DNA of 64,000 bases from a virus (IMGVR_UViG_3300025436_000002:32001-96000), one strand, 5' to 3'; counted from the first letter of the stretch, positions 1 through 64,000 are shown. Numbers and translations: made by a program. The notes: a model not told the origin generated them from the sequence alone.

Positions 1-1
1 C

Positions 2-127
2 TATCATGACAATAAAACCGCAATATGCCAGAAAGTTGGGATTAGACTAGTACATCTGTGGGAGAGTAGAAAACAAGATAATATGGATGAGTTAAAGAGG
101 ATAGTGGACAAAGAAATAAGGAGTTAA
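2..127 (+). CDS. 3' end of a Hef-like homing endonuclease (partial, runs off the window start)
   Basis: Frame 2 reads YHDNKTAICQKVGIRLVHLWESRKQDNMDELKRIVDKEIRS*, closely matching the C-terminus of 1818..3074 (YHDLKTSLCKDADIRLYHLWESRKGDNIEELK). Confidence 0.8.
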   Translation, partial: YHDNKTAICQKVGIRLVHLWESRKQDNMDELKRIVDKEIRS

Positions 128-128
128 T

Positions 129-218
129 ATGGATTCTAGGGGTGATGTATGTCCTGCATGTGGGACTTTAAAAGATAAGACATGTACGTGTTGTAAATGT
201 TGTGGGTTTTGCAGTTAA
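129..218 (+). CDS. 29-aa cysteine-rich micropeptide (below ORF-track cutoff)
   Basis: AGGAG then ATG; MDSRGDVCPACGTLKDKTCTCCKCCGFCS*, 8 Cys; fills the gap between neighbouring genes. Confidence 0.6.
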   Translation: MDSRGDVCPACGTLKDKTCTCCKCCGFCS

Positions 219-233
219 TACAGGAATTAGAAT

Positions 234-416
234 ATGTTTGAAAGTATTAAAAAAGAAATAAAAAGAATCATGAATAACTTAGATGAGATGCAAATCACTA
301 TAGATAGTATGAAAAGACATAGGGAAGAAACCCAGAAAGTTATGTCTATGCGAGTATCTCCAAGATTATATACAATTTCCTATGAGGATGGCAAATTAAA
401 ACGCACTTTTATTTAA
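234..416 (+). CDS. hypothetical protein
   Basis: ORF track; AGGA upstream; operon packing. Confidence 0.7.
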   Translation: MFESIKKEIKRIMNNLDEMQITIDSMKRHREETQKVMSMRVSPRLYTISYEDGKLKRTFI

Positions 417-419
417 TAA

Positions 420-608
420 ATGGGGTATGGGTATATGGATTATACAAAAGAACAGATTAAAGATATTATAGGGCAGACAAATATATGGGTTAAAACACGA
501 GAGGGTATATATACGTTAAAGGAAGCATGGGAGTCCTCTATTAAAGCTCAGAAACAGTTAGATAGAGATTTCGAAATAACAGATGACAAGTGGAGGAAGC
601 TAATATGA
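420..608 (+). CDS. hypothetical protein
   Basis: ORF track; ATGA overlap with the next gene. Confidence 0.65.
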   Translation: MGYGYMDYTKEQIKDIIGQTNIWVKTREGIYTLKEAWESSIKAQKQLDRDFEITDDKWRKLI

Positions 609-808
609 GTTCAGAGGGGAGTTTTTGTCCGTCATGTGGAGGTACAGGAGTAGTAGATGACGTATGTCCAGAGTGTGAGTTTTCTTTTGCAACAGTTTTA
701 AAGTGTCCTTTCTTAGACGATGAGGGGGTATGTAATAAGAAAGAAACTAAGTGCTCCGTTGATAAGGGTATATCCTTTGAGATATGCGAGATAATGAGAG
801 AATTTTAA
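605..808 (+). CDS. small Zn-binding protein
   Basis: CPSC, CPEC and further Cys; start reassigned to 605 (GGAGG upstream, ATGA overlap). Confidence 0.7.
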   Translation: MSSEGSFCPSCGGTGVVDDVCPECEFSFATVLKCPFLDDEGVCNKKETKCSVDKGISFEICEIMREF

Positions 809-829
809 AAAAACATAACTTTAAGAGAT

Positions 830-855
830 AAAGAGTCCTGAAAAGGGCTCTTTTT
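830..855 (+). terminator. intrinsic terminator
   Basis: AAAGAGTCC-TGAAAA-GGGCTCTTT followed by a T run. Confidence 0.7.
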
Positions 856-860
856 ATATT
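853..860 (+). promoter_or_regulatory. late-promoter-like motif TTTATATT
   Basis: Same octamer occurs just upstream of genes at 853, 3034, 3601, 5105, 8352, 18328, 20485, 52662 and 55251. Confidence 0.6.
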
Positions 861-892
861 ATATTTAGAAATATACAGGAGACCCATTAGAT

Positions 893-1828
893 ATGAAAAA
901 TTTGAATAATAGGGTATTTCAAGATTTAGAGAGAATTCTTAGAGGCCAGACGGGTAAAAACTTGGATATAGGTATTATAACAGCTGAAAATAAAGACGGT
1001 AGGCTTCTATCTGATAGAGAGAATAATGAAAGAACCGAAAGACTGTATAGGGATTTAAAAGAAATTCCGCACATTAGGATGTATAGTTTACAAGGTAATT
1101 CTAATGGGGTAGATGAGAACTCGTTCTTAGTTACGGGAGTACCTTTAAAAAAATTGGAGCAATTAGCTAGTAACTATGAACAACCTTCATTCATATACGG
1201 GAAAGGTAGAGAGGATGATATGTCCTTTCTATATATGTCAGCCATGAACTCTGGAAATGGGCATGTGGATTACGAACCTCAAGGCAGAAGAAGAACTTTT
1301 ATATTTAAACCAGATGCTAGATCTGACTATAGTAGGTATAAGGGGATTAAGTTTGTAATACCTTTCGGGGATAGTAATTATGCTGGGACGACATGGGACG
1401 AACTAACTGAGGAAGACAAAGGAGAGATGTCAGAAGAACAACACATGGAAGATGAGTTAAGTAATGAGCTATCAGAATATCCCGAGGACATTAATTATAA
1501 AAAGGAAAATGAACGGATGGAAAAATCACAGATATTAAGAATTAAAAATTTAGTAGAGTCCTTAGTTGTGGATGAGAAAGAGAAAGTCAAGATAAAAGTA
1601 AAACATGCAGACCTGTTAGAGATTCCAGAGGATAAGAAATTTTGGCAGATGCCTTTCAAGCATTACACGGATCTAGTAGATTCTAAAGGAAAAGATGGGT
1701 ATCAAAAGGTTATACGTGCACTAACCAATTTAGAAACTTGGAACGAAAAAGATGATCCTAAGATTTCAAGAGAAGCTAGAAAACTTATAGAGAAATTACA
1801 CCAGAAATTCAGACCTGATGAAAAATAG
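893..1828 (+). CDS. DUF3293-like domain protein with acidic linker and C-terminal basic domain (possible internal head protein)
   Basis: IITAEN...LSDRENNER...L, ENSFLV, LAxxYEQxS match my recollection of the DUF3293 pattern; late motif upstream. Confidence 0.55.
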   Translation: MKNLNNRVFQDLERILRGQTGKNLDIGIITAENKDGRLLSDRENNERTERLYRDLKEIPHIRMYSLQGNSNGVDENSFLVTGVPLKKLEQLASNYEQPSFIYGKGREDDMSFLYMSAMNSGNGHVDYEPQGRRRTFIFKPDARSDYSRYKGIKFVIPFGDSNYAGTTWDELTEEDKGEMSEEQHMEDELSNELSEYPEDINYKKENERMEKSQILRIKNLVESLVVDEKEKVKIKVKHADLLEIPEDKKFWQMPFKHYTDLVDSKGKDGYQKVIRALTNLETWNEKDDPKISREARKLIEKLHQKFRPDEK

Positions 1829-3074
1829 ATATGTGACAACTAATTTCGGGATACTTGATAAGGAGTCGGTAGAGGACTGGAGGAATTATTATACTTTATA
1901 CCTTAAAGGGAATTCTACTGAGGAACTATCAGATCAACTAAAGATAAGCAGAAGTCTATTGATTAGAATATTTAGAAATTTAAAGTTCCCCCTAATTGGA
2001 AAAGATTATATAAAAACAAATCTTGGGGTTATGGATAAGAGAGATCTGAGTATATGGAAACCTTACCATGTATCCTACATAAATGGGGAGTTTTCCATAA
2101 AGGACATAGCTAAGACTTTGGATATAAGTTATTGCTCTTTGAGTCGTATCTTTAAGAGATTTAATTTAAGCATGGTCGAGCCCTCTATAAGGAATACTAG
2201 ACGAAAGATTAAGATAGATGCTACTATAATGTCTAAATATGGGGTAACTCACATACTACAATCCAAAGATATAAAAAATAAGATAAGGAACACTAACTTA
2301 GAAAGAAGAGGTGTAGAGTACCCGTCCCAGTGTAGGAAAGTTAGAGATAAGATAGAGAAGGTTTGTATTAAAAAATACGGAGTCTCTTGTGTTTTAAGGA
2401 ATAAGTCTATCAAAAGACAAATATCAGATACTTTAAATATAAAGTATGGAGTAAGTTATTGTGGACAAATAGAAACCCACACAAATATACTTAAGGGTAG
2501 GGCTTTATTAAGATGGGAGGAATATCTACTAGAAAACGACTATACTTTACTAAGTGAATACTCTGGAAGAATTGAGAAAGAATCTGGAAAGTATGTATGT
2601 AATAAGGAGTACTCTTTCAAACATAACCCATGTGGAAACATATTTAAGAGTACCCTCTCCAAAAGTATCATATGTCCACACTGTTGTAGGGGGAATAGGT
2701 CAAAAAATGAGATAGATATACACAGTTATATTATATCGTTAGGTTTCGAGGTAGAGACAAATAATTGGAATCTCATAAAGAATCCTGTAACGGGGAGATG
2801 TTTTGAGATAGACCTATATATACCTAAATTGAGAATAGCCTTTGAGTATAATGGATGGTATTGGCATAGGGAAGTAGACGAAGCAGATACCATAAATTTA
2901 AACATTAAAGACACTAAACCAAATGGATATCATGATTTAAAAACAAGCCTATGTAAGGATGCAGATATCAGACTGTACCACCTCTGGGAAAGTAGGAAGG
3001 GTGATAACATAGAAGAGTTAAAACAACAGGTATTTTATATTTTAAATGTATACTTAGACAATAAAGAAGATTAA
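1818..3074 (+). CDS. Hef-like homing endonuclease (KYGV repeats, CxxC, PD-(D/E)xK-type nuclease domain)
   Basis: KYGV repeats; CPHC; EIDLYIPKLRIAFEYNGWYWH...YHLWE. Confidence 0.8.
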   Translation: MKNRYVTTNFGILDKESVEDWRNYYTLYLKGNSTEELSDQLKISRSLLIRIFRNLKFPLIGKDYIKTNLGVMDKRDLSIWKPYHVSYINGEFSIKDIAKTLDISYCSLSRIFKRFNLSMVEPSIRNTRRKIKIDATIMSKYGVTHILQSKDIKNKIRNTNLERRGVEYPSQCRKVRDKIEKVCIKKYGVSCVLRNKSIKRQISDTLNIKYGVSYCGQIETHTNILKGRALLRWEEYLLENDYTLLSEYSGRIEKESGKYVCNKEYSFKHNPCGNIFKSTLSKSIICPHCCRGNRSKNEIDIHSYIISLGFEVETNNWNLIKNPVTGRCFEIDLYIPKLRIAFEYNGWYWHREVDEADTINLNIKDTKPNGYHDLKTSLCKDADIRLYHLWESRKGDNIEELKQQVFYILNVYLDNKED

Positions 3075-3097
3075 TTAGAGAAAGGAGGTTAAATAGA

Positions 3098-3184
3098 ATG
3101 GCTAAAGCTAAAAAACCACAACCAAAACCACAAGCAGCTCCAGTTAAGAAACCAAATAAACCCGTTAAGAAAAAAGGTAAATAA
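3098..3184 (+). CDS. 28-aa Lys/Pro/Ala-rich basic peptide (below ORF-track cutoff)
   Basis: Perfect AAAGGAGG RBS; MAKAKKPQPKPQAAPVKKPNKPVKKKGK*; late motif at 3034. Confidence 0.75.
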   Translation: MAKAKKPQPKPQAAPVKKPNKPVKKKGK

Positions 3185-3185
3185 C

Positions 3186-3590
3186 ATGTCGTTAAATAGA
3201 TTAAGGAAGATAATTGAATCTGTACAAGAAGGTAGAAGTCTAGTTAATGAAAATGAAACTACTGAGAAGAACATAAAGGCTTTTATAGAGGGTTCTATTG
3301 AGGACTTAGAGAACATGCTTAGAGTACAACGGGATAAAGTAAGCATAGAAGTTATTAGGAGAACTAGAGAAGTCATAGCTGATTTAAAAAAAGCTCTTCA
3401 ACTCATGGCACATGTATGTGAAGACTACATAGATGAAGACGGAGAAGGGGCTTCATTCGACGGTGGCATAGGAGATTTGGGAGAATTACCTAAAGTTGCC
3501 TATGGAAGTGTAGACTCCCGAGGTGGTAGCATGCGATACAAAGATAAAAGCATGATAAAAAAGAAAAAGCGGAAGAAAAAACAAGATTAA
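3186..3590 (+). CDS. hypothetical virion/internal head protein
   Basis: ORF track; N-terminal IIE/VNE motifs, basic C-terminal tail; late region. Confidence 0.6.
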   Translation: MSLNRLRKIIESVQEGRSLVNENETTEKNIKAFIEGSIEDLENMLRVQRDKVSIEVIRRTREVIADLKKALQLMAHVCEDYIDEDGEGASFDGGIGDLGELPKVAYGSVDSRGGSMRYKDKSMIKKKKRKKKQD

Positions 3591-3672
3591 TATACACATC
3601 TTTATATTATAATTATTAAGGGATAGGTTATTTATAGCTCTATCCCACTTTTGTTAATAAAGGAGGCTGCCT

Positions 3673-4119
3673 TTGAGTATTCTTACAGATCTTTTACAGG
3701 TCTTCACGACTATTACCCCAGGCATACTTGACGTGTATATAAATTTATTTGGAGTACCTTGTGACATATTCCATCCAGTAGTAGAGGATAGATTTTTTGA
3801 CGATCATGCTAAACCTAAATATTTAAAAATACCTAATGAGAGAGATAGGCAAGTATTAATAGTAAACTTCATAAAAAGTAGTGCGTTAAGAGGGAACATG
3901 GTTCAATTCGAATCCTTCTTTGGGGATGGGGACGACAGACCTTTTATAATAACACATGAAGCACAACGTCTCCCACCTAGAACTAGGATAGATGCTTATT
4001 TCGGCTCCACTAAAATGTCGTTCCAAACTGAGACTGATTACGTCATAACGGGTTGTGAAACCCCAAATGCAGCAGGAAATACTATAATGGTTAAACAAAT
4101 GTTGAGACCCTTAACTTAA
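3673..4119 (+). CDS. putative neck/head-closure protein
   Basis: AAGGAGG RBS with TTG start; YINLFGVPCDIF resembles the N-terminus of gp14-type neck proteins; position before tail genes. Confidence 0.5.
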   Translation: MSILTDLLQVFTTITPGILDVYINLFGVPCDIFHPVVEDRFFDDHAKPKYLKIPNERDRQVLIVNFIKSSALRGNMVQFESFFGDGDDRPFIITHEAQRLPPRTRIDAYFGSTKMSFQTETDYVITGCETPNAAGNTIMVKQMLRPLT

Positions 4120-4134
4120 CGGAAGAGTATATAA

Positions 4135-5094
4135 ATGTATTTTAAATATATAGTAAATTCATTTTTTAAAGATGTAAAACAGTATTCAGATTTTAATTTT
4201 ATGGATTTAATGAGTCCTGAGGAAAACGTACTAACAGATAAGTATTACTTCTTTGATGCTGTCTTACAATTTGATGAAAGATTTCGTAAAAGGATGGCTT
4301 ATAAATCATATGAGGATAGGGAAGATCCCTTTATATGTGCTATGTGGAATATGTCAATAATGTCTCCCATAACTGAGCAATCAAGACAGTTCCAATCATT
4401 TAAAACTAGTATGAATACTGGAACAGCAGAAGAATTTACAATTAAAAATGTACAGTGTACTTTTAATGTTGTATGGGTTTCAAACGATCCAGAATATTTG
4501 ATGTCTTTTGAAGAATATTTCATGGTAAGTTATGATAGAAGTATCACCCTCGATACGACATATGAAGTACCTGTAACTTATCAAGACATGGGAAGTGTGT
4601 CTGAAATTAATCAGATCTTAAAAACTTTTAAAGTTGAAGGTGAGTATCATTTTGTAACTATTGGGGATACGGTGTCGATATTTAACTCATTAAATAACAA
4701 TGGAAGCTATTTAATAACAAACGTATTAATATCTGGAGGAAACACTACATTAACTACTTCTAATTCGATACCTAGTCCAGTGGTTGATGGCACAGCTGTT
4801 AAGAATAACGGAGTTTGGGAATTAGATGCTAAAGCATACCTGACTAATATAGCTTTTTCAGAATTTAATAAGTTGGAGCCCTTAGATAGGGGAGAGATGA
4901 CCTTTTTAACTAGTACTATGGATTTACAATATCCGATACTTATGAATAAAACTAGGACAAATAACGGAGGGACAGGCGGATTACCTAAAAAAATCATAAA
5001 ACACATCCACTATAAAACTAAAACGGTAGCTGACGTATCCAATGTAACAGCGTCCGACATGACAACCCCATATGAAGAAATAATCATAGAATAA
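4135..5094 (+). CDS. putative tail completion/terminator protein with inserted beta module
   Basis: Position between neck and sheath; module at 4621-4791 shared with other virion proteins. Confidence 0.5.
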   Translation: MYFKYIVNSFFKDVKQYSDFNFMDLMSPEENVLTDKYYFFDAVLQFDERFRKRMAYKSYEDREDPFICAMWNMSIMSPITEQSRQFQSFKTSMNTGTAEEFTIKNVQCTFNVVWVSNDPEYLMSFEEYFMVSYDRSITLDTTYEVPVTYQDMGSVSEINQILKTFKVEGEYHFVTIGDTVSIFNSLNNNGSYLITNVLISGGNTTLTTSNSIPSPVVDGTAVKNNGVWELDAKAYLTNIAFSEFNKLEPLDRGEMTFLTSTMDLQYPILMNKTRTNNGGTGGLPKKIIKHIHYKTKTVADVSNVTASDMTTPYEEIIIE

Positions 5095-5145
5095 ATTGCT
5101 AAGATTTATATTATATATAGATGAAACTTAGAGGAGAATATAAGA

Positions 5146-5304
5146 ATGTACGAAGCAAGAATAATCTCTAAAGCTGACTACCCCGTAGTCATAAAGTACA
5201 AGGGAGAGTTCAAGGTAGTAAGCCCAAGGGAACAATTTAATGTAGTTAAAAAATCAGACATAGAGGGTGTGTTACCTTCTGAATTAAGAATGGTAAGTTA
5301 TTAG
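5146..5304 (+). CDS. 52-aa hypothetical protein (below ORF-track cutoff)
   Basis: Late motif at 5105, GAGGAG RBS; MYEARIISKADYPVVIKYKGEFKVVSPREQFNVVKKSDIEGVLPSELRMVSY*. Confidence 0.75.
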   Translation: MYEARIISKADYPVVIKYKGEFKVVSPREQFNVVKKSDIEGVLPSELRMVSY

Positions 5305-5326
5305 TTATTAATTAGGAGATATACAC

Positions 5327-7117
5327 ATGACAGCTCCAAACATTTTTACAAAAGAAATAGATATATCCACAAGAGTTCCGTCTTCTGCGGGAGATGTTTA
5401 CGGAGGCATTGTAGTCCGTTCTCCTAAAGGAGAAGTAGGTAAGCCTCTCTTCATGACATCAGATACTGATTTACTAAAGTATCTTACTCCTAATGAGAGG
5501 GTCGAAGTAGGGTATGACATGGCATTCTATTCAGCATTGGCTTATCTATCTAAGACAAATAAGTTATGGGTAGTTAGAGCTGACAATGGTTCTACCTATG
5601 GTGGAGCTATCATGGGAACAGTTTCTAATACGAGTCTAACATCTGTAAATCTGGGGAATATTTCATACGTAAATACAGGAGCAGGTACTGGATTTTTCTC
5701 GATTGCGGGAGACGTTTCTGCAAAATTTAAAATAGGGGATTCTATAAAAATAGAAGGATCTACTGCAAACGACGGTGTGTACACTGTGGCAAGTGCTACT
5801 TTTAATACCCCAAATACAGACATAATAGTTAATGAAGAAGTACTGGATGATACTGTAGATGGACATGTTAATAGGAATTCAATAGTCACTCCCACTAATT
5901 ATGAATTTGAGGTTACAGATGCGTTATTGATAACAGGATCTAACCAAGGTTCATGGGCTAATGACATTCAGATAACCCTATTTACCTATGCAGTAAGCCC
6001 AGACATCGTAAAAGAAGAAGGAGCTTTCCAAATAAATGTACTTAAAAAATCAACAGGTGACTTACTAGAAACATTTATTTGTTCAAGAGTAGTTGGGGCT
6101 AAAGACGGCTACGGTCAAAATATTTACGTAGAGGATATAGTAACTTCTTCTAACTATATTAACATTATTGATAACGTAGACGTGCCTTCTGATACAGCAT
6201 TAATTGAACAAACAACTCCATTATCTCTACTAGGAGCTTTGGATGGTGGAACGATATCAGATAGTCATATGCAAACAGCACTATCTAAACTACAAAATAA
6301 AAATGAAATACCTCTAACTATTATAATGGACGGGGGCTGGACTACAGTAGCTTATCAAAGGGCTATGGATGCTCTATGTCAAAGTAGAAAAGATTGTGTA
6401 TCATGTTTATCCACTCCGTATTCAGCAGAAAATAGTTCTACTTATATGACAGATATAGTGGCATATAGAAAGACTGATTTAAACTTAAATAGTTCTTATT
6501 CAGCTTTATATACTCCAAATCTTCAGATACAGGATAGGTTTAATTCAAGAAAAATATTCGTATCTCCAGACGGATATGCAGCAGCAGCTATAGCAGAAAC
6601 GGCTTCTAATTACGAAATATGGTATGCTCCAGCAGGTACTAGAAGAGGCATGCTTAACGTACTAGACGTAAAAAGAAGATTCTCAGAGGGAGAACTTGAC
6701 TTATTATATGATAATGGAATAAACCCAATTAAATTCCTACATGGAAGGGGTATTGCAATATGGGGTCAGAAAACATTATCATCTAGACCTTCTGCATTAG
6801 ATAGATTGAATGTAAGACTAATGCTTGTCACGGTAGAACCAGCAGTTTCTGTATTCCTAGAAGATTTCCTATTCGAGTTTAATGATACTCTGACAAGACT
6901 TCTTGTCAGATCTGGAATAGAGTCTTACATGGATGGTATAAAATCTAGAAAAGGAGTCTATGCTTATACTGTGGTATGTGACGAGAGTAATAATACGGCT
7001 GAGGATATAGATAATAATAAATTAAATGTATTCTTGTATGTACAACCCACAAAAACATCTGAATTTATAACCTTATCCGTCATTATAACAAGAACTGGAT
7101 TTACGATTACAACTTAG
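5327..7117 (+). CDS. tail sheath protein (T4 gp18-like)
   Basis: EIDIS at N-terminus, WYAPAG..RG, LYDNGINPI, IWGQKT, LDRLNVR, FEFND, VCDESNNT. Confidence 0.97.
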   Translation: MTAPNIFTKEIDISTRVPSSAGDVYGGIVVRSPKGEVGKPLFMTSDTDLLKYLTPNERVEVGYDMAFYSALAYLSKTNKLWVVRADNGSTYGGAIMGTVSNTSLTSVNLGNISYVNTGAGTGFFSIAGDVSAKFKIGDSIKIEGSTANDGVYTVASATFNTPNTDIIVNEEVLDDTVDGHVNRNSIVTPTNYEFEVTDALLITGSNQGSWANDIQITLFTYAVSPDIVKEEGAFQINVLKKSTGDLLETFICSRVVGAKDGYGQNIYVEDIVTSSNYINIIDNVDVPSDTALIEQTTPLSLLGALDGGTISDSHMQTALSKLQNKNEIPLTIIMDGGWTTVAYQRAMDALCQSRKDCVSCLSTPYSAENSSTYMTDIVAYRKTDLNLNSSYSALYTPNLQIQDRFNSRKIFVSPDGYAAAAIAETASNYEIWYAPAGTRRGMLNVLDVKRRFSEGELDLLYDNGINPIKFLHGRGIAIWGQKTLSSRPSALDRLNVRLMLVTVEPAVSVFLEDFLFEFNDTLTRLLVRSGIESYMDGIKSRKGVYAYTVVCDESNNTAEDIDNNKLNVFLYVQPTKTSEFITLSVIITRTGFTITT

Positions 7118-7139
7118 ATTAGTTATAGGAGATAAAAAT

Positions 7140-7652
7140 ATGTCTGATATCAGACCAAGTATTACAGATGTAGTAGGAATACAGGATTTCGCAGTTCTAT
7201 ACAAGTGGAAAATTGTATTCTCTAAGGTGCCAGCAGGACTGGATAAGTATCTAGGAGGGCTTTTAAATCTATACGCCCTCTCCTCGGAATACCCTAAATT
7301 TTCCGAAGAAGAGATAGAGACCACAATGCATGGTAAGAAGGTCTATCAAGCTGGCATGAGAACGTATGATCCAATAACTATAACTTTTATAGAAAATAAT
7401 AGTGCAATTATACAGAAGTTTATAAAAGCTTGGGCAGCTCTCATAAATACTCCCAACGAAGAAGGTCAAAAAGCTAAGAAAGATTACGTATGCCAGATAC
7501 AACTTTCCCCGTTAAAGGCTGACGGAGGTAATCTGGCTTCATACAACCTTGTGAATTGTTGGATGCAGACTCACACGATAGGAAACCCAGATGGTAGTGC
7601 GAATGAGACTATCAAACCAGAAATTACTTTGAGATTTGATTATTTTGATTAA
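7140..7652 (+). CDS. tail tube protein (gp19-like)
   Basis: Follows sheath; G.RTYDPITITF, YNLVNCW, ITLRFDYF. Confidence 0.9.
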   Translation: MSDIRPSITDVVGIQDFAVLYKWKIVFSKVPAGLDKYLGGLLNLYALSSEYPKFSEEEIETTMHGKKVYQAGMRTYDPITITFIENNSAIIQKFIKAWAALINTPNEEGQKAKKDYVCQIQLSPLKADGGNLASYNLVNCWMQTHTIGNPDGSANETIKPEITLRFDYFD

Positions 7653-7669
7653 CATTCTAACCTAGTAAG

Positions 7670-7731
7670 GTAACAATATCTTAATAAAATAGAGAGACAG
7701 ACTTGTAAAAGAGTCTGTCTCTTGGTATAGT
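7670..7731 (+). promoter_or_regulatory. sigma70-type promoter/stem-loop cassette
   Basis: GTAACAATA upstream element; TTGTAA-N17-TATAGT with TG extension; 11-bp inverted repeat AGAGACAGACT/AGTCTGTCTCT over the -35 and spacer. Confidence 0.75.
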
Positions 7732-7761
7732 GTTAATATAACAAATATAAGGAATAATCCC

Positions 7762-8337
7762 ATGTTGAATTACGATTATGGATATTATACGGAAGAGCAA
7801 GAAGTGTCCTCAAAACATATATATTACTTAGAAAAACTATATGTTTTATACACTAAGCCCATGACATATGCCATTTTATTTGTACTATGTTTAACATGTT
7901 TATTAATAAAATCCCCCGTATTTTACGAAATAATCACTAACTTAGGAACAGTCTTTATGTCTATTATATCATTAGTATTCCAGATAGGTTTGGTAATATT
8001 AATAATATTATTTATAGTTTGGGTAGACTCTGTATCCCCGAATACTGAAAACTACATTCCAGTATACCGAGATAGATTATCAGATATTTTAAAAAGAGAT
8101 ATAGAGTACCAAGAGAGGCAGATAAAAGAAGCTAAGTATCAAAATGATTTAGAACTATCTCGAGAAAAATTTAGAAAATCCCAAGAACCTCCCAAGTATA
8201 GAGTAGACTTTCTAACCTACAACCATGGATGTACTATAACTGAAATAGTACAAGCCCGAAATACTATGGAAGTAAGAGCTAGATACAACTCCGACTCTAG
8301 GGTCAGATCACTATTAAGAATATCCTGTGCTTATTAA
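7762..8337 (+). CDS. membrane protein (2 predicted TM helices), moron-like insertion in the tail operon
   Basis: Two long hydrophobic stretches; own sigma70-type promoter; late motif resumes at 8352. Confidence 0.75.
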   Translation: MLNYDYGYYTEEQEVSSKHIYYLEKLYVLYTKPMTYAILFVLCLTCLLIKSPVFYEIITNLGTVFMSIISLVFQIGLVILIILFIVWVDSVSPNTENYIPVYRDRLSDILKRDIEYQERQIKEAKYQNDLELSREKFRKSQEPPKYRVDFLTYNHGCTITEIVQARNTMEVRARYNSDSRVRSLLRISCAY

Positions 8338-8392
8338 CGAGTATAGGATATTTTATATTATATTTAGGAGTAACTAACTAGGGATTTTAAAA

Positions 8393-8938
8393 TTGGCAAA
8401 CGGTTTTACATCTAATAATCTCAAAGGCCAATCTATATCTGATATAGGTTCCGTAGCTTGGGGTTTAGGGTTTAATTATCTAGTAACTATTGATAGGATA
8501 AAATCACCATTTACGGGGAATGTTGCTCTTGGGAATGTCATACCTTGTTATCAAGTACAAGAGAAGATCCCATTAATGAAGTCTATGCAAGTAAAGTTAC
8601 CCATGTACGGAAACTTTAATATTCCCATTGGGATAGAGTTACCTACATTAACAGTATCTTTATATGATGACGAGAATTGTATTGTCGAGAAATCTATAAA
8701 AGACTGGATAAATGACATATTTTACACGGGAACTTCTATAAGAACCTTAGATGAAAATACCACGAAGCTAACGGTATTTAAACTATCATCAAATAAGAAG
8801 ATAACACTAATGACGAGTTATGAAGTATACCCAGAAGGGGATTGTCAAGTAACAATGGGTTCCAATATTACATTAAAAGAGTTGAATGTAAATTTCAATG
8901 TTGTTTATATATATCCTAGGGAGGATTTTACCGTTTAA
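8393..8938 (+). CDS. tail tube initiator / tube-like baseplate protein
   Basis: LTVSLYDDENCIVEKSIKDW resembles the tube fold; position. Confidence 0.6.
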   Translation: MANGFTSNNLKGQSISDIGSVAWGLGFNYLVTIDRIKSPFTGNVALGNVIPCYQVQEKIPLMKSMQVKLPMYGNFNIPIGIELPTLTVSLYDDENCIVEKSIKDWINDIFYTGTSIRTLDENTTKLTVFKLSSNKKITLMTSYEVYPEGDCQVTMGSNITLKELNVNFNVVYIYPREDFTV

Positions 8939-8961
8939 TTGGGGGAAAAGGGGTTTAAGGG

Positions 8962-9696
8962 ATGGAAAATTCAAGAAAGTATTTACCTAAATATCAAGAA
9001 AAATGGCTACCTTCGGGAAACTTGCAATACCCCGATGGAGTTAACATACATTACTATCCTTTTTCTTTTGGAGAAATTCTAAAGATAAATCAATCAAATC
9101 TGGATGAGATAGCTATGTATAATATGATGTTAGAAGGTGTTGAAATAATAGGTATGCCAGTAGAGGATTTAACTTTCTACGACGCTTTATACTTAGGGTG
9201 GAGACGAAAGACAGCTAGTCTAGGCGTGTCCATGTTAGACATAAAATCATACTGCCCCAACTGTGATACAACCAACATAACTGTTTTTGATTTAACAGAG
9301 TTAAAGTATATAGATGTTGAGATGAAGGCGATGCCCGCTAAAACTGTGATATGTGGAGAAGAATTACATTTTGGATTTATTACGATAAAAGACTATATGG
9401 AGTTACAATCTAAAGATCTACATAAAGACGTACTAGCTGTGTATGCTAAATCAGTAACCAATAGGAGTTACGAGGAAGCCTATGAGATTATATCCAGTGC
9501 TATGGGGAATGACGTAGATAAGTTAGAGACACTTAATAGAATTCTATATCATGGAGTAAAGCCCATAAATGTGACATGTAGAGGTTGTGGTCAAGAGTAT
9601 GCTATAAGAATAACAGACTCCTCGGAGGTAGAGATTCTCAAACCCTTTCGTGGAGAAGAAGTCATTATACGAGATGAAATTTCTTTTGGCGACTAA
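8962..9696 (+). CDS. baseplate hub / tail assembly chaperone (gp26-like)
   Basis: LPSG..YP, DLTFYD, CPNC and CRGC; immediately upstream of the tape measure gene. Confidence 0.75.
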   Translation: MENSRKYLPKYQEKWLPSGNLQYPDGVNIHYYPFSFGEILKINQSNLDEIAMYNMMLEGVEIIGMPVEDLTFYDALYLGWRRKTASLGVSMLDIKSYCPNCDTTNITVFDLTELKYIDVEMKAMPAKTVICGEELHFGFITIKDYMELQSKDLHKDVLAVYAKSVTNRSYEEAYEIISSAMGNDVDKLETLNRILYHGVKPINVTCRGCGQEYAIRITDSSEVEILKPFRGEEVIIRDEISFGD

Positions 9697-9796
9697 CGGG
9701 GTAGTAGATGCTTGGCATGTTAATGAGCTTCTGTATAGTGAAGTCAGAGTACATTACGGATCTTTAATTAAAAAACTAAAAGAAGAGAATAGATAA
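9674..9796 (+). CDS. 40-aa tail assembly chaperone C-terminal segment (gp51/T-like; possibly reached by +1 frameshift)
   Basis: MKFLLATNGVVDAWHVNELLYSEVRVHYGSLIKKLKEENR*; TAATG overlap with tape measure; frame is open from 9632. Confidence 0.7.
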   Translation: MKFLLATNGVVDAWHVNELLYSEVRVHYGSLIKKLKEENR

Positions 9797-12276
9797 TGGC
9801 TAACGGTCAACCTGAAAATCCGAATATTAAAAACCCATTCTTAGAATTTTCTAAGAACTTTACTAACTTCATGAAATATTCTGAGTCTGTAGACAGAAGT
9901 AGGAATGTAAACACGGAAAAACTTATGAAGGAAATGGCTATTCAGTATAAACTCCTGAGGACTGCTTATGAGAAAGGGAATATTACAGCTAAGAAGGGGA
10001 AAGAAGAAGACTTATATAATGATAAGGGATTCTTTAAACTTCTTGAGCTCATGGACGGGGTTGACTCTAAGTTAGAGAAGGTTATAGATAAATATTTAAA
10101 GGGTAAGAATTTAGTTAAGGGTGAGAAAGTAGACCTATCTAAATTTTTGGAAGGAATGCAGGAATCTCTTAGAGAAACTAAAGAGAAAGTTGGCATTCCT
10201 ACCAAGGATGTCCTCAATAATTTCAAAACATTATTAAATAGTAGTGATGCTAGTGTGAATTATCAACTAGATCTATTAGACTTTTTAAGGGAATATGCTA
10301 AGGAAGATATAGCAGTATCTGAGGATTTAAAAACCCTGATATCCGAAGTTTTGAGATCCAATAAAATATCTGATGAGGATAGGGTCAGGTTAAATCAAGA
10401 ATTATCAAATACTATAGAGGAATATAGTCGAAATCAGTCCACAGCTTTCTCTCCTTTTGCGAGACTGAGAAGAACCTTAGATACTACTAACCTTACTATG
10501 CAAGGTATGGTAACTTCCTTAACGTCTAACCAACAAAGACAAGGTGGAAATCAAGGTGGAAATCAAGGTGGAAATCAAGGTGGAGGAGGGCATGGATTTG
10601 CAGAAAGAATACAACGATTTGTTACTGAAAGAACTGGGGAAGCCACTACAGCTTCTGTAAGAAATCTTGCAGTGGGTGCTTCAGAGATGCTACCTGAACC
10701 CCTAAAGCCAGTGGCTGCCATAACAGCTTCATCTGCACCTTTAATATCTGAGGCTGTCATGACAGCCTTAACAGCTAATGCAGGTTGGGCTACCTTTAAG
10801 AATTTGGGCAGTGCCATAGGACCTCTAGCTAAGACAATGACAGTTCTAAAGGGGGTAGGCATGGTAGCTAAACCACTAGCGTTAGGTTTAGCTGGTATTG
10901 AAGGAGTTACAAGAGCTACTGAGGAAATCAATAGGGGTAAGGGGAATGTTTTAGATAAAACTTTAAGTGTTCCTACAAAATTTGCGGAAGGTTTCACATC
11001 TTCCATGACTTTAGGACTATCTGATAAACTATTTGGAGCTTTAAAGCCATCTAAAGAATTTCAAAAGAGATTAGAATCTGGTCAAGTTAAAAAAATGTGG
11101 GATTTTAATTCAGGTGTTAAAAATAACAAGGCAGATGGCACCAACAACATCTTGGGAGGCATGGGTAATGATACATTAGGGGATGTGATAAAAGAGGAAA
11201 ATAGAAAAATATACGGTCCTAACTTAGATTTAGGTCAAATTTTTACAAATAGCCTTAAGACTCTTTTTCCTTTTCTAGGTGAGGGTAAATCAACTGAACA
11301 AATTAAAATAGACTATGCTAATGAACAAGCTGGACTTGCTAAGAAGGATAAGGAATTCGTGAATACGATTAAAAAGAAAGAAACTTACACTGAGGCAGGG
11401 GGGGGAGTAGGTGGATTTCTAGGTGGCTTAGTAGGTAAGAAAAAAGAAGGTGAGAAACTAGGAACGGAAGTAGGAGCTAAGGTATACGATATAGGCAAAA
11501 CTGGATTTCATAGAGGAAAAGAAATAATAGACCAATACGGGAATAGGAGAGTTTTATCTACGAACCCAGAAGATAAAGCTCAAAGAACTACTTTTGGAAA
11601 AAATTCTAGGGGAGAGGACATTACCTCAGGAGACATAGAGAGGGGTAAATTAGCTAAGTCTCTCAACAAGAATAAAGAATTTGAAAGTTTAGGGGGTAAA
11701 AGTTCTTGGTATCGTCCTAGTCAGTTTAGTCAAGATATAGCCTACGGTAAAAAAGGAACCTCCACAGTATTAAATGAATTCGCAGGGCAAGGAGCTAAAT
11801 TTACACTTTCTGGAGCTATGGGTACGTCTGCAAGTAAGCATACTGGAAAAGGTTCTGGAAAAGGTCATGAGTCTGGTTCTAAATTCGATATAGTCCCTAA
11901 GACTGGAGAAACTCTTGAAGGTCTTTATGAGAAAGCATTAAAGAATCCAAGATTCTCAGAAGTAAGTATAGAGAATAAGGGAACCGATAACGCACATGTT
12001 GACGTTCAGATTGCAAAGTCAGTGTATGAGAATGTTAAGAAAAATGAAGAGTTAGTAGCTAATGCTAAGAAAAAAGAAGTATTAGTAGCTAAAGCAAGAC
12101 CAGATGTTATAGTAGCCCCCCCTAAAACACCGCCAAAAGAACAGGGAACTAAAATAGCTCCAGCACCTAGTCCAGTAGTAGCGAGTGCTCCTCCAGATAG
12201 ACAAAAGTCTGAAAGAAAAACAAAGTCGGATCATGCAATGGTAGATATGTATAATGTACACGGAGTTTTAGGATAA
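9796..12276 (+). CDS. tape measure protein with C-terminal putative Zn peptidase (M15/LAS-type) domain
   Basis: Long helical Ala/Gly-rich protein after the chaperones; H-x6-D (HESGSKFD) and downstream HVD. Confidence 0.8.
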   Translation: MANGQPENPNIKNPFLEFSKNFTNFMKYSESVDRSRNVNTEKLMKEMAIQYKLLRTAYEKGNITAKKGKEEDLYNDKGFFKLLELMDGVDSKLEKVIDKYLKGKNLVKGEKVDLSKFLEGMQESLRETKEKVGIPTKDVLNNFKTLLNSSDASVNYQLDLLDFLREYAKEDIAVSEDLKTLISEVLRSNKISDEDRVRLNQELSNTIEEYSRNQSTAFSPFARLRRTLDTTNLTMQGMVTSLTSNQQRQGGNQGGNQGGNQGGGGHGFAERIQRFVTERTGEATTASVRNLAVGASEMLPEPLKPVAAITASSAPLISEAVMTALTANAGWATFKNLGSAIGPLAKTMTVLKGVGMVAKPLALGLAGIEGVTRATEEINRGKGNVLDKTLSVPTKFAEGFTSSMTLGLSDKLFGALKPSKEFQKRLESGQVKKMWDFNSGVKNNKADGTNNILGGMGNDTLGDVIKEENRKIYGPNLDLGQIFTNSLKTLFPFLGEGKSTEQIKIDYANEQAGLAKKDKEFVNTIKKKETYTEAGGGVGGFLGGLVGKKKEGEKLGTEVGAKVYDIGKTGFHRGKEIIDQYGNRRVLSTNPEDKAQRTTFGKNSRGEDITSGDIERGKLAKSLNKNKEFESLGGKSSWYRPSQFSQDIAYGKKGTSTVLNEFAGQGAKFTLSGAMGTSASKHTGKGSGKGHESGSKFDIVPKTGETLEGLYEKALKNPRFSEVSIENKGTDNAHVDVQIAKSVYENVKKNEELVANAKKKEVLVAKARPDVIVAPPKTPPKEQGTKIAPAPSPVVASAPPDRQKSERKTKSDHAMVDMYNVHGVLG
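10540..10584 (+). repeat. 12-bp tandem repeat (CAAGGTGGAAAT)x3.75 encoding QGGN
   Basis: Exact repeat read from the sequence. Confidence 0.95.
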
Positions 12277-12941
12277 TGAATATATACGATTCAGTTATAA
12301 ATAATGAGAGTTTGAGGGTTATGTTAATAATCCCCCCCGAATCTGGAAAATCTCCAGATGAGAAGTCAGCTAAGAACGACTCTGTTATCTATGGGTATCT
12401 TGAAAATCCTTTTGAGGTAAATACCTCCTTAGAGTGGTCGGATAAGCTATTTGGAAGAGACTATGCTACAAATTTGAACAAGTTAGTAGGGCAATTAGGG
12501 GGAGATATACAAGTCCTCAATATATTAGATACTATGCAAACACCCATAGCAACAAGGATACCCGAATTTAAACTTGAATTTTATGTAATAGCTACTAAAA
12601 AAGACGACAATCCTATGAAAAAAGTATTACGTCTTTATGAGTCTACGTTTCCAGAAAGAGTAAGTGTAGGTACAGTGAAATACCACTGGGGGTTTGTTCC
12701 AAACGCTCTTGCAGAGTCAGGAGGTAGTTCCCTAACACAGCAACCCACTAAAGGAACAGTTATAGTTACCATAGGTAAATGGTTCAGGGCTATAAATATG
12801 ATTTTAAAGAACCCAGTTTTAACATACTCAGATACTGTGGGTACTAATGGAAAGCCTCTATGGGTAAAAGTGAGTGTTATAGTAATGCCAAGAAGACTTC
12901 CATACGCGGATGAGTTTGCAAGTATGTTTTTAGTTGATTAG
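12276..12941 (+). CDS. baseplate/tail tube cap protein (gp48-like)
   Basis: Position after tape measure; VTIGKWF, GKPLWVKVSV. Confidence 0.6.
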   Translation: MNIYDSVINNESLRVMLIIPPESGKSPDEKSAKNDSVIYGYLENPFEVNTSLEWSDKLFGRDYATNLNKLVGQLGGDIQVLNILDTMQTPIATRIPEFKLEFYVIATKKDDNPMKKVLRLYESTFPERVSVGTVKYHWGFVPNALAESGGSSLTQQPTKGTVIVTIGKWFRAINMILKNPVLTYSDTVGTNGKPLWVKVSVIVMPRRLPYADEFASMFLVD

Positions 12942-12954
12942 ATGGAGTTAGTAA

Positions 12955-13296
12955 ATGTTTTACGTTAATTCAGACTACATAAGTAACGAGAAATACGATT
13001 TAGGTAAGTTCATGCCTTTCGAGTTAGATAATTTTGACGTACTAAACTCCTACTTTCTAGAGAATTTTATAAAACTCCCCCAAGTTGGAACTTTCACTAT
13101 AAGTACTGAAGAATACAGACCTGACCTAATATCGTATAAAATATATGAAAATGTATATTACTGGTCTTTAATATTAATGTACAATGACATAATAGACTTA
13201 GAAGATTTGATTACAGGAACTTCTTTAAAATACTTTGGGGTTATGGATTTAGAAAATTTATTTTTTAATCTTCGATCATTTGAAAACAAATCTTAA
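12955..13296 (+). CDS. baseplate wedge protein (gp53-like, LysM-like)
   Basis: EYRPDLISYKIY...YWSLILMYNDI. Confidence 0.88.
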   Translation: MFYVNSDYISNEKYDLGKFMPFELDNFDVLNSYFLENFIKLPQVGTFTISTEEYRPDLISYKIYENVYYWSLILMYNDIIDLEDLITGTSLKYFGVMDLENLFFNLRSFENKS

Positions 13297-13308
13297 GAGA
13301 GGAATACT

Positions 13309-15333
13309 ATGACAATTGAAATAGTGGGACAATATGTATTTTCAGTCTCCATAGGAAAATATAAGGACTTCATACAAGATAGTGATCTCACAGAGTTTGC
13401 TTTATTTGAAGAGGCTGGATGCGTGCTACCCTATTTTGACTTAATATTTAAGTTTGCTATACCTGATCTAAGAAACTACTTAGTGGAAGATAACGTGTTG
13501 TCTATCACTTTTGGCTCTAGCAGAGACGATATGAGGACACTACCTTTTCGTATAAAAGTTAAGAATATAGTTGAATTTGGTCATGGGGCATGGAGAGCTT
13601 CCATAGGAGGAGTCTACGATGCGGTATCCTTTCTAGAAGAGACAGGGACTGAATGTATAAAAGGGGATAGTGGAGAAAATATCTCAGCAACAGAAGCGTT
13701 GAGTAAAGTAACTTCTAGATATTTTAAATTTGATACTAATGTTACTAAGGATACAAGTAATCAAAAATGGCTAAGATGTAAAAAAACTACTAGAGATTTT
13801 GCTATGGATATGTGGTTACATTCTACACTCAATGATTCATTTCCAGCAGTAGCTATAACCAAAGATGGTAAGTTTCTATTCAAAGACATAGCTAAGTCAG
13901 TGTCAGAGGAACCTAAGTGGGTATTTACTGACGTATCAAGTAATTTAAGCAATAGCGTTAAAACATCAGGACATCCAGAAATAATAAATGACTCTGGAAT
14001 AGTTAGCCTTCTAATTCAGAATAAGAAGAACAATGTATATGACATGGATTCAGGAAGTAAGGATGAATTTACATTTGAAGGTAAATCAATGTTAGCCAAC
14101 ACTGCTATGGTAGAAGAGTCATCGTCTCAACTTAAAGATAGTATAAATTACATTACTAATGGAAATGTACATACTAGTTATTGGAATTCCTATATACATA
14201 ACTTAGGATTCCTCACACTGTTCTCAGGGGCTAGGGCGATACTATCTTACACTGATAGGCTTATAGATACTATGCAAGTTCTAGACGTAGCTAGTTATCT
14301 TCCCACTAAACTTGATAGATCTGGAGAGACTGAAAGTGTATATTCAGGTAAGTACTTAATATCTCAAATAGTCAGGATAATAGGAGCAGGTAGAAATCTT
14401 AAGACACATGTAACACTTAGCAGGGAATCATTCAACGAGGTTAGAGATTATATGAGTGAACTGGAATCACAACAACCACAGATGATAACTGAGGATACGG
14501 AATACACAGATGCCATGCAGAAACTTCAAGACGCAATTACAAATATCAAAGCTTTCTTTGATATCCTAGGTATTAAGTTAGATATTCCGTCTATGAGAAT
14601 ACTTGCACAAAATTTAATTGATGTATTTAAGGGTATGTTCGGTTACGACGAACAGGGTATTTGGATTAAACAAGATTATCTTAAAACAGTAAAAGAAGCT
14701 AATCTTAACGATTCTATACTTAGGCAAATATTCTCATTCCTGTCTGAGCGGGGAGAGACTGTCATATTAGCAGCAGACAGTAGTATAATGACGAGACTTC
14801 TTAGTGGGGATTTTAGTGAGTATATTACTAATAGCGTATTAAGAATTCCGAATCTAGGAAATACTGGACTGCTCCCAGATAGTTTTACATCCAGTGTTTT
14901 CTCATGGTACTCTTCTGGATTAATAGATGAAGATAATGCTAATACAGGTAATACAGATCTAGACGGCATATTAAAGGATACAGTTACTTACTTAAAGACT
15001 ACTGGAATCGTATCACAAGTGGACAATTCAATGTCTAGAAGATATTGGGGATGCTTAGATAAGGATATTATAAATGAATTAGATATTAAGAATTTATATA
15101 GTGACGAAACTAAGAGAAGATACTTGAATAAAATGATAACAGTTAAGAAGGGTTATATTTATTTAATATATTCTACAAACTTAGGCGAAGCCACCATCAA
15201 GATAAACGGAAAAGTATATACTAATTTAGAAATGAAGACTAGAAGTTTAAAATTAGACGGTACATTTAGAAATTATTTCGTATATCGTACTAAGGATCTA
15301 TTTTCTAGTAAAACGCTAATTGAGGTATTGTGA
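13309..15333 (+). CDS. baseplate hub protein with C-terminal extension
   Basis: Between gp53-like and spike genes; YSGKYLISQI...TLSRES typical of hub C-termini, followed by ~290 further residues. Confidence 0.7.
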   Translation: MTIEIVGQYVFSVSIGKYKDFIQDSDLTEFALFEEAGCVLPYFDLIFKFAIPDLRNYLVEDNVLSITFGSSRDDMRTLPFRIKVKNIVEFGHGAWRASIGGVYDAVSFLEETGTECIKGDSGENISATEALSKVTSRYFKFDTNVTKDTSNQKWLRCKKTTRDFAMDMWLHSTLNDSFPAVAITKDGKFLFKDIAKSVSEEPKWVFTDVSSNLSNSVKTSGHPEIINDSGIVSLLIQNKKNNVYDMDSGSKDEFTFEGKSMLANTAMVEESSSQLKDSINYITNGNVHTSYWNSYIHNLGFLTLFSGARAILSYTDRLIDTMQVLDVASYLPTKLDRSGETESVYSGKYLISQIVRIIGAGRNLKTHVTLSRESFNEVRDYMSELESQQPQMITEDTEYTDAMQKLQDAITNIKAFFDILGIKLDIPSMRILAQNLIDVFKGMFGYDEQGIWIKQDYLKTVKEANLNDSILRQIFSFLSERGETVILAADSSIMTRLLSGDFSEYITNSVLRIPNLGNTGLLPDSFTSSVFSWYSSGLIDEDNANTGNTDLDGILKDTVTYLKTTGIVSQVDNSMSRRYWGCLDKDIINELDIKNLYSDETKRRYLNKMITVKKGYIYLIYSTNLGEATIKINGKVYTNLEMKTRSLKLDGTFRNYFVYRTKDLFSSKTLIEVL

Positions 15334-16034
15334 TGTTAGCAAATCCAACAAAATGGCTCAGGGAATCGACTTTGACCAAACCAATAACATACTCTGGAAC
15401 TATTATAGACAACAATGATCCTCTTAAAATAGGAAGAGTTACTGTAAGAGTTAAAGAGATGTATGGGGGTTATGGAGAAGATCACATATTAGACGAAGAC
15501 TTACCATGGATAAACCAACAACCCGCTAGTTTTCTAGGAAATAGTATAGAGACTTCATCATTTGCAGTGCCTGAAATAGGAACTGAAGTATCCGTAGAAT
15601 TTCCCACATCTGACTCATATTTCGGATATTATAAGGGTGGAAGTAATACGATTTTGAATAGAAACGATGCTTTTGATGAGGATTACCCAAACTCCTATGG
15701 ATTCACAGACAGTACTGGTAATATTTTCAAGGTGAATAAAACTAAAGGCACATGGGAGTTTAAACATCCCTCAGGAAACTATGTCAAGATGAACCAAGAT
15801 GAGACAATAGACATCTATCAGGCTTCTGGGAACACCTTAAAGATGAATCCAGACGGAACGGTGGATTTAATAACTACAACTCTCAACATAACTGCAACGA
15901 CTACGAATATATCTGGAGATCTAAACGTAACTGGGATAATAACAACTCCAGACTGTCTATCAAGTGGAAAATCTGGAGCTACTCATACCCATACCGTTCC
16001 AGAACACGCAGGTATCTCATCAGCACCTCTATAA
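15330..16034 (+). CDS. baseplate central spike (gp5/gpV-like OB fold)
   Basis: GTIIDNNDPLKIGRVTVRV, LPW, VPEIGTEVSVEF, C-terminal HTH metal-binding tip motif. Confidence 0.92.
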   Translation: MMLANPTKWLRESTLTKPITYSGTIIDNNDPLKIGRVTVRVKEMYGGYGEDHILDEDLPWINQQPASFLGNSIETSSFAVPEIGTEVSVEFPTSDSYFGYYKGGSNTILNRNDAFDEDYPNSYGFTDSTGNIFKVNKTKGTWEFKHPSGNYVKMNQDETIDIYQASGNTLKMNPDGTVDLITTTLNITATTTNISGDLNVTGIITTPDCLSSGKSGATHTHTVPEHAGISSAPL

Positions 16035-16049
16035 AGAAAGGATATTAGA

Positions 16050-16406
16050 ATGTTATACTCAGATATAAATAGTAATAACGCTTATGACAATCCCATAGTG
16101 GAGGATCTAGACTCTATAATGCAAAGTGTTACAAATATAATGACATGTACTAAGGGCGAAATGCCATTCCTACCTGAATTTGGGGGTAAAGAAGAAAGTT
16201 ATATATTTGAAATAGTCGATGTCGTAGGGTCTCTTCTAATGTTTCAATCAATAATAAACAATATTAATGCGTATGAACCACGAGTAACTTTAAACTTAGC
16301 ACAGTCCTCAGTCACCCCAGACTATGATAATAACTCATACAACGCTGTGATAGCTTTTCAAATAAAAGGAATGACTGGTAATTTTTCAGTGAATAGAGTT
16401 ATCTAA
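16050..16406 (+). CDS. baseplate wedge protein (gp25-like)
   Basis: SIMQSVTNIMTCTKGEMPFLPEFG, YEPRV. Confidence 0.92.
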   Translation: MLYSDINSNNAYDNPIVEDLDSIMQSVTNIMTCTKGEMPFLPEFGGKEESYIFEIVDVVGSLLMFQSIINNINAYEPRVTLNLAQSSVTPDYDNNSYNAVIAFQIKGMTGNFSVNRVI

Positions 16407-16409
16407 CTA

Positions 16410-16438
16410 TTGACTTTTCTTTATTAGTATGTTATACT
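16410..16438 (+). promoter_or_regulatory. sigma70-type promoter
   Basis: TTGACT-N17-TATACT with TG extension. Confidence 0.8.
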
Positions 16439-16464
16439 ATGTATTATTAATAGTATGGAGAATT

Positions 16465-18312
16465 ATGTTGAAGAAAACTGGAACTAACTTTATAATATCA
16501 AAGACAGGTCTTATTTATCTCAAAGATAGTATAGAATGTTGGAAACCTGCATATCTAGAATACTTAGATGGAAAATCATTAAAGGTATTGGAAGGGTTAC
16601 TGGGCATTAGTGAGGGAACTTTTAAAAAGTATTTCTTAAAATTTGGGTTTTCCTTAAGAAACGCAGAAGAGAGTAAAGAACAGAGAGTAAAAACAAATAT
16701 ACTTAAATATGGAGTTCCATATGTGTTACAATCTAAAGAGATTAAAGATAAAGGCATAACTACCAATAGAGAGAAATATGGAACCGACTATGCCTCACAA
16801 GCCGAAGAGATTAGAGACAAAATAAAGGATACTAATCTCGAAAGGTATGGATTTTCATCAGCTACCAAATCTGAAAAAGTCAAAGATAAGATAAAGGCTA
16901 CTTGCATTCATAAATATGGGGTTGAGTATGCTGTTCAGTCTAAAGAATCTGTAGCTAAAAAAGAGTCTACTAATTTAGAAAGGTACGGAGTAATCAACCC
17001 GTTCCAATCAGAAGATATTAAGAATAAAATAAAGAAAACTAATCTAGATAAGTATGGATTTTCATCAGCTACCCAATCCGAATTGATAAAAAGTAGGATA
17101 AGAAAAACTAATTTAGAGAAATATGGCTGTATTCATGCTCTCCAAACAGAAGAATCCATGAGTAAATTGAGAAGTACAAATATATTTAAATATGGATATC
17201 CATACGCTATGCAATCTTCTAAGATAGCCAGTAAAGTAAGAAAATTTAAGAAAGAGTCCGTATTAGAGAGTATTAAAAATAGATTTAATTCGAAGGAATC
17301 CGAGTACACGTTATTAGATAGCTATAAAGGCGTATTCTACAACGTAGGTAATAAACTAAAATGGGTTAAATATAGCGTAAAGCATAGGGTATGTGGTTCT
17401 GTTTTTAAAAGTGCCATGAAAGCTGATATAAAATGTCCAATATGTTTTCCTCAGATGAGGGGAGAATCTCAGAGTAAAATACAAGAATTTATAAATTCTT
17501 TAAATATTGACACTGTAGTTAATGATAGGGGGACTATATATCCCCTAGAGATAGATATTTTAATACCTAAGTTGGGCATTGGATTTGAGTATAACGGGAG
17601 TTACTACCATAGTTCTAAGTTTAAGGTATCTAGCTCTTACCACAAAGTAAAAACGGAGTCTTCACTAGCGAAAGAGATTAAGTTATATCATATATGGGAA
17701 CATGACAACGAAGATATAATAAAGAGCATGATCAGATCAACATTGGGGAGATGTGAGTGTAGGTATCATGCTCGTAAACTTAAAGTTAAAGAAGTAAGCA
17801 TTAGAGAACGTAGAGACTTCTTTAACAATAATCATCTTCACGGGGATGTAAGTAGTAACTTGGCTTTAGGATTATACGAGGGTTCTAAATTAGTAAGTTG
17901 TATATCTTTCAGGAAGTGTAGGGAAATCATTGAGATAGCTAGGTTCGCCACACTCTTAAACTCATCATGTGTAGGAGGATTTTCAAGATTATTAAAAAGT
18001 AGTATCCATGAATATAAAATGCAAGGTTATACTAAAATAATAACGTATTGTGATCGAGACTGGACACCTAATTATAAAGATTCAGTATATTTTAAAAATG
18101 GTTTTAGATTTATAGGGGATACTGGAGTTCAATTAAAATATTACAATGAACGTAGGGAAGTAGTTAGTAGAGAGAAATATCAGAAACATAAACTTAAAAA
18201 AATGTTTCCAAAGTCATATTCAGATACCAAAACAGCAGATCAGATATTGGAAGAAAATAGTATCTATTCAATACATAATAGTGGTAATTGGAAATTCGAA
18301 ATGGATATTTAG
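16465..18312 (+). CDS. Hef-like homing endonuclease with C-terminal GNAT/Mom-like domain
   Basis: Tandem TNLEKYG-type repeats, CPIC, EIDILIPKLGIGFEYNGSYYH; EIARFA...VGGFSRLL...ITYCDRDW...YFKNGF; start moved to 16465 (GGAG RBS; 16429 overlaps the -10). Confidence 0.85.
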   Translation: MLKKTGTNFIISKTGLIYLKDSIECWKPAYLEYLDGKSLKVLEGLLGISEGTFKKYFLKFGFSLRNAEESKEQRVKTNILKYGVPYVLQSKEIKDKGITTNREKYGTDYASQAEEIRDKIKDTNLERYGFSSATKSEKVKDKIKATCIHKYGVEYAVQSKESVAKKESTNLERYGVINPFQSEDIKNKIKKTNLDKYGFSSATQSELIKSRIRKTNLEKYGCIHALQTEESMSKLRSTNIFKYGYPYAMQSSKIASKVRKFKKESVLESIKNRFNSKESEYTLLDSYKGVFYNVGNKLKWVKYSVKHRVCGSVFKSAMKADIKCPICFPQMRGESQSKIQEFINSLNIDTVVNDRGTIYPLEIDILIPKLGIGFEYNGSYYHSSKFKVSSSYHKVKTESSLAKEIKLYHIWEHDNEDIIKSMIRSTLGRCECRYHARKLKVKEVSIRERRDFFNNNHLHGDVSSNLALGLYEGSKLVSCISFRKCREIIEIARFATLLNSSCVGGFSRLLKSSIHEYKMQGYTKIITYCDRDWTPNYKDSVYFKNGFRFIGDTGVQLKYYNERREVVSREKYQKHKLKKMFPKSYSDTKTADQILEENSIYSIHNSGNWKFEMDI

Positions 18313-18374
18313 TTGCTAAACACTTATTTTATATTCTATATAGGTAGAATGTAGAATATATAGGGTGTTTTATA

Positions 18375-20453
18375 ATGGCTTTAAAATTAGATAGTTTATC
18401 ATTTAGCCAAGTACAGTTAAGTTTAACAAATTACTTCAACTCACAGACGGATAGTGGTAAGTGGAAAGATTTCTATGCCAGCTCAACAGGTAGCATATTT
18501 ATTAGACTTCTTTCTACGTTTGGGAGTTTCATAAGCTATTTAGTCACGGTGGCTAGAAGAGAAGTATATTTATCGTATGCACAGAATCGTACAAGTTTAA
18601 TAGGGATAGCACAGAACTTAGGATATTCAGTATCTAGGGGTAAAAATGAAGTAGTTCAGTTAGTAATAACTCCAAATATGACTGGACTAATTCCTGCATA
18701 TACAAGTATAGGTACTGTTAAGAACTATGAAATAGTCACGGTAGAAGGTACTCAACTTAACAAAGGGGTTTCTTCCACTATTAGCGTCTATCTCGGCAAC
18801 TTAATGAGCGAAAGTATTACAATAGATACAGAAGGATTAAAAATATTTAGATTTATATCTTCTAATGTCAGTGACTATGTGAGATTAAAATTAAATGATA
18901 TAGTTATTCCGTCATCCATAAACTCTAAAGACCTGTGGAATGACATGTATCTTACTATATCTAATCCATTAGGGGCAGTAGATGTAGCTTATATCCAAGA
19001 GGGTGTATATAAGTATAAACCTACCGACATCTTAACTCTGGAGTATATAGAATTATCAAATGTATCTTATAAAATAACCGATCTTATTATTGATAAGGGG
19101 ACTATAACCTCCGTAAATAAAGTACTATCTTACATAACTCCAGAACCTAATGACAGTATAAGAATAAAAGCACCTTTATGTCATGAAACTCAAGTTCTCG
19201 TAAGAGCTAGAAATGACTACTTAAAAGAATTCAAAAACTTAGGATATAACTTTTCAGATACAAATAGTAGGGATTTCACACCTGCCATAGTCGATCTTAG
19301 TTATGTAAGGAATGATTATACTATCATGACTTCATCCGAAGAAACTAGCATTGTGAGTCAACTAGATAACATGAGAGCCATGGGAGTTCCTATCCCTATA
19401 ATAAAGGAACCCGTCCATTTCAAGTTAGAGATAGACTTTGATATAAAAAGAAACTCAAATAGTATTGTGAATATTATAGATGTTGAAGCTGACGTGGCAA
19501 GTATTACTGAATCCTATGAAAAGACCATGAGACCTTCCATAGATTTAGAACTTCTTGAAAAGAATATAGATGATTTTTCATACGTTAAGAGAACTAGAAT
19601 AAGCGTACACGCTACCAATAGGATAAATAGCACAAAGTATAGGTTAGGAGATTTTATAGCTTCTCCTTTGTCAGGTAGTAAGGTGTACATGGCTTATGAT
19701 TTTATTAGAAACTCTGATACTTTAGAACCTTCTTGGGTGTATACTGATGGAAGTTTAATAGTAGATAATGGATTAGTGTGGCAGTGTATCCCGAGATACG
19801 GAAAAAATCCACCTACTTGGTATGCTTCGAGGAGTTATAAACTTGGGGATCTAGTTAGAAGTACTTCAATAGTTGATCCGTCTATAGAGTTTATGTTTGA
19901 ATGTATAGCTATTCAGAAATATTCAGGTACTATAATACCTAGTTTTACGACAGTACTCCAAGACTTTACTGAGGATAACGGATTGATATGGGTATGTAAG
20001 TCTAAGATAGCTAGTGGTTTAGCTTGGACTCCTAGCACTATGTATAATATTGGGGACTCTATATTAGAGGGAGAATTTTCCTATGAAGTAGTCGGATTTA
20101 GAGGAACCTCTTCTGGATCACTACCCGTATTTAAGGATATAGAATACTACGAATTAATCTGGGTAGACATTCCTAACTATACTTTTAGAATAGCTGGGGA
20201 TAAAACACAACATATATTAGTTAACGATACAATACAAGTTCAAGAGTCTACTGGAAATGATGGATATTATACAGTAGTCAGTTCTACCTTTTCGGGAGGA
20301 AATACTGACGTGGTAGTTAGTCAAGTTATTCCTTCAAGTGTTATAGATGGAAAACTCTACCTTGAAGATACATTAACTAGAGACGGAGATATTCTTTGGA
20401 AATATTTCGATGAGAATGAAGTCTTGTTCAATTATGGCTGGAATAATTTATAA
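18375..20453 (+). CDS. baseplate wedge subunit (gp6/J-like) with accessory repeats
   Basis: WKDFYASSTGS, REVYLSYAQNRTS..IAQNLGY; DNGLVWQC/DNGLIWVC and WxxxxxYxxGD repeats. Confidence 0.9.
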   Translation: MALKLDSLSFSQVQLSLTNYFNSQTDSGKWKDFYASSTGSIFIRLLSTFGSFISYLVTVARREVYLSYAQNRTSLIGIAQNLGYSVSRGKNEVVQLVITPNMTGLIPAYTSIGTVKNYEIVTVEGTQLNKGVSSTISVYLGNLMSESITIDTEGLKIFRFISSNVSDYVRLKLNDIVIPSSINSKDLWNDMYLTISNPLGAVDVAYIQEGVYKYKPTDILTLEYIELSNVSYKITDLIIDKGTITSVNKVLSYITPEPNDSIRIKAPLCHETQVLVRARNDYLKEFKNLGYNFSDTNSRDFTPAIVDLSYVRNDYTIMTSSEETSIVSQLDNMRAMGVPIPIIKEPVHFKLEIDFDIKRNSNSIVNIIDVEADVASITESYEKTMRPSIDLELLEKNIDDFSYVKRTRISVHATNRINSTKYRLGDFIASPLSGSKVYMAYDFIRNSDTLEPSWVYTDGSLIVDNGLVWQCIPRYGKNPPTWYASRSYKLGDLVRSTSIVDPSIEFMFECIAIQKYSGTIIPSFTTVLQDFTEDNGLIWVCKSKIASGLAWTPSTMYNIGDSILEGEFSYEVVGFRGTSSGSLPVFKDIEYYELIWVDIPNYTFRIAGDKTQHILVNDTIQVQESTGNDGYYTVVSSTFSGGNTDVVVSQVIPSSVIDGKLYLEDTLTRDGDILWKYFDENEVLFNYGWNNL

Positions 20454-20532
20454 AAATAAAGAATAATGTAATACTGTCTTAGATTTTATATTATATTATA
20501 TGTAGGGTGTTAGAAGTAGTGGGATTTAGAGA

Positions 20533-21189
20533 ATGTTCAACCATTCAGTAAGACGTTGGATACCACAAAGTTTCTCGGAAAGAGAACTTGTAAAGCAGTT
20601 TGCGGATTCCGTAGACTGGCTTTTAAGTGTTGATTATCCGTACTCTGATAAAATGTCAGCTAGGTTTGACTCTGTTAAGAATAAATATAGAAGCATGCAA
20701 GATATTCCTTTAGAGGACGTATATGAAATAATAAGTGAATTCGGATATCAACACATGACGGAGATTCTAAACTCAGATGAGGACTCTATAAGAACTTTTC
20801 TAGGATTTCTAAACTTTATTCATATGAATAAAGGAACTAGAAAAGGTATGGAATTTGTATTTAGACTTCTAAATATGGATTATGAAGTATCTGAATGGTG
20901 GGAGCAGTCCCCTATGGGAGAACAACATACATTCAATATAGACCTATTAAGTTTTTCTCCCAATGATATAAGGGGTTTTGAAGTAATAAATAAGATAATA
21001 GATTTCACCAGGAACTATGTATACCCCATACTAAATAATTTAACAATACAATTCGTATTAGATGATCTTTTCTTAAACTGGGCTATAGTGAGTCAACAGG
21101 CTGTATATATAACACTACAACCAGATACAGATATTCCATCTACATTAATATGGAATGAGGGAAACTGGAATCAAAAAAATTGGGCTTAA
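20533..21189 (+). CDS. baseplate wedge protein (P2 gpI/gp7-like)
   Basis: HMNKGTRKGMEFV, EVSEWWEQ; between wedge and fibre genes. Confidence 0.8.
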   Translation: MFNHSVRRWIPQSFSERELVKQFADSVDWLLSVDYPYSDKMSARFDSVKNKYRSMQDIPLEDVYEIISEFGYQHMTEILNSDEDSIRTFLGFLNFIHMNKGTRKGMEFVFRLLNMDYEVSEWWEQSPMGEQHTFNIDLLSFSPNDIRGFEVINKIIDFTRNYVYPILNNLTIQFVLDDLFLNWAIVSQQAVYITLQPDTDIPSTLIWNEGNWNQKNWA

Positions 21190-21230
21190 TTACAGTAATT
21201 AATATAAGATAAAGTTGGAGGAATATAGAT

Positions 21231-24200
21231 ATGAGTAGGTATACACCCATACTCACCGAGTTAGGAAGTCAGTTAATTTTAGATAGTTTAGCAAACGGTA
21301 CCAATATAACATTGAAGTATTTTGCTTGGGGGGATAGTAACGGATTTCAGACTCCTCCTAATCCTATACAGACTGCCTTAAATCATGAAGTGTATAGAAA
21401 AGAAATAGACTATGTTTTTCTGGATCCAAACATGATTAACTGGTTAGATGTTCTAACTATAATTCCAAGTGACGTTGGGGGATTTACTGTAAGAGAAGTT
21501 GGGATATTTACTCAAGATGGTAGTCTGTTCGCAGTAGCGGAACACCCTGAATTTTATAAGTCAATACCTATCGATGGAACCACCATAGAATTTAAAGAAA
21601 AATTTATAATTAAGATAGGAAACCTTACAGAGGTAAATATAACCCTGAATCCTATGTCGACTCTGGATGCTACCAGCATAGGCAACGGTTCTGTAAGTAA
21701 TGAAGAGTTCCAGTGTCTTGACGGAGTAACTTCACCTATCCAACCCCAGTTAGACGGTAAAGTTAATAGAGTCGGAGATACCATGACTGGAAATTTAACC
21801 ATTCCAGAAGGTACTTTAAGTGGACATGCTGTGAATAAGGGACAATTAGACGCAAAAGTTGATAGAGCTGGAGATACCATGACTGGAAATTTAACTATTC
21901 CAGATGGTACTTTAAGCGGGCATGCTGTGAATCTAGGTCAATTGGGGAGTATACTTGAGGCAAAACTACCCCCAACTTTCTTGTCAGGATTAACATTATC
22001 TAATAGTAATTCTTCAGGAGCGACTGAGATAATAGCTGTAGGTACTACTTCTAATACAGCTTATAGATCCCTTGATAATGGAGCTACATGGGACCTCGGA
22101 GTTCCAATACCTACCGAAATAAGTAATTCAGCAGTAGATAGTATAACTCAGTTAATGAATGGGGACCTACTAGCTACTGGAAACGTCACACAGTTAATAT
22201 ATAGATCTACAGATAGGGGATACACTTGGACAAGTGGTACAAAAGTAGACCCTTCAGTAGTTATCTCATTAAGGGGAATTACTCAACTTACTAACGGGGA
22301 TGTACTAGCCACAGGATTCACATCTAATAAAGTGTACAGATCCATCGATAATGGAGTTACATGGGACCCTGGAGTTTTAGTAAGAACTGGGGCGGGTCTT
22401 CAGAATATAACTCAACTAGCTAACGGATACATACTCGCTACAGGGGATACAACTAAAAAAGTTTATACTTCTAAGGATAATGGAGTAACATGGGGTGACG
22501 GGGTACTAGTACCGAGTGCTACATCATTATCCAACATAGTTCAATCAAAAGACGGTCCTATCCTAGTTTTAGCGAGGAATGATCGTAAAATATATAAATC
22601 TACGGATGTGGGAAATCTAGGAACTACCTGGGATCCTGGAACTTCAATACCCGTACCTGTTGGTACTAGCTTACACGGGTTATGCAAAACAATAACTGGA
22701 GACATACTAGTCTCTGGAAATGGAAATAAAATATTTAGATCCCTATACCCTAGTAACGGAGCTGATTGGGATGCTGGAACTTTTATAGCGACTGGAGCTA
22801 GTGTTACAGGCTTAGTACAGGTAAGAACATCTGGAGATATATTAGCTACAGGATACCAATCTGACAGTATCCATAGATCAAGCGATCAAGGACTTAACTG
22901 GGATTCTGGCTCTTTAGTGGAATATGGATCAGGATTAGATAGCATGGTACAACTAGCCAGTAGTGAGCTACTTGTAACAGGTAATACTTCTAATAAAGTA
23001 TATAAATCCATCGATAAAGGAGATACATGGGACTCGGGAGTTCTCATAACAGATGCCTCTAGTATCGGGGATATTACTCAGTTAGTAAATGGAAGTATTC
23101 TAGTAACTGATAGAGTAACAGATAAAGTATATAAATCCATCGATAAAGGAGATACATGGGACTCAGGGGTTTTAATAGAAAATTTAATAGCCGTAACTCC
23201 AAACACGCAAGTTTCTGGATCGAATAGCTATAATTTTAGCATAAATGGAGATGTTACATCCCAAATACCAGACCACTCCACAGTTAAGATGCAAGGAGGT
23301 TCTGGAATAGAATATGTAGTGAGTGCTACTTATGATGGCATAAACGATATCACTAACATATTTAGAGATGATAGTCTCGAGATAGACCCTATTGATAGAG
23401 CCTTATATGCTGGAGGGACACTACTTAAAAAGTCTACAAGTAACTCTATTCGAGGAATACTCCAAACATCTAACGGAAGTATACTAGTTACTGGAGAAGA
23501 CTCAGGTAAAGTATACAAGTCGTTTGATAACGGGGCTACATGGGATATTGGAACTTTAATTGATTCTGGAGCAGGTATATGCGACATCATACAAACAGCT
23601 AATGGAAGTATAAGGGTACTCGGATATACTTCAAATAAAGTGTACACGTCTACAGACAACGGGAATACATGGGACTCTGGAGTTTTAGTGGCTAGTGGGG
23701 CAGGGCTTATAGGGATAATTCAGACAGATTATGGAGATTTAGTAGTTACAGGAGCATTATCTAAAAAAGTATATAGGTCTAGGAATAACGGACTCAACTG
23801 GAGTAGTGGAGTTTCTTCTTATGTAAATCCTCGCCCAATATCAGTTAATGTTTTAACCAACGGAGATGTAGCTGTATGTGGTTACAGTTCTGATAGGATA
23901 TACCTGTCTGAGGATAATGGATCCACTTGGGATAGTGGTTCTTTAGTATCCAATGGAACAGGACTAATGTCAGTTATTCAGTTAGCCAATGGAGACCTCC
24001 TTGCAACTAATGAAATGTCAAATAGGGTATTTAAGTCTACAGACTATGGAGTTACTTGGGATACTGGGATTGTAGTAGCTTCTGGATTCTTTTTAGACGG
24101 AATAATACAACTAAGCAATGGAAGTATACTAGCAGTAGCCCATAATAATGATAAGGTCTATAAGTCCATAGATAATGGAGCTACATGGAATACTGGAACT

Positions 24201-25424
24201 GTCATATCCACAGGAGCTGGAATACGTAATTTAGTTCAGTCAACAATTGGGATATCTTCGGGACGTATATTTGCTACGGGAGAGCATACTAACAAAGTAT
24301 ACATGTCTACAGATAATGGAGTAACATGGAATGGCGGTGGAGGTAGTGGAAATCCTTGGCTTACTGGGATATTAGTATCTGCTGGGGCAGGTATTTTTGG
24401 AATAACTGAGGATACTAACGGAAACTTGTTAGTTACGGGAAGTACTTCCCACAAAGTATACAAGTCCACCGACGATGGACTAACATGGAATGGAGGGAAT
24501 GTATCTCCATGGCAAACAGGAATTCTGATAGGGGATAGTGCTACGGGCATAACCCAAATAACAAATGGAGATATTCTAGTAGCTGGAAATTCTTCGAATA
24601 GGATATACAGGTCTACTAATGGTGGGGAGAGTTGGGACGCAGGGAGCTTCTCCTATGAGAATTTCAGCTTAGGTGATGTAATGCAACTATCCGTAGATTC
24701 TGGAGTAGGGATAGACATATCCGCAGGTAAAGCCAGATCTGATGATGACACGGCTAATATCGAATTTACAAGTTTATCTTCATCTTTTAAAACATTAGAT
24801 AGCCTTTTTATAGAAGGTACTGGGAATGGCGGATTGGATGAAGGGGTAAAAACAATAAACACTTGGTATCATGTATATGTTATCTCTAAACTAGACGGTA
24901 CTAGTGATATATTATTTTCTCAAAACGCAGTATCTCCCATAATGCCTACAGACTTTGTATACCAAAGAAGGGTTGGAAGTATTCTTACAGACTTATACGG
25001 TGGAATAGTAAAATTTCAACAGAGGGGGGACAAGTTTTATTACTTAAACCCTAGAACCGATTATTATTCAGGAACTCCTGGAACTCCTTCTGGATCTTGG
25101 ACACTTTTACCCCTAGGAACTCCATACGGAGTTCGTTGTGAAGCCCTCATGAACATTTCTATTGTAGGAGGAGCTCCTGGGAATGGATTAGAAGCTCTTA
25201 TATATGTAAAACCTACATTTATGAATACTCCGCAGCATTTTGTAGGAATATACCCAAGAGCAGACGGTGGAGGAGATTATGTAGGAAGTAGAGATAGTAG
25301 TGGTATTTCTATATTTACGGATACAGCATCTAGAATACATAGAAAAGAGACTACAGCTGGGCAAACTTGGGCTACTTTTGAATATGATACCTATGGTTGG
25401 ATTGATACTAGGGGAAAAAATTAA
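21231..25424 (+). CDS. tail fibre / receptor-binding protein with BNR (Asp-box) beta-propeller repeats
   Basis: N-terminal tail-collar fibre motif (ILTELG, GGFTVREVGIF); about 20 S-x-D-x-G-x-T-W repeats; C-terminal NTWYHVY...RRVGS domain. Confidence 0.9.
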   Translation: MSRYTPILTELGSQLILDSLANGTNITLKYFAWGDSNGFQTPPNPIQTALNHEVYRKEIDYVFLDPNMINWLDVLTIIPSDVGGFTVREVGIFTQDGSLFAVAEHPEFYKSIPIDGTTIEFKEKFIIKIGNLTEVNITLNPMSTLDATSIGNGSVSNEEFQCLDGVTSPIQPQLDGKVNRVGDTMTGNLTIPEGTLSGHAVNKGQLDAKVDRAGDTMTGNLTIPDGTLSGHAVNLGQLGSILEAKLPPTFLSGLTLSNSNSSGATEIIAVGTTSNTAYRSLDNGATWDLGVPIPTEISNSAVDSITQLMNGDLLATGNVTQLIYRSTDRGYTWTSGTKVDPSVVISLRGITQLTNGDVLATGFTSNKVYRSIDNGVTWDPGVLVRTGAGLQNITQLANGYILATGDTTKKVYTSKDNGVTWGDGVLVPSATSLSNIVQSKDGPILVLARNDRKIYKSTDVGNLGTTWDPGTSIPVPVGTSLHGLCKTITGDILVSGNGNKIFRSLYPSNGADWDAGTFIATGASVTGLVQVRTSGDILATGYQSDSIHRSSDQGLNWDSGSLVEYGSGLDSMVQLASSELLVTGNTSNKVYKSIDKGDTWDSGVLITDASSIGDITQLVNGSILVTDRVTDKVYKSIDKGDTWDSGVLIENLIAVTPNTQVSGSNSYNFSINGDVTSQIPDHSTVKMQGGSGIEYVVSATYDGINDITNIFRDDSLEIDPIDRALYAGGTLLKKSTSNSIRGILQTSNGSILVTGEDSGKVYKSFDNGATWDIGTLIDSGAGICDIIQTANGSIRVLGYTSNKVYTSTDNGNTWDSGVLVASGAGLIGIIQTDYGDLVVTGALSKKVYRSRNNGLNWSSGVSSYVNPRPISVNVLTNGDVAVCGYSSDRIYLSEDNGSTWDSGSLVSNGTGLMSVIQLANGDLLATNEMSNRVFKSTDYGVTWDTGIVVASGFFLDGIIQLSNGSILAVAHNNDKVYKSIDNGATWNTGTVISTGAGIRNLVQSTIGISSGRIFATGEHTNKVYMSTDNGVTWNGGGGSGNPWLTGILVSAGAGIFGITEDTNGNLLVTGSTSHKVYKSTDDGLTWNGGNVSPWQTGILIGDSATGITQITNGDILVAGNSSNRIYRSTNGGESWDAGSFSYENFSLGDVMQLSVDSGVGIDISAGKARSDDDTANIEFTSLSSSFKTLDSLFIEGTGNGGLDEGVKTINTWYHVYVISKLDGTSDILFSQNAVSPIMPTDFVYQRRVGSILTDLYGGIVKFQQRGDKFYYLNPRTDYYSGTPGTPSGSWTLLPLGTPYGVRCEALMNISIVGGAPGNGLEALIYVKPTFMNTPQHFVGIYPRADGGGDYVGSRDSSGISIFTDTASRIHRKETTAGQTWATFEYDTYGWIDTRGKN
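21750..21941 (+). repeat. 96-bp tandem duplication (LDxKVxRxGDTMTGNLTIPxGTLSGHAVNxGQ) in the fibre stalk
   Basis: Two near-identical copies read from DNA and protein. Confidence 0.9.
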
Positions 25425-25442
25425 ATAGAGGAGAAAATATAT

Positions 25443-26081
25443 ATGAATGTTAATAGATCATGTCGAATACTTGACAAAAGAACTGGAGCTAACTATTTCG
25501 GAATGATAGATACTGAATTTGAAGGTTTAGATTTCTACCATTTAGTAGAGATTTCAAATAATGGTAAAAACTATGCCTTTAAGAACGGCATGATCGTAGA
25601 GAGTGTTTTAGACATGCCCGCAATAAGACAGCAAGGGATAGACTATCTAACAAAGAGGGTACTAGAACATAAGGCTGTAGAATTTATAATTCCTATAAAT
25701 ACAGCAGATAATAAAGTTATAAACATAGCTACTGATTTAAAGGATACTACCCTAGGTCAATGGCTTATTGTAAAGAATAAAATACCTAAAGACTTAAAAG
25801 ATGTAGATGGGAATGTTATAGCTACTAATGTAAGATATGTACAAGTGTTAAATAAAGATACACTTATGCAAGAGTTCGTACCATTAACAGAGGAAGAGAT
25901 ATTAAGACTTAATACATTCTTAACAAACTCGGTTGATGTGCTAACTTGTACTATAATAAACTTAACTAATTCAATACTGACAGCTCCAGATGAATTAGTA
26001 GCTAGGGTCTATAATATGACTGATGCAGAGAAAGAAGCACACATACTATATCTTATAGAAGTCAATACACCTACTTTTTAG
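25443..26081 (+). CDS. putative tail fibre assembly chaperone
   Basis: Directly after the fibre gene; GAGGAG RBS; last gene before a terminator. Confidence 0.55.
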   Translation: MNVNRSCRILDKRTGANYFGMIDTEFEGLDFYHLVEISNNGKNYAFKNGMIVESVLDMPAIRQQGIDYLTKRVLEHKAVEFIIPINTADNKVINIATDLKDTTLGQWLIVKNKIPKDLKDVDGNVIATNVRYVQVLNKDTLMQEFVPLTEEEILRLNTFLTNSVDVLTCTIINLTNSILTAPDELVARVYNMTDAEKEAHILYLIEVNTPTF

Positions 26082-26105
26082 AACTTCCCTCCAACACCCT
26101 TCTTT

Positions 26106-26134
26106 GAGCTTCATGAAAATGAGGCTCTTTTTTT
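26106..26134 (+). terminator. intrinsic terminator ending the tail operon
   Basis: GAGCTTCA-TGAAAA-TGAGGCTC followed by T7. Confidence 0.85.
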
Positions 26135-26146
26135 ATTGCAAGACTA

Positions 26147-26175
26147 TTGACTTTATAATAGACATGTGTTATAGT
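26147..26175 (+). promoter_or_regulatory. sigma70-type promoter P1
   Basis: TTGACT-N17-TATAGT with TG extension. Confidence 0.8.
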
Positions 26176-26181
26176 AATAAT

Positions 26182-26235
26182 GTGTTTCAAAAATTTGTCA
26201 TTTGTATCCTCCCTTAAATAAGGAGGATTTTTTTT
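26182..26235 (+). ncRNA. candidate small RNA 1
   Basis: Between P1 and hairpin ATCCTCC/GGAGGAT plus T run; no ORF; contains CAT-N6-CCTCCCTT. Confidence 0.6.
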
Positions 26236-26241
26236 ATCCTA

Positions 26242-26270
26242 TTGACATAGTAATTAATATATGCTATAAT
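26242..26270 (+). promoter_or_regulatory. sigma70-type promoter P2
   Basis: Perfect TTGACA-N17-TATAAT with TG extension. Confidence 0.88.
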
Positions 26271-26276
26271 GATACT

Positions 26277-26349
26277 ATAGGTATTGACGAGTACTTTGTC
26301 TCCTAGTCAACTCTACTTACATAACTCTCTCCTGACGAGGGGAGTTTTT
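26277..26349 (+). ncRNA. candidate small RNA 2
   Basis: Between P2 and hairpin AACTCTCTC/GAGGGGAGTT plus T run; 5' stem TTGAC/GTCAA; contains CAT-AA-CTCTCTCCT. Confidence 0.6.
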
Positions 26350-26358
26350 CTCTATATA

Positions 26359-26387
26359 TTGACTTTAAGGTTTAAGTATGATAATAT
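26359..26387 (+). promoter_or_regulatory. sigma70-type promoter P3 (replication operon)
   Basis: TTGACT-N17-TAATAT with TG extension. Confidence 0.7.
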
Positions 26388-26418
26388 ATTGTTATGTCAC
26401 AGTAAAAGGAGTATAACT

Positions 26419-26772
26419 ATGTTTTTCCCAGAGATAATTTTAGAAGAGGAAGACATTCAATATCTGTTACAAGAAGATGTATTTCAAGGTAGACTGTTAG
26501 ATAAGGAGAGTGGAACTAGCTATTATAGATTAAATCCTAGAAAGTTTGATCGTCTTATAGATATAGTCTATGACAGTAATCTTTTTGGGGATTCTGATAA
26601 GAACATGATAGAGTTCAACTTAAGAACAGTTGTTAAAATATTCACGAGTATTATCCAAAGAAAGGATAGTCTCATGATAACTAATGCCATCCTGAGTTAC
26701 TATCTTATAAATAAGGAGAATGCCATGACTCTCATGACATATCTAAGGGGTGACTTAAAGGATGGGGAATAA
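26419..26772 (+). CDS. hypothetical protein
   Basis: Start reassigned to 26419 (AAGGAG RBS); the upstream ORF extension overlaps a promoter and terminator. Confidence 0.75.
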   Translation: MFFPEIILEEEDIQYLLQEDVFQGRLLDKESGTSYYRLNPRKFDRLIDIVYDSNLFGDSDKNMIEFNLRTVVKIFTSIIQRKDSLMITNAILSYYLINKENAMTLMTYLRGDLKDGE

Positions 26773-27679
26773 AGATTTATTGATACTTATAGACTACTCT
26801 TGGCTACTGAATCGTTGTCATTGGGGGTATTCAAAACATCCGTCTTGTCATATTAACATAGAAGGTGAGAAAGTTTACATAGGTTCCATACTGGGACTAT
26901 CCTTATTTACTGAAAAAGTATCTAAGAAATATCCAGAAGCTAAGATAGTATTTATCATGGACGGAAAGTGTACTAAGAAAACATTAAACGAAGACTACAA
27001 AGCTGGGAGGGTTAAGAAGGAAGATGTCCATGTTAATGATAAGGAGATAATTAACATACTAAGTAACGTACCTAAAGTATATTTTGCTATCAATGATAAA
27101 CAGGAGGCTGATGATCTTATTGCAAGCATGGCATATAAATTTAAAGATACATTTAAGGAAGTTATCATACACTCAGGGGATTGTGATTTCTGGCAATTGA
27201 GTGATACTTTTACAGTATCGAAAGAGTATGAAAAAGGATTTAAGAAAATAAAACCTATAGATGTTTTAAATAAGTTTGGAGTTGATACCCAATCCCTACT
27301 AGCCTTTAGGGTACTGGATGGCGACTCATCTGACAATTTACCTAAACCCGTATCTAGGGTAAAAACTGAGTTTAAAGTAGAGATATCGGATAAATGGAAA
27401 GACGATTTGACTATTGATAACTTTACTGAAATAATGTATTCTTATAGAGGGACTCCAAATGAGAAGATAGCAGATAAGTATCTAGAAGCCATCGATACAG
27501 TAGAGACAAACTTATTGATTATGGATTTGAAAAAATATTCTAATCCAGAACTTCAGCTAAGTTATAACATGACTCGGATTAAAAATCCAGATAGATCTTT
27601 GATATCCTACTATAAGCTCTCACAGTTAGAAGGCTACATGTACGATTTAAGTAGAAAAAAGGAGACTAGTATTGGTTAA
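26762..27679 (+). CDS. 5'-3' exonuclease / flap endonuclease (T4 RNase H-like)
   Basis: LILID, YKAGR, EADDLIAS, SGDCDF, GDSSDNLP. Confidence 0.93.
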   Translation: MGNKDLLILIDYSWLLNRCHWGYSKHPSCHINIEGEKVYIGSILGLSLFTEKVSKKYPEAKIVFIMDGKCTKKTLNEDYKAGRVKKEDVHVNDKEIINILSNVPKVYFAINDKQEADDLIASMAYKFKDTFKEVIIHSGDCDFWQLSDTFTVSKEYEKGFKKIKPIDVLNKFGVDTQSLLAFRVLDGDSSDNLPKPVSRVKTEFKVEISDKWKDDLTIDNFTEIMYSYRGTPNEKIADKYLEAIDTVETNLLIMDLKKYSNPELQLSYNMTRIKNPDRSLISYYKLSQLEGYMYDLSRKKETSIG

Positions 27680-28229
27680 TATAGGTTTATACTCCCCTTC
27701 AATGCAATCTGGGAAAACTACTACGGCAGACTATCTTATGGCTTTTTACGGATATAAGAGAATAGTATTAGCTAAGACTCTTAAAAAAATGACAGAGGCT
27801 TTCATAAGAGGGCTAGGATATAGCGAAGATATGATTCAGAGAATGGTTTACGGAGATTTAAAAGAAACAGTTATACTCGAGATAGGAAAGACTCCTAGGT
27901 ATCTACAACAAACGATCGGAACTCAGTGGGGGCGGGCTTATATAGGGGATTCAGTGTGGTTGGATATAGGTACTAACAATCTGGATAAAAATATAAATCA
28001 TATTTGTGAGGATGTTAGATTCCTAAACGAAGCAGATACTTTTAGAGAAAAAGGATTTAAGCTTATAAAGATAGTAAGACCTAGTGCTGTAATCACAGAA
28101 GAACATGAGTCAGAAGGCAAACTAAATGATTACCCATGGGACTACACTATCATAAATGATGGAACGATTGAAGATTTTTATGGTAAGATAGATAGAATAA
28201 TGAAGGAGATTACAAATGAAAATCAATAA
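27672..28229 (+). CDS. deoxynucleoside monophosphate kinase
   Basis: QSGKTT, TPRYLQQTIGTQWGR, DVRFLNE, HESE. Confidence 0.93.
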   Translation: MVNIGLYSPSMQSGKTTTADYLMAFYGYKRIVLAKTLKKMTEAFIRGLGYSEDMIQRMVYGDLKETVILEIGKTPRYLQQTIGTQWGRAYIGDSVWLDIGTNNLDKNINHICEDVRFLNEADTFREKGFKLIKIVRPSAVITEEHESEGKLNDYPWDYTIINDGTIEDFYGKIDRIMKEITNENQ

Positions 28230-28485
28230 CAACAACTTAGGTGAAAGAAGTTTAGCTCAAAGTAATGAAGTACTTTTAGAGCATTATACTAAAATAAGAG
28301 ATTTGGATCCTATTAGGTTGGTAGAGTATGGGTACAAGACTTATATATTTTATAAACGTGGAATAACTACTTACGGATATATGCACCTAGAAGGCAATCG
28401 AATTCAAGAGAGTTTTAAAATAGGGAAGAAGGATGTGCACACTAAAGGTATGACATCTAGTAGTCCTAGAAATGTAACTGAATGA
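28216..28485 (+). CDS. hypothetical protein (may extend to 28545 past an in-frame TGA)
   Basis: AAGGAG RBS; frame stays open 19 more codons after TGA 28483. Confidence 0.7.
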   Translation: MKINNNNLGERSLAQSNEVLLEHYTKIRDLDPIRLVEYGYKTYIFYKRGITTYGYMHLEGNRIQESFKIGKKDVHTKGMTSSSPRNVTE

Positions 28486-28537
28486 TATGAAGATGTCTTG
28501 AGGAGATTGACTGAACTTAAGTTACAGGAGTTTAGGA

Positions 28538-28678
28538 ATGGATAGGGATGGAATAGAGCTTAATTATCTAAGAAAGAAATTAAGCATGCTCGAAGAAGAA
28601 CTTAGACTTAAAGAAAAAGATTCAAAGAGAGTATTCAACAAGATACAAGAGTTGATAATGGAGATAGTAGGGAGGTAG
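28538..28678 (+). CDS. 46-aa coiled-coil hypothetical protein (below ORF-track cutoff)
   Basis: AGGAG RBS; MDRDGIELNYLRKKLSMLEEELRLKEKDSKRVFNKIQELIMEIVGR*. Confidence 0.7.
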   Translation: MDRDGIELNYLRKKLSMLEEELRLKEKDSKRVFNKIQELIMEIVGR

Positions 28679-28685
28679 TCAATCT

Positions 28686-29123
28686 TTGGTAAATAAAAAA
28701 GAAAAGTGTATAATAGTAGACTTTGATGGTACTTTGAGTGACTATAAATCTCGTGCTAAATGGAGAGATATTAATTTTCAAAAGTATATAGATCTCAGCT
28801 ATACAGACGTGCCTAATAAACCTGTGTTAGAAATCATGGAGAAATTCATGCTTAGTCATAGGATAGTTATACTTTCAGCCCGTCCTGAGTCAGCAAGGCA
28901 GGAGACAGAAGACTGGTTAGTTAGATATAGAATATACTATGACAAACTCATTCTTAAGAAGACAGGAGACGATCGAGAAGATAGTGTAATAAAACTGGAA
29001 CTAATTCAAAAAAGTATAATCCCAAACTTCGACATACTCTTTGCCATTGAAGATAGGATCTCAGTAGTCAATTTATTCAGAGAGAATGGCATATTTACCC
29101 TACATTGTGGAGAGGGATACTAG
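28686..29123 (+). CDS. HAD-family phosphatase (T4 polynucleotide kinase 3'-phosphatase-like)
   Basis: IVDFDGTL, LSARPE, TEDWL, DSVIK, EDR. Confidence 0.9.
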   Translation: MVNKKEKCIIVDFDGTLSDYKSRAKWRDINFQKYIDLSYTDVPNKPVLEIMEKFMLSHRIVILSARPESARQETEDWLVRYRIYYDKLILKKTGDDREDSVIKLELIQKSIIPNFDILFAIEDRISVVNLFRENGIFTLHCGEGY

Positions 29124-29139
29124 AAAGAATGAGAATAGA

Positions 29140-30600
29140 ATGTTAAAGTTAATAGATAGTATCACACTAAGAGACTATCAAGAGGACGCTATAAACTTCT
29201 CTACGAGTAGACCTGCATCCCTGATAAGCTTGTCTACAGGCACTGGAAAATCAATCTGTTTTATAAAATCCGCAATAGATTTGTTGAATAGGGGAGATGT
29301 TAAGAAAGCAATTGTATTTGGAACAAAGTCATCATGCCTAGAACTACATGATGAAATGCAAAGTAAAATAGAGTATGACGATGGAAGCTCATTTAAGCCT
29401 CTTCTAATATCTAGTGACGAGAGTCTTGAAGGTTTCTTTACAAATCCTGAGGAAGATGTTGCAATCATACAATATGAGAAGTTAACCTCTTTAGATTTGA
29501 GGACGTTGTTTAAAGGATTGAATAAATATCCCACAGCAGTCTACTGTGATGAATCACAACGTCTAAAAACGCCTACTGCGATGCTTACAAAGTGTTTTGT
29601 AGCTATAAGAAAACCTATAAAATATTTAACATTCTTAACAGCTACCCCCATTATGTCAAAATTAATTGATTTATTCTATCAAGTTCAGATACTTGACTCT
29701 AAAATCTTTAAGAATAGAACAGTATTTTCCTCAACATTTATAGAAGAGAAGATGGTTAAAAATTGGAAAACTGGAAGACAGTACCCCGAGATAGTAGGGT
29801 ACAAAAATTTAGAGCTCATGCGTGAGAAGATAAAACCCATATGTTTTGACTACTACCCTAAACAGGATACTGAGTACCTTGTCCATAAGTGTACTTTAAG
29901 TAATCCAAATGACTACATGACAGCTTCAGAAGGATTACTTAACTCAAAGGATGCTAAAACACACGGAGCAAGATTAGTAGATTTACAACATACTGTAGAT
30001 AAAGATAGGTCGAAGATTAAACTATACTTAGAAACTATAAAACCCTATCTTAAGACAGGACTTTTAACGTACGTACATTACCATGAAACTATGGACATGT
30101 TATCTAAGATATTTGATAAGTTGAATATAGATCATAGGAAGATAAATGGAACTGTTAGTACAAAGGAAAGACGTGAGATTAAAGAATGGTTTAACTCCGA
30201 CCCTTCCAATAAAGTATTACTGATAAGTGCAGCAGGCTCGACCTCACTTAATTTGCAGAGCGTGAATAACTTATTTTTCTATAACGTACCTCAAGGAATT
30301 GGAGCATTTTTACAAGCTAGGGGACGCATAGTCCGTTTGTTTAGCAAGCATCCTAATTTTAAGATACATTTTATAACAACTGAAATAGAACTAGGCGGGA
30401 AGTTAGTAGGAACAGTAGATGCCTACAAATATGAACTGGTATCCTCCTATAAACAACTCACAAACACGATACTTGAGGCTGATGAAATCCCAGAAGGCGA
30501 CCTCAAAAGTTTTAACAAAAATTTAATGGACAAAATTAGGAAGGCTAATCTTTGGGATGCTGGAACTAAGGGTAAGAAAGCTTTCAAAGGATTTGAGTAG
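29140..30600 (+). CDS. SF2 (SNF2-like) helicase
   Basis: LRDYQ, TGTGKS, DESQ, LTATP, SLNLQ, QARGRIVR; start probably 29140 rather than 29086. Confidence 0.9.
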   Translation: MLKLIDSITLRDYQEDAINFSTSRPASLISLSTGTGKSICFIKSAIDLLNRGDVKKAIVFGTKSSCLELHDEMQSKIEYDDGSSFKPLLISSDESLEGFFTNPEEDVAIIQYEKLTSLDLRTLFKGLNKYPTAVYCDESQRLKTPTAMLTKCFVAIRKPIKYLTFLTATPIMSKLIDLFYQVQILDSKIFKNRTVFSSTFIEEKMVKNWKTGRQYPEIVGYKNLELMREKIKPICFDYYPKQDTEYLVHKCTLSNPNDYMTASEGLLNSKDAKTHGARLVDLQHTVDKDRSKIKLYLETIKPYLKTGLLTYVHYHETMDMLSKIFDKLNIDHRKINGTVSTKERREIKEWFNSDPSNKVLLISAAGSTSLNLQSVNNLFFYNVPQGIGAFLQARGRIVRLFSKHPNFKIHFITTEIELGGKLVGTVDAYKYELVSSYKQLTNTILEADEIPEGDLKSFNKNLMDKIRKANLWDAGTKGKKAFKGFE

Positions 30601-30616
30601 AAATAACTTAAAGCAC

Positions 30617-30645
30617 TTGACTTATTAAGATACGTATGTTATAAT
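30617..30645 (+). promoter_or_regulatory. sigma70-type promoter
   Basis: TTGACT-N17-TATAAT with TG extension. Confidence 0.85.
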
Positions 30646-30668
30646 TCCTTACATAGGAGAAGGTAAAT

Positions 30669-31277
30669 ATGAATAATAACAGAAAGCTTAGAGAGACACC
30701 CGAAAATTATAAGATTAAAAGTTGTAGGGGCATATTAAAGCCTTATGATAAATTTATGGGTAAGATAACCCTTGAAGAATTTAATAAGTTCAAAGAAGCC
30801 ATCCCTAAGATAGATAATTTTATAATATACGGAAACGCCGATACACTTAATAAAGCAGGGATGCATATTATAAATCTTTGGTCAGGTTGTAGTAGAGAAC
30901 CTTTGAAATATACATTCGAGCAATTAGCAGAAGGTCTATTTTCTAAGAAATACGAGATATCAAGTGGTTTTTCAAATCCTCTACATCCTCTATTACTTAT
31001 CTACGTGAACTTAAACACTTCTCATTTGGGAAATGATAAACACATGACTTCAGTATTCCATAATAGATATGCAAATGGAAACAAAACAATAGTCCTCTGT
31101 GAGTTAAGAAATGCCTTGCCTTTTGTAAGAACTATCCCTTTTATGAAAGCTATTGATCTTTTCGAGGATAGTCCAAATACCGTAAGAAACGAGGATATGT
31201 CTTTAGAAACAAAAGAAGTATCCTTAGAAACTAGAACAACCTCGACTCAAGGTGATGGGTTTGTGCATGATGCATGA
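30669..31277 (+). CDS. hypothetical protein, possibly degenerate DnaC-like helicase loader
   Basis: Directly before DnaB; VFHNRYANGNKTIVL resembles the DnaC/IstB sensor region, but no Walker A/B. Confidence 0.45.
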   Translation: MNNNRKLRETPENYKIKSCRGILKPYDKFMGKITLEEFNKFKEAIPKIDNFIIYGNADTLNKAGMHIINLWSGCSREPLKYTFEQLAEGLFSKKYEISSGFSNPLHPLLLIYVNLNTSHLGNDKHMTSVFHNRYANGNKTIVLCELRNALPFVRTIPFMKAIDLFEDSPNTVRNEDMSLETKEVSLETRTTSTQGDGFVHDA

Positions 31278-31311
31278 TGATTATTAGTTATTTATAAGGG
31301 TATATTAATAT

Positions 31312-32772
31312 ATGAGTAATTTAGATAATAGAATATTTAATGCAGAAGAGCTTACTAAACTAGCTACTTTAGTTCTATCTAGTTTAGATAAAGTACACTC
31401 TCTTGATTCTATAAAAGAAACTATCACTTTGTTAGATTCTTCGCCTATTACATGGATGAGGGTTATCTTTGAAGACGCTATTTCTTTTCATAAAGAAGAA
31501 GGCAGGTTTCCAGATGCAGTTTACTTAGAAGCCAAACATCCGAATAAATTTTATGATCCAGAAATGCCCTATAGCCCTGATATATTTATACAGCTTACGA
31601 ACCAGCTTAAGAAACATAAACAACTTAAACAAATAATGGAGGCTATTAATAATCAGGATTTAGACGCAGTTCAGGATATTGTATCAGGAAACATAAAATG
31701 TAGAAATAAAAACCCTATAACAATAGACAGCGTTATATCTGGATATGCAGCAGCTAAACTAGCTCCTAAGGGCTTAAAGTTTGGAATACCTGACTTGGAT
31801 AGGTATACTAAGGGGCTAGACTACGGAACCTTAAATGTAGTAGCAGCACCTGTCGGAAGATTTAAAACTACATTTGCCCTGTCTATAGCTTACCGTGCTG
31901 CCGTAAAAGAAGGCAAAAAGGTACTGTATATAACCTTAGAAGTAACTACAATGAGGATATTTTATAATTTGATTGCTAGACATGCTCATGAGATAGGTTA
32001 TGATATAAAAGCAAGCCATATAAAGAAAACAATACTAACCCCAAAACAGGAGATACAATTAGAAAAGGCAGTTAAGGATTGGAAATCTAATGCTAAGGGT
32101 CAGATAACTGTTGTAGGTAGTGAAGATTTAGAGGAATGCACTCCTGCATACCTAGAGGCATTTATCCAAAAAAAGAAAGAGGAGATGGGTGGAGAACTAG
32201 ATCTAGTGGTTATCGATTATATAAATCTCTTTAAGAACAGAATTCCTCCTTCATTAAAACTAGATCAATACTCCGCACTTAACCATTACATTCAGTTTTT
32301 TACAGATTTGAGTATTCGGATGAATTTTATCTTGTTAATGTTATGTCAGGTTAGCAGGGCGGGAACTGAATTGTTAGAGAAACAAGGTGAGCAGGATGGG
32401 GGTAAAAAGTTAGCAAGTACTACCTATTTTGCAGAGGCTAACGAGATAGAAAGGTCTGCATCTGTAGCTTTGATACTGTATGCATCAAAAGCTCAGAAAA
32501 ATGCAGGAAATGTTGACATATTTATAGTTAAAAATAGAGATGGAGACACTCCTGAGAATCCTATAAATACAATAGTACTACCTGAGTATTTCTCAGTAGG
32601 TGTAGCCAAAAGCCAATTCCCAGAGATGGGAAATCCAGAAGCAATGGCAGAACTAATAACTAATCCAGCATCTTCTAAAACAACGGAAGAAATTATGGAA
32701 GAAGAACAGGATGCTGAGAACGTAGATGAGGAATACGATATGGATTTCGGCAGTATGGATTTTGAAGACTAG
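31312..32772 (+). CDS. dnaB: replicative DNA helicase (DnaB-like)
   Basis: AAPVGRFKTT, YITLE, VVIDY, CQVSR, IERSA, KNRDG. Confidence 0.93.
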   Translation: MSNLDNRIFNAEELTKLATLVLSSLDKVHSLDSIKETITLLDSSPITWMRVIFEDAISFHKEEGRFPDAVYLEAKHPNKFYDPEMPYSPDIFIQLTNQLKKHKQLKQIMEAINNQDLDAVQDIVSGNIKCRNKNPITIDSVISGYAAAKLAPKGLKFGIPDLDRYTKGLDYGTLNVVAAPVGRFKTTFALSIAYRAAVKEGKKVLYITLEVTTMRIFYNLIARHAHEIGYDIKASHIKKTILTPKQEIQLEKAVKDWKSNAKGQITVVGSEDLEECTPAYLEAFIQKKKEEMGGELDLVVIDYINLFKNRIPPSLKLDQYSALNHYIQFFTDLSIRMNFILLMLCQVSRAGTELLEKQGEQDGGKKLASTTYFAEANEIERSASVALILYASKAQKNAGNVDIFIVKNRDGDTPENPINTIVLPEYFSVGVAKSQFPEMGNPEAMAELITNPASSKTTEEIMEEEQDAENVDEEYDMDFGSMDFED

Positions 32773-33254
32773 TGTGTAATAATGAAATAGGTAAATTAGA
32801 TAAAAGACAGCTTAAAACTTTAATAGAAAGGCTGGTACCCTTTGAAGAGTTAACAGATGTTCATACGGGAAGACCTATAGATATTAAATTAGGTACTTGT
32901 TTTTGCTTATTTCATGATAATAAAAATAGTCCCGCAGCTAAATGGTTCCATGATGAGGATGGAATAACTAGATTACAGTGTTGGAGTTGTAATAAACAAT
33001 TTACATCCTATGACTACATTACAAAAATACAAGGACAAGACCCTTTGAAAATCATAGGCATGCAATTCACCGAGAAAGAGTTAAAAGATATCCTAAAGAT
33101 ACTCAGAGATACTGGAAGTTTCGATAAACATATAGATGATTTTTCAAAAGAAATTCATAATAAGTGGGTAGATAGTGATGAAGACTTATCTACATTTTTA
33201 GATGATCTGTATTTTGGGTATACGGTCAAAGAGGTTAGAGAGGAGATTAAATAA
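32772..33254 (+). CDS. primase zinc-binding (CHC2) domain protein, no TOPRIM domain
   Basis: CLFHDNKNSPA...CWSC; only 160 aa. Confidence 0.8.
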   Translation: MCNNEIGKLDKRQLKTLIERLVPFEELTDVHTGRPIDIKLGTCFCLFHDNKNSPAAKWFHDEDGITRLQCWSCNKQFTSYDYITKIQGQDPLKIIGMQFTEKELKDILKILRDTGSFDKHIDDFSKEIHNKWVDSDEDLSTFLDDLYFGYTVKEVREEIK

Positions 33255-36200
33255 TGGCATTAGATAATAAACTAGGGTATACTCACTTCTTTAGTGGACA
33301 AGTGCCTTTAGATTGGAATTGGGAGAGTAAGGCTAAGTTTAACCTCGTAACTAACGTACTCGAGTTACATCAGATACTCTCAGAAAATAAAGGTAAGACA
33401 ATGGCTGTGGATACCGAAACGACTGGATTGGATCTAGGCATGGACAAGGTAGTTGGATTTTCATTCTCTTTTGATGAATGGAAAGGTTACTATGTTCCTA
33501 TAAGACATGAAGAGGTTAGTCGGATAGAAACTGAAGTGCCTAAGATAGATAAAGAGGGTAACAAGGTTTTATACAAGAAAACGGGACTTCCTCAGATGAA
33601 GAAGATAACTCTTGAAGAGTACACTCCTTACAATTGCAATCTTGATCCTAAGGTAGCCTTAGATTTAATATATGAAACCATGCTCAACGCCAAGCTTGTT
33701 TTAATGCACAATGCTATTTTTGACAGCATGATGATAAAAAAAGAAGATTACGACATGTCAAAGATTAACTTATTTGATACTATGGTTTTGACCTATAATT
33801 CAGATACTAACGCCTCAGGTCAATTTGGTCTGAAACCTGCTTCTGAACTCTTCCTAGGCAGAAGAGCCCAGAAGTTCAAAGAGGTATTAGGAAAGTCTAA
33901 AACTTTTCAATATATAAACCCAACAGATTGCTTTGAGTATGCATGTTCGGATGCAATAAATACTTACGGACTGTTTAAAAAATTGTATCCTATGCTTAGA
34001 GCAGAAGGATGTGAAAGCATTCTTAAAATGGACAATGCTTTAGTTAAGTCTTTTATAAATTACTATACCTCAGTTCCTATTTATATCGATAAGAAGATAA
34101 TGAGAGAATATGAGGAAGAGATTTTAAGAAGAAAAAAAGATCTTGAGATGTCTATCTACAAGGCGGTAGGATACCCTTTTAACATAGCTTCAAAATCTAA
34201 CGAACTAGTAAAAGCGTTAGAAAGTATGGGGATAGATACAGGAGTAAAAACTGATGGAGGTAAGATGAGTACCTCCAAGGATTCCCTACTTGCAATATCA
34301 GATAAACATCCCATAGCAAAAGAACTTATAGAGTTAAGCGGTCTTGAGAAAGCTTTAAACACTTATATACATAAACTAGCCAATGCCAACTCAGTGTCCG
34401 ATGAGAATCCAGATGTAGGGATGTGTAGGGTAAACTATAAACTCTTCGGCACAGCCTCAGGAAGGCTTGCATCTGGAGGCGGAGCTAAGTCTAAGGTATT
34501 GGAGGATGATTACTTTATCAATTTGAATATTCAAAATCTGACCAAACCCAAACCAGCCATGTATAATGCTGTAAAAATATCTGATGATTTTAGAGAAGGT
34601 ATTTTAGGTTATAGATTTGATCTATTAGGAAAACCAGGAAGTAATGAAGTCAAAGAATTCATTACTAATAATAAAGATGCTTATATTATAGAAGGATTCT
34701 CCCCAGAGATCAATGTACGAAAAGCTATAAGAGTTAAAGATGATACTGAACTTATTGCCTCATTAGATTACAATGGGGAAGAGTTAAAGATCGCAGGGAT
34801 ATTATCAGGAGAGCCTAATTTTATAGAACCTTTCAGATTAGGTTTAGATGTTCACACAGAAATGGCTAAGAAGTTATTTGGAGAAGCTAACTATAATAAA
34901 GAGAAGAGAAAAGCAGCAAAAGTTTGTTTGGGGGATAACTCATTTGTTTTAACAAATAGAGGCTTGGTTAGACCTTACTCATTATTAAGCACGGATAAAA
35001 TAATAGATAGGTTTGAGAGAGAACAGGATTTTATTTATGCAGAGGATTTTTCGGATACTATTGAAGTGTTATATGATTCAGGCATAGTTGAGGAGTACAA
35101 GACAGATCACCCTGTCTTAACATGGGATGGAGATAAGACATCTTGGAAAAAAGTGGGAGATTTAACAGGTTTAGATCAAGTGTTAACTAGAACAAATATA
35201 CATAAAGGCAGTAGAACATCAAAAATAGTGAATCTTAAAGAGTACTATAAAAGAAAATTTAAGAACATGAAGGATACTTTAATAGATATGGCTACTCCAG
35301 AATTTGCATACATAGCTGGACTCTATTTAGGGGACGGGAGCATAGACTATAGTAACAAAGAAGATCATTATGTGGGAGTTACTTTAGGATGCTCGGATAA
35401 AGTATTAACTAGAGTATTACCTTACCTAAGTAGCTTGGGACTTGGAAAATTAACTCCCTACAAAGTTGGTAAGAACAAAGTACTAAATATATTAAAACTT
35501 AATAATAGACCTCTAGCAGAAGTGTTTGAAATTAATTTTGGCAGGAAGGAATCTAAAAAGATACCTGATTGGATATACACCCACTGGGATTCTGGATGTC
35601 TTACTAACTTTATTTCAGGTCTACTAGATTCAGATGGAACCCGAAAAGGGAATAGATTATTCTTTGGGAATAAGAACATGAATATCATAAATAACTTTGC
35701 ACTAACATGTTCTTTATTAGGAATAAAAACTAGGTATATAAAAGAAACACCTAAGTACAAAGGAATTCCGTTCGATTTTCACACTCTTGTATTATATGAA
35801 ATAGGAGACGTTAACCTAAATTTATCAAATGATTACAAGAATGTAACTAAGTCCAAGTACACTAATATAAGTTGGAATTGTACAAGTAAACTTGCTGATA
35901 TTTTACATAGTAAAGTATTTTCTATTCCTAAAACATCAAAGACTATTAGAGATAACATCTATAACATTAAGAAAAAGGGATGCGGGCTTACAAGAAATGT
36001 ACTAACTGAATTAGAATCGCTAGGGATAATCCTTGACATTAGTGGAGATTACCAACCCTCAAAAGTTATATCCAAAAAGATGGGTAATGGTAGAATACAC
36101 GCAATTCAGACTACACACAGGGAGTACGTAAGTTCTTGTATAGTTAGTCATAATTGTAACTTTGGGATGTTATACGGGGGAAGCCCGAATGTATTAAGGG

Positions 36201-36748
36201 CTGTAGCTGCTTCACAGGGGTTAATACTTTCAGAGAAAGAGTCTAAGGAATTATTTAATAAGTGGTGGAGAGCTAACTCAATCTTAAAATCATGGATACA
36301 GACTAACTTAGACTTAATCAAAGAAAATAACTTCACCGTTAAGGATATGTTTGGCCGACCAAGGAGAGTAAAATCATATCTTTGCTCAGAGGAGAAGGGA
36401 GTGTATAATTTTGGTTGTCGTAGTATCCCGTCGCATCAAATTCAAGGTTCTGGGTCTTCAATAATCCGTAGACTAACTATAAATTTGGAGAAAAAAGTAT
36501 TTAGCAACCCAGTTTATAAAGATAGAGCAAGGTTTATATCAGAAGTTCACGATGAAATGAATGTAGCTTTTAAGAAAGAAAATATAATAGATGATGTTAG
36601 GATGTTAGAAGATGAGATGATATATAAACCTAAAGGATCTCCAATTCCCATAGATTGTAGTATAGAGTTGGGTAACAATTTAGGAGAACTGTTTGGATTT
36701 GTGTGGGAAACATCTGAGAGATTGAAATTAATACCTAAGAGAGCTTGA
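33254..36748 (+). CDS. polA: family A DNA polymerase with 3'-5' exonuclease, interrupted by an intein
   Basis: VDTETTGL, HNAIFD, YACSD; TASGRLAS; motif A LDYNGEEL; motif B RKAAK..NFGMLYG; IQGS; motif C VHDE. Confidence 0.96.
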   Translation: MALDNKLGYTHFFSGQVPLDWNWESKAKFNLVTNVLELHQILSENKGKTMAVDTETTGLDLGMDKVVGFSFSFDEWKGYYVPIRHEEVSRIETEVPKIDKEGNKVLYKKTGLPQMKKITLEEYTPYNCNLDPKVALDLIYETMLNAKLVLMHNAIFDSMMIKKEDYDMSKINLFDTMVLTYNSDTNASGQFGLKPASELFLGRRAQKFKEVLGKSKTFQYINPTDCFEYACSDAINTYGLFKKLYPMLRAEGCESILKMDNALVKSFINYYTSVPIYIDKKIMREYEEEILRRKKDLEMSIYKAVGYPFNIASKSNELVKALESMGIDTGVKTDGGKMSTSKDSLLAISDKHPIAKELIELSGLEKALNTYIHKLANANSVSDENPDVGMCRVNYKLFGTASGRLASGGGAKSKVLEDDYFINLNIQNLTKPKPAMYNAVKISDDFREGILGYRFDLLGKPGSNEVKEFITNNKDAYIIEGFSPEINVRKAIRVKDDTELIASLDYNGEELKIAGILSGEPNFIEPFRLGLDVHTEMAKKLFGEANYNKEKRKAAKVCLGDNSFVLTNRGLVRPYSLLSTDKIIDRFEREQDFIYAEDFSDTIEVLYDSGIVEEYKTDHPVLTWDGDKTSWKKVGDLTGLDQVLTRTNIHKGSRTSKIVNLKEYYKRKFKNMKDTLIDMATPEFAYIAGLYLGDGSIDYSNKEDHYVGVTLGCSDKVLTRVLPYLSSLGLGKLTPYKVGKNKVLNILKLNNRPLAEVFEINFGRKESKKIPDWIYTHWDSGCLTNFISGLLDSDGTRKGNRLFFGNKNMNIINNFALTCSLLGIKTRYIKETPKYKGIPFDFHTLVLYEIGDVNLNLSNDYKNVTKSKYTNISWNCTSKLADILHSKVFSIPKTSKTIRDNIYNIKKKGCGLTRNVLTELESLGIILDISGDYQPSKVISKKMGNGRIHAIQTTHREYVSSCIVSHNCNFGMLYGGSPNVLRAVAASQGLILSEKESKELFNKWWRANSILKSWIQTNLDLIKENNFTVKDMFGRPRRVKSYLCSEEKGVYNFGCRSIPSHQIQGSGSSIIRRLTINLEKKVFSNPVYKDRARFISEVHDEMNVAFKKENIIDDVRMLEDEMIYKPKGSPIPIDCSIELGNNLGELFGFVWETSERLKLIPKRA
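34925..36154 (+). mobile_element. intein with LAGLIDADG homing endonuclease (410 aa)
   Basis: Starts CLGDNSFV, block B TDHPVL, YIAGLYLGDG and FISGLLDSDG, ends IVSHN followed by Cys; removal restores KAAKV-CNFG. Confidence 0.95.
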
Positions 36749-36763
36749 GTTTGTAACAAAATG

Positions 36764-36792
36764 TTGCAATGTGTAAAGATATATGTTATAAT
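36764..36792 (+). promoter_or_regulatory. sigma70-type promoter
   Basis: TTGCAA-N17-TATAAT with TG extension. Confidence 0.75.
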
Positions 36793-36830
36793 AATAGCAA
36801 AGACTACTATTTATTAATAAAGGAGAGGGC

Positions 36831-38246
36831 ATGGGTAAGTCAGAGAATAAGAAACTAAAAATTAACGAAGAGATTAGCAACTTTCTACTTTGGAGAGAAA
36901 CGAATTGTCCAGAGTTAAACTTTAAAAAATGTTGGGATAAAATACGGAAGATGAGGGATCACTATTGTCAAGGATTGCATGCATTCGATGATAAATGTCC
37001 ATCTTGGGTCTTTGAATTTGGATACAGTTCTCTTTACAATGAGATGGTAGCTAGAGGGCTTACAGGTAAGGGTAAGAAATCAAAGGTAGTAGAACAGGAA
37101 TCTGAAATAGGTCAATACATGTCTGAGGGAAACTGCACACTTCATTCATGGGAAGAAGCAGATGCCGAGGTAATCCTTGCCAATACTATTCTCCAGAAGA
37201 GAGTACAGAAACTTCAGGATACCGAAAGAATAAAGAACAAAGGTTGGAGGGAAAATAATAGGTTAGACAATGCTCTGGGGGAAGCTAACAAAGAGTTGGT
37301 TAAATTATTAGAGACCGTTAACCTATCTGAGAAAACAGTTTTCCATAAGGTAGAGTCTAGTACTGAGAAGATGGGACTGATACAACTCTCAGATATTCAC
37401 TTCAATGAGCTTATAAACCTAAAGAATAACAAGTATGATTTTAATATAGCCTCTCAAAGACTATACTTACTAGCCGAGAAATCAATATCATATTTTAAAA
37501 TGCAGGGCATTACTCATGTTGTTGTAGCTAGTACGGGAGATCTACTTAACAAGGATGATATTCTCGATAAACTTTTAAGTAACGCAACTAACAGAATGAA
37601 TGCTTGCTTATTAGCTACAAGTATATTATCTCAATTCTTACTACATCTTAATGCACATTTCAAAAAAATAACCTTCTGTGGAGTTACTGGCAACGAAACA
37701 AGAATGAGTAAGGACATAGCTTGGTCAGACCAAGTAGTAAGTGACAACTATGACTTAATGCTATACAACATGTTACGAGCTAGGTTTATGGGTTCAGAGT
37801 CTGTAGTATTCCATGTAGATGATCCGTTAGAGCAAGTTATAGAAGTAGCAGGTAATAATGTATTACTAATGCATGGACATCAATTAGGTAGAGACTTAGC
37901 AAACGGTGTTAAGAAGGCGGTAGCTAAGTATTCATATGAGGGAATTCAAATAGACTACGTACTAAGTGGGCATTTACATGAAGCTTATATTTCAGATAAC
38001 TATTCTAGAAGCTCAGGCATGTGTGGTCAAAATTCTTACTCAGATAAGGGATTACAACTTTCAGGTAGGGCTAGTCAAAACATAGGTATATTCTATAAGA
38101 ATAAGAATAGAGACATTATCAAAGTTGACTTACAGCATGTGGAAGGAGTTGAGGGATATACAGTTACAAAAGAATTAGAATCTTATAATGCTAAGAGTCA
38201 TGATAAACTATGTAAGAATAAGACGATATTTAAAATAGTAATTTAG
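36831..38246 (+). CDS. calcineurin-like metallophosphoesterase
   Basis: SDIH, GDLL, GNE, MHGH, GHLH motifs. Confidence 0.85.
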   Translation: MGKSENKKLKINEEISNFLLWRETNCPELNFKKCWDKIRKMRDHYCQGLHAFDDKCPSWVFEFGYSSLYNEMVARGLTGKGKKSKVVEQESEIGQYMSEGNCTLHSWEEADAEVILANTILQKRVQKLQDTERIKNKGWRENNRLDNALGEANKELVKLLETVNLSEKTVFHKVESSTEKMGLIQLSDIHFNELINLKNNKYDFNIASQRLYLLAEKSISYFKMQGITHVVVASTGDLLNKDDILDKLLSNATNRMNACLLATSILSQFLLHLNAHFKKITFCGVTGNETRMSKDIAWSDQVVSDNYDLMLYNMLRARFMGSESVVFHVDDPLEQVIEVAGNNVLLMHGHQLGRDLANGVKKAVAKYSYEGIQIDYVLSGHLHEAYISDNYSRSSGMCGQNSYSDKGLQLSGRASQNIGIFYKNKNRDIIKVDLQHVEGVEGYTVTKELESYNAKSHDKLCKNKTIFKIVI

Positions 38247-38265
38247 AGAAGGGGAAGATTAAGAC

Positions 38266-38505
38266 ATGGGTTTTCTAAACATTTTTAAAACATTAACGAC
38301 TAATATTAAAAAGGTTGTATCGAATTTTACATGTAATTCAGTAAGAATGGACCTCGAAAGAATACCTAAGGATACTAAACAGGCACTAGATAATCTAACA
38401 CCAGAAGCTACTGCATCCTTAATAGCCAGTAGGGACTCCTTGCTCACAGAGATCGAAAGAGTAGCAGACACTTCAGTTAAGAATACTTTGAATAAATTAG
38501 ATTAA
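38266..38505 (+). CDS. hypothetical protein
   Basis: ORF track; RBS. Confidence 0.7.
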   Translation: MGFLNIFKTLTTNIKKVVSNFTCNSVRMDLERIPKDTKQALDNLTPEATASLIASRDSLLTEIERVADTSVKNTLNKLD

Positions 38506-38520
38506 GAGGGGATTAAAAAC

Positions 38521-38838
38521 ATGTCAGAAGAATTTATACCTTTAGCAGACCGTATAATTTTAGAGATTCTTGATCAAGACTTGAAAGGTTTTGAAGAATC
38601 AGCAGGAGGTCTATTCATACCTAAGGAAGACAAGAAGGATATAACCATTAGAGCTAAAGTTTTAAGTGTTGGAGCAGGTGCCTTATTAGCTAACGGAACG
38701 AGGACAAAAACTGAAGTTAGTGTGGGAGATATAGTCATGTTAGACAATATGACAGGACTTACAACAAAGATGAATAGAAAAAAAATATTGATAGTAGCTG
38801 AGCGAAACATCATAGCCATCATAAGAGATGTAGAATAA
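38521..38838 (+). CDS. groES: co-chaperonin GroES
   Basis: PLADRII, SAGGLFIP, VLSVGAG, VSVGDIV, ERNIIAII. Confidence 0.95.
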   Translation: MSEEFIPLADRIILEILDQDLKGFEESAGGLFIPKEDKKDITIRAKVLSVGAGALLANGTRTKTEVSVGDIVMLDNMTGLTTKMNRKKILIVAERNIIAIIRDVE

Positions 38839-38900
38839 GTAACAATAACTTAATAAATTAGAAAGATAGACTTGTAATTGAGTCTATCTTTTGTTATACT
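38839..38900 (+). promoter_or_regulatory. sigma70-type promoter/stem-loop cassette
   Basis: GTAACAATA element; TTGTAA-N17-TATACT; inverted repeat AAAGATAGACT/AGTCTATCTTT. Confidence 0.78.
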
Positions 38901-38934
38901 AGTTATGTAAGATTAATTAAAAGGGGACTAGATT

Positions 38935-39150
38935 ATGGCATATGATAAAGGTTATGAAATATGTGAGCATTATACTAAGTTACCTAAAAAAGAGTTGATT
39001 AGCTTATGTGTAGAGATTGCAGAAGAGACTGAGCTATTCTGTGATAAAGGGGATTACATAGTAGGACTTAAAAAACTAACAGTTAAGAAACTAGCAGTAA
39101 CTCTAAGAAGCCTCGAGTTTAGAAAAGAATTTATGAATAAAGATAAGTAG
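38935..39150 (+). CDS. hypothetical protein
   Basis: ORF track; downstream of promoter cassette. Confidence 0.75.
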   Translation: MAYDKGYEICEHYTKLPKKELISLCVEIAEETELFCDKGDYIVGLKKLTVKKLAVTLRSLEFRKEFMNKDK

Positions 39151-39154
39151 GCTA

Positions 39155-39182
39155 TTGACTTTATTTTCAGATATGCTATACT
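39155..39182 (+). promoter_or_regulatory. sigma70-type promoter
   Basis: TTGACT-N16-TATACT with TG extension. Confidence 0.65.
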
Positions 39183-39203
39183 TAAATAAAGAGGAGATTT
39201 AAT

Positions 39204-39443
39204 ATGAGCATGTGTAACTATTGCCATTCACCTAGAATAGATAAAGACTCTTTGAAGTATGAGGATAATTACTATTGCTCCTTGGAATGCTTCTATAACG
39301 CTAGGTCTAAATATAAATGTGAGTCTACTAGGGAGGAGTTAGTAGATAAAATATCAGACTTAGAAAGTCAGATAGAATCTTTAGAGGAAGAGAACTCTGA
39401 GTTAGGTAATAAGGTAGACGAGTATGAAGAATACAAGGGGTAA
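39204..39443 (+). CDS. Zn-finger/coiled-coil hypothetical protein (possible frameshift near the 3' end)
   Basis: CNYC...YCSLEC; coiled coil; another frame continues to 39528. Confidence 0.75.
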   Translation: MSMCNYCHSPRIDKDSLKYEDNYYCSLECFYNARSKYKCESTREELVDKISDLESQIESLEEENSELGNKVDEYEEYKG

Positions 39444-39531
39444 GGTTAACAAAGCTAGTCTCCTTATAGATCAGTTAGATATTTCCCTAGATGACATCAC
39501 TGAGATACAAAAACTATTGGAGGATTAGTAT

Positions 39532-40125
39532 ATGGGAAATTTGTATATAGGAATAGAAACGACAGGTCTAAATGTTCATGAAGATGATATAATAAGGATA
39601 GCCATGCTTGTTGAAGAAGGTGGCAGGGTAAAAGAGAACTTTAAAATAAATCTTATTAAGCCTAGATCAGGAAGACTTCCATCCTCTATATCAAAAGAAT
39701 CTCTAGCCATAAATGGTATTAAGTTAGATGATTTAAGAAATGGAACAGATCCAGAGAGAGTAGCCTACTCAGTAATATCATTCTTAAAAGAGAATAGTAA
39801 CAATGGAAAAAGTAGGCTTAGATTGGTAACTTATAATTTAAAGTTTACTCTAGCTTTCCTAGCTAATTTTATAAAAACAAACACAGAGTATTCATTTACT
39901 AACTATTTAAGTAGTAGACCTTTAAGTATTAAAGAGGTAATACCTTTTGTAGAAATAAGTACTAGACATTACTTTAAGGATGCAAAATTTAGAACGATAT
40001 GCGGGGACTACGGTATTCAATTCACAGACGGGGATACTGAATCCAAGATTGAAGCCATGAGGTTACTTACAGATGGTATAACTAAGTCTATTAAAAGAGG
40101 AGAGATTATTCAATGCTCCAGCTAA
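39532..40125 (+). CDS. DnaQ-like (DEDD) exonuclease, catalytic residues degenerate
   Basis: YIGIETTGL, SLAINGI, VTYNLKFT align to DEDDh motifs but lack key Asp/His. Confidence 0.75.
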   Translation: MGNLYIGIETTGLNVHEDDIIRIAMLVEEGGRVKENFKINLIKPRSGRLPSSISKESLAINGIKLDDLRNGTDPERVAYSVISFLKENSNNGKSRLRLVTYNLKFTLAFLANFIKTNTEYSFTNYLSSRPLSIKEVIPFVEISTRHYFKDAKFRTICGDYGIQFTDGDTESKIEAMRLLTDGITKSIKRGEIIQCSS

Positions 40126-40868
40126 ATAGTGTATATCTCGGAGATTGCCTAGAAGTTATGAAGGTTATAGATAATAAGTCCGTAGATATGATTCTAGGAG
40201 ACCTCCCTTACGCTGTTACAAACTCCTGTAAGTGGGACATATTAATACCCTTTGAACCTTTGTGGGAACAATATGAGAGAGTGATAAAAGATAACGGTTG
40301 TATCGCCTTGACAGCTTCGAATAAATTTCAATATAAACTTGTAGGAAGCAACTTAGATTTATTTAAATATGAATGGATTTGGGAAAAAACTAAGGCTACT
40401 GGATTTTTTAATTGTAAGAAACGTCCACTAGCTGCACATGAGTTTGTAAATATCTTCTATAAGAAACAACCCACATACAATGCTCAAAAAACACAAGGAC
40501 ATAAACCTGTCAATAGTTATACAAAGTACTTAGATGTAGCTAATAAGTCAGAAGTGTATGGAAAAAGTAACGTAGAGTTCTCAGGCGGAGGGAGTACTGA
40601 AAGATATCCTAGAAGTGTACTTAAATTCAAGTCAGATACTCAGACAAGTTCCTTCCATCAGACACAGAAACCTTTAGCTCTCATGGAGTATATGATTAAG
40701 ACTTACACCAACGAAGGGGACTTAGTTTTGGATAATTGTGCGGGTAGTGGAACAACATGTATAGCAGCAATAAATACTAACAGAAATTATATAGGTATAG
40801 AAAAAGATGAAAGCTACTTTGGTATAGCTAATAAACGTATTAAAGAACATAAGGAGAAATCTAATTGA
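40113..40868 (+). CDS. DNA amino-methyltransferase (N6-A/N4-C, beta class)
   Basis: GDCLEVM, DLPY, HQTQKP, VLDNCAGSGTT. Confidence 0.93.
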   Translation: MLQLNSVYLGDCLEVMKVIDNKSVDMILGDLPYAVTNSCKWDILIPFEPLWEQYERVIKDNGCIALTASNKFQYKLVGSNLDLFKYEWIWEKTKATGFFNCKKRPLAAHEFVNIFYKKQPTYNAQKTQGHKPVNSYTKYLDVANKSEVYGKSNVEFSGGGSTERYPRSVLKFKSDTQTSSFHQTQKPLALMEYMIKTYTNEGDLVLDNCAGSGTTCIAAINTNRNYIGIEKDESYFGIANKRIKEHKEKSN

Positions 40869-42121
40869 AAAAAAGTGACTTACTAGATAAAATAGAAGAG
40901 TTAGAACTTACACACTTAATACCTGAGAGGGCTACCAATAAAGACTTAGAGATGGTCATGGGAACAGATTACTTCAATAAGCATCCCGAAGTACAGACAT
41001 GGGGCATGAAGAGAAGACTATTTGATTTACAGAATCCCCAACTCTGTTTTAACTTTAAAGAATTAAAACCTCAAGAGCAAGAAGATATGCTCAAGAGTCC
41101 AGACTGGCTTGCTGAAACTAAGATTGATGGAATGAGATGTATAATAACATACCACCCAGACTACGGATTTGAATTCTTCTCAAGGGATATATCTGAATTA
41201 ACTTTCTTACCGAATAACTATACTGATAAAATAGTCATGATAAAGGATAACATTGTTAAGTATCCTAAGAGCTATAAAGGAGTATTTAAGCAATCTTTTA
41301 TACTAGACGGGGAAGTGTTAGTATCTAATAAGATGTTAGATACTACAGCCCATGGAGGAGGCTTCTCAATAACAGAATTAAATGCTACAGTCTCAATTCT
41401 TGGTTCTCTTCCAGAAAGAGCAAGAGAGATTCAACTAGATGGCAACCCTCTAAAATTCTGTGTGTTTGATTGCCTAGAGATAGGAGATACTGATATATCT
41501 AAGAAACCATATAGAGAGAGAAGAAAGTACCTACTCAAACTTTTAAGCATGGTTAAGGGAGTTACTCCTTTTGAACTACCTGAGAGTACTATTGAAAATA
41601 AACAAGAGTTCTTTGATAGGCTAGTTTCAGAGGGAAACGAAGGAGTGGTTCTTAAGAATATGAATGAACCTTACCATGCTACAACGTCTAGGAATAGAAG
41701 AGTTCAAGTTAAAATGAAGAGAACCATGTCGGGAGCTTTGAATCAAGATATCGACGTATTCATCTCTGGAAGTATACTTCCTAAGAAGAACTCAGCTCTA
41801 CATGTCTTAAATTTAATAGGGGGTATTAAAGTATCCTTATTTATAAAAGAACTTGATGGGACTGAGACGGAGCATTGGATTGGTACAGTCTCAGGGATTA
41901 CAGATTCATTACGGAAAAAAATGACTATCGAAGATGAGTTCGGAAATCCTACATTAAATCCAGAATACTACGGCAAGGTCATGGTGGTTGAAGGACAAGA
42001 TATAAGCTCTGTAAATCTCCGCCTTAGCCATGCCAGAGCCTTATCTTGGGCATTTAGATCGGATAAGAATTCATCAGATTGCTTAATGACTCGAGAAGAT
42101 CTTATGAGTCAAGTACTCTAG
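40865..42121 (+). CDS. lig: ATP-dependent DNA ligase
   Basis: ETKIDGMR, ILDGEV, VFDCL, EGVVLK, VKMK. Confidence 0.92.
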   Translation: MKKSDLLDKIEELELTHLIPERATNKDLEMVMGTDYFNKHPEVQTWGMKRRLFDLQNPQLCFNFKELKPQEQEDMLKSPDWLAETKIDGMRCIITYHPDYGFEFFSRDISELTFLPNNYTDKIVMIKDNIVKYPKSYKGVFKQSFILDGEVLVSNKMLDTTAHGGGFSITELNATVSILGSLPERAREIQLDGNPLKFCVFDCLEIGDTDISKKPYRERRKYLLKLLSMVKGVTPFELPESTIENKQEFFDRLVSEGNEGVVLKNMNEPYHATTSRNRRVQVKMKRTMSGALNQDIDVFISGSILPKKNSALHVLNLIGGIKVSLFIKELDGTETEHWIGTVSGITDSLRKKMTIEDEFGNPTLNPEYYGKVMVVEGQDISSVNLRLSHARALSWAFRSDKNSSDCLMTREDLMSQVL

Positions 42122-42161
42122 AATTCATAGTTACATTAAATCTTGAAAGGTAGTCATAGTT

Positions 42162-42866
42162 ATGATGTATCAAGGGAGCAAAAGAATGTTGGCTAAAGAA
42201 CTGATACCTATTATTCTAAAGGATCGAGTAGGGGGTCAATACTATGTAGAACCTTTTGTGGGAGGAGCTAATTTAATACAATTTGTAGATGGAAATTGTA
42301 TTGGAGGGGACTCTAATAAATACGTAATAGCCCATTTGAATAAGATAAAAGAAGATACTTCATGGGTATATGAATCAGCTAAAGACTTTAAACGTGAGAA
42401 TTACTATGAGATAAGAGATAACTTAGATAACTATGAACCTTATCTTATAGGGCATGTAGCTTATAATCTTTCTTTCGGAGGCAAGTGGTTTGGGGGATGG
42501 CAGTCCAATAAGAGAGGAGATGACTTGGTAGCAGCTGGGTATATACATGTTCTTAGACAATCCGAGAAAATAAAGCACATCCATTTTACATGTTGTGAAT
42601 ACTCTGAACTACCCCTCCCATGTAACTCCATAATATACTGTGACCCCCCATATAAGGGAACGGAGAAGTACAAGAATATTCAATTTGATTACGATTTATT
42701 CTACCAATGGTGTATCCAGAAGAGGTCAGAGGGGCATCAAATATTCATCTCAGAGTATGAGATGCCTAGTTATTTTAAGTGTATTTGGGAAAAGCAAGTC
42801 CGTATGGGAATGGATTGTAAAACAAACGGACTTAGAAGAGTTGAGAGACTCTTCACGCTAAAGTAA
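42162..42866 (+). CDS. DNA adenine methyltransferase (Dam/D12 class)
   Basis: YQGSK, YVEPFVGGA, YCDPPY, FISEY. Confidence 0.92.
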   Translation: MMYQGSKRMLAKELIPIILKDRVGGQYYVEPFVGGANLIQFVDGNCIGGDSNKYVIAHLNKIKEDTSWVYESAKDFKRENYYEIRDNLDNYEPYLIGHVAYNLSFGGKWFGGWQSNKRGDDLVAAGYIHVLRQSEKIKHIHFTCCEYSELPLPCNSIIYCDPPYKGTEKYKNIQFDYDLFYQWCIQKRSEGHQIFISEYEMPSYFKCIWEKQVRMGMDCKTNGLRRVERLFTLK

Positions 42867-42888
42867 TAAAACTTTACAAAACACCCAC

Positions 42889-42917
42889 TTGACTTCCATT
42901 AAATCATGTGTTATACT
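42889..42917 (+). promoter_or_regulatory. sigma70-type promoter
   Basis: TTGACT-N17-TATACT with TG extension. Confidence 0.8.
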
Positions 42918-42956
42918 AGTTAGGAACGCTTTTATACGAAAATAGAGAGGGCAATA

Positions 42957-43334
42957 ATGGAGAATTTAACAGCGTCTTCAATGCTTCAGGTACAACTTAA
43001 GGATGCTTCTATGGCTTTTGAAAGTTCACTAAGATCAGAACTTACAGATTATAATACAACTATTAAGGACTACGAGCTGAGGATAAACAACAGCCTTGAT
43101 CTTCAGTATCAGGCAACATACTTAGTTAGTATAACAACTAGAATGTTACATCTTAATAAGGAAAACATAAAAGGATCTGATGCTTTGAAGTACCGAAAAG
43201 AGAACGACAACTTACAGACATGGTTGGAATATTATAGAGGTCATGTGTACACTTTCTCATCTCGGGCAAAAGTTTTGAGTGACTTACTAAAGTCAAAATT
43301 ATTATCAAATCCTGATGTCAAGTTTCAACAATAG
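42957..43334 (+). CDS. hypothetical helical protein
   Basis: ORF track; RBS. Confidence 0.75.
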   Translation: MENLTASSMLQVQLKDASMAFESSLRSELTDYNTTIKDYELRINNSLDLQYQATYLVSITTRMLHLNKENIKGSDALKYRKENDNLQTWLEYYRGHVYTFSSRAKVLSDLLKSKLLSNPDVKFQQ

Positions 43335-43348
43335 AGAGGATTTAGAAT

Positions 43349-43663
43349 ATGAGACCAACTCCCGAATATTATCGTAGAATCCAAGAAGAGTTAGCAAGTT
43401 TAGGTATCTATCTGGATAGTAGGGATATATTTGCTTTAGTTAAGATAGTTCTGGGAAGTTTATTCGATACTGTAAAAAGTACTGAGAGTAAGGTATACAT
43501 AGGAGGTAATAAAGATATAGTTGTAAGTCCCTATATACGAGGAATTAAAGTAATATTTAATAAGGGGTATAGGAATACAAAGAAGATTATTCGCATGACT
43601 GATGCTACAAGTATAAGAGTATTTGATCATATGTTTTCAGAAGTGTTTGATAAGTTTAAGTAG
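43349..43663 (+). CDS. hypothetical protein
   Basis: ORF track; RBS. Confidence 0.75.
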   Translation: MRPTPEYYRRIQEELASLGIYLDSRDIFALVKIVLGSLFDTVKSTESKVYIGGNKDIVVSPYIRGIKVIFNKGYRNTKKIIRMTDATSIRVFDHMFSEVFDKFK

Positions 43664-43687
43664 TAATAGTGAAGAGGAGATTTTAAC

Positions 43688-44479
43688 ATGGCATTTGGAA
43701 AAGATTTTAAATTCGGAGAAAAGACTACAGGAAACGGTGTTCCTAAGTTTAAGCTAGTTGACGGAGAGAATAAGTTTATCACGATACTGGATATAAATGA
43801 CACTATAGTATCTAGAACTCACTACATTCAACCCTTAGGATATTTCAACTGTTGGCAAACCATAGATGACGATGGAATTGTAAAACAAGGAAGTTGTTGT
43901 AAAGCAATAGGAAGCCTACCCGACGGTAATCCTAAATGTGGTGAGAAGTTAATCCTTCCAGTAGCAATATATACCCCAACGGGTAAGAATACATGTGCTC
44001 CTCCAGTACAATTTGCAAGACTTGAACTGACCTCTAAAGCATATGATCAACTTGTGAGAGCCTTGGAAGAGGAAGAAGTTACCATAGAGGAAGCAGTTAC
44101 TAAAGTAATAAAGGTAACTGGAGTCGCTTCGGGTACTGGAAAATTTGCCCACGTCGCTATGGAGTTTAGGGTTAAGGGAACAAGTCTTATTAAATCAGAT
44201 CCATCTCTTAAGGTACAAGCTCAAGAGTTCTTAGCTAAATACAATGAGACAATTAAAGATTCTTTAGGTAAAACTATAACCGAGGCTAAATTATTTGAGT
44301 TGATAGATGATTTGAATATAGTTGAAGGAGAGATAACTGAGAATGAACCAAACACAGCTCCTAAAACACAAAACCTTCCCGATGAAAAAATGAATTTTCC
44401 AGTTATCGAAGAGGACGAGTTTGACTATGACGGTATAGATTTGAACTCAGTACTTGATGATGAATTTATGAATGATTAG
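43688..44479 (+). CDS. putative single-stranded DNA-binding protein
   Basis: Strong RBS; His/Cys cluster; very acidic C-terminal tail; next to RuvC and RecA. Confidence 0.65.
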   Translation: MAFGKDFKFGEKTTGNGVPKFKLVDGENKFITILDINDTIVSRTHYIQPLGYFNCWQTIDDDGIVKQGSCCKAIGSLPDGNPKCGEKLILPVAIYTPTGKNTCAPPVQFARLELTSKAYDQLVRALEEEEVTIEEAVTKVIKVTGVASGTGKFAHVAMEFRVKGTSLIKSDPSLKVQAQEFLAKYNETIKDSLGKTITEAKLFELIDDLNIVEGEITENEPNTAPKTQNLPDEKMNFPVIEEDEFDYDGIDLNSVLDDEFMND

Positions 44480-44543
44480 TTGAAGTGTTAAGAGTGGGAA
44501 GATTTTAATCTTCCCACACATTCCCCACCATTAAGGAGATTAG

Positions 44544-45059
44544 ATGGGTGTAATCAAAATGTACGGTGGAATTGATCCTGGATTTTCGGGGGCTATTGGA
44601 ATTATAGATGATAAGTGCAACTTAATAGATGTAATACCATGTCCACTCCTTATCATAAAGACAGGTAAGAAGAAGATTGTAAATCTTAAAAAAGTAGAAG
44701 AGACTAGAAAAAGAGTAGATGGAACTAAGTTAGCAGAGATACTAAGACCCTATACTAAAGTTAAATTTGTAATAGAACATTCGCAGAGTATGCCAGGTCA
44801 AGGTGGAGTATCCATATTCAATTATGGAGAGGGGTATGGAGTCTATCGAGGAGTGTTAGAAACATTAGGAATAGACTATATAGAAGTGAGTGCACCAGTC
44901 TGGAAAAGTAAAATGAAACTCAACAGTGATAAGTACCTTTCGATAGCTATGGCTCAAGAATTGATACCTAGCTGTAAGGATAAAGTTAAGTTAAGAAAAG
45001 ATGACGGGAAAGCAGAAGCATGCTTGCTAGCCCTGTACCTAAAAGAATTTGTAAAATAA
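44544..45059 (+). CDS. ruvC: Holliday junction resolvase (RuvC-like)
   Basis: GIDPGFSGA, VIE, FNYGEGYG, WK, DDGKAEA. Confidence 0.92.
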   Translation: MGVIKMYGGIDPGFSGAIGIIDDKCNLIDVIPCPLLIIKTGKKKIVNLKKVEETRKRVDGTKLAEILRPYTKVKFVIEHSQSMPGQGGVSIFNYGEGYGVYRGVLETLGIDYIEVSAPVWKSKMKLNSDKYLSIAMAQELIPSCKDKVKLRKDDGKAEACLLALYLKEFVK

Positions 45060-45073
45060 AGAGGAGACTAGGA

Positions 45074-46222
45074 ATGGCTAAAGCTAAAGCTAAAACTACA
45101 ACAAACAATTATAGAGCCGATATATCTATGAGTGATGAAGACTTTCTCAATGAGTATGTCTTTGGGGATGTCGATAAGAAACTTAAGGAAGTTGATATCC
45201 CTCCGATAGAGACAGGTCTAATTCCTTTAGATATAATACTTCATGGAGGAATTCGTCTCGGAGATATTATAATGTTCTACTCTGGAGAAGGAGTTGGTAA
45301 GTCTACAATATGTCTTCAGTTGTCAAGAAAAATGATAGAGAAACACAATAAGAAAGTATTGTATATAGATGTTGAATCTGGGGTAAGAAATCAAATAGAA
45401 GATTTTAAACTCAAGAAACATCTAGAGGATAGAAATTTTAACTACATTGATAGACTTAAATCTGTAGATGAGATTGAAAAACTATTTGATGGTATATTAG
45501 CTAAGAAGGAGTTGCCTTTTGATGTACTGATATTAGATTCTATATCTAACGTAATTCCCTCAACTCTATTAACTCGTTCTGTCGTAGACCCTATGATGGC
45601 AGGACAAGCTAAAGAGATAACATCATTACTTCAAAAGTATAGAGTACTCTTTAAAGAAAGAGGAATTATTTTCTTAATAATTAACCAAGAGAGAGCTAAC
45701 TTAAAAGCTCAAACAAAATATGATCCAGCTTTTAAAGTAGCAGGATGTAAGGCGATAGTTTACACACCCGATGTAACTATTAAGTTATCTAATGGGGAGC
45801 CTATCAAAGAGAATAGAAAGACAATAAATGGTATAGAGGAGATTGAGGTAGGTCGTTTCTTAAAAGCAGTTGCTATTAAGAATAGAAAAGGTAACGGCAA
45901 GATAACTGTACAATTCCCTATAAGATTCGGAGCAGGTATTTCAAATGTAATGTTCTTAGCTAAGATGTTGAAAGATAAAGGGTATGTTAAAACAGCAGGG
46001 GCGTATACTAAAACTTCATTACTTCCTAACCCTAAAGGAGGGGAGTGGAGTCTAAAAGGTAAGGCAGGTCTTGAGGAGTGGGTAGATCAAAACTATGACG
46101 CTATAAATGCTATACTAAAATCAGAGGGGGCATTTGAGTTAATGATATCAAAAGATGTATTAGATGTTACAGATGAAGAAGTGACTGTAGAAAATGATGA
46201 CGATTTCGTAGTTAACTTTTAG
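45074..46222 (+). CDS. recA: RecA/UvsX-like recombinase
   Basis: ETGLIPLDIILHGG, SGEGVGKST, YIDVE, ILDS, INQER, KNR; start at 45074 (GAGGAG RBS). Confidence 0.93.
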   Translation: MAKAKAKTTTNNYRADISMSDEDFLNEYVFGDVDKKLKEVDIPPIETGLIPLDIILHGGIRLGDIIMFYSGEGVGKSTICLQLSRKMIEKHNKKVLYIDVESGVRNQIEDFKLKKHLEDRNFNYIDRLKSVDEIEKLFDGILAKKELPFDVLILDSISNVIPSTLLTRSVVDPMMAGQAKEITSLLQKYRVLFKERGIIFLIINQERANLKAQTKYDPAFKVAGCKAIVYTPDVTIKLSNGEPIKENRKTINGIEEIEVGRFLKAVAIKNRKGNGKITVQFPIRFGAGISNVMFLAKMLKDKGYVKTAGAYTKTSLLPNPKGGEWSLKGKAGLEEWVDQNYDAINAILKSEGAFELMISKDVLDVTDEEVTVENDDDFVVNF

Positions 46223-46252
46223 GAGTAGATAGTCGATAAAAAGAAGGAGAAT

Positions 46253-46510
46253 ATGAATATGACTTTGACTAAAGAAATGGTAAAGATTGAGAAGAAAGAA
46301 GGAACTACGGAAACTTATCTAATAGTTCTAGAAGGAGAGGAGCAACCTCGTGATGTGATAGCAGAGGTTCATAGTACTATGGATACATTAATGTTCACAT
46401 ACTTCATAGAGAAAGCCTTGACTGAGGATATCTTCGGAACAGATGAGTTCAAGAATTATATCATTGAGTCTAGTGCCAAGTTTCCATTTTTAACGATACC
46501 GACAGAATAG
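46253..46510 (+). CDS. hypothetical protein
   Basis: ORF track; AAGGAG RBS. Confidence 0.75.
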   Translation: MNMTLTKEMVKIEKKEGTTETYLIVLEGEEQPRDVIAEVHSTMDTLMFTYFIEKALTEDIFGTDEFKNYIIESSAKFPFLTIPTE

Positions 46511-46527
46511 GGGAAGGGGAAAATATA

Positions 46528-46818
46528 ATGAGACTGCATTTTGTATTATCCCTAATGTATGTAGTAGAAAGTATTCGTAGAAGATCTACAGAGATACAAG
46601 AGGCACTAACAATAGTAAGGGATGATCTAGTTTTGGGTATTGATCGAGGCAGTCATGTGGATACAAAAGAGAGGATGATACATATTTTCAAAAATCCTTC
46701 ATCAGTTCAAAGAATGCCGATAGATAAAAAAGAGATAGACGGAGCAGTAGCTTTGGTTGGTGAAGATTTAGAATCAAAATTTAAAGAGTACGAAGAATAC
46801 ATAGAATTCAAAGAGTGA
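46528..46818 (+). CDS. hypothetical protein
   Basis: ORF track; RBS. Confidence 0.7.
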   Translation: MRLHFVLSLMYVVESIRRRSTEIQEALTIVRDDLVLGIDRGSHVDTKERMIHIFKNPSSVQRMPIDKKEIDGAVALVGEDLESKFKEYEEYIEFKE

Positions 46819-46828
46819 GGAAGGTGCA

Positions 46829-46969
46829 ATGAAATTAGGTAGAATAAAATTAATATTATTAAAGAGATCATTGAAGGTGGTTAAAGTACTCATAACTAAT
46901 TTAAAGCATATAAGAAACTTACTAAAGAAACTCATTGACAAATTAGAAGGTACGGAATTTCCAGATTAG
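46829..46969 (+). CDS. 46-aa basic amphipathic peptide (below ORF-track cutoff)
   Basis: GAGGAAGG RBS; MKLGRIKLILLKRSLKVVKVLITNLKHIRNLLKKLIDKLEGTEFPD*. Confidence 0.6.
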   Translation: MKLGRIKLILLKRSLKVVKVLITNLKHIRNLLKKLIDKLEGTEFPD

Positions 46970-46993
46970 AATCTAAAGTTAAAATAAATAGAT

Positions 46994-47040
46994 AAAGTCT
47001 AGCTAAGGGGCTAGACTTTTTATTAGGAATGTGCTACAAT
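46994..47040 (+). promoter_or_regulatory. terminator overlapping a sigma70-type promoter
   Basis: AAAGTCTAGC/GCTAGACTTT hairpin plus T run; TAGACT-N17-TACAAT with TG extension. Confidence 0.65.
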
Positions 47041-47060
47041 GATTCTGAAGGAGAACTAGT

Positions 47061-48170
47061 TTGAAGATAAAAATATCAAATTTCCAAAGTATAAAAAGTG
47101 CCCGACTTTATTTTCCTCAAGGAGTCACCACCATAGTAGGACCTTCGAATTCGGGCAAGACCTCAATCATCAGGGCGTTGACGTGTGTACTTACAAATAG
47201 CTCCGACGCTAAATCGTTTATTAAGCATGGGGAGGATAAGACAGAAGTTACATTGAATGACGATAAACTTAATGTTACTTGGTCTAGGACGACTAAGGGG
47301 TCATTCTACGAGATAAAAGGAGAGTTACATCAGAAGGTAGGTAAGACAGACCTATTCGATCTCGTAGAGGATACAGGATTTCTTAGAGATGATGAAGGTA
47401 ACATAATAAACATACAAGACGAGTGGTCTATACTGTTCCCTTTTGATAGAAACCCAGCTCAGATGTATAAACTGTTTGAAAGTACTTTCTCTATAAATAA
47501 TTCATCAGAAGTATTAAAGTATATAAAGGATGATGAAACTTCTCGTAGAAGATTAATAACTGGACATAGTACGGAGTTAAAAAAGAACACTGATAAGTTA
47601 TCTAAGGTGACTCAATTCATAGAAGAGAATCCACTCCAATCATTACATAAGAAGAAGGAAGAACTAACTCAGATAGCTATCAAGTACACAAGTATGAATA
47701 ACGATATGAATATAGTAACAGAAGGTATTAAAACTTTAAATAAGTTGAAGACGCTAGAAAGAAAACAGTTTGATTTATCAGGCATGTCTAAGCTAGTTTC
47801 GTTAGATAAGGATATAAAATATATAGACGGCTACGAAAAGGTAGCAAACTTTAACGAAGAGATAGTTAGGTTTGATTTATCTGGAATCGATAAGCTAGGA
47901 GATATTGATAAGGACATCAAATACATAGAGTCAAATAGTAAGCTTATAGATTTAGATATACCTATTCAGAGATTTGATTTCTCAAAGATAAGTAACTTGA
48001 ATGAATTAAACCATGACCTAGAAGACTTAGCAAAGTTAATAGGCAGTCATCAGAAGTTAAAAGAGAATATAAGGATAGCTACGGATAAGAAGATTGAATT
48101 AGAAAAGAAACTGTCAAGTATTAAGGTATGTCCGTTATGTAGTCAAAGTATAAGTAAGGGGGTAGCATGA
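47061..48170 (+). CDS. SbcC/Rad50-like ATPase, N-terminal half
   Basis: ISNFQS, Walker A GPSNSGKT, coiled coil, ends in Zn hook CPLC. Confidence 0.9.
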   Translation: MKIKISNFQSIKSARLYFPQGVTTIVGPSNSGKTSIIRALTCVLTNSSDAKSFIKHGEDKTEVTLNDDKLNVTWSRTTKGSFYEIKGELHQKVGKTDLFDLVEDTGFLRDDEGNIINIQDEWSILFPFDRNPAQMYKLFESTFSINNSSEVLKYIKDDETSRRRLITGHSTELKKNTDKLSKVTQFIEENPLQSLHKKKEELTQIAIKYTSMNNDMNIVTEGIKTLNKLKTLERKQFDLSGMSKLVSLDKDIKYIDGYEKVANFNEEIVRFDLSGIDKLGDIDKDIKYIESNSKLIDLDIPIQRFDFSKISNLNELNHDLEDLAKLIGSHQKLKENIRIATDKKIELEKKLSSIKVCPLCSQSISKGVA

Positions 48171-48436
48171 ACATAGATGTAAAAGAGTTCGAAGCATTGA
48201 AGAAGGAATTAGAATCCACATATAATGATATAACAAGTATGGAAGCCACAGCTAAGGTAGTAGCTTCTAATGTTAAAGAGAAACTTATGAAGCATGGAGT
48301 TAAGACTCCGCAGGAGTTAAAGAAGTTAAGGGATGATTTAAGTGAGCATGTGTCCGAGGAGTTTAGAAAAGCTAAGGAATATCTTAAAGAAGTTCAGCCT
48401 AAGATAGCAGAAGTTAAGAATGATTTGATTTCATAA
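48167..48436 (+). CDS. coiled-coil protein (possible third SbcC fragment)
   Basis: ATGA overlap with the SbcC N-half; heptad pattern. Confidence 0.65.
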   Translation: MNIDVKEFEALKKELESTYNDITSMEATAKVVASNVKEKLMKHGVKTPQELKKLRDDLSEHVSEEFRKAKEYLKEVQPKIAEVKNDLIS

Positions 48437-48442
48437 GGAGGT

Positions 48443-48997
48443 GTGTTGATAATGGTAATTAAAGGATGTTCCTACTGTAATCATAACCATGTTATTGGGT
48501 ATGGCTATCAGTACTGTTGCTGTAGAACATGTGTGTGTTATAGCAACTTTGACAGTGATGGTTATAAGTTTAGTTATGTACGATCCGATAGTCAACTTAA
48601 AGATAATCATGAGCTTACAAAACCAAGAACATTTAACATATCATCAGAGCATGTTGAAGTAGTGAAACAGGAACTCTCTAAAAAAGAAGTCTTGGAAAAA
48701 AGACTTAATGACCTATCTGAGATGATAGAGAGCGTACGACTACCTGAGGGATTTTCAGGAGTCAATCCATACATTGAGTACTTTGAAAGTGAAATTAACT
48801 CCCTAAAAAATAAGATATTAGACTACTCTCAACCTAGTTTATATGGCGATGATTTCTACATAGATGATGAAGAAGAGATTAAGAGGAGCGAGATCCAAAA
48901 AGTAGATCCTAGTAGAATAGTAGCTACAAGTATAATATTAAAAGACATGGGATTTTGGGGGAGTGCTTTAGCACGTTTGAAAGGATTCTATCGATGA
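48443..48997 (+). CDS. hypothetical protein with Cys-rich N-terminus
   Basis: CSYC...CCCRTCVC; AAGGAGG RBS. Confidence 0.7.
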   Translation: MLIMVIKGCSYCNHNHVIGYGYQYCCCRTCVCYSNFDSDGYKFSYVRSDSQLKDNHELTKPRTFNISSEHVEVVKQELSKKEVLEKRLNDLSEMIESVRLPEGFSGVNPYIEYFESEINSLKNKILDYSQPSLYGDDFYIDDEEEIKRSEIQKVDPSRIVATSIILKDMGFWGSALARLKGFYR

Positions 48998-49638
48998 ACA
49001 ACCAAGAAGTGATAGACACTTTATCATATACTATTAAGATGTATGAGGATTTCGAGAACTACTCTAAGAAGTTTCAATTTACTATTGAAACATTGGAGAC
49101 TACGATTAAAGTAGAGGAAGCTGAGTTAAAGATAGTGCAGGACTCAGCAGTGTACTATAAGAAATCCCAAGATATACTCTATGAAAAAAGTATAGGAGCT
49201 TTAAAAGAATTAATAAACTCTGCTCTAAGATTTGTATTTTATGATAAGAACTATGAGATAGACATAGACTTAGAAGACAAGCGGGGGACTAAGAATTTAT
49301 CTTTTAGCGTTATAGATTTAGATAATGGAGGCTTTAAGGTTAGTTTAAGGAATGGATGTGGCAACGGAGTTCGTTCCGTAGTCTCAGTAGTCCTCAACTT
49401 ATTTGTCCTTATAAACGCTGGGAGCACTAAACTAATACTCGATGAGAAGTATTCTAATTTAAGCGTCGATTACCTTCAAAACCTATTTACATTCATAGAC
49501 AAAATTTGTATTAGTAACCAGTTTAAGATTGTACTTATAACACATGATGAAAGGTTTTTAGAGTTCGCTAACAGATCGTATCGTGTGGTTGATGGGAAGG
49601 TTGAGTTAGTTATGGGAGAGGAGGTATCTATTGAATAA
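48994..49638 (+). CDS. SbcC/Rad50-like ATPase, C-terminal half
   Basis: Signature-like GCGNG, Walker B LILDE, H-loop LITHD; start at 48994 by ATGA overlap. Confidence 0.88.
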   Translation: MNNQEVIDTLSYTIKMYEDFENYSKKFQFTIETLETTIKVEEAELKIVQDSAVYYKKSQDILYEKSIGALKELINSALRFVFYDKNYEIDIDLEDKRGTKNLSFSVIDLDNGGFKVSLRNGCGNGVRSVVSVVLNLFVLINAGSTKLILDEKYSNLSVDYLQNLFTFIDKICISNQFKIVLITHDERFLEFANRSYRVVDGKVELVMGEEVSIE

Positions 49639-49870
49639 CGTAAGGGAAAAGATGATATTGATTAAGACAATACTAGTGTCATCTACGTATGAACCTTCTA
49701 TAAGCTACTTGATAGAAGTGGTAGATACTATACTATTTGATTTAGAGGATATAGACGGCATAAGACTTTTCTGCATTGACGTAAGCTCCCTGCTACTAGA
49801 TAACCATATTCCAAAAGAACTTAGAAGAGATTTAGGTTTAATATTAGAAATTCTAGGAGACATAGAATAA
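49631..49870 (+). CDS. hypothetical protein
   Basis: GGAGG RBS, TTG start. Confidence 0.65.
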   Translation: MNNVREKMILIKTILVSSTYEPSISYLIEVVDTILFDLEDIDGIRLFCIDVSSLLLDNHIPKELRRDLGLILEILGDIE

Positions 49871-50071
49871 ATGGATGAGTTTGATAAAACAGTAGAGACT
49901 ATTAGGGAGGAGTTACGTTCCTCAAGCTCGATAACATTCTTCTGCAATGAATGCAAAATTAGATTTACTTTTGATTGGGATGAGGATCCTACAACTTCAT
50001 CAGGAGGTTGTATGGGCTGCGGGAGCTCTAATTGGGTAGTAAGAGATTGTTATGGAGACGTTGCATACTAG
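49871..50071 (+). CDS. small Zn-ribbon protein
   Basis: CNEC...CMGCGS. Confidence 0.75.
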   Translation: MDEFDKTVETIREELRSSSSITFFCNECKIRFTFDWDEDPTTSSGGCMGCGSSNWVVRDCYGDVAY

Positions 50072-50082
50072 AAAGGAATACT

Positions 50083-50970
50083 ATGACTTTTGAATCGATA
50101 GTGGTAGTCGGAGATTTACATTTAAGAACAGACCCGCCCCGTTCCAGAATAGATAATTACTTTGACACCTGTATGCATAAGATAGATATGTTAATGGAAA
50201 GACATAAATATGTTATCATACTTGGCGACTTCTTTGATAAGTCGGGCATGCCTGTTGAAGGATTGAATGAGACGATAGATAGGTTATCAAGATACTCTGG
50301 GAGACTATATTCAATCCTAGGAAACCATGATGCACACTATAGAACATTAAATCTTAATAAGACATCGTTAGGACTACTCAACAAGATAGGGATAGTTCAA
50401 CTAAAACTAGATACTTTCTCAATAGAAGGTCTATCTTTCGATGTAGCTTCAGTAGTTCCTAAGCTGGAACTGCCCGAGAAGAAATCTGAAATACTATTAG
50501 GACACTTCTTCCTAGAGAATACTAGAACTCCTCAAGAGAGTTTGGATAGAAAGGAACTACTTGACTATAAATATGTTGTGCTAGGTCATGAACACTGTCC
50601 TCATGAACCCATCCAAGCAGGGGATACTACGATCTTTAGGAACGGGTCTCTCACTAGAAAAGATGCGGACGAAGATAACCTACAAAGAAACTCTATAGTT
50701 TACTTAGAGTTTAGTTACAATGGGGACGTTTCATTAAGAGACCTTAAAATAGCTGACCCCAATCTTGTATTTACTCCTGAGTCCTTTAGCAAGCCTAAGT
50801 CAAAAATAATATGTGATTTTAGTAACTTAGAATTATTAATGCAGAATATACAAGAAGGCAAGTCTAAGAGTAACATGTCTACTAGAGAAGTATTGATAAC
50901 CATGAAAGCCAGTGAATCATGCATTTGTTATTTAGCAAAAATCCATGAAGAACTTGGATTCTACTATTGA
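50083..50970 (+). CDS. sbcD: SbcD/Mre11-like nuclease
   Basis: GDLH, LGDFFD, GNHD, GH, LGHEH, GSL; start at 50083 (AAAGGA RBS). Confidence 0.9.
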   Translation: MTFESIVVVGDLHLRTDPPRSRIDNYFDTCMHKIDMLMERHKYVIILGDFFDKSGMPVEGLNETIDRLSRYSGRLYSILGNHDAHYRTLNLNKTSLGLLNKIGIVQLKLDTFSIEGLSFDVASVVPKLELPEKKSEILLGHFFLENTRTPQESLDRKELLDYKYVVLGHEHCPHEPIQAGDTTIFRNGSLTRKDADEDNLQRNSIVYLEFSYNGDVSLRDLKIADPNLVFTPESFSKPKSKIICDFSNLELLMQNIQEGKSKSNMSTREVLITMKASESCICYLAKIHEELGFYY

Positions 50971-50995
50971 CATATTAAATAGAATATGTTATACT
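50967..50995 (+). promoter_or_regulatory. sigma70-type promoter
   Basis: TTGACA-N17-TATACT with TG extension. Confidence 0.82.
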
Positions 50996-51030
50996 TATCA
51001 GAAGATGTTAGTATTTAAAGGAGAACTCCT

Positions 51031-51321
51031 GTGGAAAAGAAGACTATAGACTTAAAAAATAAAGCTAAGAGGATTCTAAAAAGTATTAAGACTAAAGGAA
51101 TCTCATACTGCATCACTAAGGAAGTCAACCTCCTAAATGATTGTCATTACGAAGAACATATTTTCTATGTTAAAGCTAAAGATTATTTCCTAGTTCAGAG
51201 GATTGATTGGGAAAAGTTTCCGTTAGGTGGAGTCAAGGGAAGTAACCAGTTTAGTAAAGAAACCGAAGAAGACTTATTAGACTTAATAGAGATGAAGTTA
51301 GAAGATGAATTAGTTAAATAG
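51031..51321 (+). CDS. hypothetical protein
   Basis: ORF track; AAGGAG RBS. Confidence 0.75.
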   Translation: MEKKTIDLKNKAKRILKSIKTKGISYCITKEVNLLNDCHYEEHIFYVKAKDYFLVQRIDWEKFPLGGVKGSNQFSKETEEDLLDLIEMKLEDELVK

Positions 51322-51330
51322 GAGTCTTAC

Positions 51331-51702
51331 ATGTCAAACAAAGAGAGAAGGATGGATAAACTAAATCCTAAGAAGGTAGTAAAGAATAAGCCTAAAAATG
51401 AAGAGAAGGTTACAAACCACATAGTTAATTATGGAATTCAACAACATGAAGAATACGAGCTCTTCTTAGAGCTAGAGAAACGATATAAGAAAAAAGTAAC
51501 TAAGTTTGATTGGAATAGATTTAAGTTAGACGTTAAAACTTTCTTTCTAATGTGTCTCCCCTTAGGTTTATATATTTGGGTATTAAAGAATAAGACAACT
51601 ACAAGATTGACTAACTATGCGGGGATATTGGGTACAGCACCTGTGGCTTATCCAGTACATAATGGCGTAATTCTTGTTGACCTCAACAGAATGTCTGTGT
51701 AA
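51331..51702 (+). CDS. hypothetical protein
   Basis: ORF track; AGGAG RBS. Confidence 0.75.
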   Translation: MSNKERRMDKLNPKKVVKNKPKNEEKVTNHIVNYGIQQHEEYELFLELEKRYKKKVTKFDWNRFKLDVKTFFLMCLPLGLYIWVLKNKTTTRLTNYAGILGTAPVAYPVHNGVILVDLNRMSV

Positions 51703-51730
51703 TAGCCTAGTAGACTAAGGAGTCTAAGAT

Positions 51731-51976
51731 ATGAGATTAGAATTTGAAGAATTTTTTAACAAAGATATCCTAGTATTCTCCGATAAAGATAGATGTAGAT
51801 ATTGTCTGCATAGTGATAAGTGTCCATTAATCCACGCACTGGATAATTATTACATAGTTAGTACTGATGGAAAAGATATACCTACTCGAGACTTTTGTGA
51901 ACTGTACGAGCCTAATGACCTAGTAATGAAGTTGGAGAAGGATTTAACTAAAGGAAAGAAAACAAGAGAGAGATAG
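51731..51976 (+). CDS. hypothetical Cys-cluster protein
   Basis: CRYCLHSDKCPL...FCELY. Confidence 0.75.
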   Translation: MRLEFEEFFNKDILVFSDKDRCRYCLHSDKCPLIHALDNYYIVSTDGKDIPTRDFCELYEPNDLVMKLEKDLTKGKKTRER

Positions 51977-52654
51977 ATGTTAAAAAAAGTAGGACTAGTA
52001 CAAACATATACTGGAAGCGGAAAAGGAAAGTCTACATCAGCATTTGGTCTTACGTTTAGAGCAGTGGGGCATGGATGGAACATACTTGTAATCCAGTTCA
52101 TGAAAGGTGAGGACTCAGATGATAAGATGTATGGAGAACTACAAGCGTGTACCCAGTTCAAAAGAAATATAACTGTGTTACAATCTCATGAGGGGATTCC
52201 GTATAAGATTGTATTAGAAAATAATAAGTCTGGAGAAGACAGACTCCTACTTGAAAAAACTTGGGATGCTATGGAAATGGAACTAGCTAACGGTAAGGAA
52301 GTCAATGTATTTACAGGAGAGACTGAACCTTACAACATGTTAGTACTCGATGAGATATTAGGATCTTTGAACTTAGGATTGATAAGACAGAGGGTATTCT
52401 TTGACTTCATAAAGAGGATTCGTACAGAGAGACCAGACCTTGAGATAGTGATGACAGGACGTATCTGGAGTGATACTCTTTACGATAAAGTAAAAGACAT
52501 ATCCGATTTAATGTCAGATTTGAGATGTGTTAAACACTACTTTGAAAAGACATGTCCTAAGTGTAAGAGAAGCTTCGAGTTCAGGTCAAACTTCTGTCCT
52601 AACTGCGGGGGAACACTCTCCACAATTTCCTCGAGAAAGGGTGTGGAAAATTGA
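51977..52654 (+). CDS. cobO: cob(I)yrinic acid/cob(I)alamin adenosyltransferase (CobO/BtuR/CobA family) with Zn-ribbon insertion
   Basis: QTYTGSGKGKSTSAFG..FRAVGHG...IQFMKG, VLDEI, VMTGR, KHYF...RKGVE; CPKC/CPNC inserted. Confidence 0.9.
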   Translation: MLKKVGLVQTYTGSGKGKSTSAFGLTFRAVGHGWNILVIQFMKGEDSDDKMYGELQACTQFKRNITVLQSHEGIPYKIVLENNKSGEDRLLLEKTWDAMEMELANGKEVNVFTGETEPYNMLVLDEILGSLNLGLIRQRVFFDFIKRIRTERPDLEIVMTGRIWSDTLYDKVKDISDLMSDLRCVKHYFEKTCPKCKRSFEFRSNFCPNCGGTLSTISSRKGVEN

Positions 52655-52743
52655 CTAATCTTTTATATTTTAAGTAGCGAGATTTTGAGAACATACAATT
52701 ATTATTTGAGTAGTGGGATAGAACTAGTGGGAGGATATTCAAT

Positions 52744-53349
52744 ATGACAGTAGTAGTGGCATACGTAGATGAATCTAACAAGAAGATAATCATGGGTGCA
52801 GATACTTGCATAGTTTACGGTTCTATGGAATTTGAAAAAGTCTCGGATAAAATAAAAGTATTCAAGGTTACAACTTCTTCATCAGAAGGTAAGAAGAAAA
52901 GAAAACTCAAAGCCGTTAAAGAGGTTGCAGAAAAAGTAACAACTGAAGAGATGGTTTTAGGTTTCGCAGGAACGTGGGCAGTTATCCAACAGATTATGTA
53001 TAACTTAGAAGTACCTGAGTATGTAGGTCAAGATTTAGTAGGATACATGGTTAGGGATGTAGCCCCTGCTATTAAAGACTTAGCAGACTTAGGAGAGACT
53101 GAACCTCTAAGTGTTATGGTAGGGTTTAAAGGTAGACTTTTTGAAATAGATGAACAGTTTAGTGTAACTGAGAACTTTAAAAATTACTCTGCAATAGGTA
53201 GTGGAGCTAATCATGCTAAAGCATCTCTCTACGCTCAAAGAGATTCTAGCCTATCCCCAACTGAAAAAGTAACAGAGGCTCTCGAATGTGCAGCCAACTT
53301 TATAATAAATGTTAAAGCTCCTTTCACATACCATACGATATATTCATAA
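52744..53349 (+). CDS. HslV/proteasome-like N-terminal nucleophile protease
   Basis: Thr at position 2 (MTVVVA), MGAD, DK, GFAG, AIGSG. Confidence 0.85.
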   Translation: MTVVVAYVDESNKKIIMGADTCIVYGSMEFEKVSDKIKVFKVTTSSSEGKKKRKLKAVKEVAEKVTTEEMVLGFAGTWAVIQQIMYNLEVPEYVGQDLVGYMVRDVAPAIKDLADLGETEPLSVMVGFKGRLFEIDEQFSVTENFKNYSAIGSGANHAKASLYAQRDSSLSPTEKVTEALECAANFIINVKAPFTYHTIYS

Positions 53350-53396
53350 TACTCTCAGCCACTACAAATATAATTAAACTAGGAGGTATAAGTACC

Positions 53397-53700
53397 ATGT
53401 ACCAAAATTTAGGCGGAACCCTTAATTCAGTTTTTAGTTTAGGTAGAGATACCAACTCTGCTTCTTTTCGTGTTAAGGATGGTGTGCTTGAATGGAGTGA
53501 TTACACTACTGACGGCTACCTTCCCATGTCGAATATAGATGATACAACTACTGATTTGATAACTACATGGTCTAGTACTAAGGTAGAGAGTAGCTACGGT
53601 TATATTTAATATCCAGCAGAAGTTGAGTGCTAATAAGTTATCTATCGCAAGTGCAACTACTTTAGAAGAATTAGCTTTAATAGATATTGAGTTTAATTAA
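53397..53700 (+). pseudogene. deletion scar: N-terminus of a fibre-like gene joined out of frame to the C-terminus of a fibre-chaperone-like gene
   Basis: 70-aa ORF is paralogous to the N-terminus of 53720..54709; the +1 frame from about 53590 reads VATVIFNIQQKLSANKLSIASATTLEELALIDIEFN*. Confidence 0.65.
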
Positions 53701-53719
53701 AAAATACTAAGGGGATGAT

Positions 53720-54709
53720 GTGTTCAATAATAATAGTGGTACTACTAAGAATGAATTTAGTATAGGTACAGAGGTTAATAAAATATCTTTTAGGACTAAC
53801 AATGGGATCCCTGAATATAAAGGGTACAGTGATGTGGATTATATTTCATTTTCGAGTAAGTTACCGTTAGCAGGCGGTACCATGACAGGTGCTTTAACTA
53901 ACAATAATGTTAATAATATGTTCTCAAGATCAAAACAATTAGATGTACTAAATCAAATATCTACAGCTGTAGGAGGGTCATCTTATATTAAAAGAGCATT
54001 ATTTTTTGATGAAACTGGAGCAACTACAACTTTAAAAGATAGATCAGCTAATTTAGCTAATGCTACTTTATCTGCAAATGCCTCAACATTAAGTCCAAGT
54101 ATTTCAGGTGATTGTAGGTTCTTAAACATGGGAGCAACAAATACATTTGATTTTGCAGATGCTAATGATCTAAGTTTTGGTAATGGTACAACAGATAGTC
54201 CATTTAGTATAGTATCATTAATTAATCCAAATTCTGTAAGTGGTAATTTAGCAATACTTTGTAAAGAGGATGCTACTTCAGGTAGTATCCAAAGAGGGTA
54301 TCAATTTTATTTTTCAGGTGGAAGTCTTGCACTTCTATTAACATCTCAAAACATTACTGCTAACTATCTCATGAGATACCATAATGCTACTTTATCAGCA
54401 GATATTGGTACGAATCATGTATATAGTGCATTATATGGTGGTACTTCTGTTATTACAGATATGGAAATACATAGAGATGGTGTAAGAATTGATGATAGTT
54501 CTGCTACGTCTGGAACGTATGTAGCAATGTCAAATACAACTTCTAAATTAGGAAATTATGTATTAAATAGCTCAGGTGTAAAAGTAAGTCAAGGGAACTA
54601 TAAAGGCGGGGCGATATTTTTATTTAATATTAAACTATCAGCAGCACAATCAAAAGCAATCTCAAATATTTTATTATGTTATACAGGTCAGGATAACGCA
54701 TTTTTATAA
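53720..54709 (+). CDS. secondary fibre/adhesin with concanavalin A/LamG-like domain
   Basis: LPLAGGTMTGAL stalk motif; PFSIVSLINP...HVYSALY...IHRDG...LSAAQ typical of LamG. Confidence 0.75.
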   Translation: MFNNNSGTTKNEFSIGTEVNKISFRTNNGIPEYKGYSDVDYISFSSKLPLAGGTMTGALTNNNVNNMFSRSKQLDVLNQISTAVGGSSYIKRALFFDETGATTTLKDRSANLANATLSANASTLSPSISGDCRFLNMGATNTFDFADANDLSFGNGTTDSPFSIVSLINPNSVSGNLAILCKEDATSGSIQRGYQFYFSGGSLALLLTSQNITANYLMRYHNATLSADIGTNHVYSALYGGTSVITDMEIHRDGVRIDDSSATSGTYVAMSNTTSKLGNYVLNSSGVKVSQGNYKGGAIFLFNIKLSAAQSKAISNILLCYTGQDNAFL

Positions 54710-54719
54710 GGAGAAAAAT

Positions 54720-54989
54720 ATGTCTTTAAAATTAGATTATACAACCCAATCAGGAATATCCCTAACACAAGCATACCTAAAAATAAATAGTATAAGATGG
54801 GAAGATAATACAGAACTTGAAGTTAGATTTGATTTCGGCATATTCATGGACAAAGAACATATGACACCCGTTGAGTCAAATTCTTATAGTTTTATTTATG
54901 ATTTAGTATCTACTGACAATGTTTTAACTCAATGTTATAGCTATCTAAAGACATTAGAAAGATTTACAAACATATCAGATTGTATTTAG
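54720..54989 (+). CDS. small fibre-associated protein (putative chaperone)
   Basis: Follows the fibre; AYLKI...QCYSYLKTLERF. Confidence 0.6.
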   Translation: MSLKLDYTTQSGISLTQAYLKINSIRWEDNTELEVRFDFGIFMDKEHMTPVESNSYSFIYDLVSTDNVLTQCYSYLKTLERFTNISDCI

Positions 54990-55014
54990 TTTTGTAAAGA
55001 TAAGACTTCAACAC

Positions 55015-55043
55015 TTGACTTATTAATTAGAGTATGCTATAAT
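55015..55043 (+). promoter_or_regulatory. sigma70-type promoter of the tRNA cluster
   Basis: TTGACT-N17-TATAAT with TG extension. Confidence 0.85.
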
Positions 55044-55080
55044 AGAAATATACACGTAGCAATGTGTATCCTTTCTCTAT

Positions 55081-55152
55081 TCACTGGTAGCTCAACAAGA
55101 AGAGTAACCCTCAATGGTGAGGGAAGATGTGAGTTCAAATCTTGCCCAGTGT
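55081..55152 (+). ncRNA. tRNA-like RNA with aberrant anticodon loop
   Basis: CACTGG/CCAGTG acceptor, GCTC/GAGT D stem, TTCAAAT T loop; anticodon arm CCCTC-AATGGT-GAGGG has no 7-nt loop. Confidence 0.7.
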
Positions 55153-55158
55153 CTTCTT

Positions 55159-55231
55159 GCCCCTTTAGCTCAGTTGGTAGAGCAACCGCCTTGTAAGCGG
55201 TATGTCGTCAGTTCGAATCTGACAGGGGGCT
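55159..55231 (+). tRNA. tRNA-Thr(UGU)
   Basis: Full cloverleaf; ACCGC-CT TGT AA-GCGGT. Confidence 0.96.
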
Positions 55232-55277
55232 TTTTAAAACAAGCAGTTAGTTTATATTATAAGAACGGAGGAGAGGT

Positions 55278-55350
55278 ATATAGATAGTTTAACAGGATAG
55301 AATGTTCTCCATTAGCGGGAACGGTGTGGATTCGACTTCCACTCTATATA
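55278..55350 (+). ncRNA. tRNA-like RNA with UUA at the anticodon position and an extended acceptor stem
   Basis: ATATAGA/TCTATAT; TTCTC-CA TTA GC-GGGAA (A instead of U33); GTGGA-TTCGACT-TCCAC; flanks pair out to 55267/55360. Confidence 0.7.
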
Positions 55351-55367
55351 TCTTTCTTCTAATACAA

Positions 55368-55438
55368 TGCGAGATAGAGTAACGGTAACTTATGAGGTTC
55401 ATACCCTTATGCTGGCAGTTCGATTCTGCCTCTCGCAA
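55368..55438 (+). tRNA. tRNA-Met(CAU)
   Basis: Full cloverleaf; TGAGG-TT CAT AC-CCTTA. Confidence 0.9.
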
Positions 55439-55465
55439 ATACTAACATAAAATGGGGACATTATT

Positions 55466-55539
55466 GTGGCTATGGTGTAATGGTAGCACCTCAGTTTGTG
55501 GTACTGATAGTACGAGTTCAAATCTCGTTAGCCACCCCA
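55466..55539 (+). tRNA. tRNA-His(GUG)
   Basis: Full cloverleaf; TCAGT-TT GTG GT-ACTGA; C discriminator and encoded CCA. Confidence 0.94.
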
Positions 55540-55551
55540 TTTAACTAACCT

Positions 55552-55623
55552 AGGGAAGTAGCCAAGTGGTTAAGGCGGAGGACTGCAAATTCTCCATCGT
55601 GAGTTCGAGTCTCACCTTCCCTT
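55552..55623 (+). tRNA. tRNA-Cys(GCA)
   Basis: Full cloverleaf; GAGGA-CT GCA AA-TTCTC. Confidence 0.94.
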
Positions 55624-55633
55624 AATACTTTAT

Positions 55634-55704
55634 GCGTCAGAAGTGTTACGGGAGCACAAGAGCCTCCAAAGCTTTTGGACAGAGTTCAATTCTCTGCTGG
55701 CGTG
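55634..55704 (+). tRNA. tRNA-Trp(CCA)
   Basis: Full cloverleaf; AGAGC-CT CCA AA-GCTTT. Confidence 0.92.
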
Positions 55705-55714
55705 GTTATTACAT

Positions 55715-55795
55715 ATGTGATTGATGGAATGGTAGACATGCTAGTTTTAGATGCTAGTGGGGAAACCCGTAAGAGTTCAAGTCTCTTATCACATA
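55715..55795 (+). tRNA. tRNA-Leu(UAG)
   Basis: Cloverleaf with long variable arm; CTAGT-TT TAG AT-GCTAG. Confidence 0.92.
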
Positions 55796-55805
55796 TTATT
55801 TTCAT

Positions 55806-55877
55806 AGAGGTGTAGCCAAGCGGTAAGGCAACAGGTTTTGAACCTGTGTAACGGAGGTTCGATCCCTCCCACCTCTA
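55806..55877 (+). tRNA. tRNA-Gln(UUG)
   Basis: Full cloverleaf; ACAGG-TT TTG AA-CCTGT. Confidence 0.92.
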
Positions 55878-55916
55878 ATTTTTACCAGTATGTATATAAC
55901 TCAATGTACGTACTTC

Positions 55917-56011
55917 GCCCCATTAGTTTAATCAGAACAACTGTTTGATCAACAGAAGGTGGAGACAAGAGTACTCGTGTTGTACTTGGTAGTGAGATTC
56001 TCCATGGGGTG
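55917..56011 (+). ncRNA. tRNA-Ile(GAU)-like RNA with ~26-nt hairpin insertion in the T loop
   Basis: GCCCCAT/ATGGGGT acceptor; CTGT-TT GAT CA-ACAG; T stem GGAGA/TCTCC encloses 33 nt instead of 7. Confidence 0.65.
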
Positions 56012-56025
56012 GCGTTTAATAAAGT

Positions 56026-56093
56026 ATGCTTGTAGTTCAACGGTAGAACGGTCTTGTCTGAGGCTGTTGAGAGTTCAAGTCTCTCCAAGCATA
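56026..56093 (+). ncRNA. tRNA-like RNA with 4-nt anticodon loop
   Basis: ATGCTTG/CAAGCAT, GTTC/GAAC, GAGAG-TTCAAGT-CTCTC intact; anticodon arm GTCTT-GTCT-GAGGC. Confidence 0.72.
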
Positions 56094-56120
56094 CTTTACT
56101 ATCTAAGAGGGGAGGGTAAC

Positions 56121-56288
56121 ATGTGGGAATCTTTTATTAGAATAATAATTATTACAATGATACTTATGACGTTATCCATAGCTGTATTAAAAATTAGTAT
56201 TCTTTATTGGAATGTATCATATGAAACTCCTACAGCAGGCTCATTAATTCAAGTTACTAAAGGGGAAGGTAAAACATGGCAAGAGTAA
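56121..56288 (+). CDS. small membrane protein
   Basis: GAGGGGAGGG RBS; start reassigned to 56121; one TM helix. Confidence 0.7.
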   Translation: MWESFIRIIIITMILMTLSIAVLKISILYWNVSYETPTAGSLIQVTKGEGKTWQE

Positions 56289-56560
56289 CAGGTAAGTATT
56301 ATAGAATTGAACATTCAGTTTATTTTGGGGATGGGAGTACTGAAACTGTTGACATAGTAGACTCATATTCCATAAGAGATTTCTTAATAGATACATATCT
56401 GAAGAGACCTACATTCGAACCAGACTATTATGAAGACGTTACACTTGAGAGTTTAATATTCATGGTAGAGTCTATAGACAAATTTGAAGGCATGGAAGTG
56501 GATATTAATGTAAGAGAGCATACTATAATAACAGAAGGGGAATTGTTAGATGATAATTAA
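56276..56560 (+). CDS. hypothetical acidic protein
   Basis: ORF track; RBS. Confidence 0.7.
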   Translation: MARVTGKYYRIEHSVYFGDGSTETVDIVDSYSIRDFLIDTYLKRPTFEPDYYEDVTLESLIFMVESIDKFEGMEVDINVREHTIITEGELLDDN

Positions 56561-56711
56561 ACCTGAGATACTTTGGTTCTGTACTTTATTCTATCCTATG
56601 ATAGGAGCTTTAATGATGGTAGTATGTTATATATTTCAACCAGATTCTAAAAAAGAAGACAAGGTTGTAGAGAATGAGGAGTATGTATACCCAAGAGATA
56701 GGATATATTAA
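56550..56711 (+). CDS. 53-aa membrane peptide (below ORF-track cutoff)
   Basis: AAGGGG RBS; MIIKPEILWFCTLFYPMIGALMMVVCYIFQPDSK... Confidence 0.6.
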   Translation: MIIKPEILWFCTLFYPMIGALMMVVCYIFQPDSKKEDKVVENEEYVYPRDRIY

Positions 56712-56773
56712 ATATATACTGCTCTGATTCAAAAAACATTGGGGATAAGAAAGTTGCTAAAGGATATATAATC

Positions 56774-56872
56774 ATGTTAAACATATCACAAGAATTATTA
56801 TTATCCATGTATGGAGTCTTATACTTAATAATATTTGGACTCTACAATTCCCTTAAAAGTTTATTTAAGTAG
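56774..56872 (+). CDS. 32-aa membrane peptide (below ORF-track cutoff)
   Basis: AAAGGA RBS; MLNISQELLLSMYGVLYLIIFGLYNSLKSLFK*. Confidence 0.55.
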   Translation: MLNISQELLLSMYGVLYLIIFGLYNSLKSLFK

Positions 56873-56880
56873 GAGATATT

Positions 56881-57327
56881 TTGGTATTAGAGTGGAACAA
56901 CTACTTTTTAGAGATGGCTAAGACTGCTTCATTGAGATCTAATTGTATTAGGGCTCAAGTAGGGGCTATTATAGTTAACGAGGGTAAGTTCATAGTTGCA
57001 ACAGGATATAACGGAACTCCTTCGGGAGTAACAAGCTGTGTAGATAAGAAGTATTGTTATCGCATAGAGAATAGTATTCCATCGGGAACTAGATATGAGG
57101 ATTGCCAAAGTTTACATGCAGAAATGAATGCTATAATACAAGCGGGAATTCCTAAATGTAAAGGTTCAACCATGTACATATACGGACATAGTTTTGTATG
57201 CGTACTCTGTAAGAGATTTATAGTTCAGTCTGGAATAACTGGAGTCTATTTGAGAAAGGATGAACTATCTGAAATAAGATACATCCCTATTTCAACTATA
57301 AAAAAAGAACTAGAGGATTCCTTATGA
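56881..57327 (+). CDS. dCMP deaminase
   Basis: RSNC, VGA, TGYNG, LHAEMNAI, CVLC. Confidence 0.93.
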   Translation: MVLEWNNYFLEMAKTASLRSNCIRAQVGAIIVNEGKFIVATGYNGTPSGVTSCVDKKYCYRIENSIPSGTRYEDCQSLHAEMNAIIQAGIPKCKGSTMYIYGHSFVCVLCKRFIVQSGITGVYLRKDELSEIRYIPISTIKKELEDSL

Positions 57328-57398
57328 CAGATATTCAGACAATGATTTTAATTCTTTGTACTATGTTCATGTGGATAACTTTTTACCCAGAATATTAG
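57324..57398 (+). CDS. 24-aa membrane peptide (below ORF-track cutoff)
   Basis: GAGGA RBS, ATGA overlap; MTDIQTMILILCTMFMWITFYPEY*. Confidence 0.5.
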   Translation: MTDIQTMILILCTMFMWITFYPEY

Positions 57399-57408
57399 GA
57401 GAATCGCT

Positions 57409-57648
57409 ATGAAAAATATACTAGTCACATTCTGTGAGAATGATTTTATATATTCTGTATATCTACAAGATGGGACAGGTATCCCACTTACAGACTACTG
57501 CCATAGGATACTATCACATATAGCCAGCCAAGGAGTTGAAACTATATTTAATACTCTAACTGAATTACTACAAAGATATCCTGATGCTGAGATAATAGAT
57601 CCAATAGAAGTTTCTAAAATTCTAATGACCGAAGAATTATTAAAATAG
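57409..57648 (+). CDS. C-terminal-tag family protein 1
   Basis: Ends DPIEVSKILMTEELLK*. Confidence 0.8.
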   Translation: MKNILVTFCENDFIYSVYLQDGTGIPLTDYCHRILSHIASQGVETIFNTLTELLQRYPDAEIIDPIEVSKILMTEELLK

Positions 57649-57651
57649 ATT

Positions 57652-57714
57652 GTAAAGTTTCATTTCAATAACCTTACTGAGAGTCTTGACGACTCTCTTT
57701 TTTTATGCTATTCT
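57652..57714 (+). promoter_or_regulatory. terminator/promoter stem-loop cassette
   Basis: GAGAGTC-TTGAC-GACTCTC-T7; TTGACG-N17-TATTCT with TG extension. Confidence 0.8.
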
Positions 57715-57740
57715 ATTCGTGTAAGGTTAGATAAAAGGAA

Positions 57741-58340
57741 ATGTTTATGGAAACTAAACGAGTAAGGCTAACAGGAAGACTTCAAAGACAGGGTAGAATA
57801 AAACATCCAGACTTTAAAAAGTATGGCGTAAGAGAAATCCTAGATAATTTGACTGAAGCATGTAGTAAAGATAAAATAAACTTCGATGGAACTTTAGTAG
57901 GCTTGTCTAAATCCAAGTACAGAGTATTTGAAAAGAGTCATGTATGTGCTAAGTGTGGATTAGAAGCTCAGTACTTTATACTGGAGAAGCATGGTATGTG
58001 GATGGGTAAAGGGAATGTATATAACATATCAAATGAATATAGATTTCATCTTATGGCTGTAAGAGGAGATGGAAGTGAAGTAGAATTCACACAAGATCAC
58101 ATACTTCCTAAAACTTTAGGTGGAATTAATAATCTTATTAATTACCAAACTATGTGTATGGATTGTAATTCTAGGAAGGGTCATAAGGTTGAAGAGAGAG
58201 ATCTTAAAGTAATGAGTAATATCCTAAAGGAACTTGAAATTAAACACATACCTCATGAGGTTAGAACACCTTTTCACATTAAACTAATAAAGATAGTTAA
58301 CAAGGAAAGACGGGAGAGTTTATGTCAGTTTATGAAATAA
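57741..58340 (+). CDS. HNH nuclease domain protein
   Basis: CAKCG...DHILPKTLGG..NLINYQTMCMDCNSRKG. Confidence 0.88.
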   Translation: MFMETKRVRLTGRLQRQGRIKHPDFKKYGVREILDNLTEACSKDKINFDGTLVGLSKSKYRVFEKSHVCAKCGLEAQYFILEKHGMWMGKGNVYNISNEYRFHLMAVRGDGSEVEFTQDHILPKTLGGINNLINYQTMCMDCNSRKGHKVEERDLKVMSNILKELEIKHIPHEVRTPFHIKLIKIVNKERRESLCQFMK

Positions 58341-58600
58341 CAAAGTCAGCTTCTAGGGAAGGAAACGAGATAGTCTTCAGAACTCTTGATAGGCAGAAAG
58401 CTATAGACAAGATTAAAGAATTGGCGGGAGATACTAACCCTGATAAGTGGGAAGGTCAAGTGTGGAACAACGGAAACTCTATGGTAAGAAAATGGATTAA
58501 CAATAAGATAGATGAACCTCTAAACTGGGGCTATGCTTACTCAGCCATGTACGGTGGCAACATCCCTAGCTATTATCTTAAACAACACAAGTTAGATTAA
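58322..58600 (+). CDS. hypothetical protein
   Basis: ORF track; GGGAG RBS. Confidence 0.75.
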   Translation: MSVYEITKSASREGNEIVFRTLDRQKAIDKIKELAGDTNPDKWEGQVWNNGNSMVRKWINNKIDEPLNWGYAYSAMYGGNIPSYYLKQHKLD

Positions 58601-58601
58601 T

Positions 58602-58664
58602 GTAACAAAGTATTAACCTTACATCATTGAGAGCCTTGACGGCTCTCTTTTTTTATGCTATTAT
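58602..58664 (+). promoter_or_regulatory. terminator/promoter stem-loop cassette
   Basis: GTAACAA element; GAGAGCC-TTGAC-GGCTCTC-T7; TTGACG-N17-TATTAT with TG extension. Confidence 0.8.
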
Positions 58665-58699
58665 GTATAAGTGAAGTTATTTAATTAAAGGAGACTGTC

Positions 58700-58975
58700 A
58701 TGTCACAGCAAGCACCTACTGAGAATGTAACTAACCCAAGATACCAAGCTTTCCTAGACTATCATTACGGAAATCATATGTTACATCACTACTCTCAGTT
58801 TATTAACAATATGGTTATTAATTTCCAAAAAGAACACCCTGAGAAAAATATAGGAAAACATGTTGTAGATCACGATGCTTTCACTAGCTATATAATTGAA
58901 AGTGTAGCCAAAGCAAATTCTCTACAGGAGATGGGATATGGGGATCATGCTCAATTTATCTGGGGAGACATGTAA
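58700..58975 (+). CDS. hypothetical protein
   Basis: ORF track; AAGGAG RBS. Confidence 0.78.
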   Translation: MSQQAPTENVTNPRYQAFLDYHYGNHMLHHYSQFINNMVINFQKEHPEKNIGKHVVDHDAFTSYIIESVAKANSLQEMGYGDHAQFIWGDM

Positions 58976-59244
58976 TGAATGAACTATTCGGAGATGATGT
59001 TCAAGGACTCTTCGTAGCTCACAGTCTGGAGGATTCCCTTGACTTCAAATTCTTCATATACGAGGGATTAAACTATCAAACTAGAATTAAATATAGAAAC
59101 TATGATTGGTCGAGAACGAGGATATGGGCAAACTCAACTCCAGAACAAGCATTGGAAACATTTAAGAATGATCCAAAGTATGTAGTATATGAAGATATAG
59201 CTGGATTTAAGAAGTATCTGATGACAAGAGAACTTATTAAGTAG
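58975..59244 (+). CDS. C-terminal-tag family protein 2
   Basis: Ends DIAGFKKYLMTRELIK*. Confidence 0.8.
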   Translation: MNELFGDDVQGLFVAHSLEDSLDFKFFIYEGLNYQTRIKYRNYDWSRTRIWANSTPEQALETFKNDPKYVVYEDIAGFKKYLMTRELIK

Positions 59245-59254
59245 GAGAACTATA

Positions 59255-59959
59255 ATGAATGATAATATCATAGAGTTGTTTAGAGACATCAAAGGTTATG
59301 AAGGAAGATACTTGGTCTCGAATCTAGGTAATGTCAAAAGTCTAAACTATGCACGTACTGGGAGAGAGCAACTACTAAAGTTAAGGTTAGATGGTAAGGG
59401 TTATCCCTTTGTGACGTTACCTACAAAAAATCAACAGAGAGTGCACAGGCTTGTTGCTATCGCATTCATCCCTAATGATGAGGATAAACCTTACATAAAT
59501 CACATAGATGGTAATACATCCAATAACTCTATTGAGAATATTGAATGGTGTACTCCCGAAGAGAACATGAGACATAGATCTGATACTCTAGGATATAAAC
59601 ATTCTCAGGAAACGAGGGATAAGATAGGGTTAAAAGCTAAAGGTAGGACTATACATATAAATACCAAGAGATCTAGGCATAGACCAGTTAGGTGTATTGA
59701 GACAGGCATTGTCTATAGCTCACAAGTTGAAGCGGAATCTAAAACTGGCGTACTCGACAAATATATTTCAAATTGTTGTGCGGGTAGAGTAAAGACAGCA
59801 GGACATTTACATTGGGAGTTTGTTTTAGAATGTAGGGAATTTCAGAGTATTGTAGAATCTAGTTCAGTGTGTCAAGAGAAGATTGATGGGGTATTTAAAG
59901 AGAGTGGTAAAGGTACTGGTATCAGTGTATTAGTAACTAAGTTTGTTAAGGGATTATAA
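59255..59959 (+). CDS. NUMOD4-HNH homing endonuclease
   Basis: FRDIKGYEGRYLVSNLGNVKS; VHRLVAIAFI...INHIDGNTSNN...EWCTPEEN; HSQETRDKI; ISNCC. Confidence 0.93.
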   Translation: MNDNIIELFRDIKGYEGRYLVSNLGNVKSLNYARTGREQLLKLRLDGKGYPFVTLPTKNQQRVHRLVAIAFIPNDEDKPYINHIDGNTSNNSIENIEWCTPEENMRHRSDTLGYKHSQETRDKIGLKAKGRTIHINTKRSRHRPVRCIETGIVYSSQVEAESKTGVLDKYISNCCAGRVKTAGHLHWEFVLECREFQSIVESSSVCQEKIDGVFKESGKGTGISVLVTKFVKGL

Positions 59960-59961
59960 AT

Positions 59962-60282
59962 GTGACAAAGATTACGCTTGAGAATACTAATACACTACGT
60001 ATGAGAACTATTCCAGACGGGTTATCTCTCTTTAATCCTAGGGACGGACAACCTGAAATAGCTTATATGTTCTATGTGCTAGGTAGTAAACTTTGTGTAA
60101 TATCTTCAACTCACTATAATAACTTTAGAGATCCTACCTGTTGGATTGTTAGTTCTAGTAAAGAAAAATTAGAAACCCTAGGGAAGCTTACTGAAGCGTA
60201 TGCAACTTATAGGAACTTTTCTTTTACAACAGATACTAAAGAGATCAAAAGGCATATGATGATGAGGGAATTACTACAATGA
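59962..60282 (+). CDS. C-terminal-tag family protein 3
   Basis: Ends DTKEIKRHMMMRELLQ*. Confidence 0.78.
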   Translation: MTKITLENTNTLRMRTIPDGLSLFNPRDGQPEIAYMFYVLGSKLCVISSTHYNNFRDPTCWIVSSSKEKLETLGKLTEAYATYRNFSFTTDTKEIKRHMMMRELLQ

Positions 60283-60599
60283 GTAAAGTAACTCTAGGGG
60301 AGGTAATGATACTTGAAGGGATGTCTCCGATAGCTATATCTATATTCAGATATGGATATGATCGAATGATAGAGGAAATATCTTACAGGTTCTATATTAT
60401 GCAAGATAAACTTTTCTATATAGCTGATAAAGAAAACAGCCAGTTATTAGAAAAACCTCTGTGGGGAAGAGACACTAGATTTTCGGGAGATCTTTTAGAT
60501 AAGTTAGCTGAGGAATACTCAGGTGTGGGTAACTATTACCTCATAAGAGGGTATAAGGAAGTTAATAAATACATGATGGCAAGGGAGCTATTAAAATGA
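60279..60599 (+). CDS. C-terminal-tag family protein 4
   Basis: Ends GYKEVNKYMMARELLK*. Confidence 0.8.
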   Translation: MSKVTLGEVMILEGMSPIAISIFRYGYDRMIEEISYRFYIMQDKLFYIADKENSQLLEKPLWGRDTRFSGDLLDKLAEEYSGVGNYYLIRGYKEVNKYMMARELLK

Positions 60600-60844
60600 A
60601 TACTAAGTACTTTGCAGAGTATTATGATTTCTATAGGAGATACACTAAGAAGTTCTTTTTAAACAAAGACACTAATACTATTTTGTATGATATGGAAAGA
60701 GGAATGCATTCATCCCTCATAAATCTTTTTTATTTTGGAGGATTCAAGTGTCTATTGGAGGAGTTTGGAGGCAACCCTGATTTCTATATATACGATAATA
60801 AGCTATTCGATAAGTATTTAATGATAGAAGAATTAGAAAAATAA
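60596..60844 (+). CDS. C-terminal-tag family protein 5
   Basis: Ends DNKLFDKYLMIEELEK*. Confidence 0.8.
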   Translation: MNTKYFAEYYDFYRRYTKKFFLNKDTNTILYDMERGMHSSLINLFYFGGFKCLLEEFGGNPDFYIYDNKLFDKYLMIEELEK

Positions 60845-60861
60845 GGGGGGGGGAAAATAAA

Positions 60862-61047
60862 GTGGCTAAACCTATAACTACAACCTCAGAAAAGATTCAA
60901 GCCTATAGACTCAAGTATGGATGTGGAATCATGGATGCAAAGGAAGCAGTACTCTCACAAGAAAGAGAAGATAGGATACTCAGCTTAGAAGCTAGAATAG
61001 AAAAACTCGAGAGATTAGTTAGGAAGTTAGTTAGGGATAGTAAATGA
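60862..61047 (+). CDS. hypothetical protein (no tag)
   Basis: GTG start after a G9 run; YRLKYGCGIMDAKEA plus coiled coil. Confidence 0.7.
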   Translation: MAKPITTTSEKIQAYRLKYGCGIMDAKEAVLSQEREDRILSLEARIEKLERLVRKLVRDSK

Positions 61048-61283
61048 AAAAGATAGCTATATACCAAGAACCTAACGGAATATTCTCAAGAGTATATTGG
61101 ATGACGGATACTCTATCAATTTTAATGGAGTACTCTTCTGTTACGAGCTCACTCCCTATTACAGAGTACTTAGGAGATATTTGTGATCTATTACGCCAAT
61201 ATGTACAGACGAGACAAGATTTTAAAATACTGGATCAAAAACTATTTGATAAATATCTTATGGTGGAAGAGTTACTAAAGTAA
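61044..61283 (+). CDS. C-terminal-tag family protein 6
   Basis: Ends DQKLFDKYLMVEELLK*. Confidence 0.8.
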   Translation: MKKIAIYQEPNGIFSRVYWMTDTLSILMEYSSVTSSLPITEYLGDICDLLRQYVQTRQDFKILDQKLFDKYLMVEELLK

Positions 61284-61341
61284 CAATAATTTAATAATAG
61301 AGAAAGAGAGTATTGACAATGAGTTAATACTCTGCTACTAT
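61280..61341 (+). promoter_or_regulatory. sigma70-type promoter/stem-loop cassette
   Basis: GTAACAATA element; TTGACA-N17-TACTAT; inverted repeat AGAGTATTGAC/GTTAATACTCT. Confidence 0.8.
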
Positions 61342-61375
61342 ATTTAGATACTGTTAACTAAAAGGAGATAAAGCT

Positions 61376-61723
61376 ATGAGTAAACCAGAAGAAATAACTA
61401 AGGCTATCTTTAATCAAATAGGTGGGAGAACTTTAATGCTTATGCTCGGAATTACTGTAGCTAACTGTATGCAAATAGATAATAAAGTACAGGGTAATGG
61501 TTTGATGATAGGTAAGATTAAATCTGCTAAAGTTAATACTATCGACATTATCTTAAACGGAAAAGATTTATATGACGTAACTTTTTATATGAAGAAGATA
61601 ACAAAAGGATATGATGTAAAGATAACTAAAAGAATAGAGTTCAAGGATATATATTGTGACGGATTGATGGACTTGATAGGAGCTCAGACAGGTCTTTACT
61701 TAACATTAAATGCAAGAGGATAA
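61376..61723 (+). CDS. hypothetical phage protein (no tag)
   Basis: AAGGAG RBS; IFNQIGG...MLG, DLYDVTF, DIYCD, TGLYL. Confidence 0.8.
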   Translation: MSKPEEITKAIFNQIGGRTLMLMLGITVANCMQIDNKVQGNGLMIGKIKSAKVNTIDIILNGKDLYDVTFYMKKITKGYDVKITKRIEFKDIYCDGLMDLIGAQTGLYLTLNARG

Positions 61724-61726
61724 CAG

Positions 61727-61987
61727 ATGAGGAGACCTTCAATATTAACTCTAGTAGCTATAGCTAAGTCTGTTAATAATGAATCAAACTTAGCCTACTA
61801 CCGTGATGAACTGGGTGAGATATATTGGAGTTCTATATTTTCAAAGACCTTAGGAATGCAGGACATATGCTTAGATCGTAATTGGTCTATAAAAAAGTTA
61901 GCATGGATGGTAGCCAACCCTAAATACTTCATAACAGACTCTAAGGAACTGGACAAGTATTTAATGACTAGGGAGCTACTGAAATGA
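61727..61987 (+). CDS. C-terminal-tag family protein 7
   Basis: Ends DSKELDKYLMTRELLK*. Confidence 0.8.
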   Translation: MRRPSILTLVAIAKSVNNESNLAYYRDELGEIYWSSIFSKTLGMQDICLDRNWSIKKLAWMVANPKYFITDSKELDKYLMTRELLK

Positions 61988-62337
61988 AGATTTACAAAGC
62001 TTCTGATGATAGTAGTATATTCTATATTAATCTAAATAAACCTAAGAATAGTAAAGACCTACGAGATTTTAAACTTACGTACACGGCTTTAAGTTTTAAG
62101 ACTATTCTAAATATTAACTTCTCCATAAGGGATACTATAGTAGTACTCTATGATACTGAAATACTTTCATTTTTTATTACAAATATTATGAGGAAACGTC
62201 AAAGTATTAACAGTAATCTAATTCTTTCGAGTATTGAATGTTACTATCAACTAAATTTGGAAGACTACGCTAAAAAGCTTCCTATAAAAGATAAAGACTT
62301 TAAGAAAGCTTTAATGATAAAGGAGTTGTTGAGATGA
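61984..62337 (+). CDS. C-terminal-tag family protein 8
   Basis: Ends KDKDFKKALMIKELLR*. Confidence 0.8.
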   Translation: MKIYKASDDSSIFYINLNKPKNSKDLRDFKLTYTALSFKTILNINFSIRDTIVVLYDTEILSFFITNIMRKRQSINSNLILSSIECYYQLNLEDYAKKLPIKDKDFKKALMIKELLR

Positions 62338-62639
62338 ATACATGGGTTCGGACACCAGTTATCCCTTGTGAAATAGTAGCTATCCAACGTCTAGAAGAAC
62401 TTAGTGGACGGTGGTTATGTGCTTATTGGATTAGAAGAATTCCTATAGAAGGTGTAGTCTTTCATGATCCTAAAGCTATCCAAGCACATTCTTATATAAA
62501 CTATGACTGGAACAATATCTGTGAAGATATGAGAAGTTCTTTAGAAGAACTAATTAAGATAAACCCAGTTGCTATCGAATTGATAATAGATAGAAAAGAG
62601 ATCAATAAGATATTAATGATCATGGAGTTACGGAGATGA
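62334..62639 (+). CDS. C-terminal-tag family protein 9
   Basis: Ends DRKEINKILMIMELRR*. Confidence 0.8.
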   Translation: MNTWVRTPVIPCEIVAIQRLEELSGRWLCAYWIRRIPIEGVVFHDPKAIQAHSYINYDWNNICEDMRSSLEELIKINPVAIELIIDRKEINKILMIMELRR

Positions 62640-63004
62640 AACCTATACTAACAACAACAATGAATATAGATTTAAGTAAGCACGGCTCTCCTTGTGAACT
62701 AGTAGCTATTGAAGAACTAGCATACCCCCGCTTCTGTGGAGGGATGGGGGAGATAGAGATTACAACTCTCTACTGGATGAGAAAGATAGCTCCAGAAGGA
62801 ATTATAGATAATGATTTTAATAGAGAGTACTATTCAAAACTGATATGTTACTCTTCATTAGATTATATGTGGAACATAGCTGAAAGACAGTATGAACGCA
62901 AATCACTTAAAGAATTACTAGATTCAACCTCATCCCTTAATAATCTAATAACAGATCCTAAAGAAATTAATAAGATATTAATGACAAAGGAGTTACTAAA
63001 GTAA
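62636..63004 (+). CDS. C-terminal-tag family protein 10
   Basis: Ends DPKEINKILMTKELLK*. Confidence 0.8.
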   Translation: MKPILTTTMNIDLSKHGSPCELVAIEELAYPRFCGGMGEIEITTLYWMRKIAPEGIIDNDFNREYYSKLICYSSLDYMWNIAERQYERKSLKELLDSTSSLNNLITDPKEINKILMTKELLK

Positions 63005-63294
63005 TGGAAGACAATTTAAAATTAGTAGCTATAGTTAAATATAGGCAGGGAGGTGCTCTAGTCTATGCTTTCTATGAGAGGCTGGGTTCTATGTGGGGAA
63101 GTCGTAAGACAGTATTAAAGACTATACCTTATTATGACTTTAAAATACATCGTAGTAGTATAGGAATATTCTACAATGGGTACACTAATATAAAATGTAT
63201 AGTAAGAGACTATGAAGATGATTACAGTAAAGAAGTTATAACAGACGAGAAAGAGATCAATAGGTACTTGATGACTAGGGAGTTATTAAAATGA
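63004..63294 (+). CDS. C-terminal-tag family protein 11
   Basis: Ends DEKEINRYLMTRELLK*. Confidence 0.8.
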   Translation: MEDNLKLVAIVKYRQGGALVYAFYERLGSMWGSRKTVLKTIPYYDFKIHRSSIGIFYNGYTNIKCIVRDYEDDYSKEVITDEKEINRYLMTRELLK

Positions 63295-63668
63295 AATATC
63301 TCGGAATTAAATACGCAACTATCAACATAGAGACTAGCCATCCAGAAATTGAACTGGTAGCTATCGAGGTATTACCTTATAGTCTACTAGCATGGAGCGG
63401 TAGTTTTGGTGATGAGGATGTTAGCCTTCTGTATTGGATGAGACGGGTACTTCCATCTGGAGTTATAATGAACGAGATCAATCTGAAATACTATCGAGAA
63501 GTAATATGCTACTACACTCCATCAGAACATGTATGGGATAGTGGACGATGTCGTGCTGAATGTACTTCACTCCAGATACTCCTAGATTGTATTCCAGAGA
63601 GTCATAAACTTATTACAGATCCTAAAGAAATAAATAAGATACTAATGACACAGGAGTTATTAAAATAA
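63291..63668 (+). CDS. C-terminal-tag family protein 12
   Basis: Ends DPKEINKILMTQELLK*. Confidence 0.8.
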   Translation: MKYLGIKYATINIETSHPEIELVAIEVLPYSLLAWSGSFGDEDVSLLYWMRRVLPSGVIMNEINLKYYREVICYYTPSEHVWDSGRCRAECTSLQILLDCIPESHKLITDPKEINKILMTQELLK

Positions 63669-63928
63669 TGAGAAAATTCATACTCTTAATTATAGATGAT
63701 AACATGACTTTTATCAAACTAACAAAGGAAACAAGTAGGAGAGAAGGAAACTACGGAACATACTATGTTACTACAGACGGGTACGGTACTGGAACAAGAC
63801 TTCCTTCATTCTTTAACCATAAAGACAAAGGAGATATGAGAAGACTACTCTCAGGAAATACTAACAGGAGATTAGCTACCCCCGAGGAGACAGTAAAGTA
63901 TTTAATGCTTGAGGAGTTATTGAAATGA
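63668..63928 (+). CDS. C-terminal-tag family protein 13
   Basis: Ends TPEETVKYLMLEELLK*. Confidence 0.8.
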   Translation: MRKFILLIIDDNMTFIKLTKETSRREGNYGTYYVTTDGYGTGTRLPSFFNHKDKGDMRRLLSGNTNRRLATPEETVKYLMLEELLK

Positions 63929-64000
63929 GAACAAGAGTAGCTGAAAGAGTAGCCTTGGTTATATGCCCAGGAGAGTCTAGGTTTATAGAAGGTGTTTACA
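63925..64000 (+). CDS. 5' end of next coupled ORF (partial, runs off the window end)
   Basis: ATGA overlap and GAGGAG RBS; MRTRVAERVALVICPGESRFIEGVY... Confidence 0.7.
   Translation, partial: MRTRVAERVALVICPGESRFIEGVY

What the first reader, a model, noticed from the sequence alone, without database searches (positions are those of the whole stretch)
57409..63928. Thirteen divergent small early proteins share one conserved C-terminal tag: a possible modular effector/adaptor system
Seen: ORFs starting at 57409, 58975, 59962, 60279, 60596, 61044, 61727, 61984, 62334, 62636, 63004, 63291 and 63668 (79-125 aa) have largely dissimilar bodies, yet all end at the stop codon in the same motif: KILMTEELLK, KYLMTRELIK, RHMMMRELLQ, KYMMARELLK, KYLMIEELEK, KYLMVEELLK, KYLMTRELLK, KALMIKELLR, KILMIMELRR, KILMTKELLK, RYLMTRELLK, KILMTQELLK, KYLMLEELLK, usually preceded by D-x-K-E-I/F. 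The M at -7, E at -4 and L at -3 from the end are invariant and the distance to the stop never changes. Codons vary synonymously (E = GAA/GAG; L = TTA/CTA/CTT/TTG/CTG), which points to selection on the peptide rather than on a DNA site. The array probably continues beyond the window. Inference: an amphipathic C-terminal helix that docks many different payload domains onto one shared partner. Options are a protease or chaperone adaptor system (variable domain picks a host target, tag recruits the machine, conceptually like F-box/SOCS-box adaptors), a capsid-loading/ejection signal (C-terminal counterpart of the T4 internal-protein capsid targeting sequence), a degron timing early proteins, or an oligomerisation helix. 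I know of no described phage family with this tag.
Basis: partly seen in the sequence, partly recalled or inferred. Interest (0 to 1): 0.9.

Follow-up and report, generated by a model that had tools for sequence, protein, structure and literature searches.

The report
Sixty-six-copy small-protein family in phage
The 13 "tagged" genes are the edge of a tandem array of about 66 fast-diverging copies of one small protein domain in an uncultured 170-kb phage; the shared "tag" is that domain's last helix, and its DNA also carries the ribosome-binding site and start codon of the next gene and serves as a recombination seam between gene cassettes.

Summary
All 13 ORFs end in K-Y-L-M-x-x-E-L-L-K, and genome-wide about 66 ORFs do, all on the + strand, making up 10.5% of a 170-kb myovirus genome. 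The modular-tag reading is mostly not supported.

- **One family:** a family profile matches 40 external proteins end to end, and 39 of them end in the tag. A body-only profile recognises 9 of the 13 window members at E<=0.1, against 0 of 310 shuffled decoys.
- **One fold:** AlphaFold2 gives a compact b4-a-b-a domain (pLDDT 92 and 88) in which the tag is the C-terminal helix. The fold is WGR-like by structure only, and only for the core model.
- **Why the tag is so conserved:** there is peptide selection (free synonymous variation at -10 to -6; motif kept in uncoupled genes). The last five codons also encode the GGAG Shine-Dalgarno, spacer and overlapping ATG of the next gene (p=1e-5). The junction is also a recombination seam: a related environmental phage has an unrelated body between flanks that are 95-98% identical, with the breakpoint inside the tag.
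- **Still open:** the function, and whether the invariant helix face docks a shared partner.

Other first-stage notes on this same genome made similar points. No Pfam, PHROG or published description was found.

The parts
57409..57648 (+). Family member 1 (79 aa), tag KILMTEELLK. Uncoupled: stop TAG, followed by a stem-loop/promoter element.
   Evidence: body-only profile E 0.05-0.1. Its last 15 nt plus the downstream element form an 80-nt exact repeat with genome 120307-120386.
57679..57714 (+). PeSL-like composite element: 7-bp stem-loop with TTGACG in the loop, T-run, 17-nt spacer, TG-extended -10 (TATTCT).
   Evidence: consensus match only.
57741..58340 (+). HNH endonuclease (not a family member) interrupting the array.
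   Evidence: HNH_5 E 3.8e-12
58629..58664 (+). Second PeSL-like stem-loop/promoter element (TTGACG-17-TATTAT with TG).
58975..59244 (+). Family member 2 (89 aa), tag KYLMTRELIK; uncoupled (TAG).
   Evidence: body-only profile E 0.18-1.2 (no significant signal).
59255..59959 (+). NUMOD4/HNH_3 homing-type endonuclease (not a family member) interrupting the array.
   Evidence: NUMOD4 E 3.3e-11, HNH_3 E 2.2e-10
59962..60282 (+). Family member 3 (106 aa), tag RHMMMRELLQ; stop overlaps the next start (ATGA).
   Evidence: body E 0.03-0.05
60279..60599 (+). Family member 4 (106 aa), tag KYMMARELLK; coupled (ATGA), AGG-GAG Shine-Dalgarno.
   Evidence: body E 0.05-0.06
60596..60844 (+). Family member 5 (82 aa), tag KYLMIEELEK; uncoupled (TAA, then a 9-G run).
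   Evidence: No body-profile signal (E 2-36), yet AF2 predicts the same b1-b4/a1/b5/a2 topology with pLDDT 87.8 and pTM 0.76.
61044..61283 (+). Family member 6 (79 aa), tag KYLMVEELLK; uncoupled (TAA). Site of a cassette replacement in the environmental relative L007.
   Evidence: flanks 95-98% identical, body unrelated, right breakpoint at the Met(-7) codon.
61313..61341 (+). Sigma-70-like promoter (TTGACA-17-TACTAT with TG) heading the next gene train; conserved in L007.
61376..61723 (+). Non-family gene (115 aa, no known family), conserved in L007; first gene of the train.
   Evidence: dN/dS 0.09
61727..61987 (+). Family member 7 (86 aa), tag KYLMTRELLK; coupled.
   Evidence: ortholog in L007 with dN/dS 0.26
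61984..62337 (+). Family member 8 (117 aa), tag KALMIKELLR; coupled. Most deviant body in the window; absent from L007.
   Evidence: no body signal (E 15-25) and fails the full-length HMM.
62334..62639 (+). Family member 9 (101 aa), tag KILMIMELRR; coupled.
   Evidence: body E 0.004-0.03; L007/P0004 ortholog with dN/dS 0.22
62636..63004 (+). Family member 10 (122 aa), tag KILMTKELLK; coupled (TAATG).
   Evidence: body E 0.02-0.03
63004..63294 (+). Family member 11 (96 aa), tag RYLMTRELLK; coupled.
   Evidence: body E 3.5e-9 to 9e-7; L007 ortholog with dN/dS 0.42
63291..63668 (+). Family member 12 (125 aa), tag KILMTQELLK; coupled (TAATG).
   Evidence: body E 4e-4; a 98%-identical copy (P0001) sits on a 97-kb contig.
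63668..63928 (+). Family member 13 (86 aa), tag KYLMLEELLK; coupled.
   Evidence: body E 1.2-8.9 (no signal)
63925..64000 (+). Start of a 14th member (104 aa, ends at genome 96239, tag KYLMVRELLK) that runs off the window.

Best explanation
The 13 ORFs are the upstream edge of a lineage-specific tandem expansion, about 66 copies, of ONE small protein domain of roughly 75-125 aa. Its order of elements is b1-b2-b3-b4-a1-b5-a2. The 'tag' is the domain's own C-terminal helix (a2), not an appended module.

The tag is far more conserved than the rest of the domain because three constraints coincide on it.
(1) Peptide selection on the helix. Shown by free synonymous variation at -10 to -6 and by retention of the motif where no gene follows.
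(2) Dual coding. The last base(s) of codon -5 plus the GAG of Glu(-4) form a GGAG Shine-Dalgarno. Leu-Leu-Lys forms the A/T-rich 8-nt spacer. The stop overlaps the next ATG (AAATGA). Genes are therefore chained in translationally coupled trains, each apparently headed by a sigma-70-like promoter. The sequence statistics are shown; the coupling itself is inferred.
(3) The junction is the only DNA conserved between cassettes and acts as the homologous-recombination seam for duplication, deletion and replacement of cassettes. One replacement with its breakpoint inside the tag is shown; the mechanism is inferred.

Function (inferred): a repertoire of early-expressed single-domain binders built on a constant scaffold with variable loops and surfaces, used in host takeover or counter-defence. 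The WGR-like shape raises nucleic-acid binding as one possible target class.
For: Scale and strand: 66 tag ORFs, all on +, 17.8 kb or 10.5% of the genome.

One family: the profile of 61 members finds 77 proteins in 1.84e9 representatives, aligned over profile positions about 12-87 of 87. Forty are external and 39 of those end in M..EL... A body-only HMM built from external proteins alone hits 19/62 own bodies at E<=0.01 and 31/62 at <=0.1, against 0/310 and 1/310 shuffled. After iteration about 41/62 score <=0.1 against 0/310, including 9 of the window's 13. Every frame found by body alone carries the tag: one has Glu changed to Gly and one is frameshifted.

Fold: AF2 pLDDT 92.2/pTM 0.81 for a core member and 87.8/0.76 for window 60596-60841, which had no body signal. 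Both have the same topology with the tag as helix 67-80.

Dual coding: 49/66 stops overlap the next start. The -5 codon ends in G in 43/49 coupled against 5/17 uncoupled members (Fisher p=1.3e-5). Glu is GAG in 39/49 against 8/17 (p=0.027), with a body GAG share of 40%. TTA at Leu(-3) is 65% against 31% in bodies.

Peptide selection: Lys(-10) AAA/AAG is about 1:1, Leu(-8) uses 6 codons, and uncoupled members keep the motif with GAA. Orthologs give dN/dS 0.22-0.42.

Seam: tag DNA shows 64% mean pairwise identity against 28% in bodies, with 41- and 80-nt exact repeats on junctions. Environmental contigs L010, L012, L017 and L020 carry 4-7 tag ORFs each and match this genome only at junctions. 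Cassette order differs and dS is mosaic at 0.12/0.55/1.02.

Promoters: 28 extended -10 sigma-70-like sites on + against 2 on -, several directly after train ends.
Against: The helix has six positions with entropy <=1.1 bits, against one (a b2 Tyr) in the other ~60 aligned columns, and the conserved residues span nearly its whole circumference. Dual coding explains only -5 to -1, not K(-10), L(-8) or M(-7), so an extra function of the helix is likely and unidentified. Four of the window's 13 bodies, and about a third genome-wide, give no sequence signal. The second AF2 model used an alignment made of family members, which may bias it towards the family fold. A few tag ORFs (genome 119469, 143046, 148229) may have different bodies. 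The binder-repertoire function is pure inference: there are no expression data, no host and no partner. pI ranges from 4.4 to 9.9, which argues against uniform DNA binding.
Confidence: 0.65

Rival explanations
1. Docking-helix adaptor system. The bodies are one fold with diversified surfaces, but the invariant face of the C-terminal helix (K-10, M-7, E-4, L-3) is exposed and binds one shared host or phage partner, so each paralog brings a different target to the same machine.
For: Helix conservation far exceeds the rest of the fold and covers more than one packing face. The invariant residues cluster at 80-200 degrees on a helical wheel, while the more tolerant hydrophobics (I/V/L at -12, Y/F/I/H at -9, L/M at -2) lie on the opposite face. 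The motif is kept in 39/40 external relatives and in uncoupled genes. Conserved charged residues (K-10, E-4, K-1) are unusual for a purely buried helix.
Against: No candidate partner was identified. AF2 places the helix confidently within a compact domain (pTM 0.81). The invariant residues could instead pin the helix onto the near-invariant b2 Tyr. No tag was found on a demonstrably foreign fold.
Confidence: 0.2
2. Oligomerisation helix: family members form homo- or hetero-oligomers through the shared C-terminal helix. Translational coupling would then serve stoichiometric co-production.
For: The helix has two hydrophobic stripes. There are long translationally coupled trains.
Against: No positive evidence. 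Compact monomer models with high pTM do not require a partner.
Confidence: 0.08
3. Purely nucleic-acid element: the motif is conserved only because it is the ribosome-binding site and recombination site, and the peptide it encodes has no role of its own.
For: GGAG, spacer and ATGA are embedded in codons -5 to the stop, with strong coupled-versus-uncoupled contrasts. Junctions are the only conserved DNA.
Against: Positions -10 to -6 lie 16-30 nt upstream of the next start and vary freely at synonymous sites while the residues stay fixed. The 17 uncoupled members keep the peptide while relaxing GAG to GAA and the -5 third base. The helix is part of a confidently predicted fold.
Confidence: 0.04
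4. C-terminal degron or capsid-loading signal that times or packages many early proteins.
For: Fixed register at the extreme C-terminus. The precedent of short terminal signals in phage biology comes from my own knowledge, not a test here.
Against: The tag is a structured helix within the domain rather than a free tail. It ends in Lys/Arg. Other first-stage notes on this genome report a separate N-terminal leader set as the candidate capsid-targeting signal (unchecked).
Confidence: 0.03

Closest known systems
PeSL-mediated modular shuffling in hyperplastic regions of T4-type phages (Arbiol et al. 2010, PMC2839356; Comeau et al. 2014, PMC4122927)
   Same: Arrays of small, non-essential-looking genes of unknown function. 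Short conserved DNA motifs between otherwise unrelated genes act as recombination seams, giving insertion, deletion and replacement between close relatives. This genome also has three PeSL-like stem-loop plus sigma-70 promoter elements, one inside an 80-nt exact repeat.
   Different: Here the main seam is not an intergenic regulatory cassette. It is a coding junction: the last ~10 codons of one gene (a protein helix), the Shine-Dalgarno, the overlapping start and the first codons of the next gene. The shuffled genes are paralogs of one family rather than unrelated ORFans.
Lineage-specific expansions of small domains in large phages, e.g. about 35 zinc-ribbon copies in Bacillus phage G, called 'unprecedented' in Iyer et al. 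2021 (PMC7824862)
   Same: One small domain amplified to tens of copies in a single phage genome; function unknown; proposed nucleic-acid or specific binding roles.
   Different: About 66 copies in a genome one-third the size, taking 10.5% of it. The fold is a different, unnamed family. The members are arranged in translationally coupled trains with a dual-coding junction.
WGR domain (Pfam PF05406; PARP1-3, MolR-like regulators, some DNA ligases; standalone copies in phages)
   Same: Similar size and a similar arrangement of an antiparallel sheet plus helix. Core model matches: 2ra8 N-terminal domain Z 6.7 with 69 aligned residues; PARP-3 WGR Z 4.5; 4 of 8 ESM Atlas rows are WGR-containing, TM 0.58-0.67; the BFVD top hit is a phage 'WGR domain-containing protein', E 8.8e-3.
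   Different: No sequence similarity: no member hits the Pfam WGR model. There is no conserved W-G-R signature in the alignment. The resemblance is not reproduced by the second model (2ra8 Z 3.6). All scores lie in the range the tool calls non-decisive. The highly conserved extra C-terminal helix is the family's own hallmark.
   Same: Many paralogs sharing a short conserved C-terminal helical element in one genome.
   Different: In those families the box is a separable module with a known partner. Here the helix is part of a single compact domain, the bodies are one fold, and no partner is known.

Membership tests
WGR domain (PF05406) | Match to the Pfam WGR model above its gathering score | tested here: not met
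   None of 57 members hits WGR even at E<=10. The WGR model run against the whole genome hits only an unrelated 220-aa frame at 14.6 bits, below the 22-bit cut-off.
WGR domain (PF05406) | WGR-type three-dimensional fold | tested here: inconclusive
   Core model: 2ra8_A Z 6.7/rmsd 2.9/69 aa, PARP-3 WGR Z 4.5, Atlas WGR clusters TM 0.58-0.67, BFVD WGR protein E 8.8e-3. Foldseek against PDB gave nothing at E<=1e-3, and the second model gave best Z 4.5 with 2ra8 at Z 3.6.
WGR domain (PF05406) | Conserved Trp-Gly-Arg signature | tested here: not met
   Alignments A3 and A4 show no conserved W-G-R column. The only near-invariant body residue is a Tyr in b2.
WGR domain (PF05406) | Nucleic-acid (DNA-break) binding | not testable with these tools
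   The DNA-binding role is known for PARP WGR domains (PMC6294510). Family pI of 4.4-9.9 gives no uniform hint.
PeSL-type modular shuffling system | Repeated composite motif of a sigma-70-like promoter plus a stem-loop terminator between cassettes | tested here: met
   Three near-identical copies (genome 89679, 90629, 120354) with TTGACG in the loop, a T-run and an extended -10. Promoter and terminator activity are not tested.
PeSL-type modular shuffling system | Breakpoints of gene replacement between close relatives fall at the repeated motif | tested here: inconclusive
   Breakpoints do fall at a repeated motif, but that motif is the coding tag/junction rather than a PeSL. In L007 against the window, identity resumes at the Met(-7) codon and junction-only matches are seen.
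Constant-box adaptor families (F-box/SOCS-box-like logic) | Constant box attached to structurally unrelated target-binding domains | tested here: not met
   Bodies form one family and one fold. No tag was found on a demonstrably different fold.
Constant-box adaptor families (F-box/SOCS-box-like logic) | Box binds one shared partner | not testable with these tools
Lineage-specific paralog expansion | Many homologous copies confined to one viral lineage, with birth-and-death turnover | tested here: met
   About 66 copies. Only 40 external cluster representatives in 1.84e9 proteins. None in IMG/VR or the phage collection as searched. Mini, frameshifted and Glu-to-Gly copies exist. Cassette content differs between relatives.

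The most novel reading that the evidence does not exclude
The invariant face of the C-terminal helix (Lys-10, Met-7, Glu-4, Leu-3) is solvent-exposed and docks all ~66 diversified WGR-like domains onto one shared host or phage machine. That would make this a phage-encoded adaptor repertoire, with a gene array that renews itself by recombination at the very sequence encoding the docking helix.
Probability: 0.2. Interest if true: 0.9.

Novelty: new variant of a known kind. Interest (0 to 1): 0.62.

Why it matters
A tenth of a 170-kb phage genome is given to about 66 copies of one unnamed small domain. This is roughly twice the ~35-copy expansion in Bacillus phage G that a 2021 survey called unprecedented, and it sits in a genome one-third the size.

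The array shows a compact design. One ~30-nt stretch is at once a conserved protein helix, the ribosome-binding site and start of the next gene, and the homology patch for cassette exchange. That gives a concrete, testable model for how phages build and renew large repertoires of small early proteins.

It also defines a new protein family for annotation, with about 100 sequences, a confident fold model and no Pfam or PHROG entry. If the helix proves to be a docking element, this would be the first adaptor-repertoire system described in a phage.

Tried and rejected
- **Close relatives:** megablast of the region and tblastn of a member against 50,697 phage records gave no match. The PolA protein finds only relatives at about 25% identity or less. 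P0001 (98% identical, on a 97-kb contig) could not be located.
- **Family libraries:** Pfam and PHROGs on the first 10 window members plus 63668 (the atypical set), on 57 aligned members (Pfam only) and on 10 atypical members gave only sub-threshold noise. The family profile against PDB sequences gave only SRP14 and lysozyme at E 0.5-1.6, taken as chance.
- **Chance hits in the metagenome scan:** L011, L015 and L016 have no tag ORF. L018 and L019 have a lone 67-aa ORF with no family-like body or context.
- **Homodimer prediction** of a core member: no verdict (score 0.00). This is not evidence either way.
- **Tag on a foreign body:** the 117-aa member (genome 119469) has no homolog other than itself. 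Atlas look-ups for it and for the 136-aa member were uninformative (Atlas models pLDDT 0.42-0.48, feature scores <=0.90).
- **WGR lead with the second model:** not reproduced.
- **Burial of tag residues:** could not be measured because model coordinates are not exposed.

Full report
**1. The observation**

Each ends, in fixed register with its stop codon, in a variant of K-Y-L-M-x-x-E-L-L-K with Met(-7), Glu(-4) and Leu(-3) invariant.

The window is bases 32001-96000 of a single 170,200-bp contig. It is an IMG/VR virus record, linear and estimated to be about 90% complete. The genome encodes a tail sheath, a family-A DNA polymerase with a LAGLIDADG insert, DnaB- and RecA-like proteins and an SNF2 helicase. 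It has no close relative in the phage collection.

A six-frame scan of the whole genome for frames ending in M..EL.. finds 66. All are on the + strand and none on the - strand, and they lie between 89.4 and 148.6 kb. A full-length family HMM recovers 63 frames, all on +. Among them are one copy whose tag carries Glu changed to Gly and one frameshifted copy. Four mini-ORFs of 21-27 aa are decayed or internally deleted copies.

Family genes total 17.8 kb, or 10.5% of the genome, and 64 of them lie within 43.6 kb.

**2. Are the bodies unrelated?**

By pairwise comparison they almost are. After cutting off the last 20 residues, 41 of 62 bodies are BLASTP singletons at E<=1e-3.

At profile level they are not.
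- A profile of 61 full-length members, searched exhaustively against 1.84 billion cluster representatives, finds 77 proteins at E<=1e-3. The matches span profile positions about 12-87 of 87, so whole proteins align.
- Forty of these proteins are not encoded by this genome. Thirty-nine of them end in the strict motif, and the other ends in KFLMIKEMEK.
- They share a visible architecture: an M-x-(R/K)-E-Y-(V/I)-A-L first strand, a Tyr-rich second strand, G-x-L-x-Y, a variable stretch, an L-x-x-E-L-x-x-D helix, G-Y, an I-T-D strand, and then the tag.

As a non-circular test I built a body-only HMM from the external proteins alone. It recognises 19/62 of this genome's tagless bodies at E<=0.01 and 31/62 at E<=0.1, against 0/310 and 1/310 shuffled bodies. 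The only other ORFs in the genome that it hits are the two degenerate copies.

After iteration, 22-23 bodies are in at E<=1e-3 and about 41/62 score E<=0.1, with 0/310 shuffled. Nine of the window's 13 pass E<=0.1. The four that do not are 58975, 60596, 61984 and 63668.

**3. Structure**

AlphaFold2 on a core member with a 57-sequence alignment gives pLDDT 92.2 and pTM 0.81. The elements are b1 5-10, b2 17-24, b3 27-34, b4 37-43, a1 49-58, b5 62-64 and a2 67-80, and the tag is a2.

Window member 60596-60841 had no body-profile signal. With an 83-sequence alignment it gives the same order of elements at pLDDT 87.8 and pTM 0.76. The caveat is that this alignment consists of family members.

The tag is therefore the last helix of a compact domain.

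**4. What fold?**

Foldseek finds nothing significant in the PDB. Other libraries give moderate matches for the core model:
- VIA-align gives the N-terminal domain of 2ra8 (Z 6.7, rmsd 2.9, 69 residues) and PARP WGR domains (Z 3.7-4.5).
- Four of eight ESM Atlas rows are WGR-containing clusters, with TM 0.58-0.67.
- The top BFVD hit is a phage 'WGR domain-containing protein' (E 8.8e-3).

Against this, no member matches the Pfam WGR model, there is no conserved W-G-R signature, and the second model does not reproduce the match. I therefore call the fold WGR-like as a lead and do not file the family under WGR.

**5. Why is the tag so conserved?**

Three layers of constraint coincide.

(a) Dual coding.
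- In 49 of 66 members the stop overlaps the next start: 46 as ATGA or GTGA and 3 as TAATG.
- Upstream of those starts the sequence reads ..GGAG-TTATTAAA-ATG.
- In coupled members the -5 codon ends in G in 43/49 cases, against 5/17 in uncoupled members (p=1.3e-5).
- Glu(-4) is GAG in 39/49 coupled against 8/17 uncoupled members (p=0.027), with a body share of 40%.
- Leu(-3) is TTA in 65% of members, against 31% in bodies.
- So codons -5 to -1 also encode the Shine-Dalgarno, the spacer and the start of the next gene. This by itself fixes the distance from the motif to the stop.

(b) Peptide selection.
- Positions -10 to -6 show free synonymous variation: Lys AAA/AAG is about 1:1 and Leu(-8) uses six codons.
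- The 17 uncoupled members keep the peptide while relaxing the Shine-Dalgarno features.
- Orthologs in an environmental relative give dN/dS 0.22-0.42, against 0.09 for a non-family neighbour.

(c) Recombination seam.
- Mean pairwise DNA identity between non-orthologous junctions is 64% in the tag, against 28% in bodies.
- Exact repeats of 41 and 80 nt sit on junctions.
- Metagenome contigs L010, L012, L017 and L020 carry 4-7 tag ORFs each, and their DNA matches this genome only over 28-64 nt at junctions.
- In L007, the cassette at the position of window 61044-61283 has an unrelated body (no protein alignment even at E<=100). Its flanks are 95-98% identical to the window, and identity resumes at the Met(-7) codon.
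- Cassette order also differs. L007 has the 61727-like, 63004-like, 62334-like and 63291-like cassettes in that order. The window has 61727, 61984, 62334, 62636, 63004 and 63291.
- Adjacent cassettes show dS of 0.55, 0.12 and 1.02.

**6. What remains unexplained**

Over about 100 sequences the helix has six positions with entropy <=1.1 bits (K-10, L-8, M-7, E-4, L-3, K-1). Only one position in the other ~60 aligned columns is that conserved.

The conserved residues cover most of the helix circumference. The invariant ones cluster on one side, and the more tolerant hydrophobic positions (-12, -9, -2) lie on the other. Dual coding does not reach -10 to -7.

Either the invariant face locks the helix onto the near-invariant b2 Tyr and a1, or it is a shared interaction surface. 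I give the second reading about 20%. A homodimer prediction gave no verdict.

**7. Context and expression**

Gaps after uncoupled members carry sigma-70-like promoters with an extended -10. There are 28 such sites on the + strand and 2 on the - strand genome-wide. Three PeSL-like stem-loop/promoter composites are among them. This is consistent with early transcription by host polymerase, but it rests on consensus matches only.

Two HNH-type endonuclease genes and several small non-family genes interrupt the array within the finding's interval.

**8. Function**

Nothing here shows what the proteins do. My best inference is a diversified repertoire of early single-domain binders on a constant scaffold, acting in host takeover or counter-defence.

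This rests on four things: the copy number, purifying selection combined with rapid divergence of loops and surfaces, pI spread from 4.4 to 9.9, and cassette turnover between co-occurring relatives. The WGR-like shape makes nucleic-acid ends one candidate target class.

**9. Comparison and novelty**

The closest known phenomena are three:
- PeSL-mediated modular shuffling in T4-type hyperplastic regions (PMC2839356, PMC4122927).
- Lineage-specific expansions such as the ~35 zinc ribbons of phage G (PMC7824862).
- Structurally, WGR domains.

This case differs in three ways. Its copy number is high relative to genome size. The shuffled units are paralogs of one unnamed family. The seam is a coding, dual-function junction.

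I found no Pfam or PHROG family and no paper describing it. Other first-stage notes on overlapping windows of this same genome made similar points about family size, the dual-coding junction and junction repeats. I tested those claims here independently.

Noticed in passing
window 33254-36748: The family-A DNA polymerase (1164 aa) carries a LAGLIDADG_3 match at residues 783-836, between the exonuclease domain and the C-terminal polymerase domain. This suggests an intein or an inserted homing endonuclease.
   Followed up: no
window 57741-58340 and 59255-59959: Two HNH-type endonuclease genes (HNH_5, and NUMOD4+HNH_3) sit between family members. They are probably homing-endonuclease insertions that uncoupled the upstream cassettes.
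   Followed up: partly
window 57632-57711 (genome 89632-89711) and genome 120307-120386: An 80-nt exact repeat 30.7 kb apart. It covers the last tag codons, the stop and a PeSL-like stem-loop/promoter element. A third near-identical element lies at window 58629.
   Followed up: partly
window 60845-60853: A run of nine G in a 34% GC genome, directly after the stop of member 5 and 9 nt before the GTG start of the 61-aa ORF 60862-61047. It may be a very strong Shine-Dalgarno or a slippage-prone tract.
   Followed up: no
L003 (genome 100353-100430, 101228-101483, 102609-102692) and L004 (genome 117584-117649): Decayed family copies. Three are mini-ORFs of 21-27 aa; one of these reads first strand fused directly to tag, which looks like an internal deletion. 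The fourth is a frameshifted copy whose N-terminal part and tag lie in different frames.
   Followed up: partly
L007 448-728: The environmental relative carries two small Cys-rich ORFs (40 and 53 aa, CxxC...C patterns) in about 260 bp absent from this genome, inserted just downstream of the conserved promoter and before the 61376-like gene.
   Followed up: no
L021 (genome 29645-29770, outside the window): The only weak Pfam WGR hit in the genome (E 0.005, 14.6 bits, below cut-off). It lies in a 220-aa frame unrelated to the tag family.
   Followed up: no
L003 11549-11968 (genome 107549-107971): A 140-aa family member that begins with a hydrophobic, probably membrane-spanning N-terminal segment. 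It may be a membrane-anchored variant of the domain.
   Followed up: no
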